IMG/VR virus record: IMGVR_UViG_3300045971_000577
Span: 248,001 to 312,000 of that record
DNA length: 64,000 nucleotides
Strand: one strand, 5' to 3'
In this document: in pieces, positions 1 to 64,000 of the stretch
Position numbering within the stretch: the stretch's first letter is position 1
Layout of the letters: the number at the start of each line of letters is the position of its first letter
The notes under the pieces: model-generated
What the model saw: the letters and a program-made list of their open reading frames with translations, nothing else
Databases searched by the model: none
What the model was told of the DNA's origin: nothing
Made by a program: the position numbers and the translations under genes

Positions 1-232
1 TGCTGCCATCACACTCGCCCGCCAAAATCTTTGCACTCAATACCCGGGTTAGTACCGAAGTGACTTCTAACAATACAACTGTGCCTTTCTGTAGCTTACT
101 AAACTCTATGCCTTCTGTGCGAGGATATAGATTGTAAACATTTCCATTCTGTACTTTTGCAAGTGCGATGTTTCCGTTTGGATGAACATCCACAACTTTA
201 CCTTCTACAAAGAATGGTATTTCACGTGCCAT
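1..232 (-). CDS. Hypothetical protein, truncated by window edge (MAREIPFFVEGKVVDVHPNG...)
   Basis: Open frame from ATG at 232 to the window start, read manually. Confidence 0.6.
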   Translation of the reverse strand, partial: MAREIPFFVEGKVVDVHPNGNIALAKVQNGNVYNLYPRTEGIEFSKLQKGTVVLLEVTSVLTRVLSAKILAGECDGS

Positions 233-532
233 CCTTTATTTATCTTATGGTGCCCTTTGTCAGAATTGAACTGACCTTTCATCTATACCAAAGATGCGTG
301 TTCGCCAATGTCACTAAAAGGGCTAAAGAGAATAGACATATAGAATTATTTTTATAATTCTATAATAAGGTCCAGGGGATATATCATTATTTATAATATA
401 ATTGCCTGCGACATATTCTATGAAAAATGTCGGTAAAAATAGTTAACAATTAAAAACTATTAAAGGTTTGCTGTCAATATAGTAATAGACACGGCGCTTT
501 CGCCATAACAAACATACCAACAAAAACGGTAC

Positions 533-748
533 TTAGTCCGGTGCTACAGCGCCTCTTGGTTTGCCCTTGGCGGAACTGTCGTGGTCTTTCGACTTCAGTG
601 CTGCACGGCGCGCCGATTCTTCACACAACTGAGCATCAATCATCCCGCGCAGCCATGCACCTCGTTCGTGTGCATCCTTGAATTTGGTCAAGGTCAGCAT
701 GGTTTTAAGTTGCGGCTTCATACGGAAATTCTTATCAGGTGTCATCAT
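533..748 (-). CDS. Hypothetical protein
   Basis: ORF track; ATGA overlap with upstream gene. Confidence 0.6.
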   Translation of the reverse strand: MMTPDKNFRMKPQLKTMLTLTKFKDAHERGAWLRGMIDAQLCEESARRAALKSKDHDSSAKGKPRGAVAPD

Positions 749-1101
749 TGTGATTCTTTCTTTTCTGCTTGAATGCGTTGATTTATATGTTTTCTAACCG
801 AACCTACTTGCTCTGTCAATGCACGGGTTTTCTTCTCCGATGCATCTTGCCTCTTATTGAGTGCAACTATAGCATTGTTTACCGCGTTTAGTCTACCGGT
901 ATTATTTTCTGAAACGTTGACTGATCTTACAACATTTTCTTTGTAGTGAACTGTAATGGTTTCTGCCACAACGTCCCACACTACATCGTTTACCTTGAAG
1001 TATTCGTCGTCAAACATTAAAGAATCGCCAACACGTGGAATGTGGTTAGCAGTTCCTGCATTGTATATATTACCGTAATCGTCTTCGTATATTAGTTTCA
1101 T
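745..1101 (-). CDS. Hypothetical protein with C-terminal coiled coil
   Basis: ORF track; follows tRNA-Asn. Confidence 0.7.
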   Translation of the reverse strand: MKLIYEDDYGNIYNAGTANHIPRVGDSLMFDDEYFKVNDVVWDVVAETITVHYKENVVRSVNVSENNTGRLNAVNNAIVALNKRQDASEKKTRALTEQVGSVRKHINQRIQAEKKESQ

Positions 1102-1108
1102 TTTATAT

Positions 1109-1183
1109 TGGCTCCCCAGGATGGGATCGAACCACCGACCACTCGATTAACAGTCGAGGGCTCTGCCGCTGAGCTACTAGGGA
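1109..1183 (-). tRNA. tRNA-Asn(GTT)
   Basis: Cloverleaf; loop CTGTTAA; encoded CCA. Confidence 0.95.
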
Positions 1184-1190
1184 ATATTCT

Positions 1191-1589
1191 TTATCTATTT
1201 ATGCTTCTACTGCCTCGACCATTTCCTTTATTCTTAGCAGTAAATGTATCAGTCTGGCTATGGCAGTTTGGACAAAGTAATCTAACATTATCCGGTTTAT
1301 CATTACTTGCATCTCCGTCGATGTGGTCTAACTGTAACATCAATGGTTTCCCATTATGCTCGCCTTTATTCCCACAATCAACGCAAATATTTCCGTAAAG
1401 ATATTTCAATACCCGTTTCAGGGTTGGTCTCTCTTTTATTTCACCCTTAAGAAATCTCGGTATAGTTACTTCTTTTAGTTTATATTCCGACTGGCATTCT
1501 CTACTACAATATTTGTTAGGATTGGTAGTGGTGGTAGAATGCAAGATAGGACGAGAGTTACCGCAGTTTATACAAACTATACATTTCAT
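1191..1589 (-). CDS. HNH homing endonuclease with Zn-binding Cys pairs
   Basis: LQLDHIDGDASNDKPDNVRLLCPNCH HNH motif; start moved to MKCIVC (1589) because the ORF-track start lies inside tRNA-Ala. Confidence 0.9.
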   Translation of the reverse strand: MKCIVCINCGNSRPILHSTTTTNPNKYCSRECQSEYKLKEVTIPRFLKGEIKERPTLKRVLKYLYGNICVDCGNKGEHNGKPLMLQLDHIDGDASNDKPDNVRLLCPNCHSQTDTFTAKNKGNGRGSRSINR

Positions 1590-1594
1590 GTTAT

Positions 1595-1668
1595 TGGTGG
1601 ACCTGGGGAGAATCGAACTCCCATAAATAGCTTGCAAAGCTACCGTAATCCCATTATACTACAGGCCC
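1595..1668 (-). tRNA. tRNA-Ala(TGC)
   Basis: Loop TTTGCAA; G3:U70; CCA. Confidence 0.93.
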
Positions 1669-1718
1669 AATATTCTTACTGTTCTCACAGTGTACTTATT
1701 TATCTCTCGTAAGTCAAG

Positions 1719-2423
1719 TCACAATATCTCTTCGGTTTTGAGATTGAAGTGTTCCATTTTGGACAGTGCAATCCAATGATGTGCTTCTTCCCAGTTGGAC
1801 ATATCCACTGCACTACGAACACTCATCTTATTGGGGATTTCCCAATAACCAAACTTCTCAGTAATCTCAAGTTCTTTAAATGGCACACGTTTCAAATCGA
1901 TGTAGCGAAGTTTCATTGAAGAATCATCTCCCCAAACACAACCACCGAGGAATCCAAAGTTACAATACTGTGTCCCTTTGCAACCTACAGAAAGTCCTTC
2001 GGCTGTGAACTCGTCAACAGATACTTCATTATCCACCAACGAGTACTCGTATTCGTGAATAGTATCGCCAACTCCGACAGAATCGGTCATTGTATGATAA
2101 CGTGGCACATAGATTTCCATAGGACAAAATCCATGTGCAACAGGTTCTTCACCACACCAATCTTCGATATGATCTGTATTCAATCGCATTACACGAAGTG
2201 CGGTATATGACACACTATATAATGCATACCATTGATCTTCGAGCTGAAAAGGATAGAATGTACCTACGCCATTTCCATAATTACGAAGATATTCACCGAC
2301 CAAAATATTATCACGGTAGATTGAGACTTTTTCAGAATCCCATATACCTGGTTGATTTTGGATTGTTTCGGCAACAATGTTGAATGGTGTGCCGATAAAT
2401 GATTTACCTTGTGATATTTTCAT
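1719..2423 (-). CDS. Hypothetical protein (234 aa)
   Basis: ORF track. Confidence 0.75.
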   Translation of the reverse strand: MKISQGKSFIGTPFNIVAETIQNQPGIWDSEKVSIYRDNILVGEYLRNYGNGVGTFYPFQLEDQWYALYSVSYTALRVMRLNTDHIEDWCGEEPVAHGFCPMEIYVPRYHTMTDSVGVGDTIHEYEYSLVDNEVSVDEFTAEGLSVGCKGTQYCNFGFLGGCVWGDDSSMKLRYIDLKRVPFKELEITEKFGYWEIPNKMSVRSAVDMSNWEEAHHWIALSKMEHFNLKTEEIL

Positions 2424-2429
2424 GATTTC

Positions 2430-2885
2430 TCTATAAAATAGGTGAATGTTTTGCTAATCGATCATCGAGCTATCATCGGACTTCCAGCGGATTACCAATC
2501 CTAAGTCTCAGTATTTGCGCATTTTCCCAACATCCAGCAGGAGATATAGTAAGACAGGAAAGCGGCTCTCGCAGTTTATCTATCTGTTGCAGCATATCCA
2601 CCGGTATATCTCTTTCTTCGCAGGCCTTTACCCGTAAAAAGTGCTATAGGTGGTAAACCCATTCTGACTAACGCATTTACGTGGCGTACACCACAACCTT
2701 GGCTTGATATCAGCTTTCGGGATCTAAGTCATATACGGTATCTAAAGCGAGATACGATGTACATTGTATGGCACATCCATTTCACCACGTACAGCCGGTG
2801 TACACCAACAGTTACCCACTGTCGAAGGATTGAAGTACCTTTACGGTATACCATCTTCAAGTCTTGGTCGGAACAATGTTCCAAA
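2430..2885 (-). ncRNA. Candidate large structured ncRNA (~455 nt) directly downstream of tRNA-Pro
   Basis: No convincing ORF; serial hairpins (TTGAAG/CTTCAA, GACAGT/ACTGTT, GTATCT/AGATAC, GAGATATA/TATATCTC). Confidence 0.55.
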
Positions 2886-2887
2886 AA

Positions 2888-2966
2888 TGGTCTCGGTGGT
2901 GGGATTTGAACTCACATTATTCTTCGCCCCAAACGAAGCGCCATGACCAGATTAGGCGACACCGAG
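2888..2966 (-). tRNA. tRNA-Pro(TGG)
   Basis: Loop TTTGGGG; CCA. Confidence 0.92.
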
Positions 2967-3539
2967 TTTATTCTGAAATTCTATTATATAGTTATTTATC
3001 TTTTCTTCTATCTTTGTAAATAATCCTCTGTGGCAATATGCGTGATGCGTAGGACACAATGGAATCAAGTTTGTAATCGAGTTATTATCTCTGTTGCAAT
3101 CTAAATGATGGACATCTACTGCATCTGTTTCGCCACAAACTACACACTTCTTTTCGTGGTGACTATAGCATATTGTCGAATACTGTGTATATCTTTCTGG
3201 CTTATTTCTTAATTCTCTAAAAAATTTATTCGAGCAACTATGCGAACATGTACCCTTGCTGTGCTTATAATCTTTTATTACATTTTCGCATACAACACAG
3301 TTCTTTGTGTTTGCTGGATTTAGATAACATGCATCCTGATGCTTGGTTCTATTCGGTTCCGATATATTCTTATTGCAAAATATGCAATTTATCTTTTTCT
3401 TATTTACTAAAATCCAGTTGCTCGGTTTGTCAGTTTTCTTATAGCTCAAATGAGCACGAAAGGCCTTTTCACTCTTGTAAACTTTACCATTATTTGGACT
3501 TGTGTATGTCCCATCGATGTTGCGATATTCTTGCATCAA
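2952..3539 (-). CDS. HNH homing endonuclease
   Basis: CVVCGETDAVDVHHLDCNRDNNSITNLIPLCPTHH; CATAAATA late promoter just upstream; 3' end overlaps tRNA-Pro. Confidence 0.9.
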   Translation of the reverse strand: MMQEYRNIDGTYTSPNNGKVYKSEKAFRAHLSYKKTDKPSNWILVNKKKINCIFCNKNISEPNRTKHQDACYLNPANTKNCVVCENVIKDYKHSKGTCSHSCSNKFFRELRNKPERYTQYSTICYSHHEKKCVVCGETDAVDVHHLDCNRDNNSITNLIPLCPTHHAYCHRGLFTKIEEKINNYIIEFQNKLGVA

Positions 3540-3559
3540 CTATTTATGCTCGGAGCATA

Positions 3560-4078
3560 AGTTTTGCACAAATCGCGAACATCGACCATGAATTATTGCT
3601 TGTGTGGGTCTTTCCAAATACACCCTGGTCACTAACGATTCGGCCCCCGGTATGTTTGACGCATCCATGGATGCAAAGTGTTACTACTCACTCGGGCTGT
3701 TTACCGTAAACCCCACAAAACCGCCCAACTCTCGTGTGGCCATGTTGGCGAGACCCCTCTAAAATACGTCGCAAGGATTGACGGGTACACTTTTACATGC
3801 GGTACCGTACATGTGGAATTTGTGTTTCGCTCAGTGTTTTCGACGCACCTTGCTAACGTTTCAACTCACGTGGCAGTTGACTATACCAAAAGTTCGAGCA
3901 TAGTTAAGTATATCTCAAGTAACCCGACGCAGCAGGTTACAACTATTACCCAGTTTAGGAGCTTGGCAACTATTCTCCGCTACGATTTTACACCGCGTGC
4001 CTGGTGCGACTGGACTGGCCAAGGTTTTCACTCCTCGTTTTACCCGGCTTTCCGATCTCTCGGTGCCGCGCCATATTC
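3560..4078 (-). ncRNA. Candidate large ornate ncRNA (~520 nt; GOLLD/ROOL-class by size and context, family not confirmed)
   Basis: GC-richer non-coding stretch with many hairpins (CCGA-GAGA-TCGG, GTAACC/GGTTAC, GCAAGG/CCTTGC, GTTTAC/GTAAAC, GCATC/GATGC) among tRNA genes. Confidence 0.6.
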
Positions 4079-4079
4079 T

Positions 4080-4253
4080 TTACTTCAACAGACCCCAACT
4101 TGCGCCAATCGGCTCAGTATCGTATCCACATTCCCTGAGTTGAGTAGCAACCCACGCTGCTATCTCTTCTCTACTCTTGTTATGCATATATTCTGCACTT
4201 ACAAGAGCAACTTGGAACATAATATCGATTAGGTCTTGTTCTTTGCTTCTCAT
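4080..4253 (-). CDS. Hypothetical protein (MRSKEQDLIDIMFQ...GASWGLLK)
   Basis: ORF track, trimmed to the ATG after tRNA-Val. Confidence 0.6.
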   Translation of the reverse strand: MRSKEQDLIDIMFQVALVSAEYMHNKSREEIAAWVATQLRECGYDTEPIGASWGLLK

Positions 4254-4259
4254 AATATT

Positions 4260-4334
4260 TGGTGGGCGGTGAGGGTTTCGAACCCCCGACAACCTGAATG
4301 TAAATCAGGGACTCTACCACTGAGCTAACCGCCC
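4260..4334 (-). tRNA. tRNA-Val(TAC)
   Basis: Loop TTTACAT; CCA. Confidence 0.93.
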
Positions 4335-4342
4335 AAATATCT

Positions 4343-4621
4343 CTAACTTGACTCTATTTTACCGCCTAGCAATGCTACTGTCAATGACTCCGAATCTGGT
4401 TGTGTACCGTTTTTCAGTGTGATTGATGTCACCCATTCGTTGAATTCATCCATTAGCCAAACACAACCGGACCACTCAAATGTTCCTTCTGCGCCGTCTA
4501 AAAATCCTCGAGAGTGGGCGACCCATTTTACCAATCCACTATCGCATGCTCGTTTTATGAGCGGCAACAGTGCCTTATCAAATCCTGTACAACTAACATA
4601 TTCAAGTTCTGGCCAGGCCAT
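4343..4621 (-). CDS. Hypothetical protein
   Basis: ORF track. Confidence 0.7.
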   Translation of the reverse strand: MAWPELEYVSCTGFDKALLPLIKRACDSGLVKWVAHSRGFLDGAEGTFEWSGCVWLMDEFNEWVTSITLKNGTQPDSESLTVALLGGKIESS

Positions 4622-4637
4622 ATTATTCTTTTAAAGT

Positions 4638-4759
4638 GTTGTAGCTATCGAAATACATGGGCCCGGTTATCGCTTCGATCACGTCGCAGGACTTTCACCT
4701 ACCCCGATATACCACCTAAATGGTAGTGACCATTACTCCCAACATACATAAACTACAAC
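4638..4759 (-). ncRNA. Candidate ~120-nt structured RNA
   Basis: Closing stem GTTGTAGTT/AGCTACAAC; internal TACCA/TGGTA and GTAGG-TGAAAGT-CCTGC hairpins. Confidence 0.45.
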
Positions 4760-4772
4760 GGTATATTTAGTC

Positions 4773-4828
4773 AGAATGCGTTTTTTCAATTTTACGATTT
4801 GATTATTTTGAATTGCTGAATGCATTCT
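4773..4828 (-). ncRNA. Anticodon-stem-loop-like element, copy 1 (TCGTAAA, Tyr-like loop)
   Basis: TTTCTAA, then stem AGAATGC, ATTCAGCAA motif, inner stem-loop, GCATTCT. Confidence 0.5.
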
Positions 4829-4879
4829 TTAGAAATTTAGACTTCGTAACTGCGTTGTCTATGCAGCTACTATAACACC

Positions 4880-5101
4880 TTACCGGGCTGCTGTCAAATA
4901 GTTCGCCCACATTCTTTTCTTGGCCCAGGGCAGTTCACCGTCCACAGCAAGCCAGGCCGGCTTACCGTCAATAGTGCGATTATCTCTTCCAGTTGTACTA
5001 TAGCAACCATCGAAGCAGTGAGTGGGCGAACCATTCACCTTTTCCCAATTGTGGGTCAACTTACCACAGCATACACATCGTTTACGCATAGTTTCTTTCA
5101 T
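4880..5101 (-). CDS. Hypothetical Cys-rich protein
   Basis: ORF track; CVCC...CFDGC. Confidence 0.6.
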   Translation of the reverse strand: MKETMRKRCVCCGKLTHNWEKVNGSPTHCFDGCYSTTGRDNRTIDGKPAWLAVDGELPWAKKRMWANYLTAAR

Positions 5102-5366
5102 ATTGAATAGAATAGCTAAAGCCGCTTTTTCACCACAAATCCAATACCATAGTACCTACAGAATAAAGATGTATGCTTTATCCCTGCCTATAGTCGAAGG
5201 GCCAATTATTCCCTTACTTTAGCCCTCTGGCCCCCAAATACAGTGGTGACCAATTACGCTAATCGCTGTCTAAACTCCACCTCGGTCGATAACCGAAACT
5301 TGTTCGGGTGTTTCGAGTTCAGTTCAACGTGCTGGTATCGGCGTCGCCGTAGACGCTATTCTAACT

Positions 5367-5471
5367 TGGTGCCATGAGGATGGATTCGAACCATCACATT
5401 CGCTAGCCCGCACCGTTCCTCGAGACTGTTGCGGGCAAAATCACGTCCTCTACCGATTGGGATACTCTGGC
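5367..5471 (-). ncRNA. Atypical tRNA-like RNA with a long hairpin replacing the anticodon loop
   Basis: D-arm TCCCAATCGGTAGAGGA, T-arm GATGG-TTCGAAT-CCATC, ACCA end; inserted GCCCGCA/TGCGGGC stem. Confidence 0.6.
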
Positions 5472-5691
5472 TTATTCAAAATATAGAGGCTCCGGCGCCA
5501 CCGCATTCGCGACACTATTGCGCTTTTTTGGGGTGAAGTAACTTCACCAATACCGGTTTTATGCATATCACTGTATGGAAGGATTTTCACCTACAACACT
5601 GCACCTACTCAATATATCTAATACCATCCGTGGATCGTAGTGTAACATATTTTTTCAATGTCGTTCTGATAATTGAACTACATACATTATT

Positions 5692-5777
5692 TGGTGCCCC
5701 CTGGGAGACTCGAACTCCCAATGCCTTGCGGCGCCAGAACCTAAATCTGGTGCGTCTACCAATTTCGCCAAAGGGGC
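5692..5777 (-). tRNA. tRNA-Leu(TAG), long variable arm
   Basis: Loop TTTAGGT; GCC-GCAA-GGC variable arm; CCA. Confidence 0.95.
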
Positions 5778-5790
5778 AAATACTTGTCAC

Positions 5791-5819
5791 ATTATAGTAT
5801 GCTATTTATGAAAGATCAA
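5791..5819 (-). promoter_or_regulatory. Sigma70-type promoter with an embedded late-promoter motif
   Basis: TTGATC-N17-TATAAT with CATAAATA in the spacer. Confidence 0.6.
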
Positions 5820-5820
5820 T

Positions 5821-6006
5821 CTAACCGTTGTTGGTTTCTCTCTTTTTTGCACTGTGATTTATGATAATTATCGATCTGTCTTCAATCTCAAAGTCAATCT
5901 CATCACCCTCGAGCCAACCGTACTTCTTGATTAGCTCGGGCGGGAATGGGAGAATTACATCTCCGTTTTCATCTTCTTCGATTGTTACTGTCCAGGAGTT
6001 TTGCAT
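5821..6006 (-). CDS. AbrB/MazE/SpoVT-like DNA-binding protein
   Basis: GDVILPFPPELIKKYGWLEGDEIDFEIE pattern. Confidence 0.7.
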   Translation of the reverse strand: MQNSWTVTIEEDENGDVILPFPPELIKKYGWLEGDEIDFEIEDRSIIIINHSAKKRETNNG

Positions 6007-6158
6007 GGTAGTTCTAATCCTTCGTTTGGCTCAATACCAAAGTGTTCTTTGATTTGTAACACAAGGAGTGAATCGTACGGATTGCTACCTTGCATATGTG
6101 CATTTATCATTTTGCAACATTCTCTTACGGCATTCTTGATGACTTGATCTTCTTCCAT
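5985..6158 (-). CDS. Hypothetical protein (57 aa, MEEDQVIKNAVRECC...)
   Basis: Read manually; start coupled to upstream stop. Confidence 0.55.
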   Translation of the reverse strand: MEEDQVIKNAVRECCKMINAHMQGSNPYDSLLVLQIKEHFGIEPNEGLELPCKTPGQ

Positions 6159-6550
6159 TATCTTTCCAGCACCGTAATTGGCCTACTGATTTTTCTTGCA
6201 TAACGAATTGCTGCCCAGGTTCCACTACGCAAGATCTCATAATCCTGCAGCGGTGAACCAAACATGTATTCTACATCATCGACAATTTCATGATCTCGCA
6301 CAAGGTACGGAAGCGGGTCAAGATAGTGATCACACTTCTTCCATGCCCTGTTACTGCTTGCTTTAGGCGGATGACAAAATATTTCTACATCGGGGAAAAA
6401 TTCTCGTACGATGTCATGTGCCTCGGCATCGGCGCCAATGCAATCGCCATGATGAAATTCAGTAGGATTTAGTTCGTACAATTTCAGTGCGAATTGTTCT
6501 TTCTGATGTTGCGACATTCCCTTACGTGTTCCTGTAAATCCTACTTTCAC
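6158..6550 (-). CDS. SLOG/DprA-like Rossmann-fold protein
   Basis: VGFTGTR, HHGDCIGAD, SGTWAAIRYA motifs. Confidence 0.7.
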   Translation of the reverse strand: MKVGFTGTRKGMSQHQKEQFALKLYELNPTEFHHGDCIGADAEAHDIVREFFPDVEIFCHPPKASSNRAWKKCDHYLDPLPYLVRDHEIVDDVEYMFGSPLQDYEILRSGTWAAIRYARKISRPITVLER

Positions 6551-6849
6551 TTAAATGAATCTCCCCACATCAAAATCAACATGGTCGCATCGCTTTCCTT
6601 CTTGAAGAAGATTTCAGCGAAGTACATGGGGTTGTCAAGGTATTCGCGAATATAGAATTCGCCCTTGAAAGTTGTTTGCAACCACTTTGTAATCTCTACC
6701 CAATTCTCTGGTTGCTGAATAGCAGTGAATTTGATTGCGTAGGGAGACTTCACCGGCAACTTGGACAAGTCGGTAATCCAATATTTGGCAGGAGGAGAAT
6801 CATCCTTGCCTGCAACGGGATCAGACAGATTGTGCAATATGGAGGTCAT
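6547..6849 (-). CDS. Hypothetical protein
   Basis: ORF track, trimmed to ATG 6849. Confidence 0.6.
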   Translation of the reverse strand: MTSILHNLSDPVAGKDDSPPAKYWITDLSKLPVKSPYAIKFTAIQQPENWVEITKWLQTTFKGEFYIREYLDNPMYFAEIFFKKESDATMLILMWGDSFK

Positions 6850-7297
6850 ATAGTGCCTTAAAATAGTCAGGTGAAGTTGTTTTACCGTAATACTTATACC
6901 ATTCAGGTTTCTCACCCAGTCTCAGCATGATACGTTCAACATTTATTGTAATGTCGTCAGCAGTGGGTTGCCAATCGGTTATAATAAATTCGGTCGGAAT
7001 TCCGTAATAAAAGATTTTATTCGCATAGTGATGTTGAAGACTATAGTGTCGATTTTCGACCAGTTCTTGTGTGAGTGCTACATATCTGTTGTGCAGGAAT
7101 CGCATCTTATTATAGAAGAAACACACATGTCCTGCATTCAATGTGTAACGATCTGGAACACTGTCCAGCACATCGTCTAACATCTTTGTCTTCAGTGATC
7201 TACGAAGTGCTGCGGGAACCATCTTGAGTTCACGCCACTCAGCAAAAAGATGCTGATCGGCAAGGTCTTCCGGCCTTACCAAATTTACTCGTGTCAT
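6821..7297 (-). CDS. denV: Pyrimidine-dimer DNA glycosylase / endonuclease V
   Basis: MTRVNLV..LADQHLFAEWREL and YTLNAGHVCFFYNK resemble T4 DenV. Confidence 0.9.
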   Translation of the reverse strand: MTRVNLVRPEDLADQHLFAEWRELKMVPAALRRSLKTKMLDDVLDSVPDRYTLNAGHVCFFYNKMRFLHNRYVALTQELVENRHYSLQHHYANKIFYYGIPTEFIITDWQPTADDITINVERIMLRLGEKPEWYKYYGKTTSPDYFKALYDLHIAQSV

Positions 7298-7470
7298 TGA
7301 CAAAGATCCGTAATGCGGCGAATGGTACGAGCCTGCATATGAACGTCACCCTGATATGTGAAATAGATTTCAGTCAATGCGCGGACACGCTCAGCCAATG
7401 TCCTTGCTGTATCATCAGCAATCTCGTTATTCTGTGCAATTCGCTCAAGAAAAATATCACGTCTATTCAT
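7294..7470 (-). CDS. Hypothetical protein (58 aa)
   Basis: The longer ORF-track call runs through a tRNA; ATG 7470 preferred. Confidence 0.55.
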   Translation of the reverse strand: MNRRDIFLERIAQNNEIADDTARTLAERVRALTEIYFTYQGDVHMQARTIRRITDLCQ

Positions 7471-7569
7471 ATATGCTTTCTGTGTTATGTTGTTTGTGGT
7501 AGGGAACGATCCTACATTATTTCCACCGCACCATGAAGCAGAGGGTCGGGCCGCCTGGACAAACAAAAC

Positions 7570-7644
7570 TGGTGCGTCTGGAGGGAATCGAACCCTCGTC
7601 ATAGGATTTAGAATCCCGTACTCTAACCGCTGAGCTACAAACGC
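7570..7644 (-). tRNA. Amber suppressor tRNA (anticodon CTA)
   Basis: GCGTTTG/CAGACGC acceptor, ACCA; anticodon arm CGGGA-TTCTAAA-TCCTA; anticodon at 7609-7611. Confidence 0.85.
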
Positions 7645-7653
7645 GAATTTAAT

Positions 7654-7761
7654 GATGTGATCGAAGACGCTACTCTCCGACCTTGCCGCTGCCAACCTTA
7701 TAAATAGATGGCCTCGGATGCTCTTTCGAGCAGTGAATGTGCGCTTTACACTAATCACATC
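7654..7761 (-). ncRNA. Candidate ~108-nt structured RNA upstream of the suppressor tRNA
   Basis: Closing stem GATGTGAT/ATCACATC; TGCTC-GAAA-GAGCA; TCCGA/TCGGA. Confidence 0.5.
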
Positions 7762-7769
7762 GTATGTAC

Positions 7770-7797
7770 ATTATACAGTCATACTACTGCACGTCAA
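7770..7797 (-). promoter_or_regulatory. Sigma70-type promoter driving the small RNA and suppressor tRNA
   Basis: TTGACG-N16-TATAAT. Confidence 0.6.
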
Positions 7798-8111
7798 TCG
7801 GCGTGATTGTACAATTTCCACTTCTTGAAGAAGTTGCGATCTCGATTCTCAGTAATAGGCTGGGTGCAGATAGCACTATATCTCATTCCGTTATCAGGTT
7901 CATAGAACATGTAATATTGGATTCCACGTTCTTCCAGCTTCTCAGCAATGGATGCCAGATCATTCTCATCTTTGGCAGACAACAGGATCAAACTCGAAAT
8001 CCCCTAATTGTCCTGGAACTTCTTGCCTGCTTCATAACAGGCGTGCCCGATTTGAACGATCCTTTGAGCATGAGAAATATCCTCACGAATGAATGTGTAG
8101 ATGTAGCTCAT
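7794..8111 (-). CDS. Pth2-like peptidyl-tRNA hydrolase interrupted by an in-frame TAG (8004-8006)
   Basis: MSYIYTFIREDISHAQRIVQIGHACYEAG...N*GISSLILLSAKDE...FYEPD...SAICTQP; one frame on both sides of the TAG; ATGA-coupled start. Confidence 0.75.
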
Positions 8112-8470
8112 TTGAATGCTTCCTTACGAAGTTCTTGTGCAATCTTCCAGACAGCATCTTGCTCCGACGGAGTAAGCCAACTGTATAACACCGATCCGCG
8201 AACAGACCAGAGTGCGCTATTCAGCGAACCGAATGGTGCTGCACCGTTATCGAGCTTGACTTTGTTAGTGATGGGGAAGAATGACTTACGCAGACGTGAC
8301 TCAGCACCTTCGAGACCTTCGCCCCTCATAACGGAACGATAGATGCACAAAGCGGCAATATCAGCACTGGTAATGTTACGGAGAGCAGCTCGTGCTTTCC
8401 ATTTTGCCCGAGTGTCCGTGAAAACGGGTTGGGACTTTTCTTCGGTAACTTGATTTGTAAAACTAAACAT
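8108..8470 (-). CDS. Hypothetical protein
   Basis: ORF track; AAGGA RBS. Confidence 0.75.
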   Translation of the reverse strand: MFSFTNQVTEEKSQPVFTDTRAKWKARAALRNITSADIAALCIYRSVMRGEGLEGAESRLRKSFFPITNKVKLDNGAAPFGSLNSALWSVRGSVLYSWLTPSEQDAVWKIAQELRKEAFK

Positions 8471-8590
8471 GATTTATTCCTTAAAAATTGGTTTGAATGA
8501 AAACAAAATTGCAATGTGAACTTCAAACGTTCTTAAGAAGAATCAAAATAAACCTACATCATGGTAGTATCTCCGGTTGTTGTAACTGTA

Positions 8591-8796
8591 TTTATGAATT
8601 GTGCAGATCCTCCCAGTTACATGCTGGGCGTGCCACTGTCCAAAGGTGCAACACCAATGGCAAACACTGTTATACACAATTCATAAACACAGATTATCAC
8701 TATAAATGATAATACTAACCCTGTCCGGTATCGCGCTTGCCGGCCTCCTAGCTAAAGAACCAGGTGTACACTTATACTACAGGATATGTGTTTATG
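8591..8796 (-). ncRNA. Candidate structured RNA with two overlapping long helices
   Basis: 10-bp CATAAACACA/TGTGTTTATG and 13-bp TTTATGAATTGTG/CACAATTCATAAA share 6 nt. Confidence 0.45.
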
Positions 8797-8811
8797 ACTT
8801 TGATACAGCAA

Positions 8812-8878
8812 GAAAGGCAGTTGGGTTCGAACCAACAACATTCGCGCAGGACGCCTCTTCCCGTTGGGCTACACCTAT
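8812..8878 (-). pseudogene. Degenerate tRNA (D- and T-arms intact, anticodon arm lost, no CCA)
   Basis: GCC-CAACGGGAAGA-GGC and GTTGG-TTCGAAC-CCAAC. Confidence 0.55.
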
Positions 8879-8992
8879 TGCTATATCAGAGCGTTACTTC
8901 GATACATTGACCCACAGCACCTCTGGCTGATTCTTCCTTCTGGAAAAGAAGGCGTGCTCTATGAACACTACGGTATGTATCTCAGTAACTAA

Positions 8993-9919
8993 CTATAGCA
9001 GAGTCAAAGCTGTTCCGCAAGCTGAACAAAATTTGGCTGTTGCCTTATTTGTGTGGCTGCAGGTCGAGCACTTTTGGGTCGTTTTGACCGTAACTGGTGC
9101 AGCAACTTCAATTGCACCAACAACACCTGCCATACGAAGGATGATTACTTCGGACTTGGCTTCGGAGTTGAATCCGTAAACTGCTTGGAACGATTGCTCA
9201 ACCTTGGATCCCGGAACAGTGATACCTGCTTCGTTCACTTCGGGTGCAACATAGCTATCCATGGTAGGAGTAGATGCAGCAACGCTGTTGGAGAAAACTG
9301 CGTTCGAAGATTGCAAAGTTGCGCTGGTGGATGTTGCGTTGGCAGACATACCGCGCATGACACCCTTTGTCGCTGTGGCAGAAGACAAACTTCCGCCACC
9401 TGCTTCGCTGCTGTTGTAGGTAGCAGACTGTGTTGCATTAGTGGAACCATAGAACGGACCGTCACTGTAGGTATACTGGTCAAAGATTGACTTGCGATAC
9501 GGATGACGATAGCCATACCAGTATTCGTGATGATGAACAGTAGTTGTGATGGTTGGCTTTTCTTGTTCGAACCAATATTCGACACGAACAACACCGTCGT
9601 CAACCTTGATACCACGCGGGCCATCTTCGATTGCTGCGGTACGCTCGATGAACTTGAATGCGTTACCTTCTGTCATGTTGCCGTTGCGAATGAAACGCTT
9701 TAGCTCGACTTCGGAGTTTGCATTTACGATGATTTCTGTGCCGTCAAGGACGTCAGTACCATCGATGTGGAGTGTGAACTTTGCTCTGCGTGAATTTAGA
9801 TTTTTCACGAGGACGGTAAACTCACTACCAAACGGTAGGAGGACCAGGTCTTTTTGTTCACGAAGGATTTTGCCGTTGTGTTTGATTGCCACGGCCAGCT
9901 TATTTTTCATCATATTCAT
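8993..9919 (-). CDS. Phage hypothetical protein with C-terminal zinc ribbon
   Basis: CSTC...FCSACG at the C-terminus; Ser/Thr-rich linker. Confidence 0.8.
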   Translation of the reverse strand: MNMMKNKLAVAIKHNGKILREQKDLVLLPFGSEFTVLVKNLNSRRAKFTLHIDGTDVLDGTEIIVNANSEVELKRFIRNGNMTEGNAFKFIERTAAIEDGPRGIKVDDGVVRVEYWFEQEKPTITTTVHHHEYWYGYRHPYRKSIFDQYTYSDGPFYGSTNATQSATYNSSEAGGGSLSSATATKGVMRGMSANATSTSATLQSSNAVFSNSVAASTPTMDSYVAPEVNEAGITVPGSKVEQSFQAVYGFNSEAKSEVIILRMAGVVGAIEVAAPVTVKTTQKCSTCSHTNKATAKFCSACGTALTLL

Positions 9920-9969
9920 ATTTTCCTTTAAAACAGCACACAGAACAAGTGCTCAAAGTTTCAGTTCTG

Positions 9970-10554
9970 TTAGGTGCTACCCTGTGTAGCATTACTATTT
10001 ATATTTTTACAAAATCGTTCATGCCTTTTTATGTTACAAAATATTATGTTCTTCTTACCGCACCTAACGCATTCTATATATTTGGTGGGGCGAGATCTAT
10101 TAGAACATGCCTTAGAACAATAATATTCGTTGTATTGTCTTTTATCTCCTTTTGTAAAAATCTTAGAGAATGATACGCCGCAATAGCAGGTATACCTATT
10201 TGTTACTCTTTCTATTCGGCGCCCTAACAAAGATCTCTTAGCGATATGCGCTGCGGATTGTTTATACCCCGAAGTTCCTTCGCCACCGTCTGTTTTATTT
10301 CGGAGAATACCTGTACCAATATCTATTCGACCATACCACTGAATCATTCTGCGTTCAATCGCGAATGCACCTAACTCGGTGAGATTATTTTCTAATATCA
10401 ATATTAATGATTTATCCGGCGGTTGTATATGCTCGGTGCGGCTCTTTAGGTAAGCCCTGTTTCCCGAACCTTTACCGATATAATACGGTGTTCCGGCCTT
10501 TGCCGTTCGTGAATCTACTTTTCGTAAATACGCATAAACATAAAATGTTGTCAT
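9970..10554 (-). CDS. GIY-YIG-like homing endonuclease
   Basis: FYVYAYLR...TPYYIGKG; NKTDGGEG. Confidence 0.85.
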
Positions 10555-10670
10555 TATTGCTCCTTATTAAGAAACAATAACACTTTCAAACGGTACACTG
10601 ACTAAGTACCCATTGATTAAAGTCAGTTGGCGTTATCGCTCAATATTTATCTCAATGTCGAGACATACAT

Positions 10671-10699
10671 AATATAAACGATCACAAACCGATTGTCAA
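10671..10699 (-). promoter_or_regulatory. Sigma70-type promoter
   Basis: TTGACA-N17-TATATT. Confidence 0.55.
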
Positions 10700-11706
10700 C
10701 CGTTTCTAATAGGAACAAGATTATCTCTAAATATTGCCCAACATTCTTCCCATGTCCATTTACTAGATGATGCCTTTACTACGTCTCGGTTTAGTTTCGA
10801 TGCGGCTAATATTGCGGTGTCTAAATCTTCCGACATGACTCCGTTCACTCCTTGATCGATAATATCTATCGGCCCGGGTACCGGATAACCTGCGACAGGA
10901 GTACCAATGCTCAGTGCCTCAATGATAACAATGCCAAAGGTATCCGTCTTACTCGGAAATGCAAATACATCTGCCCTAGCATAGCTATTTGCAAGCTCTG
11001 TCCCGGATTGATATCCAAGGAACTTGACATTCTTATATTTCGACTTTAATTCTTCAAGGTGTGGTCCGCCACCTACTATTTCGACATTGTATTTGTCCTG
11101 TAACACGCAAAGTGCTTCTAAGTTTTTTTCCTTCGAAACACGACCTACATATAATACAATAGGTGTCAATCCAATGTATGCAGATCGATGAGTAATAGTC
11201 GGTGCAAGAGTAGTTCTATCCACACCACGTGTCCAGGAATATATTTCACCTACAAACCCGTGTTCCTTTAGTTCTTTTACCATTGTCTCGGTTGTTGTAA
11301 GCACTTTTCCACTGTGTCTATGAAACCATCTCACATACATGTATGTGAGATTTTCCGGAATACCATACATAGTTTTTAGAAATTCAGGAAACTTTGTGTG
11401 GTACGAGGTATTATATCTTAGATTATGCCAACCACAATATAATTGTGCTGCCAGGCCTAGTGGACCCTCGGTAGCAATATGTATATGATCTGGATTTTCT
11501 TTCTTGATATATTTTGCAATGAATGGCCAGGATATCTTTACTTCAGGATACCCCGGACAAGAAAAATGTGGTAGCAAAGACGGATTAATACATGCTATAT
11601 CATATCCTTCTCGCTTGGCTAGAATCTCAATATTAGTAAAGGTAGTTACGACACCATTTACTTGATTTGGCAAGTTATCTGTTATTATCAATATCTTTTT
11701 TGTCAT
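10696..11706 (-). CDS. GT4-family glycosyltransferase (Agt-like candidate)
   Basis: PNQVNGVVTT, HIATEGPLG, YVGRVSKEKN, DTFGIVIIEA motifs. Confidence 0.9.
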   Translation of the reverse strand: MTKKILIITDNLPNQVNGVVTTFTNIEILAKREGYDIACINPSLLPHFSCPGYPEVKISWPFIAKYIKKENPDHIHIATEGPLGLAAQLYCGWHNLRYNTSYHTKFPEFLKTMYGIPENLTYMYVRWFHRHSGKVLTTTETMVKELKEHGFVGEIYSWTRGVDRTTLAPTITHRSAYIGLTPIVLYVGRVSKEKNLEALCVLQDKYNVEIVGGGPHLEELKSKYKNVKFLGYQSGTELANSYARADVFAFPSKTDTFGIVIIEALSIGTPVAGYPVPGPIDIIDQGVNGVMSEDLDTAILAASKLNRDVVKASSSKWTWEECWAIFRDNLVPIRNG

Positions 11707-12457
11707 ATATGTTACTTTCTTTCCAATGTATTAGTTCCCAGGAACCGTCGTGATGTTCGACCAATGCTGTTAGTGATTCTACCCAGTCTCCGTCATTCAT
11801 ATATATTATTCCATCTATGTCTTTTATTTCAGCATGATGAATATGGCCACATATAACTCCGTCAAATCCTCTTTTCTTGCAATAGTCTGCAATAGTCTTT
11901 TCAAATTTGAATATAAAATCTACGGACTTCTTAACTTTTATTTTCAGATATTTAGAGAGCGACCAATATCCAAATCCGAATTTATGTCTAATCCAGTTAA
12001 ATTTTGTATTCAATGACAGGATTAGATCGTATGCTCTATCACCTAAGAGGCTTAGCCACGGGGCAAGTCGAGTTATACCATCGAATAGATCTCCGTGGAC
12101 CACTAAGTAGTGTTTTCCGTCTAGCCCGATGTGTTCGGTTTGATTTTGAAATTCGATAGACCCGATGCTTATATGATAATTTAGCAAAGGGCGAATAAAC
12201 TCATCATGATTTCCAATTACATAAATTACTCTTGTCCCATGTTTTGCACATTTCAGCACTCGCCTAACAACATCGGAATGGCTTTGTTTCCATTTTAGTC
12301 TATTTTGTTGAATTTTCCAACCATCAATAATATCACCTACGAGATACAATGTCTCTGCTGTATTTGCCTTTAGAAAATTAGTCAGTTGCGATGCCTTACA
12401 TTCCTTAGATCCGAGATGAACATCGGAAATAAAAATAGATCGGTATTTCTTGATCAT
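11675..12457 (-). CDS. Metallophosphoesterase of the LpxH/YbbF (PlcP-like) family
   Basis: FISDVHLG, GDIIDGW, GNHDE, HGD, CGHIHH, NDGDWVES. Confidence 0.88.
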   Translation of the reverse strand: MIKKYRSIFISDVHLGSKECKASQLTNFLKANTAETLYLVGDIIDGWKIQQNRLKWKQSHSDVVRRVLKCAKHGTRVIYVIGNHDEFIRPLLNYHISIGSIEFQNQTEHIGLDGKHYLVVHGDLFDGITRLAPWLSLLGDRAYDLILSLNTKFNWIRHKFGFGYWSLSKYLKIKVKKSVDFIFKFEKTIADYCKKRGFDGVICGHIHHAEIKDIDGIIYMNDGDWVESLTALVEHHDGSWELIHWKESNIYDKKDIDNNR

Positions 12458-12556
12458 ATATTCCTTTAAGTGTCAGCATATTTATCGCAAGTATAAATGA
12501 TCATTATTGCAGCATTATTACACTCTCTACGTATTTCGATAAATATATGAAAAGGG

Positions 12557-12952
12557 ATGTGTATGAAGAAACTATGGCTTATCTTAGTTATATTTGCCGC
12601 GGGATGCGCTTCGTTACCTGCGGATTTCGATAACAACGAATATGCAATAGCAAATCGAATCTTTACGTTGGCCGAAGTTTACAAGGTCGGTTGTTCCGAT
12701 CCCGAAAAGACAAAGTTGAATTTCACTGAGCTGTCAACACTATCGCTCGAGTTGGTAAACTACAGTGCAGATATTCCTAACAATCAGGATACAGTGAAGC
12801 TAATTGCACCAATGCACAAGATGATTTCCGATGCGAGCGTAAAGTTCAACACAGAAACCCATACCGCAACATATTGCAAACTGAAGTTAGACAATATTGA
12901 ACTTGCGGCAGGTATTATCAAACATGCTATCGCTCAGAGGAGAATGAAATGA
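12557..12952 (+). CDS. Putative lipoprotein
   Basis: Hydrophobic leader ending in lipobox-like FAAGC; GATAAATA upstream. Confidence 0.7.
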   Translation: MCMKKLWLILVIFAAGCASLPADFDNNEYAIANRIFTLAEVYKVGCSDPEKTKLNFTELSTLSLELVNYSADIPNNQDTVKLIAPMHKMISDASVKFNTETHTATYCKLKLDNIELAAGIIKHAIAQRRMK

Positions 12953-13203
12953 GTTTTCAAACTAACCTAAACGAACTGTTTGCATCCGGTAACCCATATG
13001 CGGTGGCAATAGCAGAGAAGATAAAGAATATCGACGATGCGTATGCTAATAAACTCATCACTGCGGATGAAGCTAAAGACCTTCTCAACGATATGAAAAC
13101 GGAAGAAGCATTAGTTGATCTTGCCAACAATTTGCAAATAAAACTCTATGTTCAGCAAACAATCGATAAGTTGATATTTCTTGTCGAGAATGTGATTTTT
13201 TAG
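12949..13203 (+). CDS. Hypothetical protein coupled to the lipoprotein
   Basis: ATGA overlap. Confidence 0.7.
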   Translation: MSFQTNLNELFASGNPYAVAIAEKIKNIDDAYANKLITADEAKDLLNDMKTEEALVDLANNLQIKLYVQQTIDKLIFLVENVIF

Positions 13204-13208
13204 TCATA

Positions 13209-13234
13209 AGAATAGGAACCGAAGTTCCTATTCT
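13209..13234. terminator. Hairpin terminator between convergent units
   Basis: Perfect 11-bp stem with a UUCG loop on the minus strand. Confidence 0.75.
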
Positions 13235-13500
13235 GGATTTTCTGTTGCCAGGCATTCCTGCCCCGTGGTTTACCGCTTTTTAGGCAGCAAGAGCCTCAGT
13301 GTAAAACGAATCATTTGCGTTTACTTTTTGTTTTCTTCGATTTACGGTCGTTGCTCACCGAGCGATAAGAAGCCTACTCAATACCCAGGCGATTCCGGAT
13401 CGGGCCCATAACTAAAACTTCACAAAAGGCTTAGTGGTGGACCCGGGGGGATTCGAACCCCCTTGTTGAATGTCTTTCTGTTTCCTACTTTACGCTGTTA
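13235..13500 (-). ncRNA. ssrA: Circularly permuted (two-piece) tmRNA
   Basis: Acceptor piece (T-arm, CGGGTCC-ACCA ending 13435) lies upstream of the 5' end GGGCCCG (13407); tag ANDSFYTEALAA* at 13280-13318; G3:U70; outer ends approximate. Confidence 0.85.
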
Positions 13501-13620
13501 TTTTCCTTAATTCTGATTCATAATAGTGTAGCAGACCTACAATAGTCATACGATCAAATCTGTTACCGTATCCTAAATGCCGTCTGTAGTAATCAATCTG
13601 TGATTCAATAAATGATTTAC

Positions 13621-14046
13621 TCATGATAGCTTCTGACTCTTTACGATACGTCTAAGTTCGAGTTCTGTGTCTCGCTTCTTTTCCGTAGCTCGTTTGTCGT
13701 ACTCTTTCTTACCCTTTGCAAGTCCAATCGAGAGTTTGTATTTACCTCTCGTTGAATAAATCTTCAACGGCACAAGAGTTAGTCCACGTTCCTTTGTCTT
13801 ACCGATGAGACGTTGGATTTCTTTCTTATGCAAAAGCAACTTACGCGAACGGGTCATATCGTGCTCGGAGCCACCGATGTTAGCGCCCACAAGCATGATG
13901 TTACCATCCATAACTACGCAGTGAGTTCCGGCGATTGAACAGCTCTTAGCCGCAATCGCCTTTACTTCCCAGCCTTCCAGCTTCATTCCACACTCGTATT
14001 GCTCGAGTATTTCATAATCAAAGAAGGCCTTCTGATTTGAAATCAT
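13621..14046 (-). CDS. smpB: SsrA-binding protein
   Basis: [52 protein letters not shown]. Confidence 0.95.
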
Positions 14047-14810
14047 AATTTCTCTTTACAGTTATCAAAATGCCATCTATTCATCGATTCTTTACAGTTA
14101 TCAAAATGCCATCTATTCATCGATCCTTCACCGCCCGACCGTTGGCAGTGCGGGCACTCAACAGTATTTCTTTTTTTACCAAGCCTTGACAATCCGATGT
14201 TAATATTATGTTCTGCCGAATTAGGTTTACCTTTTGCTGCTAAACTCATTTTTTCACGAGTCTCTTGGCTTACTACCTTATTTCGCATTTTCTGTTTTGT
14301 TTCTTCGGACATATTTTGTTTGGCTATGCTCATCTTATATCTCGCATCATCTGACATTGTTTTGCCGATGTTAGCCTCGCGCATTTTCTGTTTTGTTTCT
14401 TCTGTCCGAATTTTACCTGTATTTTTATCACTTATTCTTTGACGAACTTCTTTGGGCATAGATTTACTAGCTAATCCGATAATTTTCCGGGTTGCTGCAG
14501 AATGACTATGACCGGATGCTCCTTCGCCGCCATCGGTTCTGTTTTCTAAAATCCCTGTGCCTAAATCTTTTCGACCATACCACCGAATCATTCTGCGTTC
14601 GATTGCAAATGCACCGAGCTCAGTTAGATTACATTCTAAAATTACAATACGTGATATATCTACAGGAGTGTGTACTCCTGTATTATTCTTTTTATTCCTA
14701 TGATCAACATAAGCTCGATCTCCTGTGCCTTTTCCGATATAGTACGGTGTGCCAACATTAGCGGTTGCCGAGTTACGTGATCTTAAATAGGCATATACAT
14801 AATAATTCAT
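14043..14810 (-). CDS. GIY-YIG-like homing endonuclease with NUMOD3 repeats
   Basis: YYVYAYLR...PYYIGKG; repeated S.ET(K/R).KM. Confidence 0.88.
14053..14124. repeat. Exact 36-bp tandem duplication
   Basis: [12 protein letters not shown] encoded twice. Confidence 0.9.
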
Positions 14811-14876
14811 ATATGTATTTATACAAATTTTTGTATTAAGCCTTTTTATTTTCTATCATAGCGTATTATAACTTAC

Positions 14877-15545
14877 TTACCACATAAGGTCAAAGAAACC
14901 GCGTAACACCTTGTTAACGCTTCCTGTCTTTCCGCTGTTGTGATCCTTTACAACATCGTCTTGAAAACGGTATGTTTGTATCTTATCCCCGCGCATGCCA
15001 GAACCAACCTGTTCTTTGCGGCTTGAATCTAGCGCGAACTTGTGCTCTCTATGTGCGTGTGCGTTTAGTGCCTCTAGCAGGGCTTGCTTCGCCTGATCTT
15101 GGCTATTTTGCCTGGATCGACACTGTGCCGTGGCAGTTTGGCCTGTAGGCAAATACGTTATACGACACGAATTTTGATGTTTGTTGCGGTGTTGGCCGCC
15201 TGCGCCAGTACCGCTGTACCATTCTATTCTAAAATCCGAGTCTTTGAATTCGATATTACGCAATTCGGGATCAGTGATCGCAACTGTTACGGTGCTGGTA
15301 TGAACTCTGCCCTTGCGCTCGGTTGGTGGAATACGCTGTATGCGGTGCCCACCTGCTTCTTTCTCTAACTGTGATAAGTCTGCACCCTCAACTTCTATGA
15401 AAAGTTCTCCGGGGAGATTCCTTATCACGCGATTGATTCAGCCAACTCTGTCAAAGTGGCGTTGGTATGCTGCTGCAAGATCTACAGTGAATAGCTTGCT
15501 GTCTTCTCCGCCCTCAGCTGCGCGTATTTCAATAATTCTTTTCAC
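14877..15545 (-). CDS. prfA: RF1-type class I release factor interrupted by an in-frame TGA (15438-15440)
   Basis: GGAGA RBS + GTG; IIEIRAAEGGEDSKLF, HRIQRIPPTERKGRVHTS (PxT), GAGGQH (GGQ), IQTYRF. Confidence 0.85.
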
Positions 15546-15731
15546 ATTTATCTCCAAATTTTACTAAAAAAGCCAAATAGTCCGATTCTTCGGAAAATTT
15601 GTATACAGAATCTCCCTCAGACGTCCATCGTATCCATTTACCATCTTCCCAGGACCCGATAGTAACATAGCACCACTCGAATGCATCATTAGATGCAATT
15701 CTATGTTTGTTTGATATAAAAGCTTTGTATT

Positions 15732-15941
15732 TTATAGTTTCTCTCTCAAATCAAACTGTAACTTCAAAAATAGATATTCTTCTTCTGTTATATCTACTCT
15801 ATATTTATAATATTTAATAACAACCATACCAGCAGCCTCGAAAGACATTCTGAAAAATGGCTCACATTCGAATGTATGATGCTCACAGATAAATTCAATA
15901 AATCTATCCTTATCTATCATCTTGATCAAAAACTCTTTCAC
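15732..15941 (-). CDS. Hypothetical protein
   Basis: ORF track; coupled. Confidence 0.6.
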   Translation of the reverse strand: MKEFLIKMIDKDRFIEFICEHHTFECEPFFRMSFEAAGMVVIKYYKYRVDITEEEYLFLKLQFDLREKL

Positions 15942-16186
15942 TTTGTGCCTAACGGAGTACCCCTAAGGATATTTTCATCCCAGTTATATTCTCTAATGAA
16001 TGCATCCCTACTATAAATCTTACAAGCGAACGATAGACTGATGAATAGGCATGTTTCTTCGTCCATGTTTGCACAATACTGTGTCCATGGTGCCGCCACA
16101 CTAAATATAGTGTGTCGAATGCCACGTGACTCCAAGTACGCCACGAGGGCATTCTTTTCTGTGTTTGCTACGCGGATTACATACAT
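15938..16186 (-). CDS. Hypothetical protein
   Basis: ORF track. Confidence 0.6.
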   Translation of the reverse strand: MYVIRVANTEKNALVAYLESRGIRHTIFSVAAPWTQYCANMDEETCLFISLSFACKIYSRDAFIREYNWDENILRGTPLGTK

Positions 16187-16192
16187 AAGGTT

Positions 16193-16414
16193 TGATTACT
16201 CTATAGTCAGGGTTCTGTGCTCTTACGAGTGACAATCCCTGCTCTATTCAGCCCTGAGCTTCCTCTACCATTATAGCAGCGATTGTCCAAGTAATCAAAA
16301 TTTGGTTGAGTTGCTACCAGATGGTGATCAAACCATCCTAGCTTCATTCATTCTCTAAATGCAGTTAAAGAGCCCGACTAGCTTACTAACGTCATTGTTG
16401 ATCAATAGCAACTC
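16193..16414 (-). ncRNA. Candidate two-domain structured RNA
   Basis: GAGTTGCTA/TAGCAACTC and GATTACT/AGTAATC closing stems; TCAGGG/CCCTGA. Confidence 0.45.
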
Positions 16415-16455
16415 AGATTTGTAGTATAACTGACCCTGTGGTCACTTGCAAACGG

Positions 16456-16788
16456 TTAGGACGACTTCAATAGTGCTGTGGCCGCTTCGACGGATATATT
16501 CAGTTTATACTTTGTTGATATGTATACTGCAAACATCTCGGTACGGTCATCATCGTACCATCTGAGTTGTTCTTTATATGCTTCTACCTCTGCATTAAGT
16601 CGATATTTCTTGCTCAGTAAATAAAATGCCCAAAATAAACCATAGGTCGATAGAAACTGTCTAAGGTGTACTTCCTCGTGCTTACGCAGACCGATGTCAT
16701 CCTTATATTGCGGCTTAATAAAAACAAAAGGCCATATAGTGATCGCCGCAAATCTATCCGGAACAAAAAAATTAGTGTATACTATCAT
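16456..16788 (-). CDS. Hypothetical protein with HExxH metallopeptidase-like motif
   Basis: HEEVH. Confidence 0.6.
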   Translation of the reverse strand: MIVYTNFFVPDRFAAITIWPFVFIKPQYKDDIGLRKHEEVHLRQFLSTYGLFWAFYLLSKKYRLNAEVEAYKEQLRWYDDDRTEMFAVYISTKYKLNISVEAATALLKSS

Positions 16789-16810
16789 ATAATCCTACAG
16801 GTCGTTTATC

Positions 16811-17119
16811 TCATTTACAAGACTTCAGTGCAGTTAACAATTCAGCCGAGTAGGCCTTATGTAGTTCCCTGTCTGCTAATAATACCTTATTTTTCTCAAA
16901 GATATCTTTGTCAATTGTCAAAGAATCAAAATTGAAGACGGGAGATTGTGGAATCTCTGCCTTGCATGGTACAGAAATAGGTATCTCAACCTTTTGGACC
17001 ACGGTTTGGATCACAGGCTTATCAAAGGCACATGCAGAAACTGACAATGCCACCACAATCATAAGGATTCTACTTAGCACGTTGAATCTCCTGGTTGATA
17101 AGTTGGTTAGCCGCATCAC
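16811..17119 (-). CDS. o-spanin-like lipoprotein
   Basis: Lipobox LSVSAC; VEIPISVPC; overlaps the end of the i-spanin gene. Confidence 0.7.
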   Translation of the reverse strand: MMRLTNLSTRRFNVLSRILMIVVALSVSACAFDKPVIQTVVQKVEIPISVPCKAEIPQSPVFNFDSLTIDKDIFEKNKVLLADRELHKAYSAELLTALKSCK

Positions 17120-17471
17120 ATTTTGAGATATTTTGCGGAGCCATTGCTGCCATTAGTTCGTCTGCCTTCTTCTTTGCAGAGATTGTAGTTGCCTTTGCTG
17201 TGGCGATTGCACCTGCGTGGGATCTTTCACGAGCGTCAGCCTGTATCTGCATGTTATCAATTGCATCGTTCTGATCATTGATAGCAATTTGTAGGCTCTT
17301 TACTGAAGATTGAGATACGTCAAGCTTAGCCTGAATAACCTGCTTTTCAGCATTCAGCGTGGAGATATTGCTATTTAGAAACTTGATATACATACCCATT
17401 CCTGCAATAGTAGCAAGAAGGAGAGCAGCAACGATTAGTTTCCAGTTTCTGAGTACGAGTTCGATAAACAT
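17070..17471 (-). CDS. i-spanin-like protein
   Basis: N-terminal TM helix followed by coiled coil; GATAAATA upstream. Confidence 0.7.
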   Translation of the reverse strand: MFIELVLRNWKLIVAALLLATIAGMGMYIKFLNSNISTLNAEKQVIQAKLDVSQSSVKSLQIAINDQNDAIDNMQIQADARERSHAGAIATAKATTISAKKKADELMAAMAPQNISKCDAANQLINQEIQRAK

Positions 17472-17509
17472 AGTGTATTATTTATCATTTGCGGACGCAT
17501 AAACGACGA

Positions 17510-17539
17510 AAGCCCTATACCGTTTCCAGTATAGGGCTT
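17510..17539 (-). terminator. Intrinsic terminator
   Basis: AAGCCCTATAC/GTATAGGGCTT stem. Confidence 0.7.
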
Positions 17540-17546
17540 ATAAGGG

Positions 17547-17617
17547 CAGAGGTGCTAGGATTCGAACCTAGGATAGTTGAGTCAAAGTCAACTGTGTTAC
17601 CATTACACTACACCCCA
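17547..17617 (-). tRNA. tRNA-Gln(TTG), CCA not encoded
   Basis: Loop CTTTGAC. Confidence 0.88.
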
Positions 17618-17631
17618 ACAGTGATAGAAAA

Positions 17632-17760
17632 TTGATTAGGTTATTCTTCGTTATATCCTCCTAACAGGGACGTATAACAGGGCCTGCTCACCTTTGACGA
17701 AATATGTCGATCCGCTAATCGGCGCCAATAACTAACCTTCAACCCTTACGGGCTAATCAA
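17632..17760 (-). ncRNA. Candidate ~130-nt structured RNA right after tRNA-Leu
   Basis: TTGATTAG/CTAATCAA closing stem; CCC-GTAA-GGG; GTTATA/TATAAC. Confidence 0.5.
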
Positions 17761-17764
17761 AATT

Positions 17765-17840
17765 TGGTACCCCACGCGGGATTCGAACCCGCACACTCGG
17801 AGTTTAAGACCGATACGACTGCCAATTACGTCAGCGGGGC
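17765..17840 (-). tRNA. tRNA-Leu(TAA), short variable loop
   Basis: Loop CTTAAAC; CCA. Confidence 0.88.
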
Positions 17841-17848
17841 ATAAAAAA

Positions 17849-18016
17849 TGGTACATGGTTGATCTTTCTTACGTGGGAGCGACAGTGCTCTTATCCACCT
17901 GAAGGGTCCAATGGATTCAGCAGGATGTCCCCCGCTGAAAGCATTTATCAACTAACCTCAAACAAGTTTGCTCCATCACACCCCTACCGGAATGTGCTCT
18001 TGGCTCGCATGTACCA
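17849..18016 (-). ncRNA. Candidate ~168-nt structured RNA
   Basis: 9-bp closing stem TGGTACATG/CATGTACCA; GTTGAT/ATCAAC; TTCAGC/GCTGAA. Confidence 0.5.
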
Positions 18017-18023
18017 ACACAAA

Positions 18024-18437
18024 TTATTTCGGCAAGCGTGCTGTTGGTAAACCTGTAAGGTCTACACCTAGTTCCTCTGCCAACTTGGAAAGCATCTTTT
18101 CCTTTGATGCCTTGTCCTTTAATTCCTTCTTGAACTTACGCGCAAGAGCTGCGTCTTCGCGCTCCTTCTTTTCCTTTGCTGCCTTGGCTTCTTCTGCCTT
18201 GGCGATAGCCTTATAGTCAGCAATGGTCTTCGCAATGTATGCAGGTGCGTCAACTGGACGTTCGATGATCTTGAATCCTACACGATAAGATGCTCGTTGA
18301 AGCAATAGGAACTCATCGTGTGTAACTTCATCCCAGTCAGTAATGCTGTTAGCAATCATAAGGGAGGTGTCATATCCGTCATAATCACTCACATTTATTT
18401 CACGTGTAGTGATAATAGCAATCTTGTGTGTTGTCAT
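18024..18437 (-). CDS. Hypothetical protein, Lys/Glu-rich coiled coil
   Basis: ORF track; GGAGA RBS. Confidence 0.75.
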   Translation of the reverse strand: MTTHKIAIITTREINVSDYDGYDTSLMIANSITDWDEVTHDEFLLLQRASYRVGFKIIERPVDAPAYIAKTIADYKAIAKAEEAKAAKEKKEREDAALARKFKKELKDKASKEKMLSKLAEELGVDLTGLPTARLPK

Positions 18438-18439
18438 AA

Positions 18440-18619
18440 TTATTCTCCTGCCAGCTCTTTCATTCTTTTTAGAATATCGTTCAACTTTGCACCATCCATT
18501 GCTCTGCAGGATGTAATGTTGGTTGGACGAAACGGTCTCCCCTCATCTGTTTCTTCAACGATGTCAAGGATACGAAAGAAATCTCTTACGAGCTGTTTTA
18601 GTTCTTCTTCGTTTGTCAT
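18440..18619 (-). CDS. Hypothetical protein (59 aa, MTNEEELKQLVRDFF...)
   Basis: Read manually. Confidence 0.65.
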   Translation of the reverse strand: MTNEEELKQLVRDFFRILDIVEETDEGRPFRPTNITSCRAMDGAKLNDILKRMKELAGE

Positions 18620-18622
18620 ATC

Positions 18623-18684
18623 AGTATGTGCTTTTTATTTTCAGAATGAATGAAATTTTTATTTAGGTTTGCTGAATACATACT
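18623..18684 (-). ncRNA. Anticodon-stem-loop-like element, copy 2 (CAT loop)
   Basis: AGTATGT/ACATACT stem, ATTCAGCAA motif, TTTCA-TTCATTC-TGAAA. Confidence 0.55.
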
Positions 18685-18693
18685 TTAGAAACT

Positions 18694-18767
18694 TGGTAGG
18701 GCTGCAGGGAATCAAACCCTGGTTGACCGGTTAAAAGCCGGATATTCTATCATTGAATTACAACCCC
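18694..18767 (-). tRNA. tRNA-Lys(TTT)
   Basis: Loop CTTTTAA; CCA. Confidence 0.9.
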
Positions 18768-18934
18768 ATTAATCTATTTGGTTCTTTCTTTAGCTTATCA
18801 ACAACTGCTTGTCGTTGACATGCTTTCGTCTTACAGTAATAATCCTTTGCAAGACCTTTGTAATCATTCGGCTGTAACGAAAACAAATACTTTCTGCATG
18901 CTTCACAGCTAATATCGATTGTCCTACTTGTCAT
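18758..18934 (-). CDS. Small Cys-rich hypothetical protein
   Basis: CEAC...CKTKAC. Confidence 0.55.
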   Translation of the reverse strand: MTSRTIDISCEACRKYLFSLQPNDYKGLAKDYYCKTKACQRQAVVDKLKKEPNRLMGL

Positions 18935-19257
18935 CAATGCTCCAATGTCCATTTAATCGCTGCCGAAGATGGAAATTGGTCACCCTTCTTAAACTTTTTA
19001 TCATTTAAGATAAATGGTTTGTTAACCATATCGCCATTCCACCAACCTCGCTCGATGATAATGTATCCTTCCTGCCCAAGTTGTTCTCTTAACTTTGCGA
19101 ATTCAGGATGATCTTCTGAATGTGTCGACGAATACATAGTATCTGAGTGTTTTAACGCGTCAACTAAGCCTTCTTCTGTATTTTCAAACTTTCGTTTCCA
19201 TTCGTTATGAACGGTTACAGAAGTGCAGTAAGCTATGTCAATAGTAAATGTTTTCAT
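18934..19257 (-). CDS. Hypothetical protein
   Basis: ORF track, trimmed to MKTFTIDI after tRNA-Ser. Confidence 0.7.
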   Translation of the reverse strand: MKTFTIDIAYCTSVTVHNEWKRKFENTEEGLVDALKHSDTMYSSTHSEDHPEFAKLREQLGQEGYIIIERGWWNGDMVNKPFILNDKKFKKGDQFPSSAAIKWTLEH

Positions 19258-19262
19258 ATTAT

Positions 19263-19353
19263 TGGCGGATGACCGGGGAGTCGAACCCCGAAGGCTGAGA
19301 TCATCAACCCGACAGATTAGCAATCTGCTCTGATACCATTACAGGAGTCATCC
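19263..19353 (-). tRNA. tRNA-Ser(GCT)
   Basis: Loop TTGCTAA; long variable arm; GCCA. Confidence 0.92.
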
Positions 19354-19360
19354 AAAAACG

Positions 19361-19411
19361 TAGTATACAACAAAAACGGCGCAGAGTCAAGTAGACCGTG
19401 CGCCGTTTTGA
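19361..19411 (-). terminator. Terminator after the cytochrome gene, overlapping a sigma70 promoter
   Basis: AAAACGGCGCA/TGCGCCGTTTT stem; TTGACT-N17-TATACT. Confidence 0.65.
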
Positions 19412-19426
19412 TAAAATTAGGTATTC

Positions 19427-20131
19427 TTACGCAAATACGGTCATCAAGGTTACCCCGGCCTTACGGATATATATCTGCGCATAGTTGATTAGCTTATCAA
19501 CTGCTGATGCACACTTGAAACTATTATCAATACTATGGCATGTTTCGCATGCATCCGATGTAGTTGGATGCGATGCGTAGCTTGATTTACCTTTTGCATA
19601 GTTACCATCGTGGCATGTTACGCAACCTGTGGTAACACCTGCGTGGATAGCTGAGTGGCTTACATCCCAATTGTTTGTATTGTGGCAAGCCAAGCAATCA
19701 GCAGTTGTAGGAATGTGTTCTGAAGGTTTCTTTCTTGCGCCCTGACCGTTATATGTTGCATTATGGCAAGCGTCACATCTCATTGAGGCAACTGAGGTAT
19801 GGCTCATATGCGGACTCACGAATGTTGTTGTGGTGTGGCACGAAGAACATTCAACAATAGTGGTCGGAATATGTCCAGTCGAAAAACCCATCGCCATGTA
19901 TGGTGTAGTACCTGTGTGGCAAATGGTGCATTGGCGCGGAGTACCAACGAATATACCAGCCTTGTGGCAAGATGCGCATGTGCTACATTTGCCTGTCGAT
20001 AGGTGTGCGCCGGTTAGAGGCCACATTGGGTGAGATTGTTCGTACATGGTGCATTCAGCAGCTGATGCCGATACCGGTGATAGTAGTGTTATAAAGGCTA
20101 CTACGATAGCAGCAAGAAAGCGTGAAATCAT
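19427..20131 (-). CDS. Exported multihaem c-type cytochrome (7 CxxCH)
   Basis: CASCH, CTICH, CSSCH, CDACH, CLACH, CVTCH, CETCH; HIPTT repeats; Sec-type signal ending SASA; GGAG RBS before ATG 20131. Confidence 0.9.
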   Translation of the reverse strand: MISRFLAAIVVAFITLLSPVSASAAECTMYEQSHPMWPLTGAHLSTGKCSTCASCHKAGIFVGTPRQCTICHTGTTPYMAMGFSTGHIPTTIVECSSCHTTTTFVSPHMSHTSVASMRCDACHNATYNGQGARKKPSEHIPTTADCLACHNTNNWDVSHSAIHAGVTTGCVTCHDGNYAKGKSSYASHPTTSDACETCHSIDNSFKCASAVDKLINYAQIYIRKAGVTLMTVFA

Positions 20132-20172
20132 GACTTCTCCAAAAATATAGAAGTATTTATCAAAGGATGCAC

Positions 20173-21825
20173 TCAAAATTCCTTTCTGGCACCAATAAAA
20201 TACGAAACTGATGTCTTCTTAGAATTGAGTAATGCCAATCTATCTATCGCATGCATATTTGAGATAGATGCCTGACCTTCGATTGATATATCATCGTTTA
20301 TTTTTTTGCTTGCCTTGACTGAGATAGTGGATGAACTTGAGGAAATATTTGCTGTTGAATGATGTTCGAATCTCAAAACACCCTCGGTTCGTATCTCACC
20401 AAACGTCTCGTTCAACACAAATGCACCGTACACGGACTTAGTGTTCGATGACGAAGAGATACTTGTCATAAAGATTCCAGTAGAATCTGCAGACATTATT
20501 TTCGACACAAATAAGTGAGCGTCGAGTGTTATTCTTGCATCACCGGGCTGATTATTTACAGAAGACATGCTAGAAAATTGAGTTCCTAAATATCCTATAA
20601 GATTAGGGGCCAGTGTTGTACTGCTACCAATAACAAATGTGGATACAATAGGAGTATGGTCCCTGACATAATTCACAATGTCGTTATCACTAAAACTTTG
20701 CCGTATTTCGCGAATATTCGAAAACTGTCTTAGCAGTTGAGTATCTAATCCCATGTTCAAAGCCTTATCGGCTGTCAATATCGGGGATCGTCTAATATCA
20801 GCTAGGGTATATATGGTCGTATTTCCTAACGGAAACGAATATTGCACCAAAATAAAATTCAGCCGGCTGTATATCGTGTCGAACTCAGATATCGATGTTA
20901 AAATTCTACCGGCCTTGAATGATCTATATTCAAACCCTATAGCATCTCGTTCTGTAAATCCATCTACAGTCTGTCTATTCACATACATGTCGATATAGCT
21001 ACTATCATCAATCTTTTTTTCAAGGGATGCACCAAAAAATCTCTTTCGCATGAAGGAACTTTCAGGTGTACCTGCAGACAGGGAACCGGTAAGATCTTCT
21101 TGTAATCTATACTTCACCAATACTCCGTCAAACTGACCGGTTGATGCATTTATAGATGATTGTCGTCCAATCTTTATGCTGTATCTGTCAAGCGTATCTT
21201 CGTATTCAGCTGAAAATATTCTGACATTATGCTGATTATTTGTTAAGTTATGAAAGTTTTCTCTATCTGTTGCCCTAAAAACTATTGTAAGTTGGCGATT
21301 GTCTTCGCGGAAGAATCCGCGTGCCCTAATATTTGTTGTCAGCCTAACAATAGAGTCTGATGAGGTTAGGTATGTAGAAACAGACCCATCTACTTTTCTT
21401 TCAGACCCAGTCTTTGATACGTTAGGCTTAGTCCTATCTACTGGCGGGGCGGCTGGCGCTGCTATTTCAAGCGCGATAAGTTTATACTTTATTCTCTGAG
21501 CTGCTTGTGAATTCGGATATAAAGATAGATAAAGTTGACTTTCGATCTTTGCTTTTTTGAATTGTTTTGTCAATTCGTATGCTTCGATAATCAATTCGTG
21601 CGCTTCTTGTTGAAACTCTGTAGGTACCAGCAGTATCTCGTTCAATATTTCTATTGCGGCTGCTGCGTTATTACCTGCCTTTACTAATGAGCGCGCCTCT
21701 TCCATCATAACCGACGGTGCCCGCGATGTTATTATCGTTTCTTCAGCATGTGACACCGATACTGTGTGTAAAAATACAACAATAGACAGAATGCGAAGTA
21801 CACATAGAAGATTATTAGATTTCAT
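20173..21825 (-). CDS. Outer-membrane beta-barrel (porin-like) protein with N-terminal TPR-like helices
   Basis: Signal peptide ending SHA; helical repeat region; alternating beta-strand pattern; C-terminal YFIGARKEF beta-signal. Confidence 0.7.
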   Translation of the reverse strand: MKSNNLLCVLRILSIVVFLHTVSVSHAEETIITSRAPSVMMEEARSLVKAGNNAAAAIEILNEILLVPTEFQQEAHELIIEAYELTKQFKKAKIESQLYLSLYPNSQAAQRIKYKLIALEIAAPAAPPVDRTKPNVSKTGSERKVDGSVSTYLTSSDSIVRLTTNIRARGFFREDNRQLTIVFRATDRENFHNLTNNQHNVRIFSAEYEDTLDRYSIKIGRQSSINASTGQFDGVLVKYRLQEDLTGSLSAGTPESSFMRKRFFGASLEKKIDDSSYIDMYVNRQTVDGFTERDAIGFEYRSFKAGRILTSISEFDTIYSRLNFILVQYSFPLGNTTIYTLADIRRSPILTADKALNMGLDTQLLRQFSNIREIRQSFSDNDIVNYVRDHTPIVSTFVIGSSTTLAPNLIGYLGTQFSSMSSVNNQPGDARITLDAHLFVSKIMSADSTGIFMTSISSSSNTKSVYGAFVLNETFGEIRTEGVLRFEHHSTANISSSSSTISVKASKKINDDISIEGQASISNMHAIDRLALLNSKKTSVSYFIGARKEF

Positions 21826-21839
21826 TTTATACAAATGAA

Positions 21840-21847
21840 TATTTATC
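21840..21847 (-). promoter_or_regulatory. T4-type late promoter motif in front of the porin-cytochrome pair
   Basis: GATAAATA ~15 nt before the ATG; the same motif precedes structural genes. Confidence 0.55.
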
Positions 21848-21852
21848 AGGCT

Positions 21853-21947
21853 GTCGAGCCAGGAATCGAACCTGGGATACCACTCTCTACGGAATCGAAC
21901 CGTCTCTTCGGGGTGCGCGCATTTCCCGGGGAACCAACCCTCACGAC
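21853..21947 (-). ncRNA. tRNA-like RNA with two T-loop hairpins
   Basis: ACGG-TTCGATT-CCGT and CCAGG-TTCGATT-CCTGG inside a GTCG/CGAC closing stem. Confidence 0.45.
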
Positions 21948-21952
21948 AATAT

Positions 21953-22029
21953 TGGCAAGGCAGGTGGGACTCGAACCCACGCAGTCATGGCTCAGAACCA
22001 CGCCACTCTTCCCCTTAAGCTACTGCCCA
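21953..22029 (-). tRNA. tRNA-Gln(CTG)
   Basis: Loop TTCTGAG; GCCA. Confidence 0.88.
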
Positions 22030-22036
22030 ACTGATT

Positions 22037-22111
22037 TGGCGTCCCTATGGGGAATCGAACCCCACTTACCGACGTGAAAGGCCGGCGTCCTAACCGATAG
22101 ACGATAGAGAC
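22037..22111 (-). tRNA. tRNA-Glu(TTC)
   Basis: Loop CTTTCAC. Confidence 0.93.
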
Positions 22112-22119
22112 ATTGTATT

Positions 22120-22196
22120 TGGCAAGCCGAGTCGGACTCGAACCGACGTATTCCTCGTTCAAAGCGAGGTCACTCTTCCCCTTAAGCTACCGGCCA
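22120..22196 (-). tRNA. tRNA-Gln(TTG)
   Basis: Loop CTTTGAA. Confidence 0.88.
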
Positions 22197-22248
22197 ATTG
22201 TTTCAAGTAGGAAGTTTTTTCATGCTTACCTACAAGCGCATGTTCTTC

Positions 22249-22324
22249 TGGAACCCGCATCGGGAGTTGAACCCGAGTTTACATCTTGAGAGGATGTCGT
22301 CCTATACCGTTAGACGATGCGGAT
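22249..22324 (-). tRNA. tRNA-Glu(CTC)
   Basis: Loop CTCTCAA. Confidence 0.88.
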
Positions 22325-22329
22325 ATAAA

Positions 22330-22407
22330 TGGTGCACCTGGCAGGACTCGAACCTGCAACGCACAACTTTTCAGGCTGCCGCTCTACGCGATTGGAGCTA
22401 CAAGTGC
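22330..22407 (-). tRNA. tRNA-Phe(GAA)
   Basis: Loop CTGAAAA. Confidence 0.9.
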
Positions 22408-22411
22408 ATAA

Positions 22412-22483
22412 TGGACCCACCGGAAGGATTCGAACCTTCGTAACTAACGTTCGTAGCGTCAGCACCTGTCCTCAGGCGGTGAG
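22412..22483 (-). tRNA. tRNA-Arg(ACG) with a minimal D-arm
   Basis: Loop CTACGAA; D-arm CCTG-AGGA-CAGG. Confidence 0.7.
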
Positions 22484-22484
22484 A

Positions 22485-22649
22485 TTAGAAGTATCTACCT
22501 TGAGTCTTACGACGCCAGAACTCTCGTTCTATGCGTTCTATTTCTTCCGGGGTAGACGGATTTCTCGATTTGATATATTGTTCAAGTTCTTGAGTGACAT
22601 GCGCCCCAGAGAAGAAATCCTTGAACCAAGCTATGACAGCAACTATCAT
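22485..22649 (-). CDS. Small protein, DUF3563-like (tentative), paralogue 1
   Basis: ELEQYIKSRNPSTPEEIERIEREF; read manually. Confidence 0.6.
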   Translation of the reverse strand: MIVAVIAWFKDFFSGAHVTQELEQYIKSRNPSTPEEIERIEREFWRRKTQGRYF

Positions 22650-22822
22650 TCGTGAAAATATGTAAAGATGTTATTTCTACGTCGTTCGTAAAACTGATGC
22701 TCTAGCCGATCGACATCTTCTGCCGATTGCGGGTTAGCCGAGGCGATGAAAACTTCGAGATTATCAAAATTCTGTCGGGACTTGAAAATGTCCTGAATGT
22801 ATTGAAATAATGTGCTTAACAT
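22646..22822 (-). CDS. Small protein, DUF3563-like (tentative), paralogue 2
   Basis: NLEVFIASANPQSAEDVDRLEHQF; ATGA coupled. Confidence 0.6.
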   Translation of the reverse strand: MLSTLFQYIQDIFKSRQNFDNLEVFIASANPQSAEDVDRLEHQFYERRRNNIFTYFHE

Positions 22823-22923
22823 AATGTTTCCTTAGTGTTTGTACTTATGTATTTATGACAATGCGTGCTGCATTGCAACAAAACATAGTGTAATCGCTAA
22901 GAACCTGCATGTCAATAAACCGA

Positions 22924-22997
22924 TGGTGGTCAGTACAAGAATCGAACTTGTGAAGATAGCTTATGAAACTACCGGTATACCACTTACCTAACTGACC
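22924..22997 (-). tRNA. tRNA-Met or Ile2 (CAT)
   Basis: Loop TTCATAA. Confidence 0.85.
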
Positions 22998-23003
22998 AAA
23001 TGG

Positions 23004-23079
23004 TGGTGCCAAGGACCGGATTCGAACCAGTGACGCGCAACTTTTCAGGCTGCCGCTCTACCAACTGAGCTACCGAGGC
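23004..23079 (-). tRNA. tRNA-Phe(GAA), two acceptor mismatches
   Basis: Loop CTGAAAA. Confidence 0.8.
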
Positions 23080-23087
23080 ATAAAATA

Positions 23088-23161
23088 TGGTGCGGGCTAG
23101 GGGAATCGAACCCCTGCGGTAAAGTTGGCAACCTTACATTCTACCATTAAATTAAGCACGC
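23088..23161 (-). tRNA. tRNA-Gly(GCC)
   Basis: Loop TTGCCAA. Confidence 0.88.
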
Positions 23162-23260
23162 ATTGTAACATTGAGATAGTTGAAGTAGTGTATGTGGAGT
23201 CGAACCAACCTTTAGTTCCCGGGTACACGATGCCCGCTTCAATCAGGCCTATCTCAAATA

Positions 23261-23352
23261 TGGCGGAAGTGGGCGGATTCGAACCCCCTAACCCTTGTTC
23301 AGGATCAAACAGTTTTCAAGACTGGGCTGCTCTCCAAGACAGTAGCACTTCC
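23261..23352 (-). tRNA. tRNA-Ser(TGA)
   Basis: Loop CTTGAAA; long variable arm; GCCA. Confidence 0.85.
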
Positions 23353-23970
23353 ATATAACTTTATAAAATCTTTCCCATATTTATCTATAACATATCTAAA
23401 TATAGGTTGCATATCTTTTTCATATAAAACTGTTACAGATGGATTGGCAGCTAGTTTAGCCTCCCACTGTTCAGATTTATATCCTTTTATTTCAATAAAA
23501 TTTCCATTAACTATAAAATCAGGAATGTAATTTCTATTCCTGTCATTCCATACATATGGCAATTTTGTGTTATTCTTCTGTATATTCGTTCCGTGATCTA
23601 AAGAATATATTACATAAGCCAATTCCCAACTACTGTCACAGAATATGCCTTTATACCAACCTTTCTTACCTCTACCCGATCCGTGTCTGTAACCACCAGT
23701 AGTTAATTTAGCCTTCTTACTGATTCTTTCTTTTCTTAGTTCTTCTAATTCGGGGGTAGATGCCCTGCCAGAGGTTGATCCTTTTATGCCTTTGTTCCAC
23801 GCTGTCTGCAACCCAGTCTTACCTGCATTCCAGGGAATAAATCCTTCATAAAAGCCGGATTTCCAATCTTTTATCTTGATTTTATGATTAGGATTTTCCT
23901 TGCAGTAAAGCTGATGTATTGAACATCCATTTACATTGGCTAAAATCCTCGAACAATAAATGCATTGCAT
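23305..23970 (-). CDS. PD-(D/E)xK (TnsA-like) homing endonuclease
   Basis: CDSSWELAY...YIPDFIV...IEIKGY; C-terminus encoded inside tRNA-Ser. Confidence 0.8.
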   Translation of the reverse strand: MQCIYCSRILANVNGCSIHQLYCKENPNHKIKIKDWKSGFYEGFIPWNAGKTGLQTAWNKGIKGSTSGRASTPELEELRKERISKKAKLTTGGYRHGSGRGKKGWYKGIFCDSSWELAYVIYSLDHGTNIQKNNTKLPYVWNDRNRNYIPDFIVNGNFIEIKGYKSEQWEAKLAANPSVTVLYEKDMQPIFRYVIDKYGKDFIKLYGSATVLESSPVLKTV

Positions 23971-23984
23971 CTATTATTTATCAG

Positions 23985-24024
23985 TCAAGACTGCTGCCGC
24001 TATGCCGATTCGGCTAACGTGTCC
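23985..24024 (-). pseudogene. Orphan 5' half of a tRNA-Ser(TGA)-like gene, cut at the anticodon
   Basis: GGACACGTTAGCCGAATCGGCATAGCGGCAGCAGTCTTGA followed by GATAAATA and the nuclease gene. Confidence 0.6.
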
Positions 24025-24094
24025 AAATAGTTCTCCATGCCCGAAAGCTAACAGTATGCCAAGGAGGTGGCGCAATTCTAATGTATTTATCTTC

Positions 24095-24172
24095 TGGTAC
24101 CCGGATAGAGAATCGAACTCTACATTTTTCCACTTGTAAGGAGGATGGCTTCACCAGCTGCACTCTCCGGGC
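24095..24172 (-). tRNA. tRNA-Val(TAC)
   Basis: Loop CTTACAA. Confidence 0.82.
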
Positions 24173-24413
24173 AAATCTTTCTCAACATAATGCGCCTAGG
24201 GCCGAGTAGGACACGGATCCCATGTTTGATTGTTGTATTCTAGCTTTTGCCAGGTTATTGTACTAGAACATCACGACGCTACATTAGGTAGGGGATTAGC
24301 CCTTTCTGCAACCTTGCACCTAACTCCGCTGCTCGATACCACATCTTGGTTTACATGAATAGAAACAGTTGCGTTATATATTCACAACACCAAGTCGTCC
24401 GGACAACAAATTT

Positions 24414-24489
24414 TGGTACCCCATATGGGATTCGAACCCATACACTCAGTGTTTGAGACTGATACGACTGCCAATTACGTCAACGGGGC
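24414..24489 (-). tRNA. tRNA-Leu(CAA), short variable loop
   Basis: Loop CTCAAAC. Confidence 0.88.
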
Positions 24490-24494
24490 AAATA

Positions 24495-24642
24495 AGCACA
24501 CTCTACGATTAGCTCCTATCCAGGCCTTCCCAGTTCAGCCAGGGCGTCAAGGGTCTCGTCCCCTACGGGATTAGATAGTCGGATATGGTTCCCCGACCAA
24601 GACGGACTGCTAATGCCTCCACACGGTTTGATATATTGTGCT
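24495..24642 (-). ncRNA. Candidate ~150-nt structured RNA
   Basis: AGCACA/TGTGCT, ATTAGC/GCTAAT, GTCGG/CCGAC, TCCC-GTAG-GGGA. Confidence 0.45.
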
Positions 24643-24673
24643 CCCCACAATCCGGCGTAGAGTGAATCAAAAA

Positions 24674-24749
24674 TGGAGTCCAGGTAGGGAATCAAACCCT
24701 AGTGCTTTAGTTTTGCAGACTAAGACAATTATCATTCTGTCACCTGGAC
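24674..24749 (-). tRNA. tRNA-Cys(GCA)
   Basis: Loop CTGCAAA; U73. Confidence 0.9.
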
Positions 24750-24755
24750 ATTATT

Positions 24756-24856
24756 TGGTCGGTGTAGTTGAACTCGCATCAACAAGCCGGGTCATGTCTT
24801 TTGTACATTATGCACAAGACCCGCTGAGGCTTCCTCAGTACCTAGGATATACACCA
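24756..24856 (-). ncRNA. Atypical tRNA-like RNA with CCA and an elongated central arm
   Basis: TGGTGTA/TACACCG-ACCA; GGGTC/GACCC; GTTGA/TCAAC arm. Confidence 0.55.
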
Positions 24857-24865
24857 GTATGAAAA

Positions 24866-24940
24866 TGGGCAGACGGTTAGGAGTTGAACCTAATATATCT
24901 CTTTCACAGAGAGATGTGTTGCCGTTACACTACACGCTGC
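24866..24940 (-). tRNA. tRNA-His(GTG), irregular acceptor stem
   Basis: Loop CTGTGAA; C73 and G-1. Confidence 0.75.
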
Positions 24941-25059
24941 ATTGAATAAATCGGGATGTTTGGCTAGGACCGGGAATCGAACCCTATTGCCGTGCCCCCA
25001 TCGGGCCAGTCCGCAGAGTTTTGGTTGCGAATTTAGATTGCTGAAGCCATCCTTTGAAA

Positions 25060-25215
25060 CTATCTAACGATAACCCACTTTGTGTCAAATGGTTTATCCT
25101 TTTCTTTTCTTTTGAAAATCTTCTTCATCTGTTTACGAAAAAGATCTTTCTCTCGTCCTACATCATGCTCGATGCAGGCTTTGTACATTTCACTAATGAG
25201 TTTACGTTCTTTCAT
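25060..25215 (-). CDS. Small basic hypothetical protein (MKERKLISEMY...)
   Basis: GGAGG RBS; ORF track trimmed. Confidence 0.55.
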   Translation of the reverse strand: MKERKLISEMYKACIEHDVGREKDLFRKQMKKIFKRKEKDKPFDTKWVIVR

Positions 25216-25244
25216 AATACCTCCAGGAGATATTTTATTTATGA

Positions 25245-25320
25245 TGGTACCCCAGATGGGATTCGAACCCACACACCTACGGTCTAAACGTAGTACGACT
25301 GCCAATTACGTCACCGGGGC
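25245..25320 (-). tRNA. tRNA-Leu(TAG), short variable loop
   Basis: Loop TTTAGAC. Confidence 0.88.
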
Positions 25321-25413
25321 AAAGAAAAATTCGGAATAGAAACAGTGTATTCCCCCTTGGAAATCTGTATATTCCTGTTGGTCTGTTGTGTGGCCACACA
25401 ACATTCCACGTTT

Positions 25414-25490
25414 TGGTGACCCTGCACGGGATTGAACCGCGTCTATTCTGGTTTTGGAGACCAGCGCACCACCATTTATGCGTCAGAGCC
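25414..25490 (-). tRNA. tRNA-Trp(CCA) with A8/C9
   Basis: Loop CTCCAAA; CCA. Confidence 0.88.
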
Positions 25491-25514
25491 ATATTTTATT
25501 TTATTATCATTGTT

Positions 25515-25601
25515 TGGCTCCAAAGGTAGGGATCGAACCTACGAAGGCTTGCGCCATATCCCGTTAACAGCGGGGACCGTTACCACTCCGGCCACTTTGG
25601 A
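25515..25601 (-). tRNA. tRNA-Asn(GTT) with a long variable arm
   Basis: Loop CTGTTAA; GGC-GCAA-GCC arm; U1-A72, G73. Confidence 0.85.
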
Positions 25602-25624
25602 ATTGTTCATATAATTTGCATGTC

Positions 25625-25820
25625 TTTTAATTCTTTATGCATTAGAATTGTTAATTTTTTATCTGCAGGAAATTGATTCCATTTAGCAGTATCTTTTTCT
25701 GTTTTATATCCTTTGATCTCAATAAACTCATCTGTCCCTGGCAGATAGAAATCCGGAGTGATCTCGTGCAAATCCTTGATATACTTTTTTCATGGGTACC
25801 TTTCTGTGTTAGTGGACATT
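25625..25820 (-). pseudogene. Remnant of a PD-(D/E)xK endonuclease with an in-frame TGA
   Basis: RYP*KKY...TPDFYL...FIEIKGYKTE resembles 23305-23970; ends approximate. Confidence 0.6.
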
Positions 25821-25851
25821 GCTATTGTATATGTTTGCACGTCTTTGTCAA

Positions 25852-25972
25852 TGGCGTCGCCCCAGGGAATCGAACCCCGACTGCTCCTTTATGAGTGGAT
25901 TGAATTTTGTTGCTGAACGTATCCTTTACAGGATCACTTTCGTTTAGCATGCTACCGTTACATTAAAGCGAC
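25852..25972 (-). ncRNA. tRNA(CAT)-like RNA with a ~50-nt insert containing the TTCAGCAA motif
   Basis: GTCGCTT/GGGCGAC-GCCA acceptor; D- and T-arms; CTCATAA loop after the insert. Confidence 0.6.
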
Positions 25973-25976
25973 ATGA

Positions 25977-26135
25977 TGGAGTCATCCTTCTACTATATAC
26001 GGCTATAAGACCAGTTAGAGATAATAGGAGACGACATTGATTGGTGGACCCTTAAGGTGTATAGTGTAGTGACTTCTTAATGCCCATTGATTGGCGGTCT
26101 AGAGGAAATATATCTTAGGGATCTCTATCCGGACC
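25977..26135 (-). ncRNA. Array of three CCA-terminated acceptor-stem minihelices
   Basis: 26092-26135, 26042-26085 and 25977-26035, each preceded by an ATCAAT spacer. Confidence 0.65.
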
Positions 26136-26142
26136 ATTGATT

Positions 26143-26218
26143 TGGTGGGAGTACTGGGATTCGAACCCAGACCAGTCGGATTAAGAGTCCGCTATGCAAC
26201 CTGTAACACCTCACTCCC
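26143..26218 (-). tRNA. tRNA-Lys(CTT)
   Basis: Loop CTCTTAA. Confidence 0.92.
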
Positions 26219-26468
26219 GAATATTTTGTGGTCGATACTTATAGCGACCAATAATTGCAAGACATCCGATGTTGACTGCATAATTTAGCAGCAACGGATA
26301 GTCTTTCTTAGGGATAATATAGACTGCGGTAAGAACTTCTCCAGCAAACCATAACCCTAACATCCAGGACGAAATGCCCCGGGAATGCTTTTGTTTATAG
26401 GATTGTATTGCTTGTGGTACTGCACACAAGGCAAGCATCATACTTCCTATCCAGCCAATAATTTCCAT
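26211..26468 (-). CDS. PQ-loop / SemiSWEET-like membrane protein
   Basis: IIGWIG..LALCAVPQ, SRGISS; three hydrophobic helices. Confidence 0.8.
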   Translation of the reverse strand: MEIIGWIGSMMLALCAVPQAIQSYKQKHSRGISSWMLGLWFAGEVLTAVYIIPKKDYPLLLNYAVNIGCLAIIGRYKYRPQNIRE

Positions 26469-26481
26469 AGATACCTTTCGT

Positions 26482-26556
26482 TGGCATCCTGTACGAGAGT
26501 CGAACTCGTCTCCTCTGCTTGAAGGGCAGGTCACCTCACCCGAAGTGGAACAGGAC
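26482..26556 (-). tRNA. tRNA-Glu(TTC) with C33 (a shifted register would give TCA)
   Basis: CCTGC-CCTTCAA-GCAGA. Confidence 0.65.
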
Positions 26557-26669
26557 ATAAAATACTATCTGCAGGGGAGTCGAACGCGCCACCCACTGTA
26601 CCATAGATTGGTACGATACACCAGATACCGACCAAGCGACCAATCTCGCTTATGCACGGTTGCAGAACT

Positions 26670-26747
26670 CGGTGCCTCCGAAAGGAATCGAACCTTACGT
26701 CTGCCGATTATCAGTCGGATGCTCTAAAACCATTGAGCTACAGAGGC
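26670..26747 (-). tRNA. tRNA-Ile(GAT)
   Basis: Loop CTGATAA; ends ACCG. Confidence 0.9.
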
Positions 26748-26766
26748 AATATATCAAAACTTTGTG

Positions 26767-26842
26767 TCTGGGATGCAGGATTCGAACCTGCGACCTCTCA
26801 CTTCCAAGGCGAGCCGTCTGACCTGACTGACAATAATCCCAG
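26767..26842 (-). tRNA. tRNA-Pro(TGG), CCA not encoded
   Basis: Loop CTTGGAA. Confidence 0.85.
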
Positions 26843-26912
26843 ACACAAAATTCGTCAACACTGTTCATCTCCAAAGGTGGGATGATACCATTTCATTATA
26901 CCCAGAATGTTA

Positions 26913-26986
26913 TGGTGCCCCAAGACAGAATCGAACTGCCGTTTTCTCCTTACAAGAGAGTTGTCCTACCACTAAACGATAAGGGC
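26913..26986 (-). tRNA. tRNA-Thr(TGT)
   Basis: Loop CTTGTAA by standard numbering. Confidence 0.75.
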
Positions 26987-27044
26987 AATAATAAATCAGT
27001 GTTCTTATTTTTCAATTAACAGTTGCAGAATAGATAAATATGTA

Positions 27045-27566
27045 ATGTTTAAACCTACCTGGCTATATGTAAAACAACACTCAAATACAAAATTATTGTA
27101 TTTTGGTAAAACCGTATCTAATCCTAACAAATATACCGGATCCGGTAAGGTATGGAAAAGACATTTAAAAATACATGGTAAAGAATATGTCCAAACTATA
27201 TGGTCAAAATTATTTACATCTAAAGATGAACTAAGTAATTTTGCAATAGCATTTTCCGAAATATTCGATATAGTTGAATCACCTATGTGGGCAAATCTTA
27301 TACCAGAGAATGGCATAGATGGCGGTGCACCAGGCAGAATTCAATCAATAGAAACAAAAAATAAAATAAGAAATTCTATCAACAATAGACCCAATTTTAA
27401 TCATCTAAAAGGTATTCCAAAATCGGATTCATTTAAAACAAATCACTCATTGTTAATGAAAAATAGGCCACAACTGCGATGCTGTTGTATATTATGCAGA
27501 CATGATATTTGCATAAACAAATTAGATGCACACCAAAACGGTAAACATTGTCTTACAAAAAATTAA
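27045..27566 (+). CDS. GIY-YIG-like homing endonuclease, antisense to the tRNA array
   Basis: PTWLYVKQH...LYFGKT...YTGSGKVW; GATAAATA upstream. Confidence 0.85.
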   Translation: MFKPTWLYVKQHSNTKLLYFGKTVSNPNKYTGSGKVWKRHLKIHGKEYVQTIWSKLFTSKDELSNFAIAFSEIFDIVESPMWANLIPENGIDGGAPGRIQSIETKNKIRNSINNRPNFNHLKGIPKSDSFKTNHSLLMKNRPQLRCCCILCRHDICINKLDAHQNGKHCLTKN

Positions 27567-27568
27567 AC

Positions 27569-27622
27569 AGGTTGCTTATTTTTACATTAACAGTGTAATT
27601 TTTAATTTGCAGAACGCAACCT
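27569..27622 (-). ncRNA. Anticodon-stem-loop-like element, copy 3 (GTT loop)
   Basis: AGGTTGC/GCAACCT stem, GTTCTGCAA motif, TTACA-CTGTTAA-TGTAA. Confidence 0.6.
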
Positions 27623-27631
27623 TTAGAAACT

Positions 27632-27707
27632 TGGCGACGCAGACGGGACTCAAACCCGTGTCGACCTCCTAGACAGGGAGGTGCATAATTCGCTATGCTA
27701 CTGCGCC
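27632..27707 (-). tRNA. tRNA-Asp(GTC)
   Basis: Loop CTGTCTA; GCCA. Confidence 0.9.
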
Positions 27708-27773
27708 ATAATTGAATGATAATGTATTCCGCTGCTTGAACTACCAATGCAACATCGCAACACTATCAAAACT

Positions 27774-27847
27774 TGGTGGACCCACGGAGAATCGAACTCC
27801 GATCAACGACGTGCAAGGCCGCTGTAATCCCATTATACTATGGGCCC
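27774..27847 (-). tRNA. tRNA-Ala(TGC)
   Basis: Loop CTTGCAC; G3:U70. Confidence 0.92.
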
Positions 27848-28003
27848 AATAATTGGTGTCGACCTCAGGAATTCTAGTCGACGTGTGCAGCATTACTAAA
27901 ATAGCCACTATCCAAGAACTCCGTGAAAGGGAGGAGGTAGTATCTGCATGATGTAGTTGGAGAACTTCCATCTCCGCCCTCCTGCTTCCGCGGGGGCTTA
28001 TTC

Positions 28004-28321
28004 TTACAAAGAATCGTGCTTATCTATTAAACTATTTCTTATAAACAAAAGTTTATCTAAATATGTACGAGTCTCTTCATCATCGTTACTCATATTATTA
28101 CAAAAATTATAGAAACTATCTATTTCATCAAGTTCAATACATATTATCGACACTAACGATTTGCGACTTCCTATGCCTGTTTTTATAAAATTATCTATCA
28201 TTTCTGTTGTCTCGGCATATGATTTTTCTATATCGCTTAATCGTGTTTCGACCGAGCGATTATGTTTATCTTTCATGATATGAGAGTTCCTATCTTCATT
28301 ATCGAACTCAGATAGTCTCAT
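28004..28321 (-). CDS. Hypothetical protein
   Basis: ORF track. Confidence 0.65.
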   Translation of the reverse strand: MRLSEFDNEDRNSHIMKDKHNRSVETRLSDIEKSYAETTEMIDNFIKTGIGSRKSLVSIICIELDEIDSFYNFCNNMSNDDEETRTYLDKLLFIRNSLIDKHDSL

Positions 28322-28560
28322 AATATAACTCCAGTGGATTTATATAACTCTAATTTTATCTCATATATTTTCGAAATAGCTGATAATACTTCTTTTTTTT
28401 GATGAAATTCTATAAGCTTTTTTGTAAATTCATTAGTTTCATCCCTGTGATTTCCGAGTATATCGTCAATTTCTTTAGAATATTCTCTCATTAACTTCTG
28501 TTCATTGTAGAACGGTAACGCTGAATTGAGCGGTCTATCAGGTAATGGTGGATAAATCAT
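28318..28560 (-). CDS. Hypothetical protein
   Basis: ORF track; GGAG RBS. Confidence 0.65.
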   Translation of the reverse strand: MIYPPLPDRPLNSALPFYNEQKLMREYSKEIDDILGNHRDETNEFTKKLIEFHQKKEVLSAISKIYEIKLELYKSTGVIL

Positions 28561-28725
28561 AAAATACTCCTAGCATAATAGCAGTATTTATCTAATAAAT
28601 TCGAGACTACCGTACGATAGTTGCGTCTCGAAAGAGCAAGTCTTACACCATACTTCACGGCAATCTAAGGCTGGTTCACCAGCATCCGCTACTTGGGACT
28701 CTAACCCTTCGTCTATCCCGAAACT

Positions 28726-28808
28726 TGGTGGATCATTGCGGACTTGAACCGCAACATGAAGAGGCTCGCCGGGCGATAACGTTCATGCCATGCCGATCAA
28801 CATGACCC
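28726..28808 (-). ncRNA. Ala-identity tRNA-like RNA lacking an anticodon loop
   Basis: GGGTCAT/ATGATCC-ACCA (G3:U70); T-arm TGCGG-TTCAAGT-CCGCA; CATGAA/TTCATG arm. Confidence 0.65.
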
Positions 28809-28815
28809 ATATTTT

Positions 28816-28889
28816 TGGTGCACGGAGGTGGGTTCGCTCACCCTTTCGCCGGGTTTTAGCCGGTACCATCACTAATCTGGCTCTCGTGC
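28816..28889 (-). tRNA. Atypical tRNA with AAA anticodon (Phe-like)
   Basis: CCGG-CTAAAAC-CCGG; degenerate T-loop; ACCA. Confidence 0.55.
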
Positions 28890-28896
28890 GTTGATT

Positions 28897-28970
28897 TGGT
28901 GGACCGCCGGGGAATCGAACCCCGATCTGTGACGTGCAAGGCCAATATAATCCCATTATACTAGCGGCCC
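28897..28970 (-). tRNA. tRNA-Ala(TGC)
   Basis: Loop CTTGCAC; G3:U70. Confidence 0.9.
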
Positions 28971-28975
28971 ATATT

Positions 28976-29062
28976 TGGTGATGACTATAGGATTCGAACC
29001 TATTCAGGCATAAGCCAACAGGGTTACAGCCTGTCACCGCTCTCCAACTCGATCGCGTCACC
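28976..29062 (-). tRNA. tRNA-Tyr(GTA)
   Basis: Loop CTGTAAC; long variable arm. Confidence 0.92.
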
Positions 29063-29071
29063 AAAAATTCT

Positions 29072-29348
29072 TGTAAGCACTGTCTGCGGCGTTTCAGCCC
29101 ATCTCAGATCAATGCTTATAGTAAAATACACAAGAATATTCACTGTAGGGCGAATAATGACCGCCGTGCCCTACACCTACGCGAACTTGTATACTTTACT
29201 ATCCGGTTTTTACCACTCGCGTTATCGCCACGAGCTTCTCATCCCCGAACACGCCCTCTTTCTCCACATGTTTTTATACAGTGCGCGGACCGGGCTGCGT
29301 TCCCGGAATACTTCACACTGCCCGTAATACGCCGAAGCTTAACACGGG
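29072..29348 (-). ncRNA. Candidate ~280-nt structured ncRNA, first product after the attenuator
   Basis: CCCGT/ACGGG, CAGTG/CACTG, CCGGG/CCCGG, GTAGGGC/GCCCTAC, TAAGCA/TGCTTA stems. Confidence 0.55.
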
Positions 29349-29351
29349 AAT

Positions 29352-29443
29352 AAAAAAAGCCGCCTAGTTTCCTGGGCGGCTTCCTTTTATAAATTTTCTG
29401 GATACTTTTTAGTTGTGTCCAGACTCCTTATAAAAGGAAGCCG
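29352..29443 (-). promoter_or_regulatory. Transcription attenuator (terminator/antiterminator)
   Basis: Terminator AAGCCGCCCAG-GAAA-CTAGGCGGCTT plus U-tract; its 5' arm is sequestered by a perfect 16-bp helix (29428-29443 with 29377-29392). Confidence 0.85.
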
Positions 29444-29585
29444 TCTTAATCGGATCTTGTTCACGGATACTATTTGTGGGTGTTGTAAACCCGACCAATG
29501 CCCAATAACCCTTACCGGCGCAGAGGCGCTCGGAGGCTAAAGCCACCTTATGCATCGCGTTCAGTTTTAGTGAGTTAGTAAACAT
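29409..29585 (-). CDS. Attenuator leader peptide (58 aa)
   Basis: ORF ends within the antiterminator loop; contains all 20 amino acids. Confidence 0.7.
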   Translation of the reverse strand: MFTNSLKLNAMHKVALASERLCAGKGYWALVGFTTPTNSIREQDPIKTASFYKESGHN

Positions 29586-29701
29586 TTGTAATTCCAAAAT
29601 CCTAAGTTAGATCAGTTCGTGTGCTGGCATCACCTGCACAAAGTTATTTATCATCTGCGTAAAAAACCCTGGTTATATAGGTTCTTTACTACCTTGCCAT
29701 A

Positions 29702-29730
29702 AGTGTATGCGTTTATAGTGAATCTGTCAA
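29702..29730 (-). promoter_or_regulatory. Sigma70-type promoter for the leader and tRNA array
   Basis: TTGACA-N17-TACACT; a late motif GATAAATA also lies near 29645. Confidence 0.65.
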
Positions 29731-29819
29731 GTCATTCAAGTTATCTTCTAAAGACAGATATATGTACTTATTTGCAATATATTTATCATCAACAAGTGTA
29801 ACAGTATACTAAATAGGTG

Positions 29820-30473
29820 TCAATCTAAACCTAAACCTTTATTCCAGGGAGTTCTACCCTTCATCGCAACTCTTATCTTTTCTTTAGTTTCAGCAGACAT
29901 CGGCTGTCTTTTACGAGCCTTTGCTGCTTCACTTATTTTTCTGCAATGCTCATTTGCTAGTTTTCTGCCTGTATTGGCTTCACTTATCTTTTTACGAGTT
30001 TCTTCAGACGAACTGCGATTATTCGCTCTCATTCTTATCTTTGTGTCTTCCGACACAATCCTGCCGGTAAGTTTTGCACTTTTCTTTTGTTTTTCTTCTT
30101 CTGAAACAAATCGACCTGTGTTGGCTAAACTTATTTTCTTTCGAGATTCTGCCGAAAAAGCATGTCCTGGGCGCCCCTTGTCACTACCACCATCTATCCC
30201 ATTCTCAACTATCAGATTTGCCCATCTATCAGATTTTACAATATCAAACAAACTCGAAAACAACTCTGCAAATTCTATCAAATCATCACGATCGGTAAAT
30301 AACTCGCACCAAATAGTGTCTATATATGTTCCGTGCATTGCTAAATGGCTTTTCCAATACTTACCCGAACCATTATACCCGTCCAGGTTTGTCAACATCG
30401 ATTTACCAAAATATAACAAGCCGGTAACGCGATGCTTCTTTACATATAGCCAAGTTGGTCTAAACTCTCTCAT
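29820..30473 (-). CDS. GIY-YIG-like homing endonuclease with NUMOD3 repeats
   Basis: PTWLYVKKH...LYFGKS...YNGSGKYW; paralogue of 27045-27566. Confidence 0.88.
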   Translation of the reverse strand: MREFRPTWLYVKKHRVTGLLYFGKSMLTNLDGYNGSGKYWKSHLAMHGTYIDTIWCELFTDRDDLIEFAELFSSLFDIVKSDRWANLIVENGIDGGSDKGRPGHAFSAESRKKISLANTGRFVSEEEKQKKSAKLTGRIVSEDTKIRMRANNRSSSEETRKKISEANTGRKLANEHCRKISEAAKARKRQPMSAETKEKIRVAMKGRTPWNKGLGLD

Positions 30474-30614
30474 GTCACTAATGTAGCATCTTGCTTAGTG
30501 TGTGTCAACCTTCAAAATGCTGTAGTGATCGGTCAGTGACACTGACCTCTCCTATATATAGCTATGCAAGTCACGTGCATCAGCAGTAAATGTAACATCG
30601 TTTTAGTTAGGTGT

Positions 30615-30830
30615 CAACCCTCGGATAACGGGAAGCTTTCTAAGGGGTTCGCGTCCTACTACCCATCACCATAAAACAAGAGGTTCATCACCACATGCGC
30701 CGGGTGGCGGCTCTCAGAGGACGGTAACCATCTGGTTACACCTTGCTATCCATGAGATGTCCGGGGAGTGTTATAGAAAGGGACCTACTCTGTGCAAAAT
30801 TTATGCCAGTTGCAGTCCATATAACACTGT
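30615..30830 (-). ncRNA. Candidate structured RNA behind a sigma70 promoter (30843-30870)
   Basis: AGTGTTATA/TATAACACT, GTAACC/GGTTAC, CGTCCT/AGGACG; TTGACA-N16-TAAAAT upstream. Confidence 0.4.
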
Positions 30831-30893
30831 GATCTTGCCGCTATTTTATATTAGCGGCATTGTTTGTCAACCTATCGGTGCCGAATGAAATCC

Positions 30894-33566
30894 TTAGGTG
30901 ATCAAATACATGAACGAGAAGTACACGTTCGCATTCCCGGTGGCGCTAGATTCGCCCATGAACCTTGCTCGGCCGTTCGTACCGTCAACGCCAATCGCAA
31001 AAGCCGTGGTAATGTACCCTGCCGTGGCAGTTCCACCAACGGCCCCGGTATTCGAAGCCGTGGATGCGATCGGATATGACATCGTGAAGTCCGTAGTCGC
31101 ACCTGCACCAAGTGACACGAATACGTATCCACTGACTGTCACTATGTTACCGACGCGCATCCAGTTACATGGCACGGCTGCCGATGAGTTTACATTCGCG
31201 CCATTGACGATTGTTGGAGTATACGTGCCAGAAGCGATGTACTGGTTTGTTGCTCCGGTGGCGCCGGCTGAGTTATTGTGCAGCGCGGTTCCGTACAACT
31301 GTCCGGTGCCGGTGACACGAAGCTTCTCAGATGAGCCAGCACCGCCCGTTGTGTTCGTACGGACAACGAACTGCGCTGGGATCGAGCCGTGGTAGCAGTC
31401 GAGTGTTGTGATGCCGGTTGAGAGGGCGCCGAGCGTAGTGATTCCGTCGCCGTTCGTTGGTTGAATTCCTAAGCCCGCGTCGCCGGTGATCTGTAACTTA
31501 CGCTGTGGAGAGTTAGTTCCGATGCCAACATTGCCAGTGCTGTCGATGCGCATGCGCTCCGGCAGCCCTGATCCAGAATAAAACCGCAGGCCAACGCTGT
31601 CATCAAATCCAGTCTCTGAGTAACCAGCCAACAGCGAACCACCGGGGTACGCACCAGTTTTGTAGCCGATGTTCATCACCTGACGTGCTGCGGTGTTTGC
31701 AGAAGTTTGGGAAAAGGTGATGGTTTCACTAACAGTAGTACCACCAATATCTAGTTTTGACCCAGGTGTAGTTGTGCCAATGCCAACATCACCCGCAGCA
31801 GTGATGCGCATCCGCTCAGTTGGGTTCGCGAATGAACCGCTTACCAACTGTGTACCAAATATCAAGTCACCGCCATATCCCGAATACCGAGATGACCAAA
31901 TTGCAGCATTTGGGTTTGAACCTGAAAATGTCAGTGCCGGGGATACCGACCCAGTATTAACAGCACCACCTTCAAGGAGGATGCCAACACGGTACGTCGA
32001 ACTGTCGGTGCCGGTCGTCACTGTAAGGCTGCCGGTCATCGTGTCACCGGTCTTCAACACATTGAGCGAAGACGCTCCGGTTACGTTTCCAGTTAGCGGG
32101 CCAGAGAATGTACCAGCAGTCATCGTACCAGCGATCGTGATTGCCGATGGTAACGAAACGGTTACGCCACCTGTTGAGGCCGAGACCGTTACTTGGTTTG
32201 CTGTACCGGTTAGTGATGTCACGCCAGTGTTCGCAAATGTATTTCCAGTCAATGAGATCCCAGTGCCGGCAGTGTATGTCCCAGATCCAGAGAACTGAAC
32301 GTACACGACGTTATCGGTGCCGAGCGTTGTTACTACAGCAGTTTCAGTCCAGCCAGTATCAGCTAGTGTTGTACCTTGAAGTACAAAGACTGCCGATCCG
32401 TCGACTTCAGCAGCCGTGTCAGCATCTGTACTGCGAGTCCATGCACCTGCAGCGACTACATATACGCCATTCTGCGAAACTGTTGTTTGGTTTTTCACCA
32501 GCACGCGATCTCCAACAGACAAGATAACATTATCAATTACTTGTGTACCGGACAGCGTGATATTCGTAGTCGTTGCAGCCTTCACCGATGTCTTCCAGTT
32601 TAGTCCGGCAATAGCGGCATCAACATAGTTTTTAGTTGTCAGATCGGTTCCGACAGTCGGCGCAGCCGCATTCGCAACCGAGAACCCACCCATGTTCAAG
32701 CTCTGCTGTTGAGTGCCAAGTGAAGTCAACGACGATGCTGTAACAGTGCTGTTCAGCGTTGATCCTGTTAGTGTGCCGGCGGCAGCAGCAACGGTAATAT
32801 CAGTAGATCCGTTAAACGAGACACCATTGATGTTCCGTGCGGTAGCCAGTGTTGTTGCAGTAGAAGCGTTACCAGTTAGTGGACCAGAAAATGCACCGGC
32901 AGTCACAGTACCTGTGACACCAAGCGAACCAAGCGTGCCTACAGAAGTTAGTGATGACGAAACTACATTCGATGCGAGCGTAGTGCCAGTTAGTGTGCCG
33001 GCAGTCGATGTGATTGCCGAGCCGTTGACTGTCGGGGCTGCTTTGAAATCAACTACGCCTGTAGAGCGTGCTACAGTGAACACCTGATTTTGCGTTGCTC
33101 CGTTATCGGCAACGCGAACAAACTCAAAGTTTGTACCGGCATCACCGCCGCCCTCGGCGGTACTGTTTGCCTGTAGCAACCAACGATCACTACCAGCTGT
33201 TTGTAGTTTTAACGAACGTATTGTTGACGCTGCATCAGAAACCAATATACCACGATTTGTTAGTGTACTGGTAGATGTGATTGCACCGGTTGTCTTGTTA
33301 ATTGACAGAAAAGATCCACCACCGAAAGTACCTGCATCATTGTATTGGATCTGGGTATCGGCACCACCAGGTGATCCGCCGGCGGCGGCTGACCACGAAA
33401 CATTAGTTCCGTCACTGGACAAAACTTTACCGGACTGGCCGATCTGTGTAGGAAGTAATGCATTGATTGCTGTTGGGGAAGTGGTCTGTCCTGTGCCACC
33501 TGCCGAGATCGGCAGAGGCCCGCCATTTGATTGAATTAAAATATTACCTGCAAATTGCACACCCAT
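30894..33566 (-). CDS. Tail-fibre-like structural protein
   Basis: Thr/Gly-rich; ERMRI..GNVGIGT repeats; N-terminus shared with 39063-40832. Confidence 0.75.
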   Translation of the reverse strand: MGVQFAGNILIQSNGGPLPISAGGTGQTTSPTAINALLPTQIGQSGKVLSSDGTNVSWSAAAGGSPGGADTQIQYNDAGTFGGGSFLSINKTTGAITSTSTLTNRGILVSDAASTIRSLKLQTAGSDRWLLQANSTAEGGGDAGTNFEFVRVADNGATQNQVFTVARSTGVVDFKAAPTVNGSAITSTAGTLTGTTLASNVVSSSLTSVGTLGSLGVTGTVTAGAFSGPLTGNASTATTLATARNINGVSFNGSTDITVAAAAGTLTGSTLNSTVTASSLTSLGTQQQSLNMGGFSVANAAAPTVGTDLTTKNYVDAAIAGLNWKTSVKAATTTNITLSGTQVIDNVILSVGDRVLVKNQTTVSQNGVYVVAAGAWTRSTDADTAAEVDGSAVFVLQGTTLADTGWTETAVVTTLGTDNVVYVQFSGSGTYTAGTGISLTGNTFANTGVTSLTGTANQVTVSASTGGVTVSLPSAITIAGTMTAGTFSGPLTGNVTGASSLNVLKTGDTMTGSLTVTTGTDSSTYRVGILLEGGAVNTGSVSPALTFSGSNPNAAIWSSRYSGYGGDLIFGTQLVSGSFANPTERMRITAAGDVGIGTTTPGSKLDIGGTTVSETITFSQTSANTAARQVMNIGYKTGAYPGGSLLAGYSETGFDDSVGLRFYSGSGLPERMRIDSTGNVGIGTNSPQRKLQITGDAGLGIQPTNGDGITTLGALSTGITTLDCYHGSIPAQFVVRTNTTGGAGSSEKLRVTGTGQLYGTALHNNSAGATGATNQYIASGTYTPTIVNGANVNSSAAVPCNWMRVGNIVTVSGYVFVSLGAGATTDFTMSYPIASTASNTGAVGGTATAGYITTAFAIGVDGTNGRARFMGESSATGNANVYFSFMYLIT

Positions 33567-33660
33567 ATAAACCCCCAATGTTTTTTATTTGTATATTTGT
33601 TAATACTTCTTTACGATGTACGAAGTATGTATATCTAGCTAGTATATTTATCATTTTACA
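32945..33660. repeat. ~700-bp segment homologous to 40211-40925
   Basis: Near-identical coding 5' ends and upstream DNA; ends approximate. Confidence 0.8.
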
Positions 33661-33760
33661 AAGATTGATAAACTTGATAGGCATAGGCAAGCATTCTCGA
33701 ATTGCCGGTGATGTCTTCAGCGGTAAAACAATGCACACAGTCATAGATGGCATACATGCA

Positions 33761-36700
33761 TTAGAGCACCTGATAAGTGAATGTGTAAAACAGATTATTT
33801 GTACCGGCATTTATAGTAGTGCCGGTGAATGTGACACGACTATTAGTCGTGTCACCCATAATTGCTCCAAATCCGGTACCGTTGTTGGTCGCAGCGGTGC
33901 CGGCGGCCTGCGTAGCTGATGAGAATGTAGATGCAACAGGAATGCTGATACCGAGCTGTGTAGAGGCATTTTGTGTCGAGCACGACATGAATACATATCC
34001 GCTAACAGTTACCACATTCCCGACACGCATCCACTGCGCCGCTGCAGAACTGGCGGCGGTAACATTGGCGCCCGCTGTTGCTGTCGGAGTATATGTGCCC
34101 GAAGCGATGTACTGGTTTGTTGTACCGGCGGCCCCGGCTGAGTTGTTGTGAATCGCGGTGCCGTAGATCTGACCGGTAGACGTAATACGCATACGTTCAA
34201 TTGAACCAGATCCGGACGGTGTAGTATTGAAGGCAAGTGCCTGCCCAGGTCCAGAGTATGCTGAAATTGTTGTGACACCAGTTGTTGCAGAAAACTGGCC
34301 AAGATACGATTCTGAACTGTCCATCACCGCAATAGTGCCCTTAGCGGTAATAATGCCCTGAACACCAGTTGCGCCACCGACTACCAGGCTACCCGTCGAA
34401 GTAATACGCATGCGCTCCGTCGTAGCAACTGTGTTCGTTGATTTCGAGTCCATCATGAATACTAGAGAGCCTGCATTTGCTGCGTCCATTCCGATTCGAG
34501 TCGCCCAATGTTGTGTGGCCGAGCCGTCCCACCGACGGAGGTCGAGTCCCGGAACATCAGTACCGTTCCCGACAGAATCACCACTAATTCGAGCACTGAT
34601 TTGTTGAGTTGGACCGGGGAACGAGGTTGATGTCGATAATACACCGAGGCCACCGTGTGCATGAAGCTTTGCTGCTGGTGTTGTTATACCGATGCCAAGG
34701 TTACCACTTGTGTCGATACGCATACGCTCAGCCGCACATGAGAATACCATCGGGCGATTGATGGACGAACCAATATAGTTAGTCCAGGCCGGAGCTTGAT
34801 ATGCATTTGTAGAAGCAGTATCATTGCAGCCAATAGCCATATTGGTCACGCCATTGACGTTGGCCGCAATGACTGCGTCACCGCTAGCGGCTACCACGTT
34901 TGCAATAGTACCTGCCACTTCTAGCATTGACCCCGAGCTGGTACGACCGATACCGACGTTACCAGAAGCATCGATACGCACTCGCGCTGCACTACCCGTT
35001 GCGAACACCAAAGGGAACCCATTGCCATTAGCAACATAGGCGCAGCCGGTAGGAACTCCGGAAACGTTTGTCGATCCGGAGTTATTCGTCCCAATATATG
35101 TATTCGATACCCCCGAATTGGTAACGTCAATGCACGAATCTGACGTTGCGGGGCCTTCAAATTGAGCTGTATTTCCAACCGTAGTCGACTTAACGTGCAA
35201 ACGATTCGATGGTGATGCGGTTCCAATGCCAAGGTTACCACTTGTGTCGATCCGCATGCGCTCCGCATTTACAGTTGAAAATACCAATGGTGTTGATGTG
35301 TTTGCATTCAACCATGTCGTATTGCTGCGCGATGTATGATTTGAGCCATATGCAGATAGGCGTAGTGTTGCATCATTGCCTACCACAGCTATTTCTGAGA
35401 ACTCAGTGCTCGTTGTTGCAGTAGACTTAACCAATGCGCTTGCAGTGGTTGCTGACTCGACGTGAAGATTTGCTGTCGGTACGAACGTGCCGATACCGAC
35501 CTTGCCGGTGCTGTCGATACGCATCGCTTCTGATTGTGCATTGGCGGACTGCGAGTAGAAAACTAGGGCCGACTGACGTTCGCCAGCTGCCGCATTCGTC
35601 CAAGCACTTGCGATTCGGTTCGAGTTGATTAGCGAACCGGCGGCATCTTGCAGAACGAACTGCATACCAACACCGAAGTTGTTCGCTGCGGTGCCAGATG
35701 TCGTATGCGTGAGTGCTATGCTGTTCGGAATGTTCGTGGTGCCTGCATCGGAGACAATCGAGTCAAGCCGAGCAGTTGCAGTTGCACCACCGACGCTGAC
35801 GTTCCCAGAGCCATCGATCCGGATACCCTTTGCGGATGCGGACCACGGGCCAATCACGATACCGGTGGTTCCGTCAGCAGCACCGCCGGACTGAGCAATG
35901 ATCGATGCGTCGTTCGCTTGAACGAGCGTGTTCCAGCCGCCGACTGTGCTCTTCGAGATGAACAGGAACCCGTTCCCAGCACCGTTGATTACTGACAGAC
36001 CGTGCGTGGTCGATGCGGTGCCACCACCAACGTTCACGTCCAACGTGCCAGTCATAGTGTCGCCAGACTTCAGGACGTTCAGCGATGAGGCACCGGTTAG
36101 GGCACCCACGAATGTAGTTGATGTTACCGACGAAAGCCCGGTAATAGTCGAAGGTAAGCTTAGTGTTACCGCACCGGATGATGCCGAAGATGTAATCTGA
36201 TTTGCAGTACCTGCTATGGAAATAACCCCTGTATTAGAAACAGTTACGTTACCTGTTGCACCCGAGACAGATATGCCTGTGCCTGCAATATTACTAAGAA
36301 CACCTGTGTTAGATATTACATTTGTAGAAATATTAACCCCGGATCCTTGCACATAGGTACCGGCGCCCGCAAACTGTGTCCACACGATAGGATTGGTACC
36401 GACAATAATATAGTCGTTCGGTGAACCGGTACCTATGCTCGAAACAATCCATTGTGTGCCGCCGAGCGTTCCTTCTTGCACATACGACATATCGCCGGCC
36501 TGGACTTCGGAGGTCGGCGATCCATCGAGATCGGTGGAACGAGTAAGTATCCACGGAGAGACACCCGCAGAGCCAAGGCTAGTCACAGTGTAGATACCGT
36601 TCTGTACTGTCGAAACCTGGTCTTTTACCAGCAATCGCGAGCCAACTACAAGACCTGCATATCCACCAATAGTTCCAAGAACTATGTTGGTGTTACAGGT

Positions 36701-38122
36701 AAGAGTTGCGCCGACACCGGCTGTACCATTGTTATATGTACAGGTAGCTAGGGCGGATGTCGTAACGGTTTCACACGATGCATGAATTTGTACGCCAGCA
36801 GCTATACCATCAGCATATTGCTTTGTAACGGCACCTAGTAAATTGGTAGGATCGGCGTTTAGTATCAATGGACCGGACATTGTATCGCCAGCAAGATTTA
36901 CCGGAGTATATGTCAACACGGATGTAATGTCCGTAGCCGTTACAGCAGATGTAGCGGTAATAAGTCCTTTGCCATTGACCGTTACCTTGCGGAACGTGTC
37001 GGTCTGTGGTGAGCTATTGACTGTTGCAAGCGTTAGTGCCGATGTTGTATTAGCACTACCATCGAAGCTTACAGTCCACGTTGCATCACCGCTTGCCGAA
37101 ATGTTTCTTGCTGTAGCGAGCGTCGTTGCTGTGTCGGCGTTTCCTTGAAGTGCCCCGATAAAGGTGGTGGCTGTTACTGCATTTAGGAAAGTGGCTGCGC
37201 CGGATGATGTTACACTTAATGGAACAATAGTCGTAGGGCCGCTGGTGTCAATATGAACCAATCTAAATTGGCCAGTTGTTCTGTCAGCTAACAGTTCCCA
37301 ATTTAGTCCATCTAGATTATTAAATGTTATATTGGCATCATAATTCTCTAGGAGAAGATTTCCGCCGACATGTAATTGTTGTAATGGAGATTGTACTCCA
37401 ATACCAACATACCCGGTGGTGCCACCGACTAAATCCTCGCCGGCAATAACAATATTATCGGCGCCGCCTGATGTGATCTTGACTCTTAATAGATTATCAC
37501 GAGATCCAATATATACTGCATCACCGGTGCTAATTCCTAGTATGCGGTCGATTGTCGTGCCGTCAGTGTGTTTTGCACGAATATATTTCCCGTTATCCAA
37601 TACAATATCGGCAGACATATTTAGATTGCCGGTCATAGTATCACCGACAAGATTTACCGGGGTATACCCCAATGTAGAAATAATATCAGATGATGATGCC
37701 GCAGATAATGCCGTGCCATTCCCTTTTACCACACCAGTGACGGTAGTGCTCAGTGTGATAGCTGGAGTTGTTGTGGAGGTAGCAACTGTACCAGCAAGAC
37801 CGTTGGCACTAACAACAGACACATCAGTTACAGTACCGGTGCCTGCGGCAGAAAAAGATAGATTGCCCGAGCCGTCAGAAACTAATGTCTGTCCGTTGCT
37901 GCCGGTCCCCGAAGGGAAGGTAAGTTGATTTAGTTTCGGTGCTGCCCATGTTCCTCCAATTCTGGCCTTCATACTACCGGATGTACTATCAAACCAATAG
38001 TCGCCGTTGGCTACAGAATACGACCCGGTGGGATCTGAGAAACCTTGGAAAAGTGTAATACCACTTTTTCCAATCTTGAAGAAAGGTACGCTCGTACCTT
38101 TAGCGTTAATAGTTACTGACAT
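33761..38122 (-). CDS. Long tail-fibre-like protein (1453 aa)
   Basis: Multiple ERMRIDTSGNLGIGT...L.V repeats; C-terminal domain shared with 30894-33566. Confidence 0.78.
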   Translation of the reverse strand: MSVTINAKGTSVPFFKIGKSGITLFQGFSDPTGSYSVANGDYWFDSTSGSMKARIGGTWAAPKLNQLTFPSGTGSNGQTLVSDGSGNLSFSAAGTGTVTDVSVVSANGLAGTVATSTTTPAITLSTTVTGVVKGNGTALSAASSSDIISTLGYTPVNLVGDTMTGNLNMSADIVLDNGKYIRAKHTDGTTIDRILGISTGDAVYIGSRDNLLRVKITSGGADNIVIAGEDLVGGTTGYVGIGVQSPLQQLHVGGNLLLENYDANITFNNLDGLNWELLADRTTGQFRLVHIDTSGPTTIVPLSVTSSGAATFLNAVTATTFIGALQGNADTATTLATARNISASGDATWTVSFDGSANTTSALTLATVNSSPQTDTFRKVTVNGKGLITATSAVTATDITSVLTYTPVNLAGDTMSGPLILNADPTNLLGAVTKQYADGIAAGVQIHASCETVTTSALATCTYNNGTAGVGATLTCNTNIVLGTIGGYAGLVVGSRLLVKDQVSTVQNGIYTVTSLGSAGVSPWILTRSTDLDGSPTSEVQAGDMSYVQEGTLGGTQWIVSSIGTGSPNDYIIVGTNPIVWTQFAGAGTYVQGSGVNISTNVISNTGVLSNIAGTGISVSGATGNVTVSNTGVISIAGTANQITSSASSGAVTLSLPSTITGLSSVTSTTFVGALTGASSLNVLKSGDTMTGTLDVNVGGGTASTTHGLSVINGAGNGFLFISKSTVGGWNTLVQANDASIIAQSGGAADGTTGIVIGPWSASAKGIRIDGSGNVSVGGATATARLDSIVSDAGTTNIPNSIALTHTTSGTAANNFGVGMQFVLQDAAGSLINSNRIASAWTNAAAGERQSALVFYSQSANAQSEAMRIDSTGKVGIGTFVPTANLHVESATTASALVKSTATTSTEFSEIAVVGNDATLRLSAYGSNHTSRSNTTWLNANTSTPLVFSTVNAERMRIDTSGNLGIGTASPSNRLHVKSTTVGNTAQFEGPATSDSCIDVTNSGVSNTYIGTNNSGSTNVSGVPTGCAYVANGNGFPLVFATGSAARVRIDASGNVGIGRTSSGSMLEVAGTIANVVAASGDAVIAANVNGVTNMAIGCNDTASTNAYQAPAWTNYIGSSINRPMVFSCAAERMRIDTSGNLGIGITTPAAKLHAHGGLGVLSTSTSFPGPTQQISARISGDSVGNGTDVPGLDLRRWDGSATQHWATRIGMDAANAGSLVFMMDSKSTNTVATTERMRITSTGSLVVGGATGVQGIITAKGTIAVMDSSESYLGQFSATTGVTTISAYSGPGQALAFNTTPSGSGSIERMRITSTGQIYGTAIHNNSAGAAGTTNQYIASGTYTPTATAGANVTAASSAAAQWMRVGNVVTVSGYVFMSCSTQNASTQLGISIPVASTFSSATQAAGTAATNNGTGFGAIMGDTTNSRVTFTGTTINAGTNNLFYTFTYQVL

Positions 38123-38327
38123 AAGCTCTCCTGTTCAGGTATAAACCTGTCTAATACTGGTGTATTAGTCTTTACTTTTGCTTATTTATCTCTGAACAGA
38201 GGGACCGCACATTAGTTAGGCACGAAGTGTGTTGCCCGTTGGCGCACTATATGAAATATTTAGTTTTGGTATCTATGTATCACCAATAGTCATGATGACT
38301 GGCATCATGACTATGTAGGTTGATGAT

Positions 38328-39053
38328 TTATCCGGCGTCTGCGACAGTATATGGTGTTGTGGTAGGTGTAAATCCGGTGGCATAATTGTAGAGCGCCACG
38401 CCTTGCACAATACGCAATTCATCTATGTACCCGGACATATAGGCCACATTGTTACCATCAGCATACCAACAGCCGACGCGCAGATCCTTGTTGCCGGCCG
38501 CAAACGGTATGCAGCCGGGACCGGAGAATGATGAAAATGTACCATCGGGCACGCCGTTATAAAAGTATTGAATTGTCGAACCCGATCGTTGGCATGTTAT
38601 ATGCACCCATGTGTTCACTGGAATCAGAGTGCTACCATTTGTTGGCATATTAACACCAGTGGAGGCGGGGCCGCCGTGCATACCGTAGAGTCCGTATGTT
38701 TCCTGCACACCAATATTCCACCCGCCATTATATCCTGCCTGCCACTGAAAGGTTCCACAGAACCCGTATAAACCTGCAGCGGCGCGGCGCACCCAGCACT
38801 CGATTGTGAAGTCACCTACGATATCAAAACGGCCGTCATTCGTGATATTCAACCGAGATGCGCCGTTAAAAAACCCTGTAGATGAGCCAACCTTTGTCTG
38901 CACTGTGCTTGTTGTCACAGAAGTGTTAGTGACAGAAAGCCCAGTAGCATCGGTGATGGTTGTACCACCGTTGCTGCCCTCAAAGTGCAGCAGCAGTTTT
39001 GTCCTGAAAGACGTTGCTGCCTTCTTCGCGTTTATTGCCATGCGTGCAAACAT
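38328..39053 (-). CDS. LamG/concanavalin-A-like structural protein
   Basis: KLLLHFEG, DFTIECW, GYIDELRI. Confidence 0.8.
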   Translation of the reverse strand: MFARMAINAKKAATSFRTKLLLHFEGSNGGTTITDATGLSVTNTSVTTSTVQTKVGSSTGFFNGASRLNITNDGRFDIVGDFTIECWVRRAAAGLYGFCGTFQWQAGYNGGWNIGVQETYGLYGMHGGPASTGVNMPTNGSTLIPVNTWVHITCQRSGSTIQYFYNGVPDGTFSSFSGPGCIPFAAGNKDLRVGCWYADGNNVAYMSGYIDELRIVQGVALYNYATGFTPTTTPYTVADAG

Positions 39054-39062
39054 AGTGTTTCC

Positions 39063-40832
39063 TTAGAAGTTTTGGCCGGCTATAAACCCGAGCCAGTTGT
39101 TGCCGCCATCATAAGTGACCATAGATACCACGTCGATCTTGCTAGCTGTCGCAGTGATCGTTGGTGCGGTTCCACCGGCCCACTTAATGGTCTTGCTGAC
39201 ACCAGCAACTGACACGCTATTGAGCGCCATCGTTCGGCTACCTGTACCGTCCTGTGTAATGTACAGCGTGCATGAATAACTGCGGCCTGCTGCAGGAACG
39301 TTTGTGAAGTTGATTGATGTGATTGCTGTGGCACTAAGAGCAACTGTGAAGTTATTACCTAGTGAGCAGTCGATTGGGAATGCGGCAGCCAGCGTCGGTG
39401 TCGTCTGAGTTTCGACGTACGACTTGCCGAAAATAAGCTGGCCACCCATAGTTGTCGTCATGTCACTCCGTGTGATGGAGATAGCATTACCGATGGCAGC
39501 GCCGGTGTCATTCAGCGAGGTAAGGAAGAAATCAGAACCGGCGTTTGACCCAGACTCAGCAGTTGCCGACTTACCAAAAACCCAACGATTCGAGCTAGCA
39601 GTTGCCAGGTAGATGCTCGTGCTCTGGCCCGAGGCCGCTGCATTCATCTGGATAACTGGATTTGCATACGCAATTGTCAGGAAACCGGTCATTGTGTCAC
39701 CTGTCTTCAGCATGCTGCCTGCGGGAGGTGTAGGTGTTGTCCAGGTAGGTGCCGATGATACGCCACTTGACGTTAATACTTGCCCAGAGGTCCCGCCATT
39801 TCCGCTTGATGTTGTGTTCAGGTTCCACGCACCATTGCTGTCGATGTACAAACGTGTCGAGGCGCCAGCGCGAAGAAAGATACCTGCACTACCAGCAGAA
39901 GACAGCACCAGGCCGCCGGCTGTAGTGCCGAAGCCAGATGACGTGCTAGTGTAACCAATATAGGCGTCACTTGAGTTAGCCAGAGACGCGGTTAGATAGC
40001 CGATACGCAGTGCAGCGTTTGCACCAGATGACGTTATACCAGTTGCTCCGCCCGGGGTGCCAATTGCGATACCTGCAGAGCCAAGGCCTGCATAGTTGGT
40101 TAGGAATAGTTGTGCATGATCCGATCCACCCGAATTACCAATTTCGACGCTACCGGAAGAGTTAGTGAAGACTGGACCATTCACGGTCAGAGACGTCAGT
40201 GTGCCAACAGAAGTCAGTGATGACGAAACTACATTCGATGCGAGTGTAGTTCCAGTTAATGTGCTCGCAGCTGATGTAATCAATGAGCCGTTGATTGTCG
40301 GGGCTGCTTTGAAATCAACTACATGAGTTGCTCTCGAAATACTGTATGCAATGTTCTGTGTCGCTCCATTATCTGCCACGGCGACGCATTCGAAATCCGA
40401 ACCAACTGAGGAGCCGGTTTCGGCGGTACTATTTGCCTGTAGCAGCCAACGATCACTGCCGGCTGTTTGAAACTTCAATGTGCGCATTGTTGCTTCTGGC
40501 CACGTGATAGTAACACCGGTATTTGTTAGTGTACTGGTTGATGTGATTGCGCCGGTTGACTTATTCACCACTAAGAATGCGTTGCCACCGAAAGTACCTG
40601 CATCATTGTATTGGATCTGGGTGTTGGCACCACCAGGTGATCCGCCTGCAGCGGCTGACCACGAAACATTAGTTCCGTCACTGGACAAAACTTTACCGGA
40701 CTGGCCTGCTTGAGTTGGAAGCAATGCATTGATTGCTGTCGGGGAAGTGGTCTGTCCTGTGCCACCTGCCGATATCGGCAGAGGACCGCCGTTTGACTGA
40801 ACTAAAATATTACCTGCGAACTGCACACCCAT
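39063..40832 (-). CDS. Tail-fibre-like structural protein
   Basis: Shared N-terminus; C-terminal IKWAGGTAPTIT...DVVSM motif. Confidence 0.75.
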   Translation of the reverse strand: MGVQFAGNILVQSNGGPLPISAGGTGQTTSPTAINALLPTQAGQSGKVLSSDGTNVSWSAAAGGSPGGANTQIQYNDAGTFGGNAFLVVNKSTGAITSTSTLTNTGVTITWPEATMRTLKFQTAGSDRWLLQANSTAETGSSVGSDFECVAVADNGATQNIAYSISRATHVVDFKAAPTINGSLITSAASTLTGTTLASNVVSSSLTSVGTLTSLTVNGPVFTNSSGSVEIGNSGGSDHAQLFLTNYAGLGSAGIAIGTPGGATGITSSGANAALRIGYLTASLANSSDAYIGYTSTSSGFGTTAGGLVLSSAGSAGIFLRAGASTRLYIDSNGAWNLNTTSSGNGGTSGQVLTSSGVSSAPTWTTPTPPAGSMLKTGDTMTGFLTIAYANPVIQMNAAASGQSTSIYLATASSNRWVFGKSATAESGSNAGSDFFLTSLNDTGAAIGNAISITRSDMTTTMGGQLIFGKSYVETQTTPTLAAAFPIDCSLGNNFTVALSATAITSINFTNVPAAGRSYSCTLYITQDGTGSRTMALNSVSVAGVSKTIKWAGGTAPTITATASKIDVVSMVTYDGGNNWLGFIAGQNF

Positions 40833-40937
40833 ATAAACCTCCAATGTTCTTTATTTGTATATTTATCAATACTTCACGATATACGAAGTATGTAGCTGGT
40901 TTATTTATCACTTTACTAACTTTGATAAATAATAGAA

Positions 40938-41555
40938 ATGGGGTACAAAGTGTCACTAAGATTCTATGTTTATGCTTATATAAGGTCAGAAGATTCAGTA
41001 ACTGCAAAAGCAGGGACACCGTATTACATCGGTAAAGGAACCGGTAACAGGGCATTTTCGAAACATACATTTACTATACCCGATAAATCAAGAATCATAT
41101 TTATGGAACAGGGACTCACAGAGCTTGGCGCACTGGCACTAGAACGAAGATATATCAAGTGGTGGGGAAGAAAAGATCTCGGCACAGGTGTATTACTAAA
41201 CCGCACCGATGGCGGCGATAGTCCGAAGATGGACGAATATAGAAAATTGCATCTATCAAAAATTAACACAGGAAAAGTGCTGAAAGAGGAAACCTGTATA
41301 AAGATGAGTAAAACAAGAACTGGAAAAAAGAGACCGGAATTAAGTAATAGATCCCGCACGCCTGCTGAATTGAGCAATCTTGCTGGCATGACTCAGAAAG
41401 TTAAATTGATAGTTGAGATTCAAGGAATTACATATGACTCAATAACGGCTGCATCTATGGTCACCGGAATTCATCATGAAACTCTGCGATATAGGTGCCG
41501 CGCTACAGGATTTCCTGATTATAAGATATTAGGGAGATCGACATGCCCCGCATAA
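40938..41555 (+). CDS. GIY-YIG-like homing endonuclease
   Basis: FYVYAYIR...TPYYIGKG; NRTDGG; C-terminal HTH. Confidence 0.85.
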
Positions 41556-42781
41556 GCCTATGGAATCCCCAAAAAGGTGCCGATTTCAACTTTACAGATA
41601 GGACTATCGGCGAGAATTTTCGCATATCCGGTGACGGCATTCTTGTACACCTATACGAGGGGCCGACTACTGATGCTAACGGAAATACCGACACATCAAT
41701 TACAACGATTCAGGATGTGTTGTTCCTTACCAATAACAACAGAAAGTATAATCCTAATGTGATTGAACTTAGAGGGCACCACGTGCCACAGGATGTAAAC
41801 TATGATTTATCTCAGTTCGGTATTTTCCTTAGTTCTGATGTTATTCGTATACAATTTCACTACAACGATATGCTCGATTCGCTTGGGCGAAAGCTTATTG
41901 CAGGGGACGTCCTTGAATTTCCGAGCATGCGAGACGTTCCAATTTTCGACAATGCGGTGGGTATAAACCGATATTATGTTGTGCAGGATGCATTGTATGC
42001 GGCCGGCGGATACGGGCAAAAATGGTTTCCACACATATGGTTGGTAAGAGCTAAACTCATTACCGCTGCTCCAGAATTTTCGCAGATTATTGAACAAGCA
42101 GGAACAGGACAGACGGCAGGTGGTGCTGGGCAGGGTATCGGCATTATGCCACCAGGCTTTGCCGAAACCACAGATGCAGATGGTAACCCAGGTACAGGAT
42201 GCGATCCAGATATTTCTAATTCGCTAAATCTATTCTGTAAGATTATTGGGCTGTCGGACGCGGTAGTTGCTGAAGCTGAAAAGAATGCTTTCTTTGATCC
42301 AAAGTTTTTCGAAAGTGCAAACTTGTATATCTATCTCGACGAAAAGGGATACCCTGTTGTCGGTGCTAACTATTACGGCGGCGACGGTGCTCCACCCGAT
42401 CAGTCTACTTCATTGACTCCGAGTGGACCATTGGTTGGTGCTGGCATTGCATTCCCTCCAGGTATGCAAGATGGACAATACTACCTACGTATCGACTATT
42501 ATCCTGAAAGACTTTTCCAGAAACAAGGTAGTTGCTATAAACTCATAGAGGTAAATGTTTTGAAGAATTGGACTGCATACAATAGAGTATTGGACACGTT
42601 TATTGATAACAATAATGATACAGTGCTTCCAGACGGAACAGTTATTCCAGAAAAACAAGCAGTTTCGCAGGTAGTGAAACAGAAGGTCGATTTGTATGCT
42701 GATAGAAAGGTAAGTACAACCGCAGCAGAAGCAACTCGTTCCGCTATAGCAGAAGAACGTGCTAAAAAGAAACCTAACTAA
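41543..42781 (+). CDS. Neck / head-completion protein (T4 gp14-like)
   Basis: IQDVLFL.NNNRKY...FGIFL...AGDVLEFP; position next to a gp15-like gene. Confidence 0.65.
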
Positions 42782-42785
42782 AACT

Positions 42786-43232
42786 ATGAAAGAATACGAA
42801 TTCAACTCACATAGCATAGGGGATTCTTTATTGTTCGAAATGCATAAAGAATTAGAACTACGAGGCCTATTAGAAAATCAGCAAAATGTGCAAGATTATA
42901 CTACCTTTATGGCTAATGAAAAGACACAAACTGTCGATATATCTAATCTAGTAAAAGGACATGTATACTTCCCGATAGGATTGCAAGCAGTACCCGTAGG
43001 CGAAATTATACTACTGAAATATGCAGAATATCCGTCCGAATATATTGATAATAAAAATGGCAAATTTTATTTCAAGTCAAATAATAATATAATCGATTTT
43101 CCTCTATCGCGGGATATAGGTGACGGCTTTCTTGAAACACTCATATACACCTCGCAAAGTGATCAGAAACATTTTATATCAATGATAGGTCTAAAATTTT
43201 CAACATGGTCCATAAGACCTAAAAAGGTATAA
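42786..43232 (+). CDS. Hypothetical protein
   Basis: ORF track; ATG after the gp14-like stop (start approximate). Confidence 0.6.
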   Translation: MKEYEFNSHSIGDSLLFEMHKELELRGLLENQQNVQDYTTFMANEKTQTVDISNLVKGHVYFPIGLQAVPVGEIILLKYAEYPSEYIDNKNGKFYFKSNNNIIDFPLSRDIGDGFLETLIYTSQSDQKHFISMIGLKFSTWSIRPKKV

Positions 43233-43235
43233 AAT

Positions 43236-43766
43236 ATGATAGTCTATAAACATACCTGTCTTGTTAACGGAAAACCTTATATAGGTTTAACTGTAAAATC
43301 TATGGAAGCAAGATGGCAAGAACATTGTTCTGATGCTAATCGAAATAAGAAAAGAAAATTCTTTGCCGCGTTAAATAAGTATGGCATAGAAAATTGGTCA
43401 CATGAAATTTTATTTGAATCTAATGTAGAGCAAGAAATTTTAGATAAAGAAGTAGAATTTATAGATCTGTTTGATTCTGTTAAAAATGGATATAATACGT
43501 CAAAAGAAAGATTTAGGACAGGTATAACTCATAGAGAAGATTCTATAGAAAAAATGCGAGAGTCACAGAAAGCAGCACATGCCCGACGTAGGCAAGAAAA
43601 TAACGGAATAGAAAAAACAAAGCCACACAAAAAACATGTTTGGGGCACCTCTCACCCAAGAAAAGGTAAGAGTAATCCAAATTGTGGCCCAACAACAGGA
43701 AAAATGGGATGGAAAAAAATAAATGGTGTTCGTACTTGGTTTCTAAAACAGGAGGCGACAGTTTAA
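43236..43766 (+). CDS. GIY-YIG homing endonuclease
   Basis: IVYKHTCLVNGKPYIGLT...RWQEH...KYG. Confidence 0.88.
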   Translation: MIVYKHTCLVNGKPYIGLTVKSMEARWQEHCSDANRNKKRKFFAALNKYGIENWSHEILFESNVEQEILDKEVEFIDLFDSVKNGYNTSKERFRTGITHREDSIEKMRESQKAAHARRRQENNGIEKTKPHKKHVWGTSHPRKGKSNPNCGPTTGKMGWKKINGVRTWFLKQEATV

Positions 43767-43778
43767 CGCTGTCGGACT

Positions 43779-45221
43779 ATCTCGGACTTCTTCTATGATG
43801 CTCAGGTAAGACGCTATCTTGTTCAGTTCATGCGTATATTCTCTGATATAAAAGTCAGGAATGGCCCGGATGCGAACGGACTATATTCTATTCAACGTGT
43901 GCCTATCATGTACGGTGATCCATCGTGGGTGGTTGCGCAGATTATCAAGGGCGGTAGTGAAAATACATTGCTACCTACACCTATGTTTAGTGCATGGATT
44001 GAGACTATAAAACTGGATCCAAAGCGTAGACAAGATACTCAGTTCGTAGGTAAGGTGTCTACAGTAGAACGTGAATTTGATCCGCTGACTCAGACGTACG
44101 GAAGCGGTCCAGGAGTAAGGCAAGACGTTGAACGATACATGCCTGTTCCATACGAACTAACACTGAAGCTCGATGTATGGACATCAAACATCACTACCAA
44201 GTTACAGTTATTTGAGCAGATTGGCATTATTTTCAATCCATCTATTCAACTTCAACAAAACAGTAATCTATTAGACTGGACTAGCATCTTTGAGGTATGG
44301 ATTGAAGATTATACATTCACAAGTAGATCTATTCCGCAGGGCGGAAACGAAGATAGAGATGTTATGAGTTTCAAGTTCAAGGTACCTATCTGGATCAACC
44401 CTCCAGCTAAGTTGAAGAGGAGCGGGCTCGTTGCAGAGATTGTCGCCAACGTGTTTGAGGGCAGAGTCGACGGGCTAGAAGGTGAAGAGTTTGATCCGTT
44501 CCGCACATGCATTGATGCTAAACCTATTCAGATTATTACTACAGAAGGCGATTACAAAATACAAGTGTCGCGTGGAACAGGCGGTGATATCATCACGTTG
44601 CTCAACGAATACGGTGCTGTAGATCCGGTGTTGAACTGGGAAAGCCTCATACAAAAATACGGACAGATCAACCCCGAAATCACCAAAATTCGGCTAAAGC
44701 TAGACCCTAACATCGAGTCTAGTGCTAACGACATAATCGGCAATATCGCGCTAGATTCTCTGCATAAAACCCAGCTTTTGTTCACTCCCGATCTCGATAC
44801 GTTGCCCGGAAATACATTGTCACCTATAGTGACAATTATAGATCCTGCCGAAGTATATCCCGGTCACGGATTGCCTGCGGCTGGACCTGGCCAACGATAT
44901 TTGATTACTTCGTCAGACAGTCATGGCGAGGAACCTGCAATCCCAATCGGAATACCTACATCGCCGTGGGGCACCATGCTTGTTGCATATCCAAACGATA
45001 TCATCGAGTATAACGGATCTGCCTGGAGTGTAGTATTTGATTCACGAAATGCTGTCGGTAAAAGTTATGTAGTCAATCAGAATAATGCTACACAATACAC
45101 ATTCGATGCTATTATTGGCGAGTGGACTTATACCTACTACGGGGTATATAATCAAGGTCACTGGCGTATCGACAATATAATACAGTCCCCTAATGGGACA
45201 ACTATAAGTATTTACGAATAA
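43779..45221 (+). CDS. Tail terminator / sheath stabiliser (T4 gp15-like); conserved N-terminus lacks an ATG
   Basis: DFFYDAQVRRYLVQFMRIFS lies in frame upstream of ATG 43830; VPIMYG, MPVPY, QLFEQI motifs. Confidence 0.7.
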   Translation: MSDFFYDAQVRRYLVQFMRIFSDIKVRNGPDANGLYSIQRVPIMYGDPSWVVAQIIKGGSENTLLPTPMFSAWIETIKLDPKRRQDTQFVGKVSTVEREFDPLTQTYGSGPGVRQDVERYMPVPYELTLKLDVWTSNITTKLQLFEQIGIIFNPSIQLQQNSNLLDWTSIFEVWIEDYTFTSRSIPQGGNEDRDVMSFKFKVPIWINPPAKLKRSGLVAEIVANVFEGRVDGLEGEEFDPFRTCIDAKPIQIITTEGDYKIQVSRGTGGDIITLLNEYGAVDPVLNWESLIQKYGQINPEITKIRLKLDPNIESSANDIIGNIALDSLHKTQLLFTPDLDTLPGNTLSPIVTIIDPAEVYPGHGLPAAGPGQRYLITSSDSHGEEPAIPIGIPTSPWGTMLVAYPNDIIEYNGSAWSVVFDSRNAVGKSYVVNQNNATQYTFDAIIGEWTYTYYGVYNQGHWRIDNIIQSPNGTTISIYE

Positions 45222-45955
45222 TTCTTACAATTATCGAAATGCCATCGAGGCATTACAATTCTATTTCCAGACTTACCACAGTGCGGGCAAATAATTACTG
45301 GCATAGCAATGCCTCGCTTCGATTCATACACAGTCGCCATTGTCGAAACAATTTTTCGTTTTGTCTCTTCAGATCTCGGAATACCTTTGTTAGTCGGCGC
45401 TCTACCAATATTTGCCTTGCATAAAGCTTCTCGTGTTTTATCGGGCATGGGTGGACGCGATTGACCTATCTGTGATCTTGATATTTTATTTCTGGTTTCG
45501 TCGGAGTGCTGTTTACCGGTGTGTGATATTGACATCTTTAGTTTTGTCTCGATCGAGTGCGGTGCCCTTGTCATGGCATGCCTCTTTTTTAGCCATCCAT
45601 ATAATTTATTATTACATTGTCTACCTACTTTACGCCCACTCATAATTACTACAGCCGATACCAATTTATAATTGTCGGGATACATTTTTACTAATAACTG
45701 ATGTGCTACAAAATGCTCTTCCGGAGTAAGCTCTACAATATTAGATAGATCATCATTCCCACCAATGCATCGTGGAATAATATGGTGCGATTCGGTATAG
45801 GAATCTAAAATCCTTTCTCGTGCTCTCTCAATCAATAGATCATAATGCTTTTTATAGTTCATAGTAATATTTATTATAAATAGTTTTATGACCAACAACG
45901 ACCAAATAATATCCCTGAATAAGACCGGCTGCGGAACAATATTTGTTTCGACCAA
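45212..45955 (-). CDS. HNH homing endonuclease with NUMOD3 repeats
   Basis: ESHHIIPRCIGGNDDLSNIVELTPEEHFVAH. Confidence 0.9.
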   Translation of the reverse strand: MVETNIVPQPVLFRDIIWSLLVIKLFIINITMNYKKHYDLLIERARERILDSYTESHHIIPRCIGGNDDLSNIVELTPEEHFVAHQLLVKMYPDNYKLVSAVVIMSGRKVGRQCNNKLYGWLKKRHAMTRAPHSIETKLKMSISHTGKQHSDETRNKISRSQIGQSRPPMPDKTREALCKANIGRAPTNKGIPRSEETKRKIVSTMATVYESKRGIAMPVIICPHCGKSGNRIVMPRWHFDNCKNYS

Positions 45956-46346
45956 AACTTACCGAGTTCTCCTAAACCTCAGAGCACCACATAAGACACA
46001 TTCAATGTGTTGGTCACTGTGGGGTGGAATGATTGAGGACGGGGAACAACCCAAGGATGCTCTACTTAGAGAGCTGTCTGAAGAGATGGGGTTTGTGCCG
46101 GATATTGAAAAGATCTATCCGTTTGATGTTTATCAAAGTAAAGATAAACACTTCAAATACTATTCGTTCGTGAGCATAGTTGCAGACGAATTCGTACCTG
46201 TACTAAATGCAGAGAGTTGTGGGTATTGTTGGATAGATTTGGGCTGCTGGCCGAAGCCAATGCATCAGGGTGCAAGAGTGAGCTTTTGCAATGAAAGAGC
46301 GATAGATAAAATCAGAATCATGTTATCACAGCATCCGACAGAATAG
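45888..46346 (+). CDS. Nudix hydrolase
   Basis: WGGMIEDGEQPKDALLRELSEEMG Nudix box. Confidence 0.88.
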   Translation: MTNNDQIISLNKTGCGTIFVSTKTYRVLLNLRAPHKTHSMCWSLWGGMIEDGEQPKDALLRELSEEMGFVPDIEKIYPFDVYQSKDKHFKYYSFVSIVADEFVPVLNAESCGYCWIDLGCWPKPMHQGARVSFCNERAIDKIRIMLSQHPTE

Positions 46347-47049
46347 CTTTTTCTTTATACCGGGTCTTTACCGATTCGCTAATCTTTCTTTTGGTTTCTT
46401 CTGATCGTGGTTTACCTTTTGACGGCTGCGATTTTCCCTTTTTCGCATCACTTATTTTCTTTTTTGTTTCATCACTTAGTTTTCTTCCAAGTGCGCTGGG
46501 CGGAGCGGTACCGAGTTCCCGGTGAGTTTTACCTATTTTATCTTTTTGTTCTTGTGACAACGGAATACCCTTATGCGGTGCACCCATCCGTTGTCGCTGT
46601 TCGACAGTAGGTGGATTAGCCTCTCTGTAGATTCTTACATTTTCGTTGTGAGACTCTGACCGCTGTCTACCTTTTATAGCGTCTGATATCTTCTGCCTAA
46701 CTTCCGGTCGCTTTGATGGATTATTATCTCCGACATTTCGTCCTTGCCGAACTTCTCTATTCTTTCTTTTTATCCACCCATACACTTTATTCAGTGATCT
46801 ATGTAGATGTTGATTCGATACTGTCATCAACATGCAAGCATATATTAGTTTTGGTTCGCCTGGATATATTTTCACCAAAAGTTGGTGAGCAACAAAATGT
46901 TCTTCTGGAGTCAAATCTACAAGATTGGATTTTAGATTCGAGCCTCCGATGCATTTAGGAATAATATGATGTGACTCAACATACTCTTCCGTAAGAGTTC
47001 GCTGTTGTGCCTTTTCTATTAGTCTGTTATAATGTTTTTGATAATCCAC
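46318..47049 (-). CDS. HNH homing endonuclease with NUMOD3 repeats
   Basis: ESHHIIPKCIGGSNLKSNLVDLTPEEHFVAH; paralogue of 45212-45955. Confidence 0.9.
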   Translation of the reverse strand: MDYQKHYNRLIEKAQQRTLTEEYVESHHIIPKCIGGSNLKSNLVDLTPEEHFVAHQLLVKIYPGEPKLIYACMLMTVSNQHLHRSLNKVYGWIKRKNREVRQGRNVGDNNPSKRPEVRQKISDAIKGRQRSESHNENVRIYREANPPTVEQRQRMGAPHKGIPLSQEQKDKIGKTHRELGTAPPSALGRKLSDETKKKISDAKKGKSQPSKGKPRSEETKRKISESVKTRYKEKAILSDAVIT

Positions 47050-47097
47050 GAAACATTATAACAGTGTTAGTAATCAAAATCAAGTGAAGTCAACATT

Positions 47098-47751
47098 CTA
47101 TCGACGTCTAATCTGGCAAACAACTTCAAAGTCTTCACACTGATAAAACATTTCAGGTGTGAGGTTCTTTCTCTTTGCAATCATTGCTTCAAAATGTGCA
47201 AAGTTAGTTGCATAGTCGGGATCAGCTTGTAGAGCATCTCTAACTAATTCAACACAACTCATTGCGTTGTCGTTTTTCAAATCAAAAAGATTGTCGTAAG
47301 GTTTACCTTCATTTCTTTTTGCCTCGTCAAGAATAGCAGTCCATTTCTCGATTGTTAGATTCTTTGGCTTCAACAAAACAACACTGTTTACATCGAATAC
47401 ATTGTCAAAATGTGTTTCGTGAACTCCTGTACCAACGGCTTCAACGAAAATAAAATCATCATCTGTCTTTACTTCATCTTCGAGGTTCATAAAAGCATGA
47501 CCCCAATAACTAAATTTACCAGTTAGAACAAAGTTAGCAAAAGAAATCATATATGTCGAAAAATGATTATTACGACGAGTTAGAATAACATAGTAATCGA
47601 AAACAAGTAGTTCTCGTATGCGTTGTTTTTCAGAGTCGATAATCAAGTTCTTTGGAGACCAATGCATTTTACCTAATGTTACAACAACACTAACCCAGGC
47701 TCTCTGAAAAATGTTCATGATACTACTCTCCGTATATTTTAGGCCATCCAC
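47098..47751 (-). CDS. Permuted papain-like amidase (YiiX/YebB, NlpC/P60 superfamily)
   Basis: WGHAFM...GKPYDNLF...MSCVELV. Confidence 0.7.
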   Translation of the reverse strand: MDGLKYTESSIMNIFQRAWVSVVVTLGKMHWSPKNLIIDSEKQRIRELLVFDYYVILTRRNNHFSTYMISFANFVLTGKFSYWGHAFMNLEDEVKTDDDFIFVEAVGTGVHETHFDNVFDVNSVVLLKPKNLTIEKWTAILDEAKRNEGKPYDNLFDLKNDNAMSCVELVRDALQADPDYATNFAHFEAMIAKRKNLTPEMFYQCEDFEVVCQIRRR

Positions 47752-48235
47752 TTAGATAGTCATAGTTTAGCAGATCATTGCCCGACAATTGAAGCATTGC
47801 TGCCTTCTTTGCTTCTGCCGTAGCAAAGATTGTCATATCCGAAACCATTGCTGACTGGAAAATTTGCATAGCAAGTGTCGGGGTCATTTGTACGAAGTCT
47901 CCCGACATTGTTTTCCACATCACATTATTAGGCATGTTCGCACCTAACATTACAAGACCAATTTGCTGAATACGCGACGTATCGTCGGAGTGATACCAGT
48001 TTCCACCTGCTTTATATCCGCCGGCGGTTTTTCTACGATCGCGTTCGGCTTTTATTTTGGTCCATCCACATTCTTTAATCTTTGCTGCAATCCATGCGTC
48101 AAGGACTTCCTTTGGAGGAATTGCATCACCTTGATCATAGATGATATTTTCATATACCGTACCATCATCGAAACAATGACATTGAGTGTTGGGGAATCCT
48201 TCCCCGATAGCAGCTATATATGTATAGACAGTCAT
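47723..48235 (-). CDS. Tail-fibre-associated protein (DUF4376-like)
   Basis: IKAERDRR...WYHSDDTSRIQ...WKTMSG pattern. Confidence 0.65.
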   Translation of the reverse strand: MTVYTYIAAIGEGFPNTQCHCFDDGTVYENIIYDQGDAIPPKEVLDAWIAAKIKECGWTKIKAERDRRKTAGGYKAGGNWYHSDDTSRIQQIGLVMLGANMPNNVMWKTMSGDFVQMTPTLAMQIFQSAMVSDMTIFATAEAKKAAMLQLSGNDLLNYDYLSGWPKIYGE

Positions 48236-48245
48236 TCTTATTTCC

Positions 48246-48998
48246 TTATAGTATTTCAGTAATAATGTAGTCGGTGACTAGGGCGCCGCCGAACAATGCC
48301 GTAGCATGTGAGTTGATATAACAAGTGGATGTCGCCATTGGCCCGCATCTTGCCGAAATAGTTATTGCAGCAGTCGAACCTGGAGCCCAACTTACGCGAT
48401 TTGATAGGCTATAAAGCACACCAGTTGTGCCAGTTGAAGTTGCACATCTCGTTACACAGCCACTCATATTTGTTGTTCCAGCGAACACAAAGGTAGCCAC
48501 TGTAATGTTGTTAGTGGAGCATCCGACGCTAATGCTGTACGAAACTACAATTCGCGATGATGCAGATAGTGGGGTAAACGATGTGGTAAAAATCTGTACA
48601 CCTTCTGTACTGGTAGGAATAGTGTTGTCCAACGGAATGACAGCAGTCGTGCTCACCGCGCTGACTGTTCCTGTAACCATCTGCAATACGCGGCCGGGTG
48701 GCAACCATGTTGCACCAGCATAATATTCTGGATAGCCAGTTGTGGTGTTAAATCGAATATCTCCATTTCCACCTGTTGGTCTATCAGCAGTTGCGCCGGA
48801 CGGTATTCTCATTCTTTGCAATCCAGGAATGATCGGATCATTTGCAAGAGATGCAGTATAGGATGGCAATGTGCCAGTAATATCTATTTGATTTGCCGTG
48901 CCCGAAACTGATGTCACCGCATCATTGACTGTAAGAACTAGAACCCCGTTTACATCAGGAGTATCAAGGAATGATAGACCACCAAGAACATTAGACAT
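48246..48998 (-). CDS. Virion structural protein
   Basis: RP....GDIRFNTT motif shared with neighbours. Confidence 0.65.
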   Translation of the reverse strand: MSNVLGGLSFLDTPDVNGVLVLTVNDAVTSVSGTANQIDITGTLPSYTASLANDPIIPGLQRMRIPSGATADRPTGGNGDIRFNTTTGYPEYYAGATWLPPGRVLQMVTGTVSAVSTTAVIPLDNTIPTSTEGVQIFTTSFTPLSASSRIVVSYSISVGCSTNNITVATFVFAGTTNMSGCVTRCATSTGTTGVLYSLSNRVSWAPGSTAAITISARCGPMATSTCYINSHATALFGGALVTDYIITEIL

Positions 48999-49714
48999 TA
49001 TGACTGAACCACCCGTAAGTTGGAATCTGCAAACGATCCCACATAGTTGTAGGTCATTGCAGTTCCGTTACCATTATTTACCAGATTATTGCCATTCCCG
49101 GACATATCCACTACAGATGTTACTGTTGCTCCTTGGCCGAGTTCGTCAAACTCGTATCGAGCTAACAAGCCCTGTGTTACTCCATGCCTGAAACCGGCGG
49201 CACCATACATACATGTTATCTCGCCAGGCGAAAGTTGTCTATTGTAATAGCAGTATGAGTCAACTTGAAATGCTGCTGTTTCCGATGTTGCATCTCCCGG
49301 TGGGTATCCGTTAATGTAAACCTGCGTAAATGTACCTGCTATCTGTGCTGCTACTGCGGTGTTCAGTAAGGTATCATTTCTGTAGACGGAGTGCGTTGTT
49401 CCATCATAGGTATAAGTCATCATAACCCAAGTATTATTGTACGGAGTCATAACACCGTTGGCGCTAGCGACCATTATTCCGCCGCCATAGGTCCAGCATG
49501 TCACTTCGCCCGCGCCATTACCTGTACCAATTTGTAAACCTGTTGTAGTTCCAGAAGTAATAGTGCCATCGTACATGCCCACGAAGCTAAGACGTGTGCC
49601 ACCGTTCCATACTACATTTATCCATACGCTAATAGAAAATGGTGCAGTTGATGCAGTAAAATTGGTGCTGGTGCTATAAAGATGTCTATTTACAGCAGCG
49701 GTTTGAATTGACAT
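48998..49714 (-). CDS. LamG-like structural protein
   Basis: FSISVWIN...YNRQLSPGEI. Confidence 0.7.
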   Translation of the reverse strand: MSIQTAAVNRHLYSTSTNFTASTAPFSISVWINVVWNGGTRLSFVGMYDGTITSGTTTGLQIGTGNGAGEVTCWTYGGGIMVASANGVMTPYNNTWVMMTYTYDGTTHSVYRNDTLLNTAVAAQIAGTFTQVYINGYPPGDATSETAAFQVDSYCYYNRQLSPGEITCMYGAAGFRHGVTQGLLARYEFDELGQGATVTSVVDMSGNGNNLVNNGNGTAMTYNYVGSFADSNLRVVQS

Positions 49715-50883
49715 TATACGAACTCCAGTGTCAACTCCGCCATATAGAAAAACGAAGCTAAATTAGTACCAGTGACACCAGTAACACGACGAGTAACTTC
49801 GAGTTGATACATATTACCCGCAGTCAATCCCAACGTTGCTAATGTAACTGTCTGCGACGAATATTGGAAGTTTGCGTTCGTAGGAATTGCGATGTTAGCT
49901 AGTTCCTGTGCTGCCGACCAAGTGCTTACTGCTGCGTTGTTAGGTAGATTGCGATAATATAATCTTGGCTGAACTACTGATGCTGCACCAGGTGCAGTCT
50001 GCGCTCTTCCTTTGATCTTTATGGTTACAGATGTGGCGCCTGTAGGTATTGACACAACACATGCCACACCGGTTTCAGTTGTATTACTGAATGATCTGAT
50101 ATTCAACGAAGTATAGGTAGGATCTGTTGCAACAGGAGCCAATGCGTTGATTGCGAAGTCAGCATTACTCGGTGTATCAAGGGAGTTGGCAAAATATGTA
50201 AAACGCTGAAGAACTGTAGAACCAATTGCTATATTCGACTGTCCTCCACCAGCATCGGTAACTGTTACAGATCCGGTAAAGTTTAGAACAGACACACCGG
50301 AAGTAACAGTCGTTCCGTTTAGTTTTGTATCTACTGCGCCATTTGCGATTGCAGCGGCATTTGCCATTGCAACCATTTTTAGTGTTTTGGTATTACCTGT
50401 GACAGTAATACGAAGAGTGGTTGTACTTGTGGTTACGACACTCTGTGGAATAACAATAGAATTGTCAGCAGTATCCCATACCGTAACTGTTAGATTTGTT
50501 GTACCAATGTTGTGAACAAAGTCAGCATAGTATCTGTTACCGGAGATAAGTGTCCACGATGTACCACCACCAGTCGGTGTTACGCCAATATTACCAGATG
50601 CATTAGCACCAAGAATGCTTGTGTTTACCCAATTTGTGCCATTGTACGAAACAACCTGATTTGTTACAGGAGATGTAACAACAACTGGTAGAAAGTTTAC
50701 CCAAGAAGATCCAACGTAAAACTCGATTATCGAATCGGTTGTGTTATATCTTAGAAGTCCGGTAGTAGGAGTTGGCCGTTGGGCAGTTGTACCCACAGGT
50801 ACAAGAACACCGCCCGTACCACCTATTGTGAGGTATGGCAAAAGAAGCGGCGTTATAGTATCAGAGCTGATGTCAAAATCCAT
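49714..50883 (-). CDS. Virion structural protein (MDFD- family)
   Basis: Shared N-terminus with the next two genes. Confidence 0.7.
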   Translation of the reverse strand: MDFDISSDTITPLLLPYLTIGGTGGVLVPVGTTAQRPTPTTGLLRYNTTDSIIEFYVGSSWVNFLPVVVTSPVTNQVVSYNGTNWVNTSILGANASGNIGVTPTGGGTSWTLISGNRYYADFVHNIGTTNLTVTVWDTADNSIVIPQSVVTTSTTTLRITVTGNTKTLKMVAMANAAAIANGAVDTKLNGTTVTSGVSVLNFTGSVTVTDAGGGQSNIAIGSTVLQRFTYFANSLDTPSNADFAINALAPVATDPTYTSLNIRSFSNTTETGVACVVSIPTGATSVTIKIKGRAQTAPGAASVVQPRLYYRNLPNNAAVSTWSAAQELANIAIPTNANFQYSSQTVTLATLGLTAGNMYQLEVTRRVTGVTGTNLASFFYMAELTLEFV

Positions 50884-50953
50884 TGAAGTTCCTTGTATAA
50901 CCCACTATTTATCATCGAAATAGCCAGCCTGTAGACTGGCTATTTACTAGACT

Positions 50954-53536
50954 TTAGTTAGTTACTTGAGTCAACTCAACAGTGGCAACCCAACGGATTG
51001 TTTTGGCTGCCTGACCTGTTACTGTGATGTTCAACGAGCCGTTTGTTGTATCAGCCGCAACGGTAGCATTCCATGCAGCGTCAGACTTGAACACTGTTGT
51101 TCTCGACGATGCTGGCAAAACTGTCGATGCTGCGTTGGCGTCACGAACAATAGCGCCGTTGAATGTATACATTGCATATCCACCTGTAGCATCTGTTCTG
51201 CGGCCAACAAGCTGGATATTGAATGTCCAGGCTGAATTGTTTGGAAGAGCAAGACGCTGTGTAGCACCGTCAATAAAGAGCTGAGTTGCTGTTGCGGTTG
51301 TTGTGCTGTTTCTAAGGACTACACGAACTTGTTGAGCATCACCAGCTGTTGCAAAACTTCCGTTTGCTGTAGCAATAATACTTGCTGCGTTGGCAGAAGA
51401 TCCTGCACCAATAGCAATAGCGTTTGCTGCTGTCGACGATGCACCAGAACCAATCGCAACAGAGTTGTTACCAGACGCAACAAGTGCTACCGGGCTCGAT
51501 GGATTTTCCTTGAACAATACGATTGGGAGATCAGCATAAGCAAGTGTACGGAACGATGGTGCACCAGCAGAACCGTTAGGTGCTGCGAATACAGTATTCG
51601 CTGTCTGGCTTGCCAATGTTGCTGTCAATGTACCAGTTGTTGTTACTGGAGAACCTGTAACAGTGAACATAGCTGGTAGCGACAAACCAACGCTTGTAAC
51701 ACCGGTGTTGTTCAATGTAATCGAACCTGCGGCGTTTGTAATGCTCATTCCTGTACCAGCAGTCAATGTTGCTGCTACTGGTGCTGCGCCAGTCGAACCA
51801 ATTAGGATCTGACCGTTTGTTGGTGCTGCGGTAGTTGTTAGAAGACCAGCTGTACCAGAATACAAGAAACTGTTTGCTGTCAATCCAGAAACTGTCAAGC
51901 TTGTTCCGATTGTAACTGCTGCTGGAAGACCTAGTGTGACTGCGCCAGTTGCTGCCGAAACAGTAACTTGGTTTGCAGTACCTGCAAGCGATGTAACACC
52001 AGTGTTGGCGATTGTAACTGTACCGACACCTTGTGTAACAGAAATTGCTGTACCTGCTGTAACTGTCTTATATTCAAGTCCAGTTGCGCCTGCGTTTACA
52101 CCAAGAATCTGGTTAGCTGTACCAAGTGCCGAAAGGTTTGTACCACCGTTTGCAACTGGAAGAATGCCAGTTACGTGAGTTGTCAATCCAACCTTGCCCC
52201 AGCTTGGTGCTGTATTTACGCCACCGGAAATCAATACGTTGCCAGTTGCAACGTCTGCTAGCTTCGAAAGAGCAGATGTCGAACTTGCGTAAAGAATATC
52301 ACCAATTGCGTAAGTTGTCTGACCAGTGCCACCTAGTGTTGCTGCAACAGGAGATGTTAGCGAGAAAGAGTTACCTGTAAGTGTTAGACCTGTACCGGCA
52401 GTATATGATCCAGAACCGGAGAACTGAGCCCAAACAATATTTGATGACCCGATTGTGATTGGTGCTGCTGTTGTTTGTGTCCAACCCGAATCTGCTTGTG
52501 TGGAACCTTGGTCAACGTAAACTGTTGCACCAACTAGCTCTGTACCAACGTCTGCGTCTGTTGCGCGAGTTGGTGTACCTGCTGTAACGATATAGATACC
52601 GTTTTCAGTTTGTGCTGCTTGGTTCTTGATAAGGATACGATCACCAGTTGTAAGTGTGATACCGTCAACTGAAGAGCCGTTTGTGAACGATGTTGCAAGA
52701 GTACCAGCTACTGTGGTTGCTACGCGAACTGCTTGCTTCCACGATAGACCTGCAACAGAAGCGTCAACGTAGTTCTTGTTGGCTGCATCTGTACCTGCTG
52801 TAGGAAGTGGAAGACCAGTAACTGTGAAACCACCAGTCATTGTCAAGTTGCCTGACATTGAATCGCCAGCCTTGTTTACAGGCGTGTAACCAAGTGCGGT
52901 AGTGATATCAGACGTTGTAACTGCTGATGTAGCTGTTACCAAACCCTTACCGTTTACTGTAATCTTACGGAATGTGTCAGACTGCGGCGAAGCGTTAACT
53001 GTTGCCAAAGTAAGTGCAATACCTGCGCCAGACGATGTACCTGTTGCGTCACCGGTGGCTGCCAAGTTTGTTGCCGCGGTGACAAGACCTTTGGCATTCA
53101 CTGTCTGAACTGCAAATTGTCCAACGTTCGAGTTAACTGTTGCAAGAGTGGTTGCAGCACCAGACGATGTAATGTCGCCTGTTAGGTTACCTGCTGCTGT
53201 TACCAATCCCTTGCCGTTTACAGTCACGGAAGCAAATGTGCCAACGTTTGAGTTAACGGTTGCAAGTGTTGTTCCGATTGTGCCTGCGCCAGAGCCAGTA
53301 ACGTCACCGGTTAGGGTGATTGTTGTTGTGCCTGTTGCAATAGTTGTCCATGCACCTGCGATATAACCTTCGACATTGCTGATGTCGGTGTTGTAACGTA
53401 GAGCACCGTTTGAAAGACCAGTCACTGGTCTTTCAAGTGTTGTACCTAGTGGTAGCTCGAATCCGCCTGACCCACCAACTGTCAATAAGTTGGTAAGCTC
53501 CGGCGTGATCGTCTCGGTGGAATAGTCAAAATCCAT
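50954..53536 (-). CDS. Fibre-like structural protein (860 aa)
   Basis: ATVNS..VTVNGKGLVT repeats; C-terminal IRWVA..E..EVTN domain. Confidence 0.75.
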   Translation of the reverse strand: MDFDYSTETITPELTNLLTVGGSGGFELPLGTTLERPVTGLSNGALRYNTDISNVEGYIAGAWTTIATGTTTITLTGDVTGSGAGTIGTTLATVNSNVGTFASVTVNGKGLVTAAGNLTGDITSSGAATTLATVNSNVGQFAVQTVNAKGLVTAATNLAATGDATGTSSGAGIALTLATVNASPQSDTFRKITVNGKGLVTATSAVTTSDITTALGYTPVNKAGDSMSGNLTMTGGFTVTGLPLPTAGTDAANKNYVDASVAGLSWKQAVRVATTVAGTLATSFTNGSSVDGITLTTGDRILIKNQAAQTENGIYIVTAGTPTRATDADVGTELVGATVYVDQGSTQADSGWTQTTAAPITIGSSNIVWAQFSGSGSYTAGTGLTLTGNSFSLTSPVAATLGGTGQTTYAIGDILYASSTSALSKLADVATGNVLISGGVNTAPSWGKVGLTTHVTGILPVANGGTNLSALGTANQILGVNAGATGLEYKTVTAGTAISVTQGVGTVTIANTGVTSLAGTANQVTVSAATGAVTLGLPAAVTIGTSLTVSGLTANSFLYSGTAGLLTTTAAPTNGQILIGSTGAAPVAATLTAGTGMSITNAAGSITLNNTGVTSVGLSLPAMFTVTGSPVTTTGTLTATLASQTANTVFAAPNGSAGAPSFRTLAYADLPIVLFKENPSSPVALVASGNNSVAIGSGASSTAANAIAIGAGSSANAASIIATANGSFATAGDAQQVRVVLRNSTTTATATQLFIDGATQRLALPNNSAWTFNIQLVGRRTDATGGYAMYTFNGAIVRDANAASTVLPASSRTTVFKSDAAWNATVAADTTNGSLNITVTGQAAKTIRWVATVELTQVTN

Positions 53537-53550
53537 TTTTATGGTTCCCT

Positions 53551-56286
53551 TTAGTTAGTTACTTCTGTTGTTTGCACTGTTGCAACCCAACGAATTGTTT
53601 TAGCAGTTTCGCCTGTGACACGAACTCTCAACGAACCAGCAGTTGTATCAACAGTTACAGCGGCATCCCATGCATTGTTTGTTTCGCCGATGATTGTCTT
53701 CGATGGTGTGCCAACGAATGTGATCGACCCAGCGGTAGCGTCTTTCTTTGCTACGCCAACAAATCTATATCCAGCGCCACCACCTGTTGCATCTGTTCTA
53801 CGACCTGCAACCAAGATGTCGAATGTAAACAACGAGTTGTCAGGAAGAACTAGACGCTCAGATGCTCCGTCAAGGAATAGTTCTGTAACACCGTTTGTTG
53901 TGGTGATGTTACGAAGAACATACATGCCTCTTTGTGCGTCGCCTGCTGTAGCGAAGCTGCCGTTTGCAAAGGCTTTTTGCCCATAAAGTGTTGCATTTGC
54001 GCCGGTTCCTACAGCAAGAGAATCAACTGCTGTTGCTGCTGATCCGCTACCTAGAGCGACTGCATTTGTACCTGTTGCTACTGGAGTAACTGGTGTTGAT
54101 GGATTTTCTCTGTATAGCTTCAATGCGCCTGTTAGGTCAGCGAATACAAGTCCGCGGAATGCAGGCTGGCCTGATGCTGCGTCTGGTGCTGCAAATACTG
54201 AATTAGCAGATTGGCTGTTTAGAGTCAATGTCAATGTACCGGTGCTTGTTACTGGAGAACCTGTAACTGCGTAGATTGGTGTTGTAGATGCATCTGCAAG
54301 CGCGACCGAAGTAACACCTGTGTTTGCTACAGTGATAACACCTGCAGAGTTTGTAACGCTAATACCTGTGCCTGCTGTTACAGTCTTGTACTCAGATGAT
54401 GTTCCTGCAGCATTTACGCCAAGGACTTGGTTAGCTGTTCCAAGTGCTGTCAATCCAGATCCACCGTTAGCTGGGTTCAATGTACCTGCCATTGTGATGA
54501 CGCCGGATGTTGTTACTGGGCCACCGCTGAATGTCAAGCCAGTTGTGCCACCGCTAACATCGATAGAAGTAACAGTACCACCTGTTGAGCTAATTGTGAT
54601 TGCACCCGCTGCGTTGCCGATGCTGATACCAGTTCCTGCTGTTAGTGTTGCTAGGGTATATCCGCTACCGTTGCCGATTAGAAGTTCACCGTTGCCAACT
54701 GGACCTGCTACACCTGTGCCGCCATATGCTGCGCCAATGACACCTGCATTCCATGTGCCTGTTGTTACTGTACCAAGTGTCGTGATGGATGATTGACCAA
54801 CGTAACCAGAAGCGATATCAACAGTGTATGTTGGGCCTGCTGCCAATGCTGTTGTGATACGGTTAGCCGTACCTTGAATCATCAATGTGCCACCTAGGGA
54901 AATAGTTTCTGTACCAACGTTATCAGCGTCAAGTGTAATCGAAGAGTTCTGAAGCATTGCGTTTGTTACGCCAGCTGCATTTACCTTCAATCCTGATGAC
55001 GATTGTGTCAAGCTCGAACCTTCAAGAACCAATGTTAGTTGGCCGGAAGTCAATACAGAAGTAAGTTGAACTGCCTGGTTTGCAACAATGTCAAGACCAA
55101 TTTCTTGTGTTGGTAAGTTAGTAATACCAGCACCAAGATCGGCACTAATAACGTTACCGGCAACAGTAATACCTGTACCGCCGGTGTATGCGCCTGCGCC
55201 TGAGAATTGTGTCCATGTTTGACCAGCGAAGCTGCTCAATGTTGCTGTTTGTACCCAACCGGAGTCAGCGTAGGTTGTTCCTTCATTAACAAATACTGCC
55301 GCACCATTTAGGTCAGTGTAAGGCGTTGCATCCGAAGCACGAGCCATAGTGTATGTTGCACCAGTTACTGTTACGACATAGATACCGTTATCGGCTCCAG
55401 ATGTTTCTGCAGTTAGCAAAACTCTGTCTTGGTCGAGAATAGTATAACCGTCGATAACCAATGGTGTAGAACCAGCTAGTGGTACGTTCACATCAGCAAA
55501 TGCTGCAACGGCTTGCTTCCAGCTTAGGCCAGATACCAAGTTGTCGACATAATTCTTATTTGCTGCATCTGTTGCGTTAGTTGGATCTGGAAGGCCAGTA
55601 ACTGTTGCTCCACCAATAAACGATAGGTTGCCGGACATGGAATCGCCGGTGATGTTTACATATGTACCATCTACAAGTGCGGTAATATCACCTGTTGTTA
55701 CAGCGGTGTTACCAGTTACGCGGCCCTTAGTGTCAAGTGTAACCTTAACAAAGTTACCTGTCGAAGCCTGTGTAACTGTAGCAAGATCGATAGTTGGAGA
55801 CGAAGCTTGGCCGTCACCGTTTGTTACGTCGATATTGCCGGCTGTACCGGTAATGCTACGATCAACAAATCCACCTGCGGTTTGAACTACAAATCCTGTT
55901 CCGGTCAATGCTGAAAGATCTTGCAAATTCTGCGACAATGCCAACGCAAATGTACCGCTGTTGGTAATAGTTTGTGTTGCGCCTGCGCTAACACTCAAAC
56001 CAGTACCAGTTGTTACGGTTACAGATGTTACTGTACCACCGCCCGTGGACAATGCTACCCATGTTGTTCCGTCGTGAAATTCGAGGTCGTTTGCATCGTC
56101 GTTAAAACGCAACATAGCCGCAGTAGGCGATGCTGGACGCTCTGCAAGAGTTCCTGATGGTAGTGTTAGTGCGCCTGTGCCGATAATTGTAAGTACACCA
56201 GCTTGACCGCCTAGTGGTGGTAGTTCTGTTACGTCAAGCGTTTGAAGTCCACCGTAAATCGCGCCTGTATCAAAGTTGAAATCCAT
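53551..56286 (-). CDS. Fibre-like structural protein (911 aa)
   Basis: Paralogue of the preceding gene; same C-terminal domain. Confidence 0.75.
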   Translation of the reverse strand: MDFNFDTGAIYGGLQTLDVTELPPLGGQAGVLTIIGTGALTLPSGTLAERPASPTAAMLRFNDDANDLEFHDGTTWVALSTGGGTVTSVTVTTGTGLSVSAGATQTITNSGTFALALSQNLQDLSALTGTGFVVQTAGGFVDRSITGTAGNIDVTNGDGQASSPTIDLATVTQASTGNFVKVTLDTKGRVTGNTAVTTGDITALVDGTYVNITGDSMSGNLSFIGGATVTGLPDPTNATDAANKNYVDNLVSGLSWKQAVAAFADVNVPLAGSTPLVIDGYTILDQDRVLLTAETSGADNGIYVVTVTGATYTMARASDATPYTDLNGAAVFVNEGTTYADSGWVQTATLSSFAGQTWTQFSGAGAYTGGTGITVAGNVISADLGAGITNLPTQEIGLDIVANQAVQLTSVLTSGQLTLVLEGSSLTQSSSGLKVNAAGVTNAMLQNSSITLDADNVGTETISLGGTLMIQGTANRITTALAAGPTYTVDIASGYVGQSSITTLGTVTTGTWNAGVIGAAYGGTGVAGPVGNGELLIGNGSGYTLATLTAGTGISIGNAAGAITISSTGGTVTSIDVSGGTTGLTFSGGPVTTSGVITMAGTLNPANGGSGLTALGTANQVLGVNAAGTSSEYKTVTAGTGISVTNSAGVITVANTGVTSVALADASTTPIYAVTGSPVTSTGTLTLTLNSQSANSVFAAPDAASGQPAFRGLVFADLTGALKLYRENPSTPVTPVATGTNAVALGSGSAATAVDSLAVGTGANATLYGQKAFANGSFATAGDAQRGMYVLRNITTTNGVTELFLDGASERLVLPDNSLFTFDILVAGRRTDATGGGAGYRFVGVAKKDATAGSITFVGTPSKTIIGETNNAWDAAVTVDTTAGSLRVRVTGETAKTIRWVATVQTTEVTN

Positions 56287-56299
56287 TTTGTTATTTTCC

Positions 56300-57481
56300 T
56301 TAGTTTGTAATCTCGACTGTTTCGACTAAAGCGACCCATCGTATTGTTTTTGATGCTTCTCCCGTGACTGAAATTTTCAGTGATCCGTTAATTGCATCCG
56401 CAGTTATATTTATATCCCATACTGGATTAGACTCCGCTAACACAGTCTTTTGTACTGATCCTTGAATAGCCGTTGACGCTACTCCCGCATTTCTATATAT
56501 TACCCCGGCGGCAGTGTAACCTGCATGGCCATTTCCTATATCTGTTCTATGTGCTGTAACTGTTACCTTAAACGTCCAGGTGGAATCATCCGGTAATACT
56601 ATACGTTGATTTCCACCTGTACCATCAACAAATAGTTCCTGTGCCGCTGGACTAATAGTAGTCCCACGAACAATGTATCTACCTACTTGTGCATCACCGG
56701 GATTTGTAAATCTTCCTGCAGACTGAACAAATCCGCCCGGAATTCTTGAGTATGATTGTTTACCAATAGCCAATGAGTTTGTGCCGGATGGTGCTGTTTC
56801 TGCACCAGAACCGATTGCAACAGAATCCAATGCTTGTGCAACTGGTGCTGTAAATCCATTTACTTTTTCGTTGTAAAGACGCGGACTCTTGGCAATGACA
56901 TCCCATGTAGCCCCGTTAAATCGGTAAATTGCATTACCGTCAGTAACTGCCTGATCAATATAGATTGCACCAATTGCATCTGTCCCGGTAGGAGGACCTA
57001 CATCCTCTCGTACACTCGGTGCGCCGCCGCCATTGATAACTTGTAGTTGATTTACAACATTGTTTAGTCCGGCTTGCGACGGAGTAATAATTATCGGTGC
57101 ATTTGTTGCAGCGGTAATTCTACCTTTAGAGTTTACTGTAAAAATACCAACTGTTGAAGTTGTACCATAAATACCGGCATTCACTCCAGTGTCTGATAGA
57201 GTGGTCGTTACAGGAGAAATTCCCGATCCAGTAATATCACCGACAAGAGTAATAGGACCGTCTACAGGATCTTGCCAGGTTGTGGTACCAACACCGTCGG
57301 TTGTTAGGACTTGTCCTGGATTACCAGCGATTAGTGGATAACTATTTCCGGTAATTATTACCGGATTGCCGCCGTTAACAATCGGAAAGTTATTTGTTGT
57401 AAGTGGACCGCCGAGAGTCGGTGACGTATCAACTACAACATCGGTATTGGCTTTTAACAGTGTGCTGACTTTGATTACCAT
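56300..57481 (-). CDS. Fibre-like structural protein (393 aa)
   Basis: Same C-terminal IRWVALVETVEITN domain. Confidence 0.72.
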   Translation of the reverse strand: MVIKVSTLLKANTDVVVDTSPTLGGPLTTNNFPIVNGGNPVIITGNSYPLIAGNPGQVLTTDGVGTTTWQDPVDGPITLVGDITGSGISPVTTTLSDTGVNAGIYGTTSTVGIFTVNSKGRITAATNAPIIITPSQAGLNNVVNQLQVINGGGAPSVREDVGPPTGTDAIGAIYIDQAVTDGNAIYRFNGATWDVIAKSPRLYNEKVNGFTAPVAQALDSVAIGSGAETAPSGTNSLAIGKQSYSRIPGGFVQSAGRFTNPGDAQVGRYIVRGTTISPAAQELFVDGTGGNQRIVLPDDSTWTFKVTVTAHRTDIGNGHAGYTAAGVIYRNAGVASTAIQGSVQKTVLAESNPVWDINITADAINGSLKISVTGEASKTIRWVALVETVEITN

Positions 57482-57601
57482 GCGTTCCGATTCCTAATAG
57501 GCTTTTTCATATTTATCACAAATGTGAAAAATTTACACCCGTTTATTGTATGTCGGGTGAATCGAGTCGCTATATACCGGCGGGCATACCCTGCCACACT
57601 A

Positions 57602-58174
57602 TTATCCTATAACTATTCTGCCCGACATTTGAACTCCGTTCAATATGGATCGGCCCGGGGATGAAGATCCGATACCAGAAAATCCGGCAGCACTGTCAAC
57701 ATCGACTTCTACACTAAATGTTCCAGGACCGGAATAAGTATGTGTAGGATTTTGCAAGGTACTTGTGCCTCCGTCGCCAAATCTCCAAGCCCATTGTGTT
57801 ATGCCACCACCCGAGGGACCGCTGAATGCCCATGTCTGTGTAGTCGATGGAACGTATACAGAAGAGGTTATTGTTGTACTGGCGGTCGGGTCAACTGTAA
57901 TAGTAAAACTTGATGTTACCGGGGTTATGATATTAACATCAGTGTTATATGTCATCACAGGATAATATATACCAGCTAACGAATATATATGGGCGGTAGT
58001 GAACTGTGTTGTACCAATTCCTCCGCTCTGGGTATAATCGGTAGATCCATCGCCGAAGACAATCCGAATGTTATAGATATAGCTGGCTGCAAAACTAGCC
58101 TGGCCATGATATGTTACGTCGAGTGGCACGGCGCCACTCGACGGTGTTGCTGTATTGAGTATTGCTACTGGCAT
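57602..58174 (-). CDS. PKD-domain protein
   Basis: WAWRFGDGGTSTLQNPTHTY. Confidence 0.8.
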   Translation of the reverse strand: MPVAILNTATPSSGAVPLDVTYHGQASFAASYIYNIRIVFGDGSTDYTQSGGIGTTQFTTAHIYSLAGIYYPVMTYNTDVNIITPVTSSFTITVDPTASTTITSSVYVPSTTQTWAFSGPSGGGITQWAWRFGDGGTSTLQNPTHTYSGPGTFSVEVDVDSAAGFSGIGSSSPGRSILNGVQMSGRIVIG

Positions 58175-58175
58175 G

Positions 58176-58577
58176 TCAATCCTTTATTATTATGTCATAG
58201 CAAATTCTAAAAACTTGTCTATAATCGGCTGTTATTTCTTCATCTATATGTATATCTCTAATAGCGATTAATAAATAATCGCCAGTAGCGTAAATATATG
58301 CGTTAGCGTCCAATGAATGATTTAGATACCGACCGGCCTGTGTTGTATAATTATCAATAGTAGCAGATTCTATAATACTACCCATTTCAATAAAGTTCTT
58401 TGCAAAAAGTCCTAATCCCTCAATATTACTATTTCTAACTTCGGTATTCAATAACCTGCATTCTTTATAAAACGTTGGATTTTTTAGTTTGTCTTCGGCG
58501 ATGTCCTTAGATAGGCTGAGCGATTCTATTATGCGAATATAGTCTTGATGATTTACATCAAGCATGTCATGCTGCAT
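58176..58577 (-). CDS. SET-domain protein (lysine methyltransferase-like)
   Basis: GLGLFA, RYLNHS, EEITADY. Confidence 0.8.
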   Translation of the reverse strand: MQHDMLDVNHQDYIRIIESLSLSKDIAEDKLKNPTFYKECRLLNTEVRNSNIEGLGLFAKNFIEMGSIIESATIDNYTTQAGRYLNHSLDANAYIYATGDYLLIAIRDIHIDEEITADYRQVFRICYDIIIKD

Positions 58578-59433
58578 TATTAGGAAACGATCTACCAGAA
58601 CCCCATATTACTCTGACGGCGCCGTGAGCACCGTTGCCGCCAGTATATGTAGGTTGTAAACGAGTTCCTCCTGCGCCAACCACAACAGTGTAGTCACTAC
58701 CGGGTGTTACAGAAATATTATTATACCATCCTAGTCCGCCGCCACCACCACCGTAACCGACCGCGAAGCCGCCTGAACCGCCGCCGCCGTAGAGTCCGCC
58801 GTCGCCGGTGTGACGACCTGCAGAGTTTCCCGAATCAGCAGCAGAACCCGTTGCGCCGGCAGAACCGCCTTCGCCCGGTGAGCCAAAACTGCCGGATCCT
58901 GCAGCGCCGCCGGCGCCGTTAGTTCCCTGCCCATACAATCCTACACCACCACCACCACCGCCCCATCCGGTGGTGGTGGTGGCTGGACCGCAACCCGCAC
59001 CACCACCACCACCACCGGATCCTGATTGCCCTGCAGAGTTATATGTTGTACCATTGCCACCATTGCCGATATATCCGCCGGCACCAGCACCGGTTACAGG
59101 ACCACCATGGCCCCCATTACCGCCGCCCTGCCCGGTATATGATCCACCTGCGCCGCCGCTGGGTGAAACACCTTTAAGGCCGCCGGTGCCGGAAACTATA
59201 GCCGAATCCCAAAAATATGATATACTGCCATCACTACCGCCGGTGGTGCCGGTGGCACCACCTCCCCAGCCGCCGCCACCGATACAGACAGCACATACTG
59301 ATGTTACCCCCGCTGGTACAGTAAACGTATATGTACCCGGTGTTGTGAATAATTGTTCAGATGATAGTGGTGCAGATTCTGCTGATAATACAACTCTGCC
59401 CGATGTGAAGATGCTATTTAGATTTACCGACAT
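58567..59433 (-). CDS. Glycine-rich structural protein
   Basis: FTTPGTYTFTVPAGV followed by poly-Gly repeats. Confidence 0.75.
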   Translation of the reverse strand: MSVNLNSIFTSGRVVLSAESAPLSSEQLFTTPGTYTFTVPAGVTSVCAVCIGGGGWGGGATGTTGGSDGSISYFWDSAIVSGTGGLKGVSPSGGAGGSYTGQGGGNGGHGGPVTGAGAGGYIGNGGNGTTYNSAGQSGSGGGGGGAGCGPATTTTGWGGGGGGVGLYGQGTNGAGGAAGSGSFGSPGEGGSAGATGSAADSGNSAGRHTGDGGLYGGGGSGGFAVGYGGGGGGLGWYNNISVTPGSDYTVVVGAGGTRLQPTYTGGNGAHGAVRVIWGSGRSFPNNAA

Positions 59434-59545
59434 ATATGTCCTTTAAGAGTCTGTATATTTATCGCGCAAAGGTAAAAAGAAGTACCGTGGACAGAAGAAA
59501 GAAAAGCTGCTCGAAGAAAATTACTAGCAGAAAAATTTAGCCAAG

Positions 59546-59572
59546 AAAAAAGCCCCGATTAAGGGGCTTTTT
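59546..59572 (-). terminator. Intrinsic terminator after the capsid gene
   Basis: AAAAAGCCCC/GGGGCTTTTT. Confidence 0.8.
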
Positions 59573-59611
59573 GTTTCTATTACACTTTCCGTAATATCAA
59601 TCCAATGCAGA

Positions 59612-60784
59612 TTAATAAAACTTCAATGTCGAGCTGTCAATACCAACCTTCGACAAATAGTCAGCTGCGTTACCGAAGCTGTTTGCTGTGTTAGTAAGTT
59701 CTAGGTAGCCGTAACGTGTCATGAACGATACAACTGGTTCGAACGTTTGTGGATCCATAACTGGACCGACGCTCATCAATGGAATGTATGGGCAGTAGTA
59801 AGCTGCGGCGTCAGTTTCTGTAGGACCCTTGTAACCCATAAGGATTGGGTCGCCATCGCTAGCGTACTGGTTGACATACACGCGCATTGTGCTGTTCAAT
59901 GTACCAACAAACTTTGTGTTTGTAGGTGCTTCGAATGTACCTTCTGTGGTACGAGCAAACGACGATGTTGTTGCAGACTGAAGAATTGTCAACGCTGTTG
60001 GCGAAACAACTGCCCAGTTAGCAGCACCACGACGTGTGCGTGCAGCAATCAAGTTGGCCTGCTGGTTGATCATAACTGCTAGCGCAGCCATTTCATCACC
60101 AACGTATGTAGCTGTACCAGATACAGCGGCTTGGTTGAATGTTGTTGGAGCGACAGGAACTAGAGCGCCTAGCTTGTAGAGCATTTCCTGGTCGATTTCA
60201 ACTGTGATTTCTTGTGCAAGAGCTTGCATGATTTCAGCTTCGATGTCGATACCGTGAATAGCATTAGCATCTTGAGCGGCTTCGAATGTCCAACGAGCAG
60301 ATAGTCTGCGTGTCTTAGCTTCGACAGTCTCTTTCAAGATCTGAATGCTCATCTTGTTACCTGGTACACCTTCCATACGTGCTGTAGAAGCAGCAGCAGG
60401 GTCAGCTTGAACTTCGTTACCCGAATATGCCTTAGCAATTTCGAATGGACCAAGAGCTTCTGTACCAGCTGTTACACCAGCGGCTGTGTTTGCATAGCGA
60501 ACACGAAGAGTGTGGATCTGACCGACGGGGCCTGTCATTGGCTGAACGCCCATGATTTCGTTAGCGATAACGGTAGGCATAACACGACGGATTAGGGGTA
60601 GCATCACCTTGTTTAGTACAGCGATGTTACCAGCTTGTGTAGCACCTGCGGTTGCCGATTCAGCCAAGTAACGACGAGTGTTTTCAAACACGACGTCCAT
60701 GGACTGTCTACGGGTACCCGAAAGGCCTTCTAGAAGGGCTTCTTTTGTTGCGCCCCAGTTTGATTCAAATAGCTTTGTTGCCAT
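59612..60784 (-). CDS. Major capsid protein (T4 gp23-like)
   Basis: GVQPMTGPVGQI, VEAKTRRLSARWT, EIDQE, YYCPYIPL, MTRYG. Confidence 0.95.
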   Translation of the reverse strand: MATKLFESNWGATKEALLEGLSGTRRQSMDVVFENTRRYLAESATAGATQAGNIAVLNKVMLPLIRRVMPTVIANEIMGVQPMTGPVGQIHTLRVRYANTAAGVTAGTEALGPFEIAKAYSGNEVQADPAAASTARMEGVPGNKMSIQILKETVEAKTRRLSARWTFEAAQDANAIHGIDIEAEIMQALAQEITVEIDQEMLYKLGALVPVAPTTFNQAAVSGTATYVGDEMAALAVMINQQANLIAARTRRGAANWAVVSPTALTILQSATTSSFARTTEGTFEAPTNTKFVGTLNSTMRVYVNQYASDGDPILMGYKGPTETDAAAYYCPYIPLMSVGPVMDPQTFEPVVSFMTRYGYLELTNTANSFGNAADYLSKVGIDSSTLKFY

Positions 60785-60800
60785 TGTAAAATTCTCCTAT

Positions 60801-61922
60801 TTACTTTCTGATTCCGGCTAAGGATAAAATCTTCTTTAGATCCGAAGAGTCCGATTCGGCATCTTCGACTTGAGCGACCTCCGCTCTATTACCTGTCTTT
60901 GCAGACAATGTTGCTTCGTTCAACTGTGGCTTTGCAGCTACAGGTTTACGTTCTACAGCTTCATTTAGAACGCTTGGTAGGTATTTGTTGTACTGACCTT
61001 GCAAATTCTTTGTCTGAACTGATTCAAGCAATTCCTTCATTACAGCCTTCTTGTCTTTCGACAATGGGGCCAGTAACTCGCTCATAACTTTTTGTCTTTC
61101 AACTAGGTCCTGAGTTGCCTTCAACTTGGTGTCCATGCCTTCCATTACTGTCTTTGTCTTCTTTACCGACTCTTTTAGGGTCGACAATTCAGCAGTCTTG
61201 GACTCTAGAACCTTCTGCATCTTGCGTAGTTCAGTGCCTTCGTTTAGATACGAAGTCATGAATTCAGCTGCGAAGCTTTCAAACATCTTGCGACCGAACT
61301 CGTTTTCGCGGGCGACACGAATGTCATCCTTAAATTGACCGATTTCAGAACGCAGAGTCTTTTCAATGTTAGACTCGACGATTGTTGCTGCACGCTTGAT
61401 AAACTGTGCCTTTGTTTCTTGTAGCTTCTTGTTACCTTCGGCAACCATCTTGACTTTCTGTTCCACTAGGGACTTCTTGTCAGCACGGAACTCGCGAATT
61501 TCTTCTGCAAGTTGCTTCAATAGGAAGTTCTCAAGCTTCTTGAAGTTTTCCTTCATTGCTGACTTCTCAGCGTGAAACTCTTTCATTTCCTTAGCTACGG
61601 CTTCTGTAACGAACTTGTTTAGCATTCCTGTGTGTTCGACGAGTTTGCTCTTGTAAGCAACACGTTCTTCGACAAGTTTTCTCTTGTCACTGGCGAATTC
61701 TTCGAGTTCAACGCGGACCTTGTCTGTCAAGAAACGATCCATTGACTCAACCAAAACTCCCTTGTCATGTTCAAACTTGCGTGCAAATTCCTCGCGGAGT
61801 GTTGCAGCAACTTCTTCACGTGCTTCGGTGATCTTTGATTCCCACAATCCAACGATCTGATTGCGGATGTCTTCGGATAGCCCAACGCTTTCGCTCAAGA
61901 TCTCATCTATTTTTTTTGCCAT
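60801..61922 (-). CDS. Prohead scaffolding/core protein (gp22-like)
   Basis: Coiled-coil, E/K-rich; lies between protease and capsid genes. Confidence 0.8.
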   Translation of the reverse strand: MAKKIDEILSESVGLSEDIRNQIVGLWESKITEAREEVAATLREEFARKFEHDKGVLVESMDRFLTDKVRVELEEFASDKRKLVEERVAYKSKLVEHTGMLNKFVTEAVAKEMKEFHAEKSAMKENFKKLENFLLKQLAEEIREFRADKKSLVEQKVKMVAEGNKKLQETKAQFIKRAATIVESNIEKTLRSEIGQFKDDIRVARENEFGRKMFESFAAEFMTSYLNEGTELRKMQKVLESKTAELSTLKESVKKTKTVMEGMDTKLKATQDLVERQKVMSELLAPLSKDKKAVMKELLESVQTKNLQGQYNKYLPSVLNEAVERKPVAAKPQLNEATLSAKTGNRAEVAQVEDAESDSSDLKKILSLAGIRK

Positions 61923-61933
61923 CTTGAGTTCTC

Positions 61934-62569
61934 CTATTGTATCTTTAACTCTTGAATAAATCGATGAAGGTCCTTAACAAGCTGTTTTTGTGCGGTGGCT
62001 TCTGTAAGTGCTTCCCTTGCGGTTGTCACAATACGCGAACCACCCTTCATGTTAAAAAGACTTTCGTATATCGTTCTTGGAAATGCATTTGGTGCACTTG
62101 GTTGTGCCACGATGTCAACAGTTACAATTTCAAAATCTGAAACTGCACCATCGTCACCAACATTACCAGAACCACGGGATGAAACCCCCAACTTTGCACC
62201 CGAAAGTAACAATGTCTTAACTATGTTACCCATCGGAGTTGGAACAATCTTCAACTTACCGTATCCATCAGCACCTTCAATCCACATTTCTGTGATAAGG
62301 TGTGCGACGCGGTCAAGGTTAATAGAGAGCTCTTCCGGATGGTCGAGTTCTCCCATTACTGTATGACCGGTACTTAACTTTTCTGTGATAGAGTTTACAG
62401 CGCGGGCAATCTCTCGGGCTGGATAAACACGCTGGTTTTGGTTTCTTACGTCACCCTGGATAAAGATCCCTTTCATGCAGAGATCCTTACCACCAGCTTT
62501 GTTATCTTCTTCAAGAAGTTGAACGTGTGCCTTGTCGAAAGACAGGAACTCGTACAGTTTATTTGCCAT
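61934..62569 (-). CDS. Prohead protease (T4 gp21-like)
   Basis: NQRVYP, GELDHP, LGVSSRGSG, DIVAQPSAPNA. Confidence 0.93.
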   Translation of the reverse strand: MANKLYEFLSFDKAHVQLLEEDNKAGGKDLCMKGIFIQGDVRNQNQRVYPAREIARAVNSITEKLSTGHTVMGELDHPEELSINLDRVAHLITEMWIEGADGYGKLKIVPTPMGNIVKTLLLSGAKLGVSSRGSGNVGDDGAVSDFEIVTVDIVAQPSAPNAFPRTIYESLFNMKGGSRIVTTAREALTEATAQKQLVKDLHRFIQELKIQ

Positions 62570-62583
62570 TTCTGTTTTCTACC

Positions 62584-63639
62584 TTACGCTGGCTTCTTCG
62601 AAAGAGGAGACTTTGTAAATCCTGGACCTGCAGCCTTACCACCAGTAAACTTAGCAGTTGTGTCAGCCTTTACGCCATTCTTCTTTGGCTCTAGACCCAC
62701 GTTGTCAGTGATTGTTTCGTCCTTAGCAGAGTCACCATGGTACTTGCCGTATTCGCCGCCAGTTCCGCCGTTGCCGCCGATCTTGGTTGGGCTTCCGCCG
62801 TAGTCCTTACGAGCAGGAATGCTTGTGTAAGGTGACTTACCTTGTTCGGCACCAAGAGTCATACCCTTGCCTGTACCTACTAGCTTTGCGGTGCCGCGTT
62901 GGCCGGTATCAGCAACCTTGTTCAGGAACTTGGTTTCTTCGTCGACCTTCTTTTCGCCCTTCTTCTTTAGCTCGCCCTTCTTTACTTCGGGGGCCTTCTT
63001 TAGTTCAGGCTTCTTTTTCTTTTCGAACATTGTGGCAACTACTTCGCCGACAACTTTTTCTTCGCCGCCCATTCCGCCCATGCCTGGTGCGTCGCCCATT
63101 TCGTCCCCGCCGAAATCATCAGCTGGTTCTACTTCGTCTTCTCCGCCAAACTCGTCATCCATGCCCATATCGGCGTGGTTAGGTTCTTGCATTTCTTCGC
63201 CCATTAGTGCGTCGAATTCTGCACGAAGATCAGCAAGTTGAGACTCTAGGTCTTCAATGCGATCTTCTGTGGAACCTTCGCTTTCCTCGCCGCCGAATGG
63301 GTCATCACCCTCGTCATCGCTTTCTTCGTCGCTTTCTTCGTCGTCGAATTCGCTGTCGTCGCCACCGGCTTCGCCAGCGTTCTGTTCGTCTGCGTCGATT
63401 TCTTCTTTGTCTGATCCGATTTCGTCTGTGAAATCTTTATTTGGTTCGCCACCGACTTCATCTGCTTCATCAAGCTTTTCATCTTCATCTTCGACTTCTT
63501 CTTCGTCGACAATGCTTTCATAGATGACACGAGCTTTTTCTACAATGATCTGATGGAGAATTTCAGCGGCTTGTTCTGAGTCTTCCGATAGTAGAAGATC
63601 CAAAACCTGTTCAAGCTTTTGTTGTTGTGACATGCCCAA
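62584..63639 (-). CDS. Acidic prohead core-like protein
   Basis: Very D/E-rich; head morphogenesis operon. Confidence 0.7.
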   Translation of the reverse strand: MGMSQQQKLEQVLDLLLSEDSEQAAEILHQIIVEKARVIYESIVDEEEVEDEDEKLDEADEVGGEPNKDFTDEIGSDKEEIDADEQNAGEAGGDDSEFDDEESDEESDDEGDDPFGGEESEGSTEDRIEDLESQLADLRAEFDALMGEEMQEPNHADMGMDDEFGGEDEVEPADDFGGDEMGDAPGMGGMGGEEKVVGEVVATMFEKKKKPELKKAPEVKKGELKKKGEKKVDEETKFLNKVADTGQRGTAKLVGTGKGMTLGAEQGKSPYTSIPARKDYGGSPTKIGGNGGTGGEYGKYHGDSAKDETITDNVGLEPKKNGVKADTTAKFTGGKAAGPGFTKSPLSKKPA

Positions 63640-63743
63640 TCTCTCCTTGGTTGTTAGTTCAAAGTACCACTTCTGTGGTATTCTAGGTATTTAACCCGGA
63701 GAGAGGGATTGGGTGGTGATATAGCCGAAAAAGAGGCTGAAAT

Positions 63744-64000
63744 TTAGATATAGAAGAATTTGTCGGGATATTTATTAACCCAACTACTAATTGTCTTAGG
63801 ACTAATTTTATAAAATTCGGCTGCCGATTTTCTGCTATCAAACTTTCCAACAGGTGTAGAAATATACTTACTGTTCTTACCTATGGAATTTTTACTCATT
63901 AAGTCTCGAGTCATTGCAGATTTAGTCTTACCTAAATCTCTCCCTTTACTTAATTTACTAAGAAATTGTTTAGTATCATCACTATGTCTGAATGTTTTCA
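63744..64000 (-). CDS. C-terminal part of a homing endonuclease (NUMOD3 + HTH), truncated by window edge
   Basis: RHSDDTKQFLS...STPVGKFDSRKSAAEFYKIS; read manually. Confidence 0.65.
   Translation of the reverse strand, partial: KTFRHSDDTKQFLSKLSKGRDLGKTKSAMTRDLMSKNSIGKNSKYISTPVGKFDSRKSAAEFYKISPKTISSWVNKYPDKFFYI

What the first reader, a model, noticed from the sequence alone, without database searches (positions are those of the whole stretch)
13209..14046. Circularly permuted two-piece tmRNA with cognate smpB in a phage
Seen in sequence: the T-arm/ACCA piece comes before the GGGCCCG 5' piece, separated by a 27-nt spacer. The tag reads ANDSFYTEALAA. smpB lies directly upstream and a UUCG terminator downstream. 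Established: permuted tmRNAs occur in Alphaproteobacteria, some marine cyanobacteria and a betaproteobacterial lineage that includes Dechloromonas; the phage tmRNAs I know are one-piece. Inference: this marks the host lineage and gives the phage its own ribosome-rescue unit.
Basis: partly seen in the sequence, partly recalled or inferred. Interest (0 to 1): 0.7.

Follow-up and report, generated by a model that had tools for sequence, protein, structure and literature searches.

The report
Huge phage's own two-piece tmRNA
A 369-kb freshwater phage carries its own ribosome-rescue pair, an SmpB gene followed by a circularly permuted (two-piece) tmRNA gene; it is real and conserved across a clade of related huge phages, but both huge-phage tmRNA/SmpB and two-piece phage tmRNAs have been described before.

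Summary
ARAGORN calls a permuted tmRNA with the tag ANDSFYTEALAA. Rfam's general permuted model scores 89.6 bits (cut-off 47) and its betaproteobacterial model 87.7 bits (cut-off 84). smpB lies just upstream.

The window is part of a complete 369-kb tailed-phage genome with 48 tRNAs. More than 100 metagenomic SmpB clusters (65-94% identical) form one phage clade. In 11 relatives checked, smpB comes with a beta-type permuted tmRNA, usually directly downstream. Across ten of these tmRNAs:
- The inter-piece acceptor stem, T stem, P2 helices and 3' hairpin covary.
- G3:U70 and the ACCA end never change.
- The spacer varies from 25 to 113 nt.

This indicates a working two-piece tmRNA with a cognate SmpB.

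Two-piece tmRNAs in phages (Buchholz 2022) and tmRNA plus SmpB in huge phages (Al-Shayeb 2020) are published. The host-lineage inference is not supported: in trees, the phage SmpB and tmRNA each form their own branch, not nested in any bacterial group.

Side findings may be more novel:
- An RF1-like gene lacking domain 1 has a strictly conserved in-frame TGA.
- Relatives carry RNase P-like RNAs.

Verdict: a new member of a known kind, of moderate interest.

The parts
13209..13535 (-). Permuted (two-piece) tmRNA gene, ssrA, as one precursor
   Evidence: Rfam RF01850 87.7 bits and RF04321 89.6 bits. ARAGORN tmRNA* 13189-13528.
13435..13496 (-). Acceptor piece: 5' strands of the P2 helices, T arm (13446-13462), 3' acceptor strand (13439-13445), A73 and an encoded CCA (13435-13438)
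   Evidence: The true 5' end is not known.
13408..13434 (-). 27-nt intervening spacer, predicted to be cut out; it folds as a small hairpin of its own
   Evidence: Spacer length is 25-113 nt and the sequence is not conserved in relatives.
13209..13407 (-). Coding piece: 5' acceptor strand GGGCCCG (13401-13407), D-loop analogue, 3' strands of P2, tag frame and 3' hairpin
13280..13318 (-). Tag reading frame: resume codon GCA, peptide ANDSFYTEALAA, stop UAA
   Evidence: ARAGORN coding part 211-249 of the gene; alignment.
13209..13234 (.). 11-bp hairpin with a UUCG loop. It is the conserved 3' terminal hairpin of the tmRNA and a terminator-like site for the convergent plus-strand ORF.
   Evidence: It covaries in 10 phage tmRNAs and is shared with bacterial beta-type tmRNAs.
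13621..14046 (-). smpB (141 aa), full length with the C-terminal tail (GKKEYDKR...RRIVK); a clade-specific 7-residue deletion
   Evidence: Pfam 5.3e-46; NCBIfam 160 bits over a cut-off of 130; alignment.
13490..13624 (-). 44-codon ORF in a window-specific insert of about 95 nt between smpB and the tmRNA; probably not a gene. A weak sigma-70-like site (13549 to 13520) lies in it.
   Evidence: No Pfam hit.
14043..14810 (-). Homing-endonuclease-like gene with NUMOD3 repeats (GIY-YIG-like N-terminus read by eye), inserted between the RF1-like gene and smpB. A strong sigma-70-like site (14893 to 14865) lies upstream.
   Evidence: Pfam NUMOD3 1e-08. Absent at this site in L027, where the RF1-like gene abuts smpB. 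Promoter scan.
14877..15545 (-). RF1-like release-factor gene without domain 1 (PPT and GGQ motifs), with an in-frame TGA at 15438-15440
   Evidence: The same TGA is present in L027, G001 and G002.

Best explanation
The locus is a phage-encoded trans-translation unit: smpB followed by a circularly permuted ssrA of the betaproteobacterial architecture.

Inferred mechanism:
1. The RNA is transcribed as one precursor, either from the strong promoter-like site upstream of the endonuclease gene and smpB, or from a weak site just before the RNA.
2. The upstream acceptor piece (P2 strands, T arm, CGGGUCC-ACCA) pairs with the downstream coding piece (GGGCCCG onward). This makes a tRNA-Ala-like domain with G3:U70 and A73.
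3. The 27-nt loop joining CCA to G1 must be cut to free the 3'-OH for charging. RNase P would cut at G1 and 3' trimming would run back to the encoded CCA. The mature RNA is therefore two base-paired pieces.
4. Host AlaRS charges it, phage SmpB binds the tRNA-like domain, and the complex enters ribosomes stalled at mRNA 3' ends.
5. Translation resumes at GCA and adds ANDSFYTEALAA, an ALAA-ended degron. The ribosome then terminates at UAA.

The likely benefit is keeping ribosomes free during infection by a phage that also brings 48 tRNAs and a release-factor-like protein.

Shown here: gene identity, architecture, conservation and covariation. Inferred: processing, charging, tagging and the benefit to the phage.
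For: - **Detection.** Two independent detectors agree.
- **SmpB.** It passes the curated cut-offs and keeps its C-terminal tail.
- **Clade.** The SmpB belongs to a large phage clade: more than 100 clusters at 65-94% identity, on contigs up to 361 kb. The clade is monophyletic at 98-100% SH-aLRT.
- **Linkage.** All 11 relatives checked carry a beta-type permuted tmRNA. It sits immediately after smpB in L027, L029, L030, L034/35, L037 and L040/41. It lies 0.4 kb away in L039, 1.2 kb away in L031 and 14 kb away in G001.
- **Acceptor stem.** Each of 10 phage tmRNAs has exactly one 7/7 partner for the 3' acceptor strand. Positions 4-7 covary with 2-3 pair types and are paired in 100% of sequences. 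G1-C72, G2-C71, G3:U70, A73 and CCA are invariant.
- **Other helices.** The T stem, three P2 segments and the 3' hairpin also covary, with up to 5 pair types per pair.
- **Spacer.** Its length (25-113 nt) and sequence are free to vary, as expected for a discarded segment.
- **Tags.** Tags in relatives keep the AND...ALAA form.
- **Fold.** The MFE fold recovers the T arm, the acceptor stem and a spacer hairpin; z = -2.56.
- **Phage identity.** 369 kb with direct terminal repeats; tail sheath 1.7e-76.
Against: - There is no expression or processing data. The three RNA libraries that share words with the gene hold only conserved parts of relatives, and one contig spans both pieces with a 95-nt spacer, which could be precursor or DNA.
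- The beta_tmRNA score is only just over its cut-off (87.7 against 84). The window's RNA also lacks a ~19-nt hairpin that 7 of 10 clade members have before the tag.
- The pseudoknot upstream of the resume codon was not checked.
- No strong promoter lies directly before the RNA.
- SmpB binding to the RNA could not be modelled.
Confidence: 0.85

Rival explanations
1. The cassette works as described, but its selective value is counter-defence. It would rescue ribosomes stalled by host abortive-infection nucleases that cut mRNAs or tRNAs, rather than providing general housekeeping. This is not exclusive of the best explanation.
For: The cassette sits inside a very large tRNA island (34 tRNAs in the window, 48 in the genome) and next to a release-factor-like gene. 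That fits a toolkit which replaces damaged translation parts. This is inference only.
Against: Nothing in the data separates this from general maintenance of translation. No defence or anti-defence gene was identified beside the cassette.
Confidence: 0.2
2. The RNA acts as a decoy or regulator rather than a tagger. It would bind host SmpB or ribosomes, or sense stalled ribosomes to time lysis, as proposed for the tRNA-like-domain-only RNA of mycobacteriophage DS6A.
For: Hudson et al. 2014 (PMC4131195) describe the DS6A form and its inhibitory effect. Al-Shayeb et al. 2020 mention a sensing role for tmRNA.
Against: This RNA keeps a complete tag frame with a conserved resume context and an ALAA end in the window and most relatives. 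The phage also brings its own full-length SmpB.
Confidence: 0.06
3. The locus is a host fragment or an assembly chimera: a bacterial smpB-ssrA region joined to phage DNA, or attachment-site debris.
For: ssrA is a common integration site, and several IMG/VR 'viral' contigs found here carry E. coli-type smpB-ssrA that looks like host flank (L014-L021).
Against: - The region lies in the middle of a complete genome with terminal repeats, among phage genes.
- An independent pond metagenome holds it at 97% of sampled words.
- The same arrangement recurs in many related phage contigs.
- SmpB is at most 54% identical to any bacterial one found.
- GC is 45% against about 60% at most bacterial beta-type loci.
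Confidence: 0.02

Closest known systems
Betaproteobacterial two-piece tmRNA (Rfam RF01850; for example Dechloromonas, Rhodocyclaceae, extra copies in Cupriavidus sp. amp6)
   Same: - Gene order: acceptor piece first, then a short spacer (24-42 nt in bacteria, 27 nt here), then the coding piece.
- Gene length of about 330 nt, with the tag starting near position 207-221.
- A 3' UUCG hairpin and a tag of the form AND...F/Y-ALAA.
   Different: - It scores 87.7 bits against 169-296 bits for bacterial members.
- Phage and bacterial sequences fall on opposite sides of one branch, 92/99 support.
- CCA is fully encoded in all phage copies but in only one of the three bacterial copies aligned.
- It is phage-borne and linked to smpB.
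- GC is 45% against about 60%, apart from one 40%-GC bacterium.
Two-piece tmRNAs of marine phages (OM43 phage Melnitz, pelagimyophages, cyanophages; Buchholz et al. 2022, PMC9004378)
   Same: A circularly permuted ssrA carried by a tailed phage from an aquatic habitat. ARAGORN flags it in the same way.
   Different: Those described in detail are of the alpha or cyano type. Some carry a glutamine riboswitch, and the genomes are far smaller. The passages I read do not mention a linked phage smpB. Here the RNA is beta type, next to smpB, in a 369-kb freshwater phage.
tmRNA plus SmpB of huge phages (Al-Shayeb et al. 2020, PMC7162821; Lak phages)
   Same: A phage of more than 200 kb with many tRNAs, release factors, tmRNA and SmpB.
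   Different: In the passages I read, that paper does not say whether its tmRNAs are permuted. Lak phage SmpB is only 39.6% identical. No record in the GenBank phage collection has an SmpB above 60% identity.
Caulobacter two-piece tmRNA (Keiler, Shapiro and Williams 2000, as cited in PMC11915505 and PMC9004378)
   Same: The functional model is the same: a precursor cut by tRNA-processing enzymes into two base-paired RNAs that tag proteins.
   Different: It is alpha type, an independent permutation lineage, and chromosomal.
One-piece tmRNAs of mycobacteriophages (Bxz1 group) and Bacillus phage G (Hudson et al. 2014, PMC4131195)
   Same: A phage-encoded ssrA.
   Different: These have the standard gene order, and no phage smpB is reported there.

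Membership tests
Permuted (two-piece) tmRNA | The 3' half of the tRNA-like domain (T arm, 3' acceptor strand, ACCA) is encoded upstream of the 5' acceptor strand and the tag frame | tested here: met
   ACCA ends at 13435 and G1 is at 13407 on the minus strand.
Permuted (two-piece) tmRNA | A 7-bp acceptor stem forms between the two pieces, with the alanine identity pair G3:U70 and discriminator A73 | tested here: met
   GGGCCCG pairs with CGGGUCC-A. In 10 phage homologues all 7 pairs form in 100% of sequences, positions 4-7 covary, and G3:U70 is invariant.
Permuted (two-piece) tmRNA | Score over the curated threshold of the Rfam permuted model RF04321 | tested here: met
   89.6 bits against 47.
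Permuted (two-piece) tmRNA | A tag frame that starts at an Ala resume codon and ends in a hydrophobic degron followed by a stop | tested here: met
   GCA...GCU GCC UAA, giving ANDSFYTEALAA. The pre-resume context AAGUAAAC is conserved in relatives.
Permuted (two-piece) tmRNA | The precursor is cleaved into two RNAs and the spacer is discarded | not testable with these tools
   The only support is indirect. The spacer is free to vary between 25 and 113 nt, and a free CCA end is chemically required for charging. The RNA libraries were uninformative.
Permuted (two-piece) tmRNA | Alanylation and tagging activity | not testable with these tools
   Needs experiments.
Beta-type two-piece tmRNA (RF01850) | Best-scoring model of the tmRNA clan, and over its gathering score | tested here: met
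   87.7 against 84 bits, and it is the model kept after clan competition. The pass is marginal: relatives score 47-82.5 bits, below the cut-off.
Beta-type two-piece tmRNA (RF01850) | Nested within the bacterial beta-type lineage, that is, recently derived from it | tested here: not met
   Phage and bacterial sequences split 92/99 with neither nested in the other.
Beta-type two-piece tmRNA (RF01850) | A pseudoknot upstream of the tag frame | not tested
   Covariance models and RNAalifold do not model pseudoknots. A hairpin after P2 (CGGU...ACCG) is present and covaries.
SmpB (PF01668, TIGR00086) | Full-length match over the curated cut-offs | tested here: met
   Pfam 156.5 bits against 27. NCBIfam NF003843 160.2 bits against 130 and TIGR00086 147.2 bits against 119.1.
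SmpB (PF01668, TIGR00086) | A basic C-terminal tail with the GKK...DKR motif and a distal hydrophobic pair | tested here: met
   GKKEYDKR...RRIVK aligns with the E. coli-type GKKEHDKR...ARIMK. That these residues are functionally important rests on my own knowledge of SmpB work.
SmpB (PF01668, TIGR00086) | Binds the tRNA-like domain of the cognate tmRNA | not testable with these tools
   Complex prediction does not fold protein-RNA jobs.
Peptide chain release factor 1 (prfA), for the neighbouring gene | Equivalog-level match with domains 1-4 in an uninterrupted frame | tested here: not met
   143-145 bits against cut-offs of 400-423. Only RF1 residues from about 105 to 340 are present, and there is an in-frame TGA. 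It is RF1-like, not RF1.

The most novel reading that the evidence does not exclude
The smpB-tmRNA pair may be one part of a clade-wide phage toolkit for translation termination, ribosome rescue and RNA processing. The other parts would be:
- A domain-1-less RF1-like factor whose synthesis needs read-through of a strictly conserved in-frame UGA. This would couple its production to the state of host UGA termination.
- In relatives, a phage RNase P-like RNA that could itself cut the two-piece precursor and the tRNA arrays.

A second reading that the data do not exclude concerns origin. Huge phages may be the vehicle, or even the source, of the beta-type permuted ssrA. That gene is patchy in Betaproteobacteria (4 of 151 sampled genomes) and occurs as two extra copies beside a standard tmRNA in Cupriavidus sp. 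amp6.
Probability: 0.15. Interest if true: 0.7.

Novelty: new member of a known kind. Interest (0 to 1): 0.35.

Why it matters
It shows that a widespread clade of freshwater huge phages (pond, lake, river and wastewater) has long kept a linked smpB and two-piece ssrA under purifying selection. These phages therefore probably run their own trans-translation, not just borrow the host's.

It gives a natural set of covarying two-piece tmRNAs outside bacteria. It also warns that tmRNA type is a poor host marker.

The linked RF1-like gene with its fixed in-frame UGA, and the phage RNase P-like RNAs, are concrete and testable leads on how huge phages take over translation.

Tried and rejected
- **GenBank phage collection.** DNA search of 12900-14400 found no match. 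Protein search with SmpB found only hits below 60% identity: Lak phages, gut contigs and host-like fragments.
- **RNA evidence.** Two run searches and one read-laying run were used. DNA runs from ponds hold the locus. The three RNA-labelled runs hold only short conserved parts of relatives, so nothing can be said about transcription or processing.
- **Complex prediction.** A job with SmpB plus the two RNA pieces was accepted but not folded, because the tool gives no verdict for protein-RNA complexes. It is not evidence either way.
- **Stop-codon recoding.** I considered whether the genome uses a recoded stop, which would explain the CUA tRNA and the TGA in the RF1-like gene. This is rejected: the longest ORFs are unchanged under recoding, and same-frame ORF fusions are not enriched for any stop (TGA 12, TAG 8, TAA 14).
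- **Host from SmpB similarity.** The best bacterial hits are Betaproteobacteria at 46-54% identity, but the scan patterns bias that list. Trees place the phage clade outside the named Betaproteobacteria with weak support, and the 30 extra Pseudomonadota rows carry no taxon labels. The host is left unresolved.
- **Cupriavidus flanks.** ORFs beside the permuted copy in L147 have no Pfam hits, so a mobile-element context could not be shown.
- **Literature gaps.** Sharkady and Williams 2004 (PMC516066) is not held. The supplements of the 2025 tmRNA database paper gave no breakdown of phage forms.
- **The 44-codon ORF.** The ORF between smpB and the tmRNA lies in a window-specific insert and is absent in relatives. 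I treat it as doubtful.

Full report
**1.

On the minus strand, ARAGORN calls a permuted tmRNA (tmRNA*) at 13189-13528 with the tag ANDSFYTEALAA. Rfam's general permuted model RF04321 matches 13280-13496 at 89.6 bits (cut-off 47). The betaproteobacterial two-piece model RF01850 matches 13209-13535 at 87.7 bits (cut-off 84), and it is the model kept after competition within the tmRNA clan.

Read directly from the sequence:
- The T arm is 13446-13462.
- The 3' acceptor strand CGGGUCC, A73 and CCA end at 13435.
- A spacer of exactly 27 nt follows (13408-13434).
- The 5' strand GGGCCCG is 13401-13407. It is the only perfect partner within 260 nt.
- The stem has G3:U70, the alanine identity pair.
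- The tag frame is 13280-13318.
- An 11-bp UUCG hairpin at 13209-13234 closes the gene.

smpB (141 aa, 13621-14046) passes the Pfam and NCBIfam cut-offs.

**2. It is a phage**

The window is positions 248001-312000 of a 369,145-bp IMG/VR record with direct terminal repeats, rated complete. GC is 44.9%. The genome has 48 tRNAs and this single tmRNA. The window encodes a tail sheath (1.7e-76) and tail-fibre and virion proteins. DNA runs that hold the locus come from pond, wastewater, river and lake metagenomes.

**3. Comparative evidence that the RNA is functional**

The SmpB belongs to a large metagenomic clade of 140-141-aa proteins. There are more than 100 clusters at 65-94% identity, on contigs up to 361 kb. 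The clade is monophyletic in trees at 98-100% SH-aLRT.

Every clade relative I could read carries a permuted tmRNA whose best clan model is the beta type:
- It sits immediately after smpB in L027, L029, L030, L034/35, L037 and L040/41.
- It lies 0.4 kb away in L039, 1.2 kb away in L031, and 14 kb away in the complete 385-kb relative G001.

In all ten distinct phage tmRNAs there is exactly one 7/7 partner for the 3' acceptor strand. The spacer ranges from 25 to 113 nt with no sequence conservation.

I aligned the two pieces separately and folded them with RNAalifold:
- All acceptor pairs and all T-stem pairs form in 100% of sequences.
- Acceptor positions 4-7 show 2-3 pair types, while G1-C72, G2-C71 and G3:U70 are invariant.
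- The three P2 segments that hold the two pieces together, and the 3' hairpin, also covary, with up to 5 pair types per pair.

This is the pattern expected of an RNA selected to fold as a two-piece tmRNA, with a discarded linker. Tags in relatives are ANDSQFALAA, ANDESYALAA, ANDETPYALAA and some long variants. The single-sequence fold recovers the T arm, the acceptor stem and a small spacer hairpin (z = -2.56).

**4. SmpB**

Compared with beta- and gamma-proteobacterial SmpBs, the phage clade has a 7-residue deletion and a CSIAGxHC motif. It keeps the C-terminal tail, GKKEYDKR...RRIVK. That this tail is needed for trans-translation is my own knowledge of the family.

**5. Relation to bacterial two-piece tmRNAs, and the host question**

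Dechloromonas sp. CZR5 and Cupriavidus sp. amp6 carry beta-type permuted genes with the tags ANDEQFAIAA, ANDERFALAA and ANDEKFALAA. These share with the phage gene the overall length, the spacer size, the tag position and the 3' UUCG hairpin.

Of 151 evenly sampled genomes of the GTDB order that holds the Betaproteobacteria, only 4 pass the RF01850 cut-off, at 169-296 bits. By SmpB similarity these are relatives of Rhodocyclaceae and Dechloromonas, plus one unplaced genome of 2.0 Mb whose tmRNA locus is about 40% GC. Cupriavidus sp. amp6 has a standard tmRNA as well as two permuted copies.

The trees do not tie the phage to any of these:
- In a tmRNA tree, the ten phage and six bacterial sequences fall on opposite sides of one branch (92/99), with neither nested in the other.
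- The closest bacterial SmpBs found are betaproteobacterial at 46-54% identity, but the scan patterns bias that list.
- In SmpB trees the phage clade sits outside the named Betaproteobacteria with weak support.

So the RNA has the beta architecture and the pair is broadly proteobacterial. The exchange was old, its direction is unknown, and the tmRNA does not identify the host. Melnitz is a published case of mismatch between phage tmRNA type and host (PMC9004378). The AND...ALAA tag form fits a beta- or gamma-proteobacterial proteolysis system; this is inference.

**6. Neighbourhood**

Reading along the minus strand, the order is: RF1-like gene (14877-15545), an endonuclease-like gene with NUMOD3 repeats (14043-14810), smpB, a window-specific insert of about 95 nt with a doubtful 44-codon ORF, and the tmRNA.
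- In L027 the RF1-like gene abuts smpB with no endonuclease gene between them. In G001 the RF1-like gene lies next to the tmRNA.
- A strong sigma-70-like site (TTGACC-17-TATAAT, 14893 to 14865) precedes the endonuclease gene. Only a weak one (13549 to 13520) precedes the RNA. Co-transcription with smpB is therefore plausible but not shown.

**7. Mechanism**

The steps are as given in the best explanation: one precursor; folding of the tRNA-like domain across the two pieces; cleavage at G1 by RNase P and 3' trimming to the encoded CCA; alanylation through G3:U70; SmpB binding; entry into stalled ribosomes; tagging with ANDSFYTEALAA; and termination at UAA.

Cleavage after CCA is required by chemistry, because a 3'-OH is needed for charging. 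A two-piece mature form is therefore the expected outcome even without RNA data.

**8. What is known already**

- Hudson et al. 2014 listed only one-piece phage tmRNAs (PMC4131195).
- Buchholz et al. 2022 found 53 of 133 unique phage tmRNAs to be two-piece, mostly in marine and aquatic phages. [quoted passage not shown]
- Al-Shayeb et al. 2020 reported tmRNAs, SmpB and RF1/RF2 in huge phages (PMC7162821).
- The 2025 tmRNA database counts 79 unique phage sequences (PMC11915505).
- PHROGs already has families for this SmpB and for the RF-like protein.

The finding is therefore a new member of a known kind: a beta-type two-piece tmRNA tightly linked to smpB in a freshwater huge-phage clade. I found no paper describing this clade or this linkage. 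No GenBank phage record has a close SmpB.

**9. Side observations**

- **RF1-like gene.** It lacks domain 1, keeps the PPT and GGQ motifs, and has an in-frame GGC-TGA. By my reading of the RF1 sequence, the TGA sits where RF1 and RF2 have a conserved Trp. The same TGA is at the same place in L027, G001 and the distant 524-kb phage G002. The flanking codons carry synonymous changes and both sides are conserved at the protein level. The genome as a whole uses the standard code, and there is no UCA tRNA.
- **RNase P-like RNAs.** G001 (86 bits) and L027 (63.6 bits) carry RNase P class-A-like RNAs with the conserved core motifs. The window has only a 111-nt miniature (31.8 bits).

**10. Verdict**

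The host inference is not supported, and the claim of novelty against other phage tmRNAs is outdated. Interest is moderate (0.35). The linked RF1-like gene and the RNase P-like RNAs deserve their own follow-up.

Noticed in passing
window 14877-15545 (-), TGA at 15438-15440; also L027:2302-2982, L178 (G001) and L177 (G002): An RF1-like release-factor gene of about 222 codons lacks domain 1 and keeps the PPT and GGQ motifs. It has a strictly conserved in-frame GGC-TGA where, by my reading, RF1 and RF2 have a conserved Trp. The TGA is present in four huge phages, including a distant 524-kb one, with synonymous changes around it. The genome otherwise uses the standard code and has no UCA tRNA. This looks like programmed UGA read-through. 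I found no description of it in the stop-codon-recoding preprint I read.
   Followed up: partly
window 16188-16298 (-); L027:1838-2195; L173 (G001:C1:158529-158864): Relatives carry RNase P class-A-like RNAs: 86 bits in G001 and 63.6 bits in L027 (cut-off 100), with P1-P4 and the conserved core motifs. The window keeps only a 111-nt miniature (31.8 bits, E 4e-7) with the whole middle deleted, and it overlaps a sigma-70-like site. One literature search found no report of a phage-encoded RNase P RNA.
   Followed up: partly
window 7570-7644 (-): A tRNA with anticodon CUA (amber suppressor, labelled tRNA-Pyl by ARAGORN) is the best-scoring tRNA in the window at 66.9 bits. The genome shows no sign of TAG recoding. 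A CUA tRNA also occurs in the unrelated viral locus L065.
   Followed up: partly
window 14053-14128: A 36-nt tandem duplication (2.1 copies, 97% match) sits at the 3' end of the endonuclease gene, right before the smpB start. It repeats the peptide [11 protein letters not shown].
   Followed up: no
window 248-29062 (-): 34 tRNA genes, all on the minus strand, lie in the first 29 kb of the window (48 in the genome). smpB, the tmRNA and the RF1-like gene are embedded in this island.
   Followed up: no
L002:5866-6284 (G001, the 385-kb relative): A GOLLD RNA (212 bits, cut-off 150) lies about 2.5 kb from smpB among tRNA genes in the closest complete relative. None reached the cut-off in the window.
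   Followed up: no
L147, L151 and L167 (Cupriavidus sp. amp6, G007): This bacterium has a standard one-piece tmRNA (216 bits, tag ANDERYALAA) plus two beta-type permuted copies (tags ANDERFALAA and ANDEKFALAA). The extra copies may sit on mobile elements, but ORFs flanking L147 had no Pfam hits.
   Followed up: partly
L023 (G002, a 524-kb phage): A different huge phage carries an alpha-type permuted tmRNA (121 bits on RF04321, tag ANDNVFAMAA) 147 kb from its smpB. Two-piece tmRNAs of more than one type therefore occur in huge phages.
   Followed up: partly
window 10696-12457 (-): A family-4 glycosyltransferase (10696-11706) and a calcineurin-like metallophosphoesterase (11675-12457) lie just beyond the tmRNA end of the cassette. 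The convergent plus-strand ORFs 12557-13203 between them and the tmRNA have no significant family match.
   Followed up: no

Follow-up and report, generated by a model that had tools for sequence, protein, structure and literature searches.

Introduction

Expression of peptide release factors is in several cases controlled by recoding within their own genes. In bacterial prfB, the frameshift cassette has the consensus YTT_TRA_C together with an upstream Shine-Dalgarno-like sequence (PMC3711429). The gene described here, found in a phage DNA window of 64,000 nucleotides (the whole stretch that was analysed), resembles prfB in that an early in-frame stop lies within a release-factor gene (codon 26 in E. 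coli, codon 36 here) and inefficient termination is needed for the full-length product; moreover, its sister lineages carry the same cassette, with a Shine-Dalgarno-like stretch, a spacing of 3-4 nt, CUU, a stop and C. It differs from prfB in three respects: the window gene stays in frame 0 (read-through) without a Shine-Dalgarno-like stimulator; its factor is of RF1 type, so that by its motifs its UGA would be read by another factor, RF2; and its site falls in domain 2 of a protein that is devoid of domain 1, a place not homologous to the prfB site.

Among the closest known systems are also a read-through circuit of plant eRF1 (PMC5397192) and the eRF1-like gene of Mimivirus and Megavirus, which needs both read-through and a frameshift (Jeudy et al. 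2012, PMC3521657) and is, like the window gene, a virus-borne termination factor that depends on a stop codon being read through. However, the giant-virus factor is a eukaryotic-type, omnipotent eRF1 of an amoeba virus and senses itself, whereas here a bacterial-type RF1 is encoded by phages and has a single read-through site at a Trp codon. In phage Q-beta, the A1 protein arises by low-level read-through of UGA as Trp with no dedicated suppressor, and a phage gene in which tRNA-Trp naturally decodes UGA at a low level would be common to both cases. Yet Q-beta extends a complete coat protein into a minor variant, while the window stop is early and internal, and without read-through no functional product is made.

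PrfH (RFH; Baranov et al. 2006, PMC1586002) is likewise a paralogue of bacterial class-I release factors that is without domain 1 but has retained GGQ. The codon-recognition motif of RFH is altered (SXY) and its gene has an RtcB-like partner, whereas the window protein keeps PxT, scores 39 bits against TIGR03072 (cut-off 166.65) and has tRNA, tmRNA and SmpB genes as neighbours. In the Jade phages, a phage RF1 is also linked to UGA decoding (Borges et al., bioRxiv 10.1101/2021.08.26.457843); in those phages, in-frame TGA is found in late genes and the release-factor gene keeps to the standard code, while in the window the situation is reversed, with only the release-factor gene interrupted.

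According to a 2016 recoding review, no RF2 gene was known in which an early in-frame UGA is followed by the same frame, and a counterpart in an RF1 gene was likewise not known (PMC5009743). A survey of huge phages and a study of phage recoding mention phage release factors, but not such an in-frame TGA, and literature searches returned no published description of a UGA-gated RF1-type gene. Recoding-controlled expression of release factors is thus known, and its RF1-type phage version with an in-frame UGA seems to be undescribed in the literature found.

Results

An RF1-type gene with an early in-frame TGA

The window derives from a 369-kb phage contig, and ~73 kb of that genome (about a fifth) was examined. 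On the minus strand, a GTG start codon (15545-15543) opens 35 RF1-like codons (VKRIIEIRAAEGGEDSKLF...DRVG, closing ...FDRVG) that run up to an in-frame TGA, from which 186 codons continue in unchanged frame to the terminal TAA (Table 1). This layout (GGAGA, GTG at 15545, 35 codons, TGA at 15438-15440 and the same frame through PPT and GGQ) had been proposed by a sequence-only reading of the window, and all of its coordinates hold. Its placement of the TGA at a position that is Trp in RF1 was borne out as well, since Trp occupies the interrupted column in 18 of the 20 full-length representatives of cellular RF1 clusters. That reading had also pointed to an ATG-TGA start-stop across the GTG; it is present, but is specific to this lineage and, as relatives start with an in-frame ATG, is treated as probably incidental.

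Table 1. Features of the release-factor locus and its surroundings. Positions are those of the window unless a contig is named.
Feature	Position	Strand	Remarks
Shine-Dalgarno-like GGAGA	15551..15555	-	5 nt upstream of GTG start; from sequence
ORF part 1, GTG start plus 34 codons	15441..15545	-	sequence, domain searches, dN/dS, AF2 model
In-frame TGA, codon 36, putative recoding site	15438..15440	-	GGC before, A after; Trp position of cellular RF1
ORF part 2, same frame	14880..15437	-	rest of domain 2, domain 3 with GGQ, domain 4
PPT, RF1-type PxT 'anticodon' motif	15321..15329	-	followed by ERKGRVHTS; sequence, RF1 alignment
GGQ, peptidyl-tRNA hydrolysis motif	15192..15200	-	domain 3; sequence, RF1 alignment
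Terminal TAA of release-factor gene	14877..14879	-	
ATG-TGA minimal start-stop	15542..15547	-	overlaps GTG; lineage-specific
GIY-YIG/NUMOD3 homing-endonuclease gene	14043-14810	-	between release-factor gene and SmpB
SmpB	13621-14046	-	with tmRNA, downstream of release-factor gene in same tRNA island
Phage tmRNA	13189-13535	-	tag ANDSFYTEALAA
Amber suppressor tRNA(CUA)	7570-7644	-	best-scoring window tRNA, 66.9 bits
tRNA-Trp(CCA)	25414..25490	-	candidate near-cognate UGA decoder
tRNA island	1-29 kb		34 ARAGORN genes plus tRNA-Lys(UUU) and tRNA-His(GUG) found by Rfam only
Frameshift cassettes (examples)	L087:1476-1497 (LR745208.1), L164:614-635, L170:2976-2997		also in L185-L264

In Pfam searches, PCRF matched both pieces of the gene (profile positions 103-132 and 155-194) and the RF-1 domain the second piece only. 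Among NCBIfam models, prfA ranked best (143-145 bits), followed by prfB (87) and prfH (39). All of these scores lie below the equivalog cut-offs (for example, 143 bits against 423 for the prfA equivalog TIGR00019), as the protein starts at about RF1 residue 108 and is without domain 1; that domain is dispensable for codon recognition and hydrolysis, yet required for RF3-assisted recycling (PMC1586002). The protein aligned to RF1 chains with E = 2e-30. Its RF1-type residues include Pro and Thr at the first and third positions of PxT, the Gln of QRIPPT and the H-T-S residues. The decoding core reads QR..PPTE..GRVHTS, and the tripeptide motif is kept across the family. As judged from its sequence, the gene product is a class-I peptide release factor of ~222 residues, of RF1 type and devoid of domain 1, with its codon specificity being predicted.

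The protein was modelled with AlphaFold2 on a relative (P0005; 81% identical) whose code-4 call is equivalent to the read-through product. The model (pLDDT 91.8) has a strand at residues 2-9 and a helix at residues 14-34, with Trp opening the next strand, and was superposed by Foldseek on ribosome-bound RF1 with a TM of 0.89-0.90 and an rmsd of 2.1-2.6 Å. ORF part 1 encodes the first beta-strand of RF domain 2, a core strand, and the helix bearing its GGxDS tip, by which the first stop-codon base is read. The superposition predicts that the N-terminal 35 residues are integral to the decoding domain.

Conservation of the TGA and selection on both sides of it

A scan of viral contigs returned 259 relatives, among which 80 were fetched (61-100% identity, many on contigs of 320-524 kb). 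All 80 have TGA at the site, all 80 have TGG at two further conserved Trp columns of the gene, and at a variable Trp column TGG is used in 10 of 10. Across viral contigs, genomes and metagenomes, the column is TGA in all 149 distinct clade members, with TGG, TAA and TAG at zero. These sequences reach down to ~46% identity and range from 42 to 70% G+C, with isolates of Thalassospira, Jiella and Gemmobacter (51-70% G+C) among the carriers. In the same alignment, invariant columns of two-fold-degenerate amino acids use both codons freely; the invariance of the TGA is far beyond chance. An alignment of homologues had been proposed as a check on whether TGA is kept or alternates with TGG, and TGA was found in all and TGG in none. 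The clade is absent from GenBank phages, in which megablast of the locus gave no match and the best tblastn match was 40% identical. Searches of viral contigs with P0137, P0157 and the body of L170 returned almost no close relatives.

The ratio dN/dS is 0.15 over the 35 codons upstream of the TGA and 0.16 and 0.125 downstream, as estimated with dS > 1.2 and synonymous sites near saturation; in-frame constraint starts at the first codon past the TGA (0.16 just downstream). An error of sequencing, a recent nonsense mutation, a pseudogene or selenocysteine insertion would have nothing beyond the bare stop codon to recommend it and is given next to no weight here, as the same TGA is found in 149 distinct assemblies at a dN/dS of ~0.15, the position is Trp in cellular RF1, and sliding RNAalifold windows revealed no SECIS-like hairpin. 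The same windows revealed no conserved hairpin near the TGA. It had been considered that the true base might be TGG or that this copy might be a lesioned pseudogene among intact homologues; both are contradicted by homologues that keep TGA and are themselves interrupted, with purifying selection on both sides of it.

Start codons (ATG, GTG or TTG) are absent within 20 codons past the TGA in 56 of 71 distinct sequences. This bears on a split-gene organization, in which the 35-residue peptide and a separately initiated or reinitiated 183-residue protein cooperate, or the C-terminal part works alone. Such an organization would be consistent with the GTG that the window copy has four codons past its TGA and with a distant lineage (L237/L239) in which TGA is followed directly by ATG. 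It is very improbable in view of the missing restart codons in most sequences, the in-frame purifying selection on the codons right after the TGA, and the core strand and first-base-reading helix tip that the N-terminal piece holds.

The immediate context of the TGA is also biased. T never follows the TGA in the 111 distinct genes compared, the next base being A in 79, G in 23 and C in 9; termination is stronger when the stop is followed by T (PMC11126739; PMC5289835). The Leu directly after the TGA is always encoded by CTN, although 44.5% of the other Leu codons in the gene are TTR, and the Gly codon before the TGA is GGC in 77% of cases versus 34.5% elsewhere in the gene. These biases look selected and, being counts from mutually related sequences, are suggestive rather than proof.

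Standard code around the gene

TGA serves as an ordinary stop in the neighbourhood. It terminates 28 of the 81 ORFs of the window and, in related flanks totalling 714 kb, 79 of 214 long ORFs; in four relatives it even ends the release-factor gene itself. The TGA of the homing-endonuclease gene (14045-14043) overlaps the ATG of SmpB, and that of SmpB (13623-13621) overlaps the next ATG, so that the earlier argument against global recoding, which was drawn from such ATGA overlaps, stands. The genes for major head, tail sheath, tail fibre and other virion proteins (30-64 kb) are intact under the standard code. In the related flanks, release-factor genes are almost the sole ORFs that are interrupted by a single stop and have no restart codon. 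Moreover, no signal of global recoding emerged when ORF coverage was compared between codes 11, 4 and 15 and a code in which TAA is sense, the gain from TGA being no larger than that from TAG or TAA.

Reassignment of TGA to Trp genome-wide or in late genes (genetic code 4), as in recoded gut phages, would fit with the gene callers that translate short contigs of the release-factor gene with code 4, and with the RF1 genes of the TGA-recoded Jade phages. It is scarcely credible given the frequent termination at TGA, the intact virion genes and the lack of coverage gain, as well as the TGG at the other Trp codons of the gene in every fetched relative and the relatives that end this very gene in TGA.

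In public protein sets, the gene (P0001-P0120; cf. window 15438-15545) appears in two forms, a truncated product of 183 residues and a 222-residue translation of a short contig with code 4. The 222-residue proteins with Trp at the site were considered as intact TGG versions and rejected, their DNA having TGA and the proteins being code-4 gene calls. Both database forms are annotation artefacts of the in-frame TGA.

The tRNA island and candidate decoders

The phage carries ~38 tRNAs, in a tRNA island that measures 38 kb including the part beyond the window. No tRNA(UCA) was found in the window, in the 9 kb past its left end or in 50 related flanks. The two Rfam matches missed by ARAGORN were considered as opal suppressors and rejected, as they are tRNA-Lys(UUU) and tRNA-His(GUG), neither of which reads UGA. 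The phage tRNA-Trp genes were compared for D-arm features like those of the Hirsh suppressor, a comparison that is uninterpretable from sequence alone.

A phage product encoded elsewhere in the genome (for instance, an opal suppressor tRNA, an inhibitor of RF2 or a modifier of tRNA-Trp) might make the TGA a temporal gate that opens at a set stage of infection, rather than a sensor of host state. The richness in tRNAs, with an amber suppressor tRNA(CUA) among them, is in line with such timing, as is the fact that only ~20% of the genome was seen, and recoding of stop codons has been proposed as a timer for other phages (bioRxiv 10.1101/2021.08.26.457843). The idea is nonetheless improbable, in that tRNA(UCA) was found neither in the 38-kb island nor in the related flanks, and strong suppression would be costly where TGA ends about one-third of the genes and late structural genes are uninterrupted.

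The tRNA(CUA) is at most 72% identical to any other tRNA of the window. TAG terminates 12 of the 81 window ORFs, and no TAG-interrupted gene was seen. On contig L206, a tRNA(CUA) lies 400 nt upstream of a release-factor gene of the frameshift type described below, and L264 has a tRNA with the four-base anticodon UCUA.

The release factor, tmRNA and SmpB form a translation-termination and ribosome-rescue module. The tmRNA fits both the beta-proteobacterial and the permuted Rfam models; in many relatives it directly follows the release-factor gene, with tag peptides that vary. The homing-endonuclease gene is not found at that place in most relatives, and the C-terminus of its product has a direct duplication, with a 12-residue unit present twice. 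A PTH2-type peptidyl-tRNA hydrolase and an RNA ligase (L165:14574-14972 and 18380-19456), 3.5-8.4 kb past the left end of the window, extend the translation-maintenance gene set of the same island.

Relocated stops and a frameshift sister subfamily

In two non-sister lineages within the TGA clade (L094 and L162), the Trp site itself is TGG, and the TGA has moved to Trp+4. Furthermore, in two huge phages (LR756502.1 and LR745206.1), one or two TGAs are found at other nearby codons; the 50-kb surroundings of both are in the standard code, and in those of LR756502.1 the release-factor gene is the only interrupted ORF. P0125 and P0129, which lie inside the well-supported TGA clade, have reverted to TGG and, together with L205 and L086, are the uninterrupted relatives; the existence of these indicates that the gate is not indispensable.

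In a sister subfamily of 32 distinct sequences, a +1 frameshift is needed, as the N-terminal piece lies in the -1 frame relative to the body. The frame junction falls in the same alignment column as the window TGA and reads CTT T in 32 of 32 sequences, followed by GA (16), AG (13) or AA (3). A C comes after the stop in 28 of the 32, and a GGAGG-like stretch is found 3-4 nt upstream of the cassette in 24 of them. These genes score RF1-like, lie often within tRNA arrays and have a decoding motif (PPT/PPN) of the same type whichever stop (UAG, UGA or UAA) is used. By its elements, the junction is recognizable as a prfB cassette at a non-homologous place in an RF1-type gene, and the UAG cassette (n=13) would be the RF1 counterpart of prfB autoregulation.

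One frameshift gene (L170; CUU UAG C) is located inside the read-through clade, and in-frame TGA variants are located inside the frameshift group; on the tree, read-through and frameshift have apparently been switched in both directions. Inside the frameshift group, L237 and L239 have at about position 1290 an in-frame CTC TGA directly followed by ATG, and that lineage could use termination-reinitiation as a third way round the stop. The relocated TGAs, together with the frameshift cassette at the same codon, point to selection on the early stop as such. It is an even call that a single codon where domain 2 begins is a hot-spot of recoding at which the device was repeatedly swapped (read-through of UGA, a UGA moved to another codon, or a +1 frameshift as in prfB at UAG, UGA or UAA), and that the short RF1-type factors of phage tRNA islands are natural sensors of termination capacity.

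Several genes of the read-through type adjoin a tRNA-Trp(CCA) (L043:2220-2295 and L051:2775-2847), and tRNA-Leu(GAG), the tRNA that slips on CUU, is found just upstream of three genes of the frameshift type (L197:986-1070, L201:993-1070 and L236:753-836); these counts are too small to separate from chance within tRNA arrays.

The swapped stops also bear on whether the short factor itself acts at its own UGA, by broadened or omnipotent recognition or by unproductive binding to the A site, so that its own abundance sets the level of read-through in a true, prfB-like autoregulation. RF1 does not read UGA, and with PxT, the QR-element Gln (QRIPPT) and the H-T-S residues all being of RF1 type and the NCBIfam prfA score being well above that of prfB, such autoregulation is unlikely. 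In its favour, the sister cassettes exchange UAG, UGA and UAA while keeping the same PPT-type motif, which is simplest if the factor reads all three. Moreover, every other known release-factor gene that is regulated by recoding is self-sensing, namely prfB and the eRF1 genes of giant viruses and plants (PMC5009743, PMC3521657, PMC5397192).

Discussion

With moderate confidence, we favour programmed read-through of the UGA, probably as Trp, that ties the amount of the factor to poor termination. Near-cognate read-through is what remains given the unchanged frame, the restart codons that are mostly absent, and the lack of a hairpin near the TGA and of a tRNA(UCA) in the DNA searched. In this mechanism, the full-length factor would be made only when a ribosome decodes the UGA at codon 36 as sense; the likeliest decoder would be a near-cognate Trp-tRNA(CCA) from either host or phage, by which the ancestral Trp would be put back. 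Among the stops of E. coli, UGA is the leakiest and is misread mainly as Trp, at a rate that depends on RF2 and on growth conditions (PMC11126739). Output would be set by the competition at the UGA between host RF2 and the tRNA, being low at the basal state and rising when termination at UGA is slow, and the early stop would thereby act as both the sensor and the gate of termination efficiency. As no stimulatory RNA element was found, the efficiency of read-through may be low. A possible rationale is that the extra RF1-type activity would take over UAA and free RF2 for UGA, which would close a homeostatic loop. Insertion of Trp, RF2 as the competitor, the regulatory purpose and the load-sharing rationale are the parts of this mechanism that we infer.

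Because the motifs are of RF1 type, RF2 is the expected competitor and the circuit would be a cross-factor one. However, that RF2 specifically is the sensed quantity, which we infer, is weakened by the frameshift relatives, which use UAG, UGA or UAA with the same PPT/PPN motif; what is sensed may be the overall capacity for termination, or the activity of the factor itself. A cross-factor sensor analogous to prfB had been proposed in the sequence-only reading: its requirement for read-through stood, and its analogy to prfB gained from the prfB-like cassette of the sister subfamily at the same codon, with depletion of RF2 being a candidate for the signal.

The TGA-interrupted gene is also found in genome assemblies from cultured Alphaproteobacteria, namely Gemmobacter caeni DSM 21823 (L171; 446-kb contig), Jiella sp. 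LLJ827 (L169; 391-kb contig) and Thalassospira xianhensis MCCC 1A02616 (L168). The Gemmobacter copy sits inside a phage-like tRNA array (8 tRNAs in 6.5 kb), and these contigs may be huge phages, prophages or phage-plasmids. Their presence in cultured strains makes the family open to experimental testing.

The family comprises hundreds of phage sequences from many habitats and exposes a systematic annotation error, in which the gene is called as a truncated 183-residue product or an entire short contig is put in code 4. It offers, at a single homologous position, naturally occurring cassettes for read-through and for frameshifting that are useful for studying how one recoding device evolves into another, and it appears to fill both of the gaps named in the 2016 review (PMC5009743). 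If the proposed control is true, these would be the first recoding-controlled RF1-type genes, among them a UAG equivalent of prfB autoregulation, which has long been sought, and within the window's clade the activity of RF2 would control the synthesis of an RF1-type factor. This suggests that large phages wire imported translation factors to the termination status of the infected cell.

Follow-up and report, generated by a model that had tools for sequence, protein, structure and literature searches.

The porin-cytochrome pair comprises two adjacent genes on the minus strand, lying among the tRNA genes of the 369-kb myophage contig IMGVR_UViG_3300045971_000577. All coordinates are those of the 64,000-nt stretch of this contig that was analysed, termed the window. 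The pair is bounded by tRNA-Ser and tRNA-Gln genes, and the array around it contains 33 tRNAs and a tmRNA. The individual features are itemized in order of position.

19263–19353, minus strand: tRNA-Ser, the downstream boundary of the unit
19371–19409, minus strand: intrinsic-terminator-like hairpin (19373–19409) with U-run, from sequence and folding
19427–20131, minus strand: gene for a heptahaem c-type cytochrome, 234 aa from the ATG at 20131, with the stop codon TAA at 19427–19429
19433–19516, minus strand: C-terminal amphipathic helix of the cytochrome, residues 221–248, following an invariant F-K-C, from the model
19535–19978, minus strand: span of the seven haem-binding CxxCH motifs, from Cys67 to His214 (ORF numbering), by motif count
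20060–20131, minus strand: cytochrome signal peptide, from the translation, without a lipobox
20154–20162, minus strand: second copy of TGATAAATA, 22 nt before the ATG of the cytochrome gene
20173–21834, minus strand: gene for a TPR and beta-barrel outer-membrane protein, a homologue of PCC3 porins (see below), from the ORF, the model and its relatives
20176–20205, minus strand: C-terminal beta-signal of the barrel protein, its last ten residues, ending in F (...YFIGARKEF), from the translation
20176–21405, minus strand: 22-strand beta-barrel, residues 144–553, from DSSP on the model (pLDDT about 95)
20659–20772, minus strand: three helices inserted between barrel strands 13 and 14, residues 355–392, from the model
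21460–21717, minus strand: periplasmic TPR-like domain of six helices, residues 40–125, from the model
21745–21825, minus strand: signal peptide of the barrel protein, residues 4–30, from the translation (helix 7–24 in the model, at low pLDDT)
21840–21848, minus strand: copy of the promoter-like motif TGATAAATA, 5 nt before the barrel ORF
21953–22029, minus strand: tRNA-Gln, the upstream boundary of the unit

The window is of phage origin, with PHROG matches to the major head protein (1e-93), tail sheath (2e-76) and tail fibres. It also encodes a spanin-like pair with a lipobox, and a host with an outer membrane is therefore indicated. At 87.7 bits, with the cut-off at 84, the tmRNA fits the model for the betaproteobacterial permuted type; a betaproteobacterial host is possible on this basis, which is only a weak hint. 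The pair has the setting of an auxiliary gene unit, inside a bona fide phage genome, with phage flanks and no sign of a recent host fragment, while any metabolic effect is inferred.

On the 3′ side of the pair the hairpin folds at −23.2 kcal/mol (z = −6.4), and none of 200 shuffled sequences was as stable. A simple terminator scan overlooked it because the loop is long. The exact T4 late motif TATAAATA is absent at the pair and is not enriched in the window. By contrast the motif GATAAATA is present in 24 copies where 3.4 are expected, and TGATAAATA in 12 copies against 1.0 expected. GATAAATA stands before both genes of the pair, and 19 of its 24 sites lie 4–66 nt upstream of an ORF start, including those of tail-fibre, virion and spanin genes. 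Scanning for the sigma-70 consensus gave no promoter above chance, and none upstream of the pair. That the pair is expressed late, along with the genes for virion and lysis proteins, is an inference from the shared motif only, there being no expression data.

The barrel ORF has 553 codons beginning with TTG at 21834 and ends with TGA at 20173–20175; translation probably starts at the ATG at 21825 rather than at the TTG. Following the chain from its N-terminus, the signal peptide is predicted from the sequence to be removed by signal peptidase I after SHA, leaving a protein that begins with EE. The TPR-like domain comes next, and resembles BamD and CpoB. It gives a weak match to the BamD model TIGR03302, and the profile of the barrel family matches BamD, CpoB and designed TPR proteins in the PDB. 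The remainder of the protein forms the barrel. An AlphaFold2 model of the complete 553-aa protein (pLDDT 92.8) contains signal peptide, TPR domain and a 22-strand barrel. The three-helix insertion is probably an extracellular or lumen-facing loop, as inferred from strand parity, and adjoins the best-conserved residues of the family, of which R348, P351 and G362 are nearly invariant. The family consensus at the C-terminus is Y-x-G-x-R-x-D-F, with G548 invariant and R550 nearly so. With a signal peptide, an even number of antiparallel strands and a C-terminal aromatic beta-signal, the protein fulfils the criteria for an outer-membrane barrel.

All matches of the model to the PDB in Foldseek are outer-membrane barrels with a probability of 1.00, yet they are generic (TM 0.33–0.41). 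Two candidate families were considered and rejected. Neither BcsC nor PgaA, representing exporters, is among the top 50 matches. MtrB also falls outside the top 50, and there is no match to the Pfam family MtrB_PioB; MtrB has 26 strands, compared to 22 in the phage barrel. A sequence search of the PDB returned matches to the TPR domain only, without MtrB or PioB.

The second gene lies in a longer ORF (19427–20176, minus strand), the numbering of which is used here. Its true start is likely to be the ATG at 20131, which has GGAG five bases upstream (20137–20140). Cleavage of the signal peptide is inferred to occur between ASA and AEC, a motif that is invariant in 32 homologues of 45–70% identity on which conservation was scored. 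The seven haem motifs are likewise invariant (C67/C70/H71, C83/C86/H87, C110/C113/H114, C134/C137/H138, C161/C164/H165, C185/C188/H189 and C210/C213/H214), as are seven further histidines (H49, H58, H102, H126, H154, H178 and H203) that are candidate distal ligands. Matches to the Pfam families Cytochrome_C7 (34.7 bits) and Paired_CXXCH_1 (28.9 bits) exceed the curated cut-offs. By its CxxCH motifs, export signal and conserved distal ligands the protein is a multihaem c-type cytochrome; the attachment of haem is inferred from the sequence. The haems are densely packed, with about 28 residues per haem. The model of the whole cytochrome is poor (pLDDT 57), apart from the C-terminal helix, where the mean pLDDT over ten-residue blocks from 221 to 249 is 54, 77 and 86. 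Searching the PDB by sequence returned nothing informative, with weak matches to UndA, GSU1996, MtrC and MtrA, the last matching the cytochrome profile at E = 0.09 only. Membership of the MtrA family was rejected, the DmsE/MtrA model TIGR03508 scoring 26.1 bits against a cut-off of 192.2, with seven haems in place of ten.

The original prediction, made without database searches, had described much of this. The two-gene unit in the tRNA region, the signal-peptide protein with TPR-like helices, a long beta region and the terminal aromatic signal, the exported 234-aa protein with seven CxxCH motifs and the terminator after the pair all held. It had named the failure of the ~550-aa protein to model as a barrel as a refuting outcome, and this did not occur. 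The promoter motif that it placed before the pair is there as well, in the form of the enriched motif and not of the exact T4 one.

The module is found in 22 IMG/VR contigs and at eight phage-like loci in public assemblies (L001–L008), three of which are the same records as IMG/VR loci. The pair recurs with the same gene order in >25 independent phage contigs of 11–369 kb from many samples, and barrel and cytochrome are linked at all phage loci other than the truncated ones. An additional cytochrome paralogue with 4–6 haems is frequent beside the phage pair, and same-strand tRNA arrays adjoin the module in 10 of 18 phage loci. Exhaustive HMMER searching gave 913 representatives related to the barrel at E ≤ 1e-3. 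In the tree of these proteins the phage barrels form one side, sister to the cellular group, comprising 53 rows with a support of 99. Eighteen of the rows derive from phage contigs, and the other 35 each represent a 50%-identity cluster of the exhaustive search. Of these 35, the contigs of three were looked up and all are phage-borne, as are three others that are near-identical to rows from phage contigs.

In many large phages the module is under purifying selection, with a dN/dS of 0.07–0.19, and of 0.05–0.11 for the cytochrome. Of the two proteins the barrel diverges far more quickly, with 49% identity in one example where the cytochrome has 84%. The GC content of the module tracks that of its flanks (r = 0.99 over the range 34–59%), with values of 0.409 and 0.418 respectively in this contig. 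Far from being a one-off, the module is a trait conserved among many large phages. It forms an old phage-specific clade, and phages appear to have acquired the module on at least two occasions. There was no match among the isolated phage genomes of INPHARED (tblastn with both proteins, and megablast with 20 kb of the window), and nothing significant for barrel or cytochrome in PHROGs or PADLOC.

These data bear on whether the locus is an assembly chimera or host contamination, in which bacterial DNA has been misjoined to a phage contig, as the original prediction had cautioned. In favour of a chimera, the nearest functional relatives are cellular, and the evidence is from sequence, with no read data. 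Against it, >25 independent phage contigs share the module and its gene order, the phage proteins form a separate clade with flank-like GC content, and the pair lies inside a same-strand tRNA array and carries the promoter-like motif of the phage. Recurrence, a clade of its own, purifying selection and matched GC therefore make a chimera very unlikely, and the concern is answered as far as sequence allows.

Homologues of the barrel occur at no fewer than 345 cellular loci, of which 80 were fetched. There the barrel homologue follows a cytochrome with 19–73 haems on the same strand, with a 21-haem cytochrome further upstream. The 19–73-haem proteins match the phage cytochrome with E values down to 1e-149, and the homologues of barrel and cytochrome are linked in most of the fetched loci. 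All six loci that were checked also encode a membrane protein of ~300 aa carrying two WxxxHx13H motifs. We assign these loci to PCC3 because the 21-haem and 19–73-haem cytochromes and the membrane protein fit the published definition, which includes an inner-membrane protein of ~300 aa; a cluster in Amphritea encodes a 63-haem and a 21-haem cytochrome (He et al. 2017, PMC5566968). Scans of genomes with broad barrel alignments failed, having too few conserved stretches, but a tighter alignment of the marine-type cellular proteins worked. The cellular sample is skewed towards Gammaproteobacteria and Thermodesulfobacteriota, and the porins of freshwater betaproteobacterial PCC3 clusters were not directly compared.

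The phage barrel matches cellular PCC3 porins with E values from 1e-16 to 1e-37. The phage cytochrome is collinear with residues ~36–226 of the large PCC3 cytochrome, that is, with its first seven haems. About 190 N-terminal residues align, with best-domain scores of 71–88 bits, and the C-terminal half of the phage protein also matches the repeats of the large one. It has no match to the 21-haem PCC3 cytochrome. Both phage proteins are thus homologues of the outer-membrane half of PCC3, and in both systems a porin and a cytochrome, each exported, are encoded side by side. The ‘porin-cytochrome-like pair’ of the original prediction therefore held, now by homology instead of resemblance. The cellular homologues it sought were found in PCC3 clusters; of the systems that it had named for comparison, MtrAB, MtoAB and PioAB are not the relatives.

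The differences from PCC3 are substantial. The outer cytochrome of PCC3 has 10–85 haems with a median of 34 (PMC5566968, PMC9900912), compared to seven in the phage. The gene order is reversed, the phage barrel coming first. PCC3 porins have 650–1000 aa and mostly carry SPOR, SH3 or AMIN domains, whereas the phage barrel has 553 aa and none of these, and belongs to a clade apart from them. The phage cytochrome has three extra invariant cysteines relative to the large PCC3 cytochrome, together with the new C-terminal helix, which is common to the phage homologues; the large cellular cytochromes end in a different tail. Lastly, PCC3 includes a periplasmic cytochrome with 21–27 haems and the inner-membrane protein, and the phage lacks both. 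No such periplasmic cytochrome is encoded in the 64-kb window, where the only other ORF with CxxCH has a single motif, and the regions flanking the other phage loci contain none either. No ORF in the window has the motif of the inner-membrane protein (five helices, two WX3HX13H motifs), and no ccm gene was found there. A pattern scan of IMG/VR phages for CcmF also found none, using exact patterns of low sensitivity. Within the scope of the window, the phage copy is the outer-membrane half of PCC3 only. At L118, a locus that looks cellular, the same short module adjoins ccm genes and the end of a PCC3 cytochrome with 21/24 haems. By analogy, this layout is consistent with a short module cooperating with a long periplasmic cytochrome.

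A role without electron transfer across the membrane should be considered, in which the barrel would serve as a general porin or as a BcsC/PgaA-like exporter, and the cytochrome a periplasmic redox buffer, sink or detoxifier. The generic fold matches allow this, and there is no model of a complex between barrel and cytochrome. Polysaccharide exporters, too, have a TPR domain followed by a C-terminal barrel. Against this, the genes are linked in all the non-truncated phage loci and most of the fetched cellular ones, and the cellular relatives cluster with cytochromes and ccm genes and not with glycosyltransferases. We regard this explanation as unlikely.

Porin-cytochrome complexes serve Gram-negative bacteria in electron exchange with minerals, humic substances, electrodes and partner cells. 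Like MtrAB, MtoAB and PioAB, the phage pair unites a haem-dense periplasmic cytochrome with a large barrel in a proposed trans-membrane electron route, and it resembles MtoAB and PioAB in having just two genes, with no separate surface cytochrome. The Geobacter conduits (OmbB-OmaB-OmcB and ExtABCD) also combine a barrel with cytochromes of the c7 or doubled-CXXCH type, having the same Pfam domains; yet there is no detectable sequence kinship between the barrels, and these conduits have a lipoprotein surface cytochrome that the phage pair lacks. Among phages, the amoC-phages carry oprP and a NapC/NirT cytochrome (bioRxiv 10.64898/2026.06.18.733297), and are similarly large freshwater phages with outer-membrane barrels or multihaem cytochromes. 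Their genes are single and nearly identical to those of the host, whereas the pair described here is linked and forms an old phage-specific clade. No phage porin-cytochrome module was found in the full-text literature searched, in the huge-phage survey paper or in phage sequence and fold collections. The original prediction knew of no such auxiliary metabolic gene, and no paper describing one came to light in that literature.

On balance we lean, by a modest margin, towards the pair being a phage-resident, miniaturised outer-membrane half of PCC3, a minimal electron conduit expressed late; its function is inferred. Late in infection both proteins would be exported by the host Sec machinery, and the host Ccm system would load seven haems onto the cytochrome. 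BAM would place the barrel in the outer membrane of the host by way of the C-terminal beta-signal, with the TPR domain remaining periplasmic. The conserved N-terminal head of the cytochrome may serve to dock it in the barrel or through it, an arrangement inferred without a model of the complex. Seven haems would form a chain of roughly 6–7 nm, enough to span the outer membrane. The complex would then connect periplasmic carriers of the host to electron donors or acceptors outside the cell, for example Fe, Mn or humic substances. The phage has neither the 21-haem cytochrome nor the inner-membrane protein, and the pair therefore cannot act alone; the most plausible carriers would come from the host itself, namely its 21-haem cytochrome of PCC3 and the inner-membrane protein that partners it. 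Respiration or electron uptake would be kept going while virions are built, the direction of flow and the substrate being left unspecified.

There are reservations. PCC3 is itself a bioinformatic prediction, no member having been purified or assayed (PMC5566968; Gallionellaceae survey PMC9900912), and the function of the phage pair is therefore an inference upon an inference. The timing implied by a late motif is not usual for a gene that boosts the energy supply of the host. Furthermore, selection acting on a receptor exposed at the surface could explain the fast divergence of the barrel equally well.

The last point leads to an alternative, in which the pair acts in receptor replacement or superinfection exclusion. 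The PCC3 porin of the host, with the very long cytochrome at its surface, would be a receptor for phages. A short, divergent version made by the phage would displace or mask this host complex, blocking further adsorption or the loss of progeny on debris, with electron transfer kept only to the extent the cell needs. What the phage carries is precisely the half of PCC3 that is exposed at the surface, its external part being reduced from 19–73 haems to seven, and the barrel evolves faster than the cytochrome, as would a surface protein in an arms race. Moreover, porins are known in phages, since BFVD contains phage barrels like OmpC and OprP, besides the oprP of the amoC-phages. On the other hand, all seven haem sites and the distal histidines are invariant over deep divergence, with the low dN/dS of the cytochrome; a mask would need no intact redox chain, and the invariant haem sites therefore count against this explanation. 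Many phages also retain the second paralogue with 4–6 haems, there is no match to defence or exclusion models in PADLOC, and there is no evidence of any kind for PCC3 as a receptor. We consider a receptor-based role improbable. Of the two functions offered by the original prediction, auxiliary metabolism or superinfection exclusion, neither has been singled out, function being inferred only.

Returning to the conduit, a bolder reading is that large freshwater phages install the smallest porin-cytochrome conduit yet proposed, with seven haems running through a barrel of 22 strands, and thereby rewire the extracellular electron exchange of their hosts. The function being inferred, we see the case for and against this as evenly balanced. 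If true, extracellular electron transfer would join the processes that are manipulated by viruses, and in anoxic waters infection would have a direct effect on redox cycling. PCC3 would have a modular and exchangeable outer-membrane part, and the mature pair, of about 520 and 195 aa, would provide a compact and tractable model for this untested family.

The window derives from an IMG/VR contig of 369,145 bp (UViG_3300045971_000577) and is that of a tailed phage, on the basis of PHROG matches to a major head protein (1e-93), a tail sheath (2e-76), several tail-fibre proteins and Ig-domain virion proteins. Three proteins of 860-911 aa (30894-33578, 50954-53536 and 53551-56286, minus strand) have a 'head decoration' / Ig-like PHROG domain region in common, and are paralogous large virion proteins. 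The minus strand holds all 33 tRNA genes of the window together with a tmRNA, and the module is flanked by two of these tRNAs:

19263-19353, minus strand: tRNA-Ser, on one flank of the pair
19373-19409: hairpin followed by a U-run (fold -23.2 kcal/mol, z = -6.4)
19427-20176, minus strand: cytochrome ORF; the probable ATG at 20131 gives 234 aa, with GGAG five bases 5' of it
20173-21834, minus strand: barrel ORF, 553 aa, with a probable ATG at 21825
21953-22029, minus strand: tRNA-Gln, on the other flank

The array has several further features, all on the minus strand. ARAGORN calls a tRNA-Pyl with anticodon CTA (7570-7644), a potential amber suppressor. General recoding of TAG is not apparent, since the large structural genes of the window contain no in-frame stops when read with the standard code. 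One tRNA (18697-18767) is found by Rfam only (61 bits) and is absent from the ARAGORN list. In the interval from tRNA-Gln to the barrel gene (21850-21950), where no tRNA is called, two T-arm-like GGTTCGATTCC repeats could be the remains of a decayed one. Two ORFs among the tRNAs (14043-14810 and 23305-23970), one with a NUMOD3 motif, are probably homing endonucleases.

The barrel protein starts with a signal peptide and ends in an aromatic beta-signal. AlphaFold2, run on an alignment of 56 relatives, gave a model (mean pLDDT 92.8, pTM 0.74) comprising a signal helix, six TPR-like helices (residues 40-125) and 22 beta strands (residues 144-552), with a three-helix insertion between strands 13 and 14. 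The protein is thus predicted to be a TPR domain joined to a 22-strand barrel; failure to model as a barrel would have refuted the original prediction, and this did not occur. Foldseek matches to the PDB were exclusively outer-membrane barrels (MOMP, the FimD and PapC ushers, Occ and Omp porins) with a probability of 1.00 and TM-scores of merely 0.33-0.41, so this is a barrel without a close solved relative. MtrB was absent from the top 50 of these matches, a BFVD search found no close viral structure, and sequence matches to solved structures (BamD, CpoB) were confined to the TPR part. By simple geometry a barrel of 22 strands measures about 4 nm across between C-alpha atoms, the size of TonB-dependent receptor barrels, which hold a plug of 150 residues. 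A haem chain could therefore fit inside, although this is inferred from geometry without a model of the complex.

An exhaustive HMMER search places the barrel in a family of 913 cluster representatives (E<=1e-3), in which relatives of 700-1000 aa carry SPOR, SH3 or AMIN domains N-terminal to the TPR. A scan of species-representative genomes found at least 345 loci. The best 80 were fetched, and are mostly from Gammaproteobacteria (Sedimenticola, Thiogranum, Woeseiaceae, Chromatiaceae, Amphritea, tubeworm symbionts and a Methylococcaceae MAG), the remainder being from Thermodesulfobacteriota and Nitrospirota. Most of the 80, and all that have sufficient upstream sequence, carry a same-strand cytochrome gene 5' of the barrel gene; its product is homologous to the phage cytochrome and has 19-73 CxxCH motifs when full-length. 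Farther upstream there is usually a cytochrome of ~520-560 aa with exactly 21 CxxCH, preceded in all six loci inspected by a membrane protein of ~300 aa with two WxxxHx13H motifs (the cytochrome has 24 haems in one cellular locus, L032). These loci are the porin-cytochrome cluster PCC3 as defined by He et al. 2017, including the 63 and 21 haems of Amphritea (PMC5566968). PCC3 has been modelled but never biochemically characterised (PMC9900912).

The phage cytochrome has a signal peptide (ASA|AEC, without a lipobox) and seven CxxCH motifs, with Pfam Cytochrome_C7 and Paired_CXXCH_1 above their curated thresholds. The exported 234-aa protein with seven haem motifs of the original prediction is confirmed. 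In phmmer alignments residues ~21-219 are collinear with residues ~36-226 of the large cellular cytochromes, so that the phage protein corresponds to their head; in addition, its C-terminal part, with four of the haems, matches every one of the 5-17 internal repeats in these giants. No phmmer match was found to the 21-haem PCC3 cytochrome. Across 32 phage-type homologues (45-70% identity) all seven CxxCH motifs, seven further histidines and three extra cysteines are invariant. The histidines are candidate distal ligands, and bis-His haems are therefore suggested from sequence alone. The haem density of ~28 residues per haem is typical of wire-like cytochromes. The phage cytochromes end in an amphipathic helix following an invariant F-K-C, whereas the large PCC3 cytochromes have a different, aromatic-terminated tail. 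Both proteins are homologous to components of the outer-membrane half of PCC3. That the genes encode an unrelated porin and periplasmic cytochrome is unlikely.

The module recurs in phages. A search with the cytochrome found ~115 relatives, and in IMG/VR it is present on 22 contigs of 11 to 369 kb. Public assemblies contributed eight phage-like loci (L001-L008), three of them the same records as IMG/VR loci; one lies in a 210-kb NCBI record and one in a 273-kb JGI contig. The barrel gene precedes the heptahaem gene in every untruncated locus, and in most a 4-6-haem paralogue with the same N-terminal head lies between them; the two-gene form is found in the window and three other loci (L015, L018 and L030). 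The barrel tree is divided by a well-supported branch (support 99): 53 rows, made up of phage-context sequences and their closest unlabelled relatives, fall on one side of it, and the cellular sequences on the other. The two unlabelled members looked up were both in phage-like contexts. For unsaturated pairs dN/dS is 0.07-0.19 for both genes, the barrel diverging faster than the cytochrome. Module GC equals flank GC (r = 0.99) across phages of 34-59% GC. Same-strand tRNA arrays adjoin the module in 10 of 18 phage loci, with up to 20 tRNAs within 8 kb.

Loci with a dense same-strand tRNA array at the module, as in the window: L001, L005, L010, L011, L015, L019, L028, L114, L115

The dN/dS, GC match and tRNA arrays are further evidence that the module is a phage trait of long residence. 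Taken with the recurrence and phage-side clade, these make recent capture from a host very unlikely, and likewise the chimeric assembly over which the original prediction had expressed concern, albeit without a check of read coverage. A second acquisition has probably occurred independently in another phage lineage. Two loci of 37% GC (L116 7155-9656 and L117 890-3391), whose neighbours include GP38, PhoH and a pyrimidine-dimer excision gene, encode a 551-aa barrel preceded by a 9-haem cytochrome, and this barrel groups with cellular PCC3 porins.

The pair resembles MtoAB and PioAB in combining a barrel with one inserted cytochrome (the insertion being inferred for the phage protein) without a separate surface cytochrome. 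Membership of that family was rejected, as the defining models were not met. It is homologous to PCC3, yet of the five features that define this cluster it fails on three, namely the haem number, the periplasmic cytochrome and the inner-membrane protein, and the gene order is reversed in the phage. No phage-encoded porin-cytochrome module was reported in the literature searched, including a huge-phage survey paper. The closest precedent in print comes from amoC-phages, which carry a single host-like NapC/NirT cytochrome and an oprP porin (bioRxiv 10.64898/2026.06.18.733297).

A late-promoter motif had been predicted at the pair, and this holds in corrected form: TATAAATA is not enriched in the window, while 12 copies of TGATAAATA are present where 1.0 is expected, and 24 copies of GATAAATA where 3.4 are expected, an enrichment of about seven-fold for the latter. 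At 19 of its 24 sites GATAAATA lies 4-66 nt 5' of an ORF start (example sites in the window are 17479, 23975, 33645, 38183, 40860, 40924, 50906, 57510 and 59456), the ORFs including the barrel and cytochrome genes, two tail-fibre genes, other virion-block genes and a spanin-like gene. It differs by one base from the T4 late promoter, and by analogy is probably a late-type promoter element of this phage.

Apart from the cytochrome just one ORF of the window contains CxxCH, a single motif, and none contains WxxxHx13H. Neither the window nor the regions flanking the module in the phage loci showed a ccm gene, and a CcmF pattern scan of IMG/VR gave no match. Export, haem attachment, barrel insertion and the inner-membrane link must therefore be supplied by the host. 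The short module can adjoin a long periplasmic cytochrome. In L118 (1-7088), a short contig of 57% GC without tRNAs that may be recipient cell, donor lineage or phage, the end of a 21/24-haem PCC3 cytochrome, a CcmH/I-like gene and ccmF flank a phage-type module that consists of a barrel, a 5-haem and a 7-haem gene; the barrel of this contig falls inside the phage clade despite these neighbours.

Indications of the host are not decisive. An overlapping spanin-like pair (16811-17119 and 17070-17471, minus strand) comprises a 133-aa protein that has a membrane helix at its N-terminus, its gene preceded by TGATAAATA, and a 102-aa protein with a lipobox (V-S-A-C), and implies a diderm. The tmRNA (13189-13535, minus strand; tag peptide ANDSFYTEALAA) matches tmRNA_permuted (89.6 bits) and just exceeds the cut-off of 84 for beta_tmRNA (87.7 bits), a weak hint that the host might be betaproteobacterial. 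PCC3 is reported in freshwater Betaproteobacteria (PMC5566968), which does not settle the matter.

The pair could instead serve receptor replacement or superinfection exclusion. The truncated external part of the phage version and the fast-evolving barrel speak for this, but the strict conservation of every haem site speaks against it and we consider it unlikely. The reading best supported, which we hold with moderate confidence, is a minimal outer-membrane conduit, its function and late expression both being inferred. BAM would insert the barrel with the TPR domain in the periplasm, and the heptahaem protein would dock in or through it via the conserved N-terminal head that it has in common with the large PCC3 cytochromes. 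The conduit would then be joined to the quinone pool by periplasmic carriers of the host, of which its 21-haem PCC3 cytochrome is the most plausible.

Follow-up and report, generated by a model that had tools for sequence, protein, structure and literature searches.

The species 1 and species 2 RNAs of phage T4, encoded by rnaC and rnaD, are processed by RNase P. To our knowledge, no function has been assigned to RNAs of this type in phage tRNA clusters, and we know of no copy-number turnover among the small stable RNAs of T4. mascRNA and MEN-beta are small RNAs that use the tRNA maturation pathway (RNase P, 3' processing, CCA) outside translation, and the tRNA-linked repeats (rtT) of E. coli tyrT are tandem copies of a tRNA 3' end, including its CCA, that are freed by processing. 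Acceptor minihelices are reportedly accepted by RNase P (McClain, Guerrier-Takada and Altman are said to have found this in 1987) and reportedly charged by AlaRS (Francklyn and Schimmel, 1989), several synthetases being said to accept them. Theta ribozymes are recognised by a nested double pseudoknot, a catalytic C and cleavage within +/-1-5 nt of the 3' end of a tRNA that in most cases has no CCA (PMC10879173). No description of genome-encoded arrays of CCA-tailed minihelices was found in the literature searched, and Rfam holds no matching family.

Such an array lies in the window analysed here, a stretch of 64,000 nucleotides (positions 248,001 to 312,000) of the IMG/VR record IMGVR_UViG_3300045971_000577. 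The comparisons below show a locus-specific, covarying RNA structure on the sense strand of the tRNA genes, with tRNA-like ends and a conserved apical module. As judged from sequence comparison, it is a real, conserved, fast-turning-over and previously undescribed family of small RNAs in a phage tRNA operon.

A tandem array of CCA-tailed hairpins behind tRNA-Lys

The source genome, a viral contig of 369,145 bp (IMG/VR record), has direct terminal repeats and a G+C content of 45%. It encodes a T4-type major head protein and a tail sheath. By capsid, the Pseudomonas jumbo phage PA5oct comes closest to it among cultured phages (78% identity). The minus strand carries all 47 tRNA genes called by ARAGORN, as well as a permuted tmRNA. 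Every one of these tRNA genes encodes its CCA, and the genome encodes neither a CCA-adding enzyme nor a peptidyl-tRNA hydrolase. In PA5oct, which has 12 tRNAs, tRNA-Lys and the odd tRNA-like gene described below are both absent, and the inter-gene spacers are only AT-rich. In the direction of the tRNA genes, the locus contains the following features:

26988-27015, minus strand: sigma-70-like promoter TTGAAA-16-TATTAT upstream of tRNA-Tyr (sequence match)
26143-26218, minus strand: tRNA-Lys(CTT), CCA encoded; conserved anchor on the upstream side of the array (ARAGORN and Rfam tRNA, 49.4 bits)
26136-26142, minus strand: spacer AATCAAT; U stands at -1, ahead of G+1 in U1 (sequence)
26092-26135, minus strand: unit U1 (type 1), 44 nt, GGTC/GACC-G-CCA (fold and homologues)
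26086-26091, minus strand: spacer ATCAAT (sequence)
26042-26085, minus strand: unit U2 (type 2), 44 nt, GGGC/GTCC-A-CCA with G3.U70 (fold and homologues)
26036-26041, minus strand: spacer ATCAAT (sequence)
25977-26035, minus strand: unit U3 (type 3), 59 nt, GTCGTCT/GGATGAC-T-CCA (fold and homologues)
25973-25976, minus strand: spacer TCAT between U3 and the odd gene (sequence)
25852-25972, minus strand: odd tRNA-like gene, 121 nt, the conserved downstream anchor (29 distinct homologues)
25824-25851, minus strand: sigma-70-like promoter TTGACA-16-TACAAT directly after the CCA of the odd gene (11/12 matches)

The minus-strand order is therefore tRNA-Lys(CTT), AATCAAT, U1, ATCAAT, U2, ATCAAT, U3, TCAT and the 121-nt tRNA-like gene. 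U1 has helices of 4, 3 and 5 bp, an internal loop CCC/U, a U-A/A-U clamp, the tip AGA and the tail G-CCA, its apical module occupying 26110-26120. The helices of U2 are of 4, 5 and 2 bp, followed by an internal loop CAC/U, the clamp and the tip CAC, with the apical module at 26061-26071 and the tail A-CCA. U3 combines two 7-bp helices with the family module, whose tip holds a small extra hairpin (apical part 24 nt, 25997-26020), and ends in T-CCA; the mini-hairpin inserted in the type 3 tip accounts for its greater length. Minimum-energy folds computed without constraints pair nucleotide 1 of each unit with the base preceding the discriminator and leave exactly 4 nt unpaired.

Neither ARAGORN nor Rfam, even at E<=10, finds a tRNA (RF00005), a ribozyme or any other family in 25977-26135. 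At that threshold there is no trace of a D, anticodon or T arm in U1 to U3, which fold as single hairpins. A sequence-only reading of this stretch had described 44-59-nt units behind tRNA-Lys with ATCAAT spacers, each a hairpin ending in discriminator and CCA without D, anticodon or T arm. The sequence and coordinates it gave are correct, the folds and the blank ARAGORN and Rfam results agree with it, and the stems and tails of the three units are those it gave, including the G3.U70 pair of U2. The array-bearing phage sequence is present in pond metagenomes from two samples and studies. Contigs of the second (X2) match it without a difference across 25500-26289 and show the array to be free of polymorphism, which rules out an assembly artefact.

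The odd gene consists of an acceptor stem, a D arm, an insertion of approximately 45 nt, an anticodon-like arm, a T arm and G-CCA, and is called by neither ARAGORN nor Rfam. Its insertion holds an ATCCT-GNNA-AGGAT hairpin. Among its 29 distinct homologues the acceptor and D stems covary, and its anticodon triplet varies among relatives. Several tRNA-like genes of this phage clade escape the standard finders.

Promoter-like sites were scored against the sigma-70 consensus. The site upstream of tRNA-Tyr is likely to be the start of a polycistron holding the array. The site after the odd gene, whose TTGACA follows the CCA of that gene in many relatives too, appears to mark the end of the transcription unit. 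No terminator-like site was found on the minus strand between the two. Because promoter-like sites bracket the array with no terminator between them, it would most simply be part of a polycistronic tRNA transcript. The array and the odd gene are the last genes ahead of the next promoter, that is, at the distal end of the tRNA transcription unit.

Taken singly, the units are unremarkable: fold z-scores against shuffles are weak (U1 -0.78, U2 -0.50, U3 -1.92), U1 and U2 folding no better than shuffles. A hairpin with a stem of at least 6 bp and an NCCA tail occurs 426 times genome-wide on the strand of the array, so that a lone unit of this kind is meaningless. A tiled chain, defined as three units with flush stems of at least 4 bp and gaps of at most 8 nt, is rarer: 12 of the 5000 dinucleotide shuffles contain one, as do 20 of the 8682 windows of 170 nt along the genome. 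The argument is carried by this tiling and, decisively, by the comparison with relatives. CCA-tailed hairpins were not found in the other inter-tRNA gaps of the genome, nor were further family members found elsewhere in it. A loose scan of the whole collection for two ATCAAT-G repeats returned chance matches only, and a DNA search of the phages collection gave no similar array. A fourth candidate proposed by the sequence-only reading, at 27854-27882, is a real 7-bp hairpin with ACCA (z -2.35), but it lacks the loop motif of the family, and relatives show no equivalent ahead of tRNA-Ala. Given the chance rate of such hairpins (426 on the strand), it is not significant.

Turnover of the array and conservation of the apical module

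A search of IMG/VR with the capsid protein yielded 286 related stretches. In three complete relatives, one to three CCA-tailed hairpins separate tRNA-Lys(CTT) from the odd gene downstream. Further loci were gathered from IMG/VR and JGI metagenomes using the conserved core of the odd gene as anchor, and in 26 distinct related contigs the tRNA upstream of the slot is tRNA-Lys(CTT). By manual reading of these 26 contigs, the slot is empty in four (9-12 nt between the genes), and holds one unit in eight, two units in five, three units in six and four units in one. In the remaining two of 26 the slot has received an endonuclease ORF, which encodes PD-(D/E)XK in one (2.8e-26) and matches HNH weakly in the other, where one unit still stands beside it. 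One empty slot (L249) reads exactly CCA-ATCAAT-next gene. Since the slot is empty in four relatives, the units are dispensable. The order of unit types also varies, being 1, 2, 3 in the window, 3, 2, 1 in G001, and type 1, a CCA-less type and type 3 in L248.

The N-CCA tail is flush with the helix in approximately 31 of 42 distinct units, against an expectation of 1/64, and in 20 of 22 arrays a CCA stands 4-8 nt ahead of the odd gene. Unit borders and the CCA tally were curated by hand; automated outward extension of the helices over-ran the borders. About a quarter of the members have no CCA and end in CCC, CCG or CTA (mostly one base off), TCTCA or TCTT. One subtype, GACCTT...AAGGTC, is never CCA-ended and always carries TCTC or TCTT. 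Thus, either the CCA is not indispensable or those copies are decaying. Among discriminators across the family, A, T and G are similarly frequent and C occurs once, with variation within types. T stands at -1 in all three window units and in 36 of the 47 phage tRNAs, and the ATCAAT leader before G+1 recurs in several relatives.

Unit length ranges from 38 to 63 nt across the family, all members being irregular hairpins. In an alignment of 24 units of 40-46 nt the arms are barely conserved (mean column identity 48%), and the invariant core is approximately R-T-C-N-C-T-A ... T-A-T-A-T. This core forms a module that is closed by a U-A pair, above which an asymmetric internal loop sets C-N-C (5') against U (3'). 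Two pairs, U-A and A-U, then clamp the end, whose variable tip measures 3-6 nt or, in type 3, holds the inserted mini-hairpin. The C-N-C/U internal loop may resemble the 'C-loop' motif of rRNA. The clamp pairs U4-A10 and A5-U9 form in 24 of 24 sequences, one of which (L233) swaps A-U for G-C, and a plain 11-nt loop is accordingly rejected. The closing pairs below the clamp are 83% paired, with double changes; when the partners are slid by one column, pairing falls to 12.5%.

The helix under the module is 9-15 bp long (median 11). With the module set by alignment columns only, 24 of 29 units have flanks whose pairing is matched by no more than 5% of shuffled flanks (mean z -2.83). G.U pairs make up 14% of helix pairs, and in 25 of 29 units folding as the antisense strand gives a less stable structure than folding as the sense strand (by 3.5 kcal/mol on average; Wilcoxon p=1.2e-5). 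This asymmetry points to selection on RNA of the tRNA sense and speaks against explanations by a DNA cruciform, by a palindrome bound by protein or by an antisense transcript.

Type 3 provides the clearest illustration of rewriting. Its apical 22-24 nt are near-identical in five genomes (U3 and four homologues), and both stems have been rewritten and still pair. The outer stem is GTCGTCT/GGATGAC in the window, GCCGTGTC/GACGTGGC in G001, GCCGATT/GATTGGC in L213 and ACCATTT/AAGTGGT in L250; the inner stem is CTATTAT/ATAGTAG in one case and CCGATAT/ATATCGG in another. These stem pairs were read by hand, MAFFT having misplaced the 3' gap of U3. In type 1 (five homologues, alignment A2), a relative (L223) has replaced G2-C by U-A and C5.A by C5-G. 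The sequences are related, so that part of the apparent covariation may reflect shared descent instead of independent change. A covariance model of type 1 scores U1 at 72.8 bits, its sole match in this genome; it is too specific, and against five related genomes it gave nothing convincing. Bulge positions differ among units, which hampers a family-wide structural model.

In the relatives a unit position is never taken by a full tRNA; it is occupied by hairpins of the same family, or the slot is empty. The sequence-only reading had argued for function rather than decay and had named full tRNAs at homologous positions, together with stems without compensatory change, as what would speak against it. 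Full tRNAs are lacking there, compensatory changes are many, and the stems stay paired although rewritten, with helices selected on the transcribed strand, so the argument for function has gained ground. Neither the conserved apical internal-loop module nor the loss of CCA in about a quarter of the members had been anticipated.

The same reading had likened U2 to tRNA-Ala and U3 to tRNA-Cys. The first likeness is borne out within the window, U2 having G1-C72, G2-C71, G3.U70, C4-G69 and A73 in common with all three phage tRNA-Ala genes; the second is partial, U3 having three pairs and U73 in common with the phage tRNA-Cys. Many units of relatives have G1-C72, C2-G71 and U73, as does the phage tRNA-Gly. 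However, these features are not kept among homologues of the same type. The discriminators are T, G, A, T and G within type 3 and G or A within type 1, and acceptor pairs also change among relatives within each unit type. The closest homologue of U2 (L218) has the same GGGC/GTCC end but the tail CCG. Amino-acid-specific charging thus finds no support as the conserved function, because the identity features vary within types and the U2 homologue ends in CCG. Comparison across the alignment indicates that the conserved feature is the apical module, approximately 11-12 bp from the 5' end, and not acceptor identity.

Two proposals for the module itself were discarded. As a phage promoter, the loop motif shows no genome-wide enrichment and no hairpin-flanked copies elsewhere. 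A pairing of the loop ATCACT with AGTGAT in the insertion of the odd gene (6-7 nt) does not covary in relatives.

Proposed release, possible role and competing explanations

The reading towards which we lean is that the units are small RNAs released by tRNA maturation, in which the CCA helix is both a handle and a mimic of a tRNA end and the module is the specific part. A sigma-70-type promoter would drive transcription of the units together with tRNA-Lys(CUU) and the odd gene, and the tRNA maturation enzymes of the host would then set the units free. The RNase P cut would fall between U(-1) and G(+1), since a flush helix with N-CCA is its minimal substrate, and 3' trimming would halt at the encoded CCA. 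Given ends of the RNase P type and an encoded CCA, the units should be freed like tRNAs, as RNAs of 44-59 nt. The acceptor-like end would then serve as a handle for processing and stability and would imitate tRNA 3' ends in general, and the apical module would bind a putative partner. By geometry, the module sits approximately 12 bp from the end, where the elbow and T loop of a tRNA (7+5 bp) are located, and it may stand in for the elbow.

The role of the released RNAs is the weakest step. As mimics of a tRNA end they may soak up or misdirect an acceptor-end factor during infection, candidates being a defence toxin or a processing or repair enzyme; the turnover of copy number, order and stem sequence would then reflect an arms race. 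Such a decoy or sponge is favoured because the end structure is kept while its sequence is free, because units are gained and lost at a hot spot rich in endonucleases, and because tRNA 3' ends are a known antiphage target. Published work supports this indirectly. The toxSAS FaRel2 efficiently pyrophosphorylates a synthetic tRNA-Gly minihelix, reading positions 1:72, 2:71, 4:69 and 5:68 (doi 10.1101/2024.07.05.602228). Acceptor stems are reported to be the site of action of MenT-type nucleotidyltransferases (PMC7450476), and collateral cleavage of tRNA tails by Cas13 yields a CCA signal (doi 10.64898/2026.08.25.746378). In T6, a tRNA-cleaving defence is defeated by SegB-driven amplification in the tRNA region (PMC13096335). 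A decoy role in a tRNA-centred phage-host conflict is plausible. However, a decoy of the acceptor end alone would not require a conserved apical module.

A more specific version, which we consider rather improbable, casts the units as a new class of counter-defence RNA in phages, genome-encoded decoys in the form of CCA minihelices, mass-made through tRNA processing, that would titrate acceptor-end defence enzymes. These would include toxSAS pyrophosphokinases, AbiEii/MenT-type nucleotidyltransferases, GNAT acetylases and CCA-clipping nucleases. The C-N-C/U module would act as an elbow substitute, and stems and copy number would be reshuffled with host specificity.

It is doubtful that the hairpins act in cis as processing punctuation, that is, as spacers which give RNase P and 3' nucleases clean entry and stop tRNA-Lys and the unusually long odd gene from folding wrongly with one another, the released pieces being by-products. 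The units do always lie between the same two genes, with RNase-P-like ends and U(-1), and no target of the loops was found in the phage genome, where complementary matches are only chance-level 9-11-mers. Against this, four relatives join the two genes by only 9-12 nt and eight manage with a single unit, and no other tRNA junction of the genome has such hairpins. Punctuation also leaves the conserved apical internal loop, and the presence of up to four different units, unexplained.

Somewhat more doubtful still is an origin as non-functional debris, in which remnants of tRNA genes or of duplicated tRNA 3' ends, produced by endonuclease-driven recombination, would be slowly decaying, like the tyrT repeats of E. 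coli. Variation in copy number and order, endonuclease ORFs at the same junction, acceptor ends resembling real phage tRNAs, the loss of CCA from about a quarter of the copies and the four empty slots would all fit such an origin. Decay does not account, however, for rewritten stems that keep pairing, for selection of helices on the sense strand with G.U pairs, or for an apical module that is conserved, not tRNA-like and set on a helix of constrained length; nor does any residual D, anticodon or T arm appear at E<=10.

Aminoacylatable minihelices, charged by AlaRS (U2), CysRS (U3) and, for the Gly-like units, GlyRS, and acting as donors for a transferase or as sinks for charging or EF-Tu, are very unlikely to be the explanation of the family. 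U2 itself is a predicted substrate of AlaRS, with G3.U70, G2-C71 and A73 as at the ends of all three phage tRNA-Ala; the Gly-like ends (G1-C72, C2-G71, U73) of many relatives fit too, and the charging of minihelices by AlaRS is established. But identity positions and discriminator vary within unit types and the nearest homologue of U2 ends in CCG. There is also no linked transferase gene, and the conserved module is distant from the acceptor end.

Slightly less likely again are elements acting at the DNA level (promoters, endonuclease target or insertion sites, cruciforms), the RNA fold being incidental. The loops contain TATAT-like hexamers and the junction is an insertion hot spot, but manual reading found no -35 partner at the proper distance and the motif is not a genome-wide promoter signal. 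Moreover, the inverted repeats keep pairing rather than sequence, and the greater sense-strand stability in 25 of 29 units, which arises through G.U pairs, is not expected of a DNA duplex element. Self-cleaving ribozymes (theta or HDV-like) trimming the upstream tRNA, or RNA repeats of a type III antitoxin, hardly deserve credence in spite of a position directly behind a phage tRNA and tandem units of approximately 50 nt, because an encoded CCA and a 6-7-nt spacer stand where theta ribozymes abut CCA-less tRNAs within +/-1 nt (PMC10879173), the units are simple hairpins without a double pseudoknot or any HDV-like or other ribozyme family at E<=10, the units have nothing beyond the apical module in common (48% mean column identity), unlike the near-identical repeats of antitoxin arrays, and no toxin gene adjoins the array.

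Phage tRNA clusters are by now recognised as battlegrounds of anticodon nucleases, CCA-modifying toxins and endonuclease-driven amplification. In the family described here a tRNA end occurs without its body, with a defined module, natural presence and absence, and natural variants that have lost the CCA, which makes it a clean and minimal case and a comparatively rich one. As decoys, the units would be the first countermeasure against acceptor-end toxins to act at the RNA level; otherwise they still make up a new structured RNA family.

Comparison with known systems

In T4, rnaD (species 2) and rnaC (species 1) encode non-tRNA RNAs at the distal end of the tRNA cluster, as here, and the order tRNA-Arg, rnaD, rnaC beside the homing endonuclease gene segB parallels tRNA-Lys, units and odd gene. 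The rnaD product is 119 nt long and ends in CACCA, and that of rnaC, 139 nt with a T arm, is comparable to the 121-nt odd gene. Unlike the units described here, the T4 RNAs are not flush minihelices, fold differently, and have neither a tandem array nor the C-N-C/U module. A blastn-short comparison with T4 rnaC and rnaD matched only the T arm of the odd gene.

Laboratory acceptor-TψC minihelices, which serve as model substrates of RNase P, of AlaRS and other synthetases, of the CCA-adding enzyme and of toxSAS FaRel2, resemble the units in having a helix of approximately 12 bp (7+5), a flush 5' end and a single-stranded N-CCA. They are constructs derived from real tRNAs, however, and keep the T loop, whereas the units are genome-encoded and their helices irregular. 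The 7-nt T loop (TTCRANN) is absent from the units, which have the apical C-N-C/U module instead, and T loops occur in the neighbouring genes only.

mascRNA and MEN-beta are eukaryotic, cloverleaf-like and derived from long non-coding RNAs, with no homology to the units; the corresponding Rfam model gives weak matches only, on true tRNAs of the window. Theta ribozymes, like the units, are small structured RNAs just 3' of phage tRNAs and are tied to tRNA end formation, but they are self-cleaving double pseudoknots abutting CCA-less tRNAs, whereas the units are plain hairpins behind a CCA and a spacer (PMC10879173). The repeats of tyrT are 178-bp, near-identical duplicates; the units of the phage array are diverse and covarying, and share only a structural module.

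A 121-nt tRNA-like gene and its homologues

Downstream, the array of CCA-tailed hairpins is bounded by an unusual tRNA-like gene, for which neither ARAGORN nor Rfam returned a call:

25852-25972, minus strand: tRNA-like gene, 121 nt

Besides an acceptor stem, a D arm and a T arm, this gene has an anticodon-like arm in which U33 and A37 are retained, and it ends in N-CCA. An insertion of about 45 nt, which contains a conserved hairpin (ATCCT-GNNA-AGGAT), separates the D arm from the anticodon arm. Twenty-nine distinct homologues were found, among which the acceptor and D stems show covariation; on some contigs two such genes lie in tandem. The anticodon triplet varies across relatives (CAT, GAT, TCT, CAG, GAC, TCC, TAC, CAC, GTC). 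The gene may represent an intron-bearing or expanded tRNA family.

Further tRNA-related features and the fourth candidate hairpin

~26467-26545, minus strand: second tRNA-like gene, with acceptor, T arm and CCA
23162-23260, minus strand: gap with a retained T-arm-like motif (GGTTCGA)
27854-27882, minus strand: 7-bp hairpin plus ACCA, 6 nt before tRNA-Ala
7570-7644, minus strand: amber-reading tRNA, anticodon CTA (ARAGORN label Pyl)
13189-13535, minus strand: permuted two-piece tmRNA, tag ANDSFYTEALAA

The second tRNA-like gene, also present in the related contig L218, was overlooked by both ARAGORN and Rfam. Its acceptor is GTCCTGT/ACAGGAT-G-CCA and its T arm is normal, but a CAC-TTCGG-GTG hairpin takes the place of the D arm; the anticodon-like loop reads CCTTCAA. 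At ~26560-26660 there is another structured stretch of unusual form. The GGTTCGA motif also occurs, again without a full cloverleaf, between tRNA-Ser and the 121-nt gene's counterpart in the related contig L220; both gaps probably contain tRNA remnants or additional non-canonical tRNA-like genes.

The sequence-only reading had proposed the 7-bp hairpin as a fourth candidate for the array. It lacks the motif shared by the array family, has no homologue among the relatives and is compatible with a chance occurrence. No evidence of recoding was seen in those ORFs that were read, with table 11 as the sole code applied.

Conserved element and protein genes within the tRNA cluster

~27900-28003, minus strand: two-hairpin non-coding element
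26211-26465, minus strand: PQ-loop (SemiSWEET-like) membrane protein, 84 aa (Pfam PF04193, 4.7e-12)
27045-27566, plus strand: homing-endonuclease-type ORF
29820-30473, minus strand: homing-endonuclease-type ORF
L236:1165-1653 and L269:533-982: endonuclease ORFs in two relatives

The two-hairpin element, located between tRNA-Tyr and tRNA-Ala (GCGGAAGCAGG ... GGAGATG.AAGTTCTCC), is conserved in at least six relatives. The PQ-loop gene lies within the tRNA operon, immediately upstream of tRNA-Lys, and the homing-endonuclease-type ORFs are dispersed across the cluster (weak GIY-YIG with a PHROG homing-endonuclease match; NUMOD3). In the two relatives, the endonuclease ORF (PD-(D/E)XK; weak HNH) sits exactly at the junction of tRNA-Lys and the 121-nt gene's homologue, the site that the array occupies in the window.
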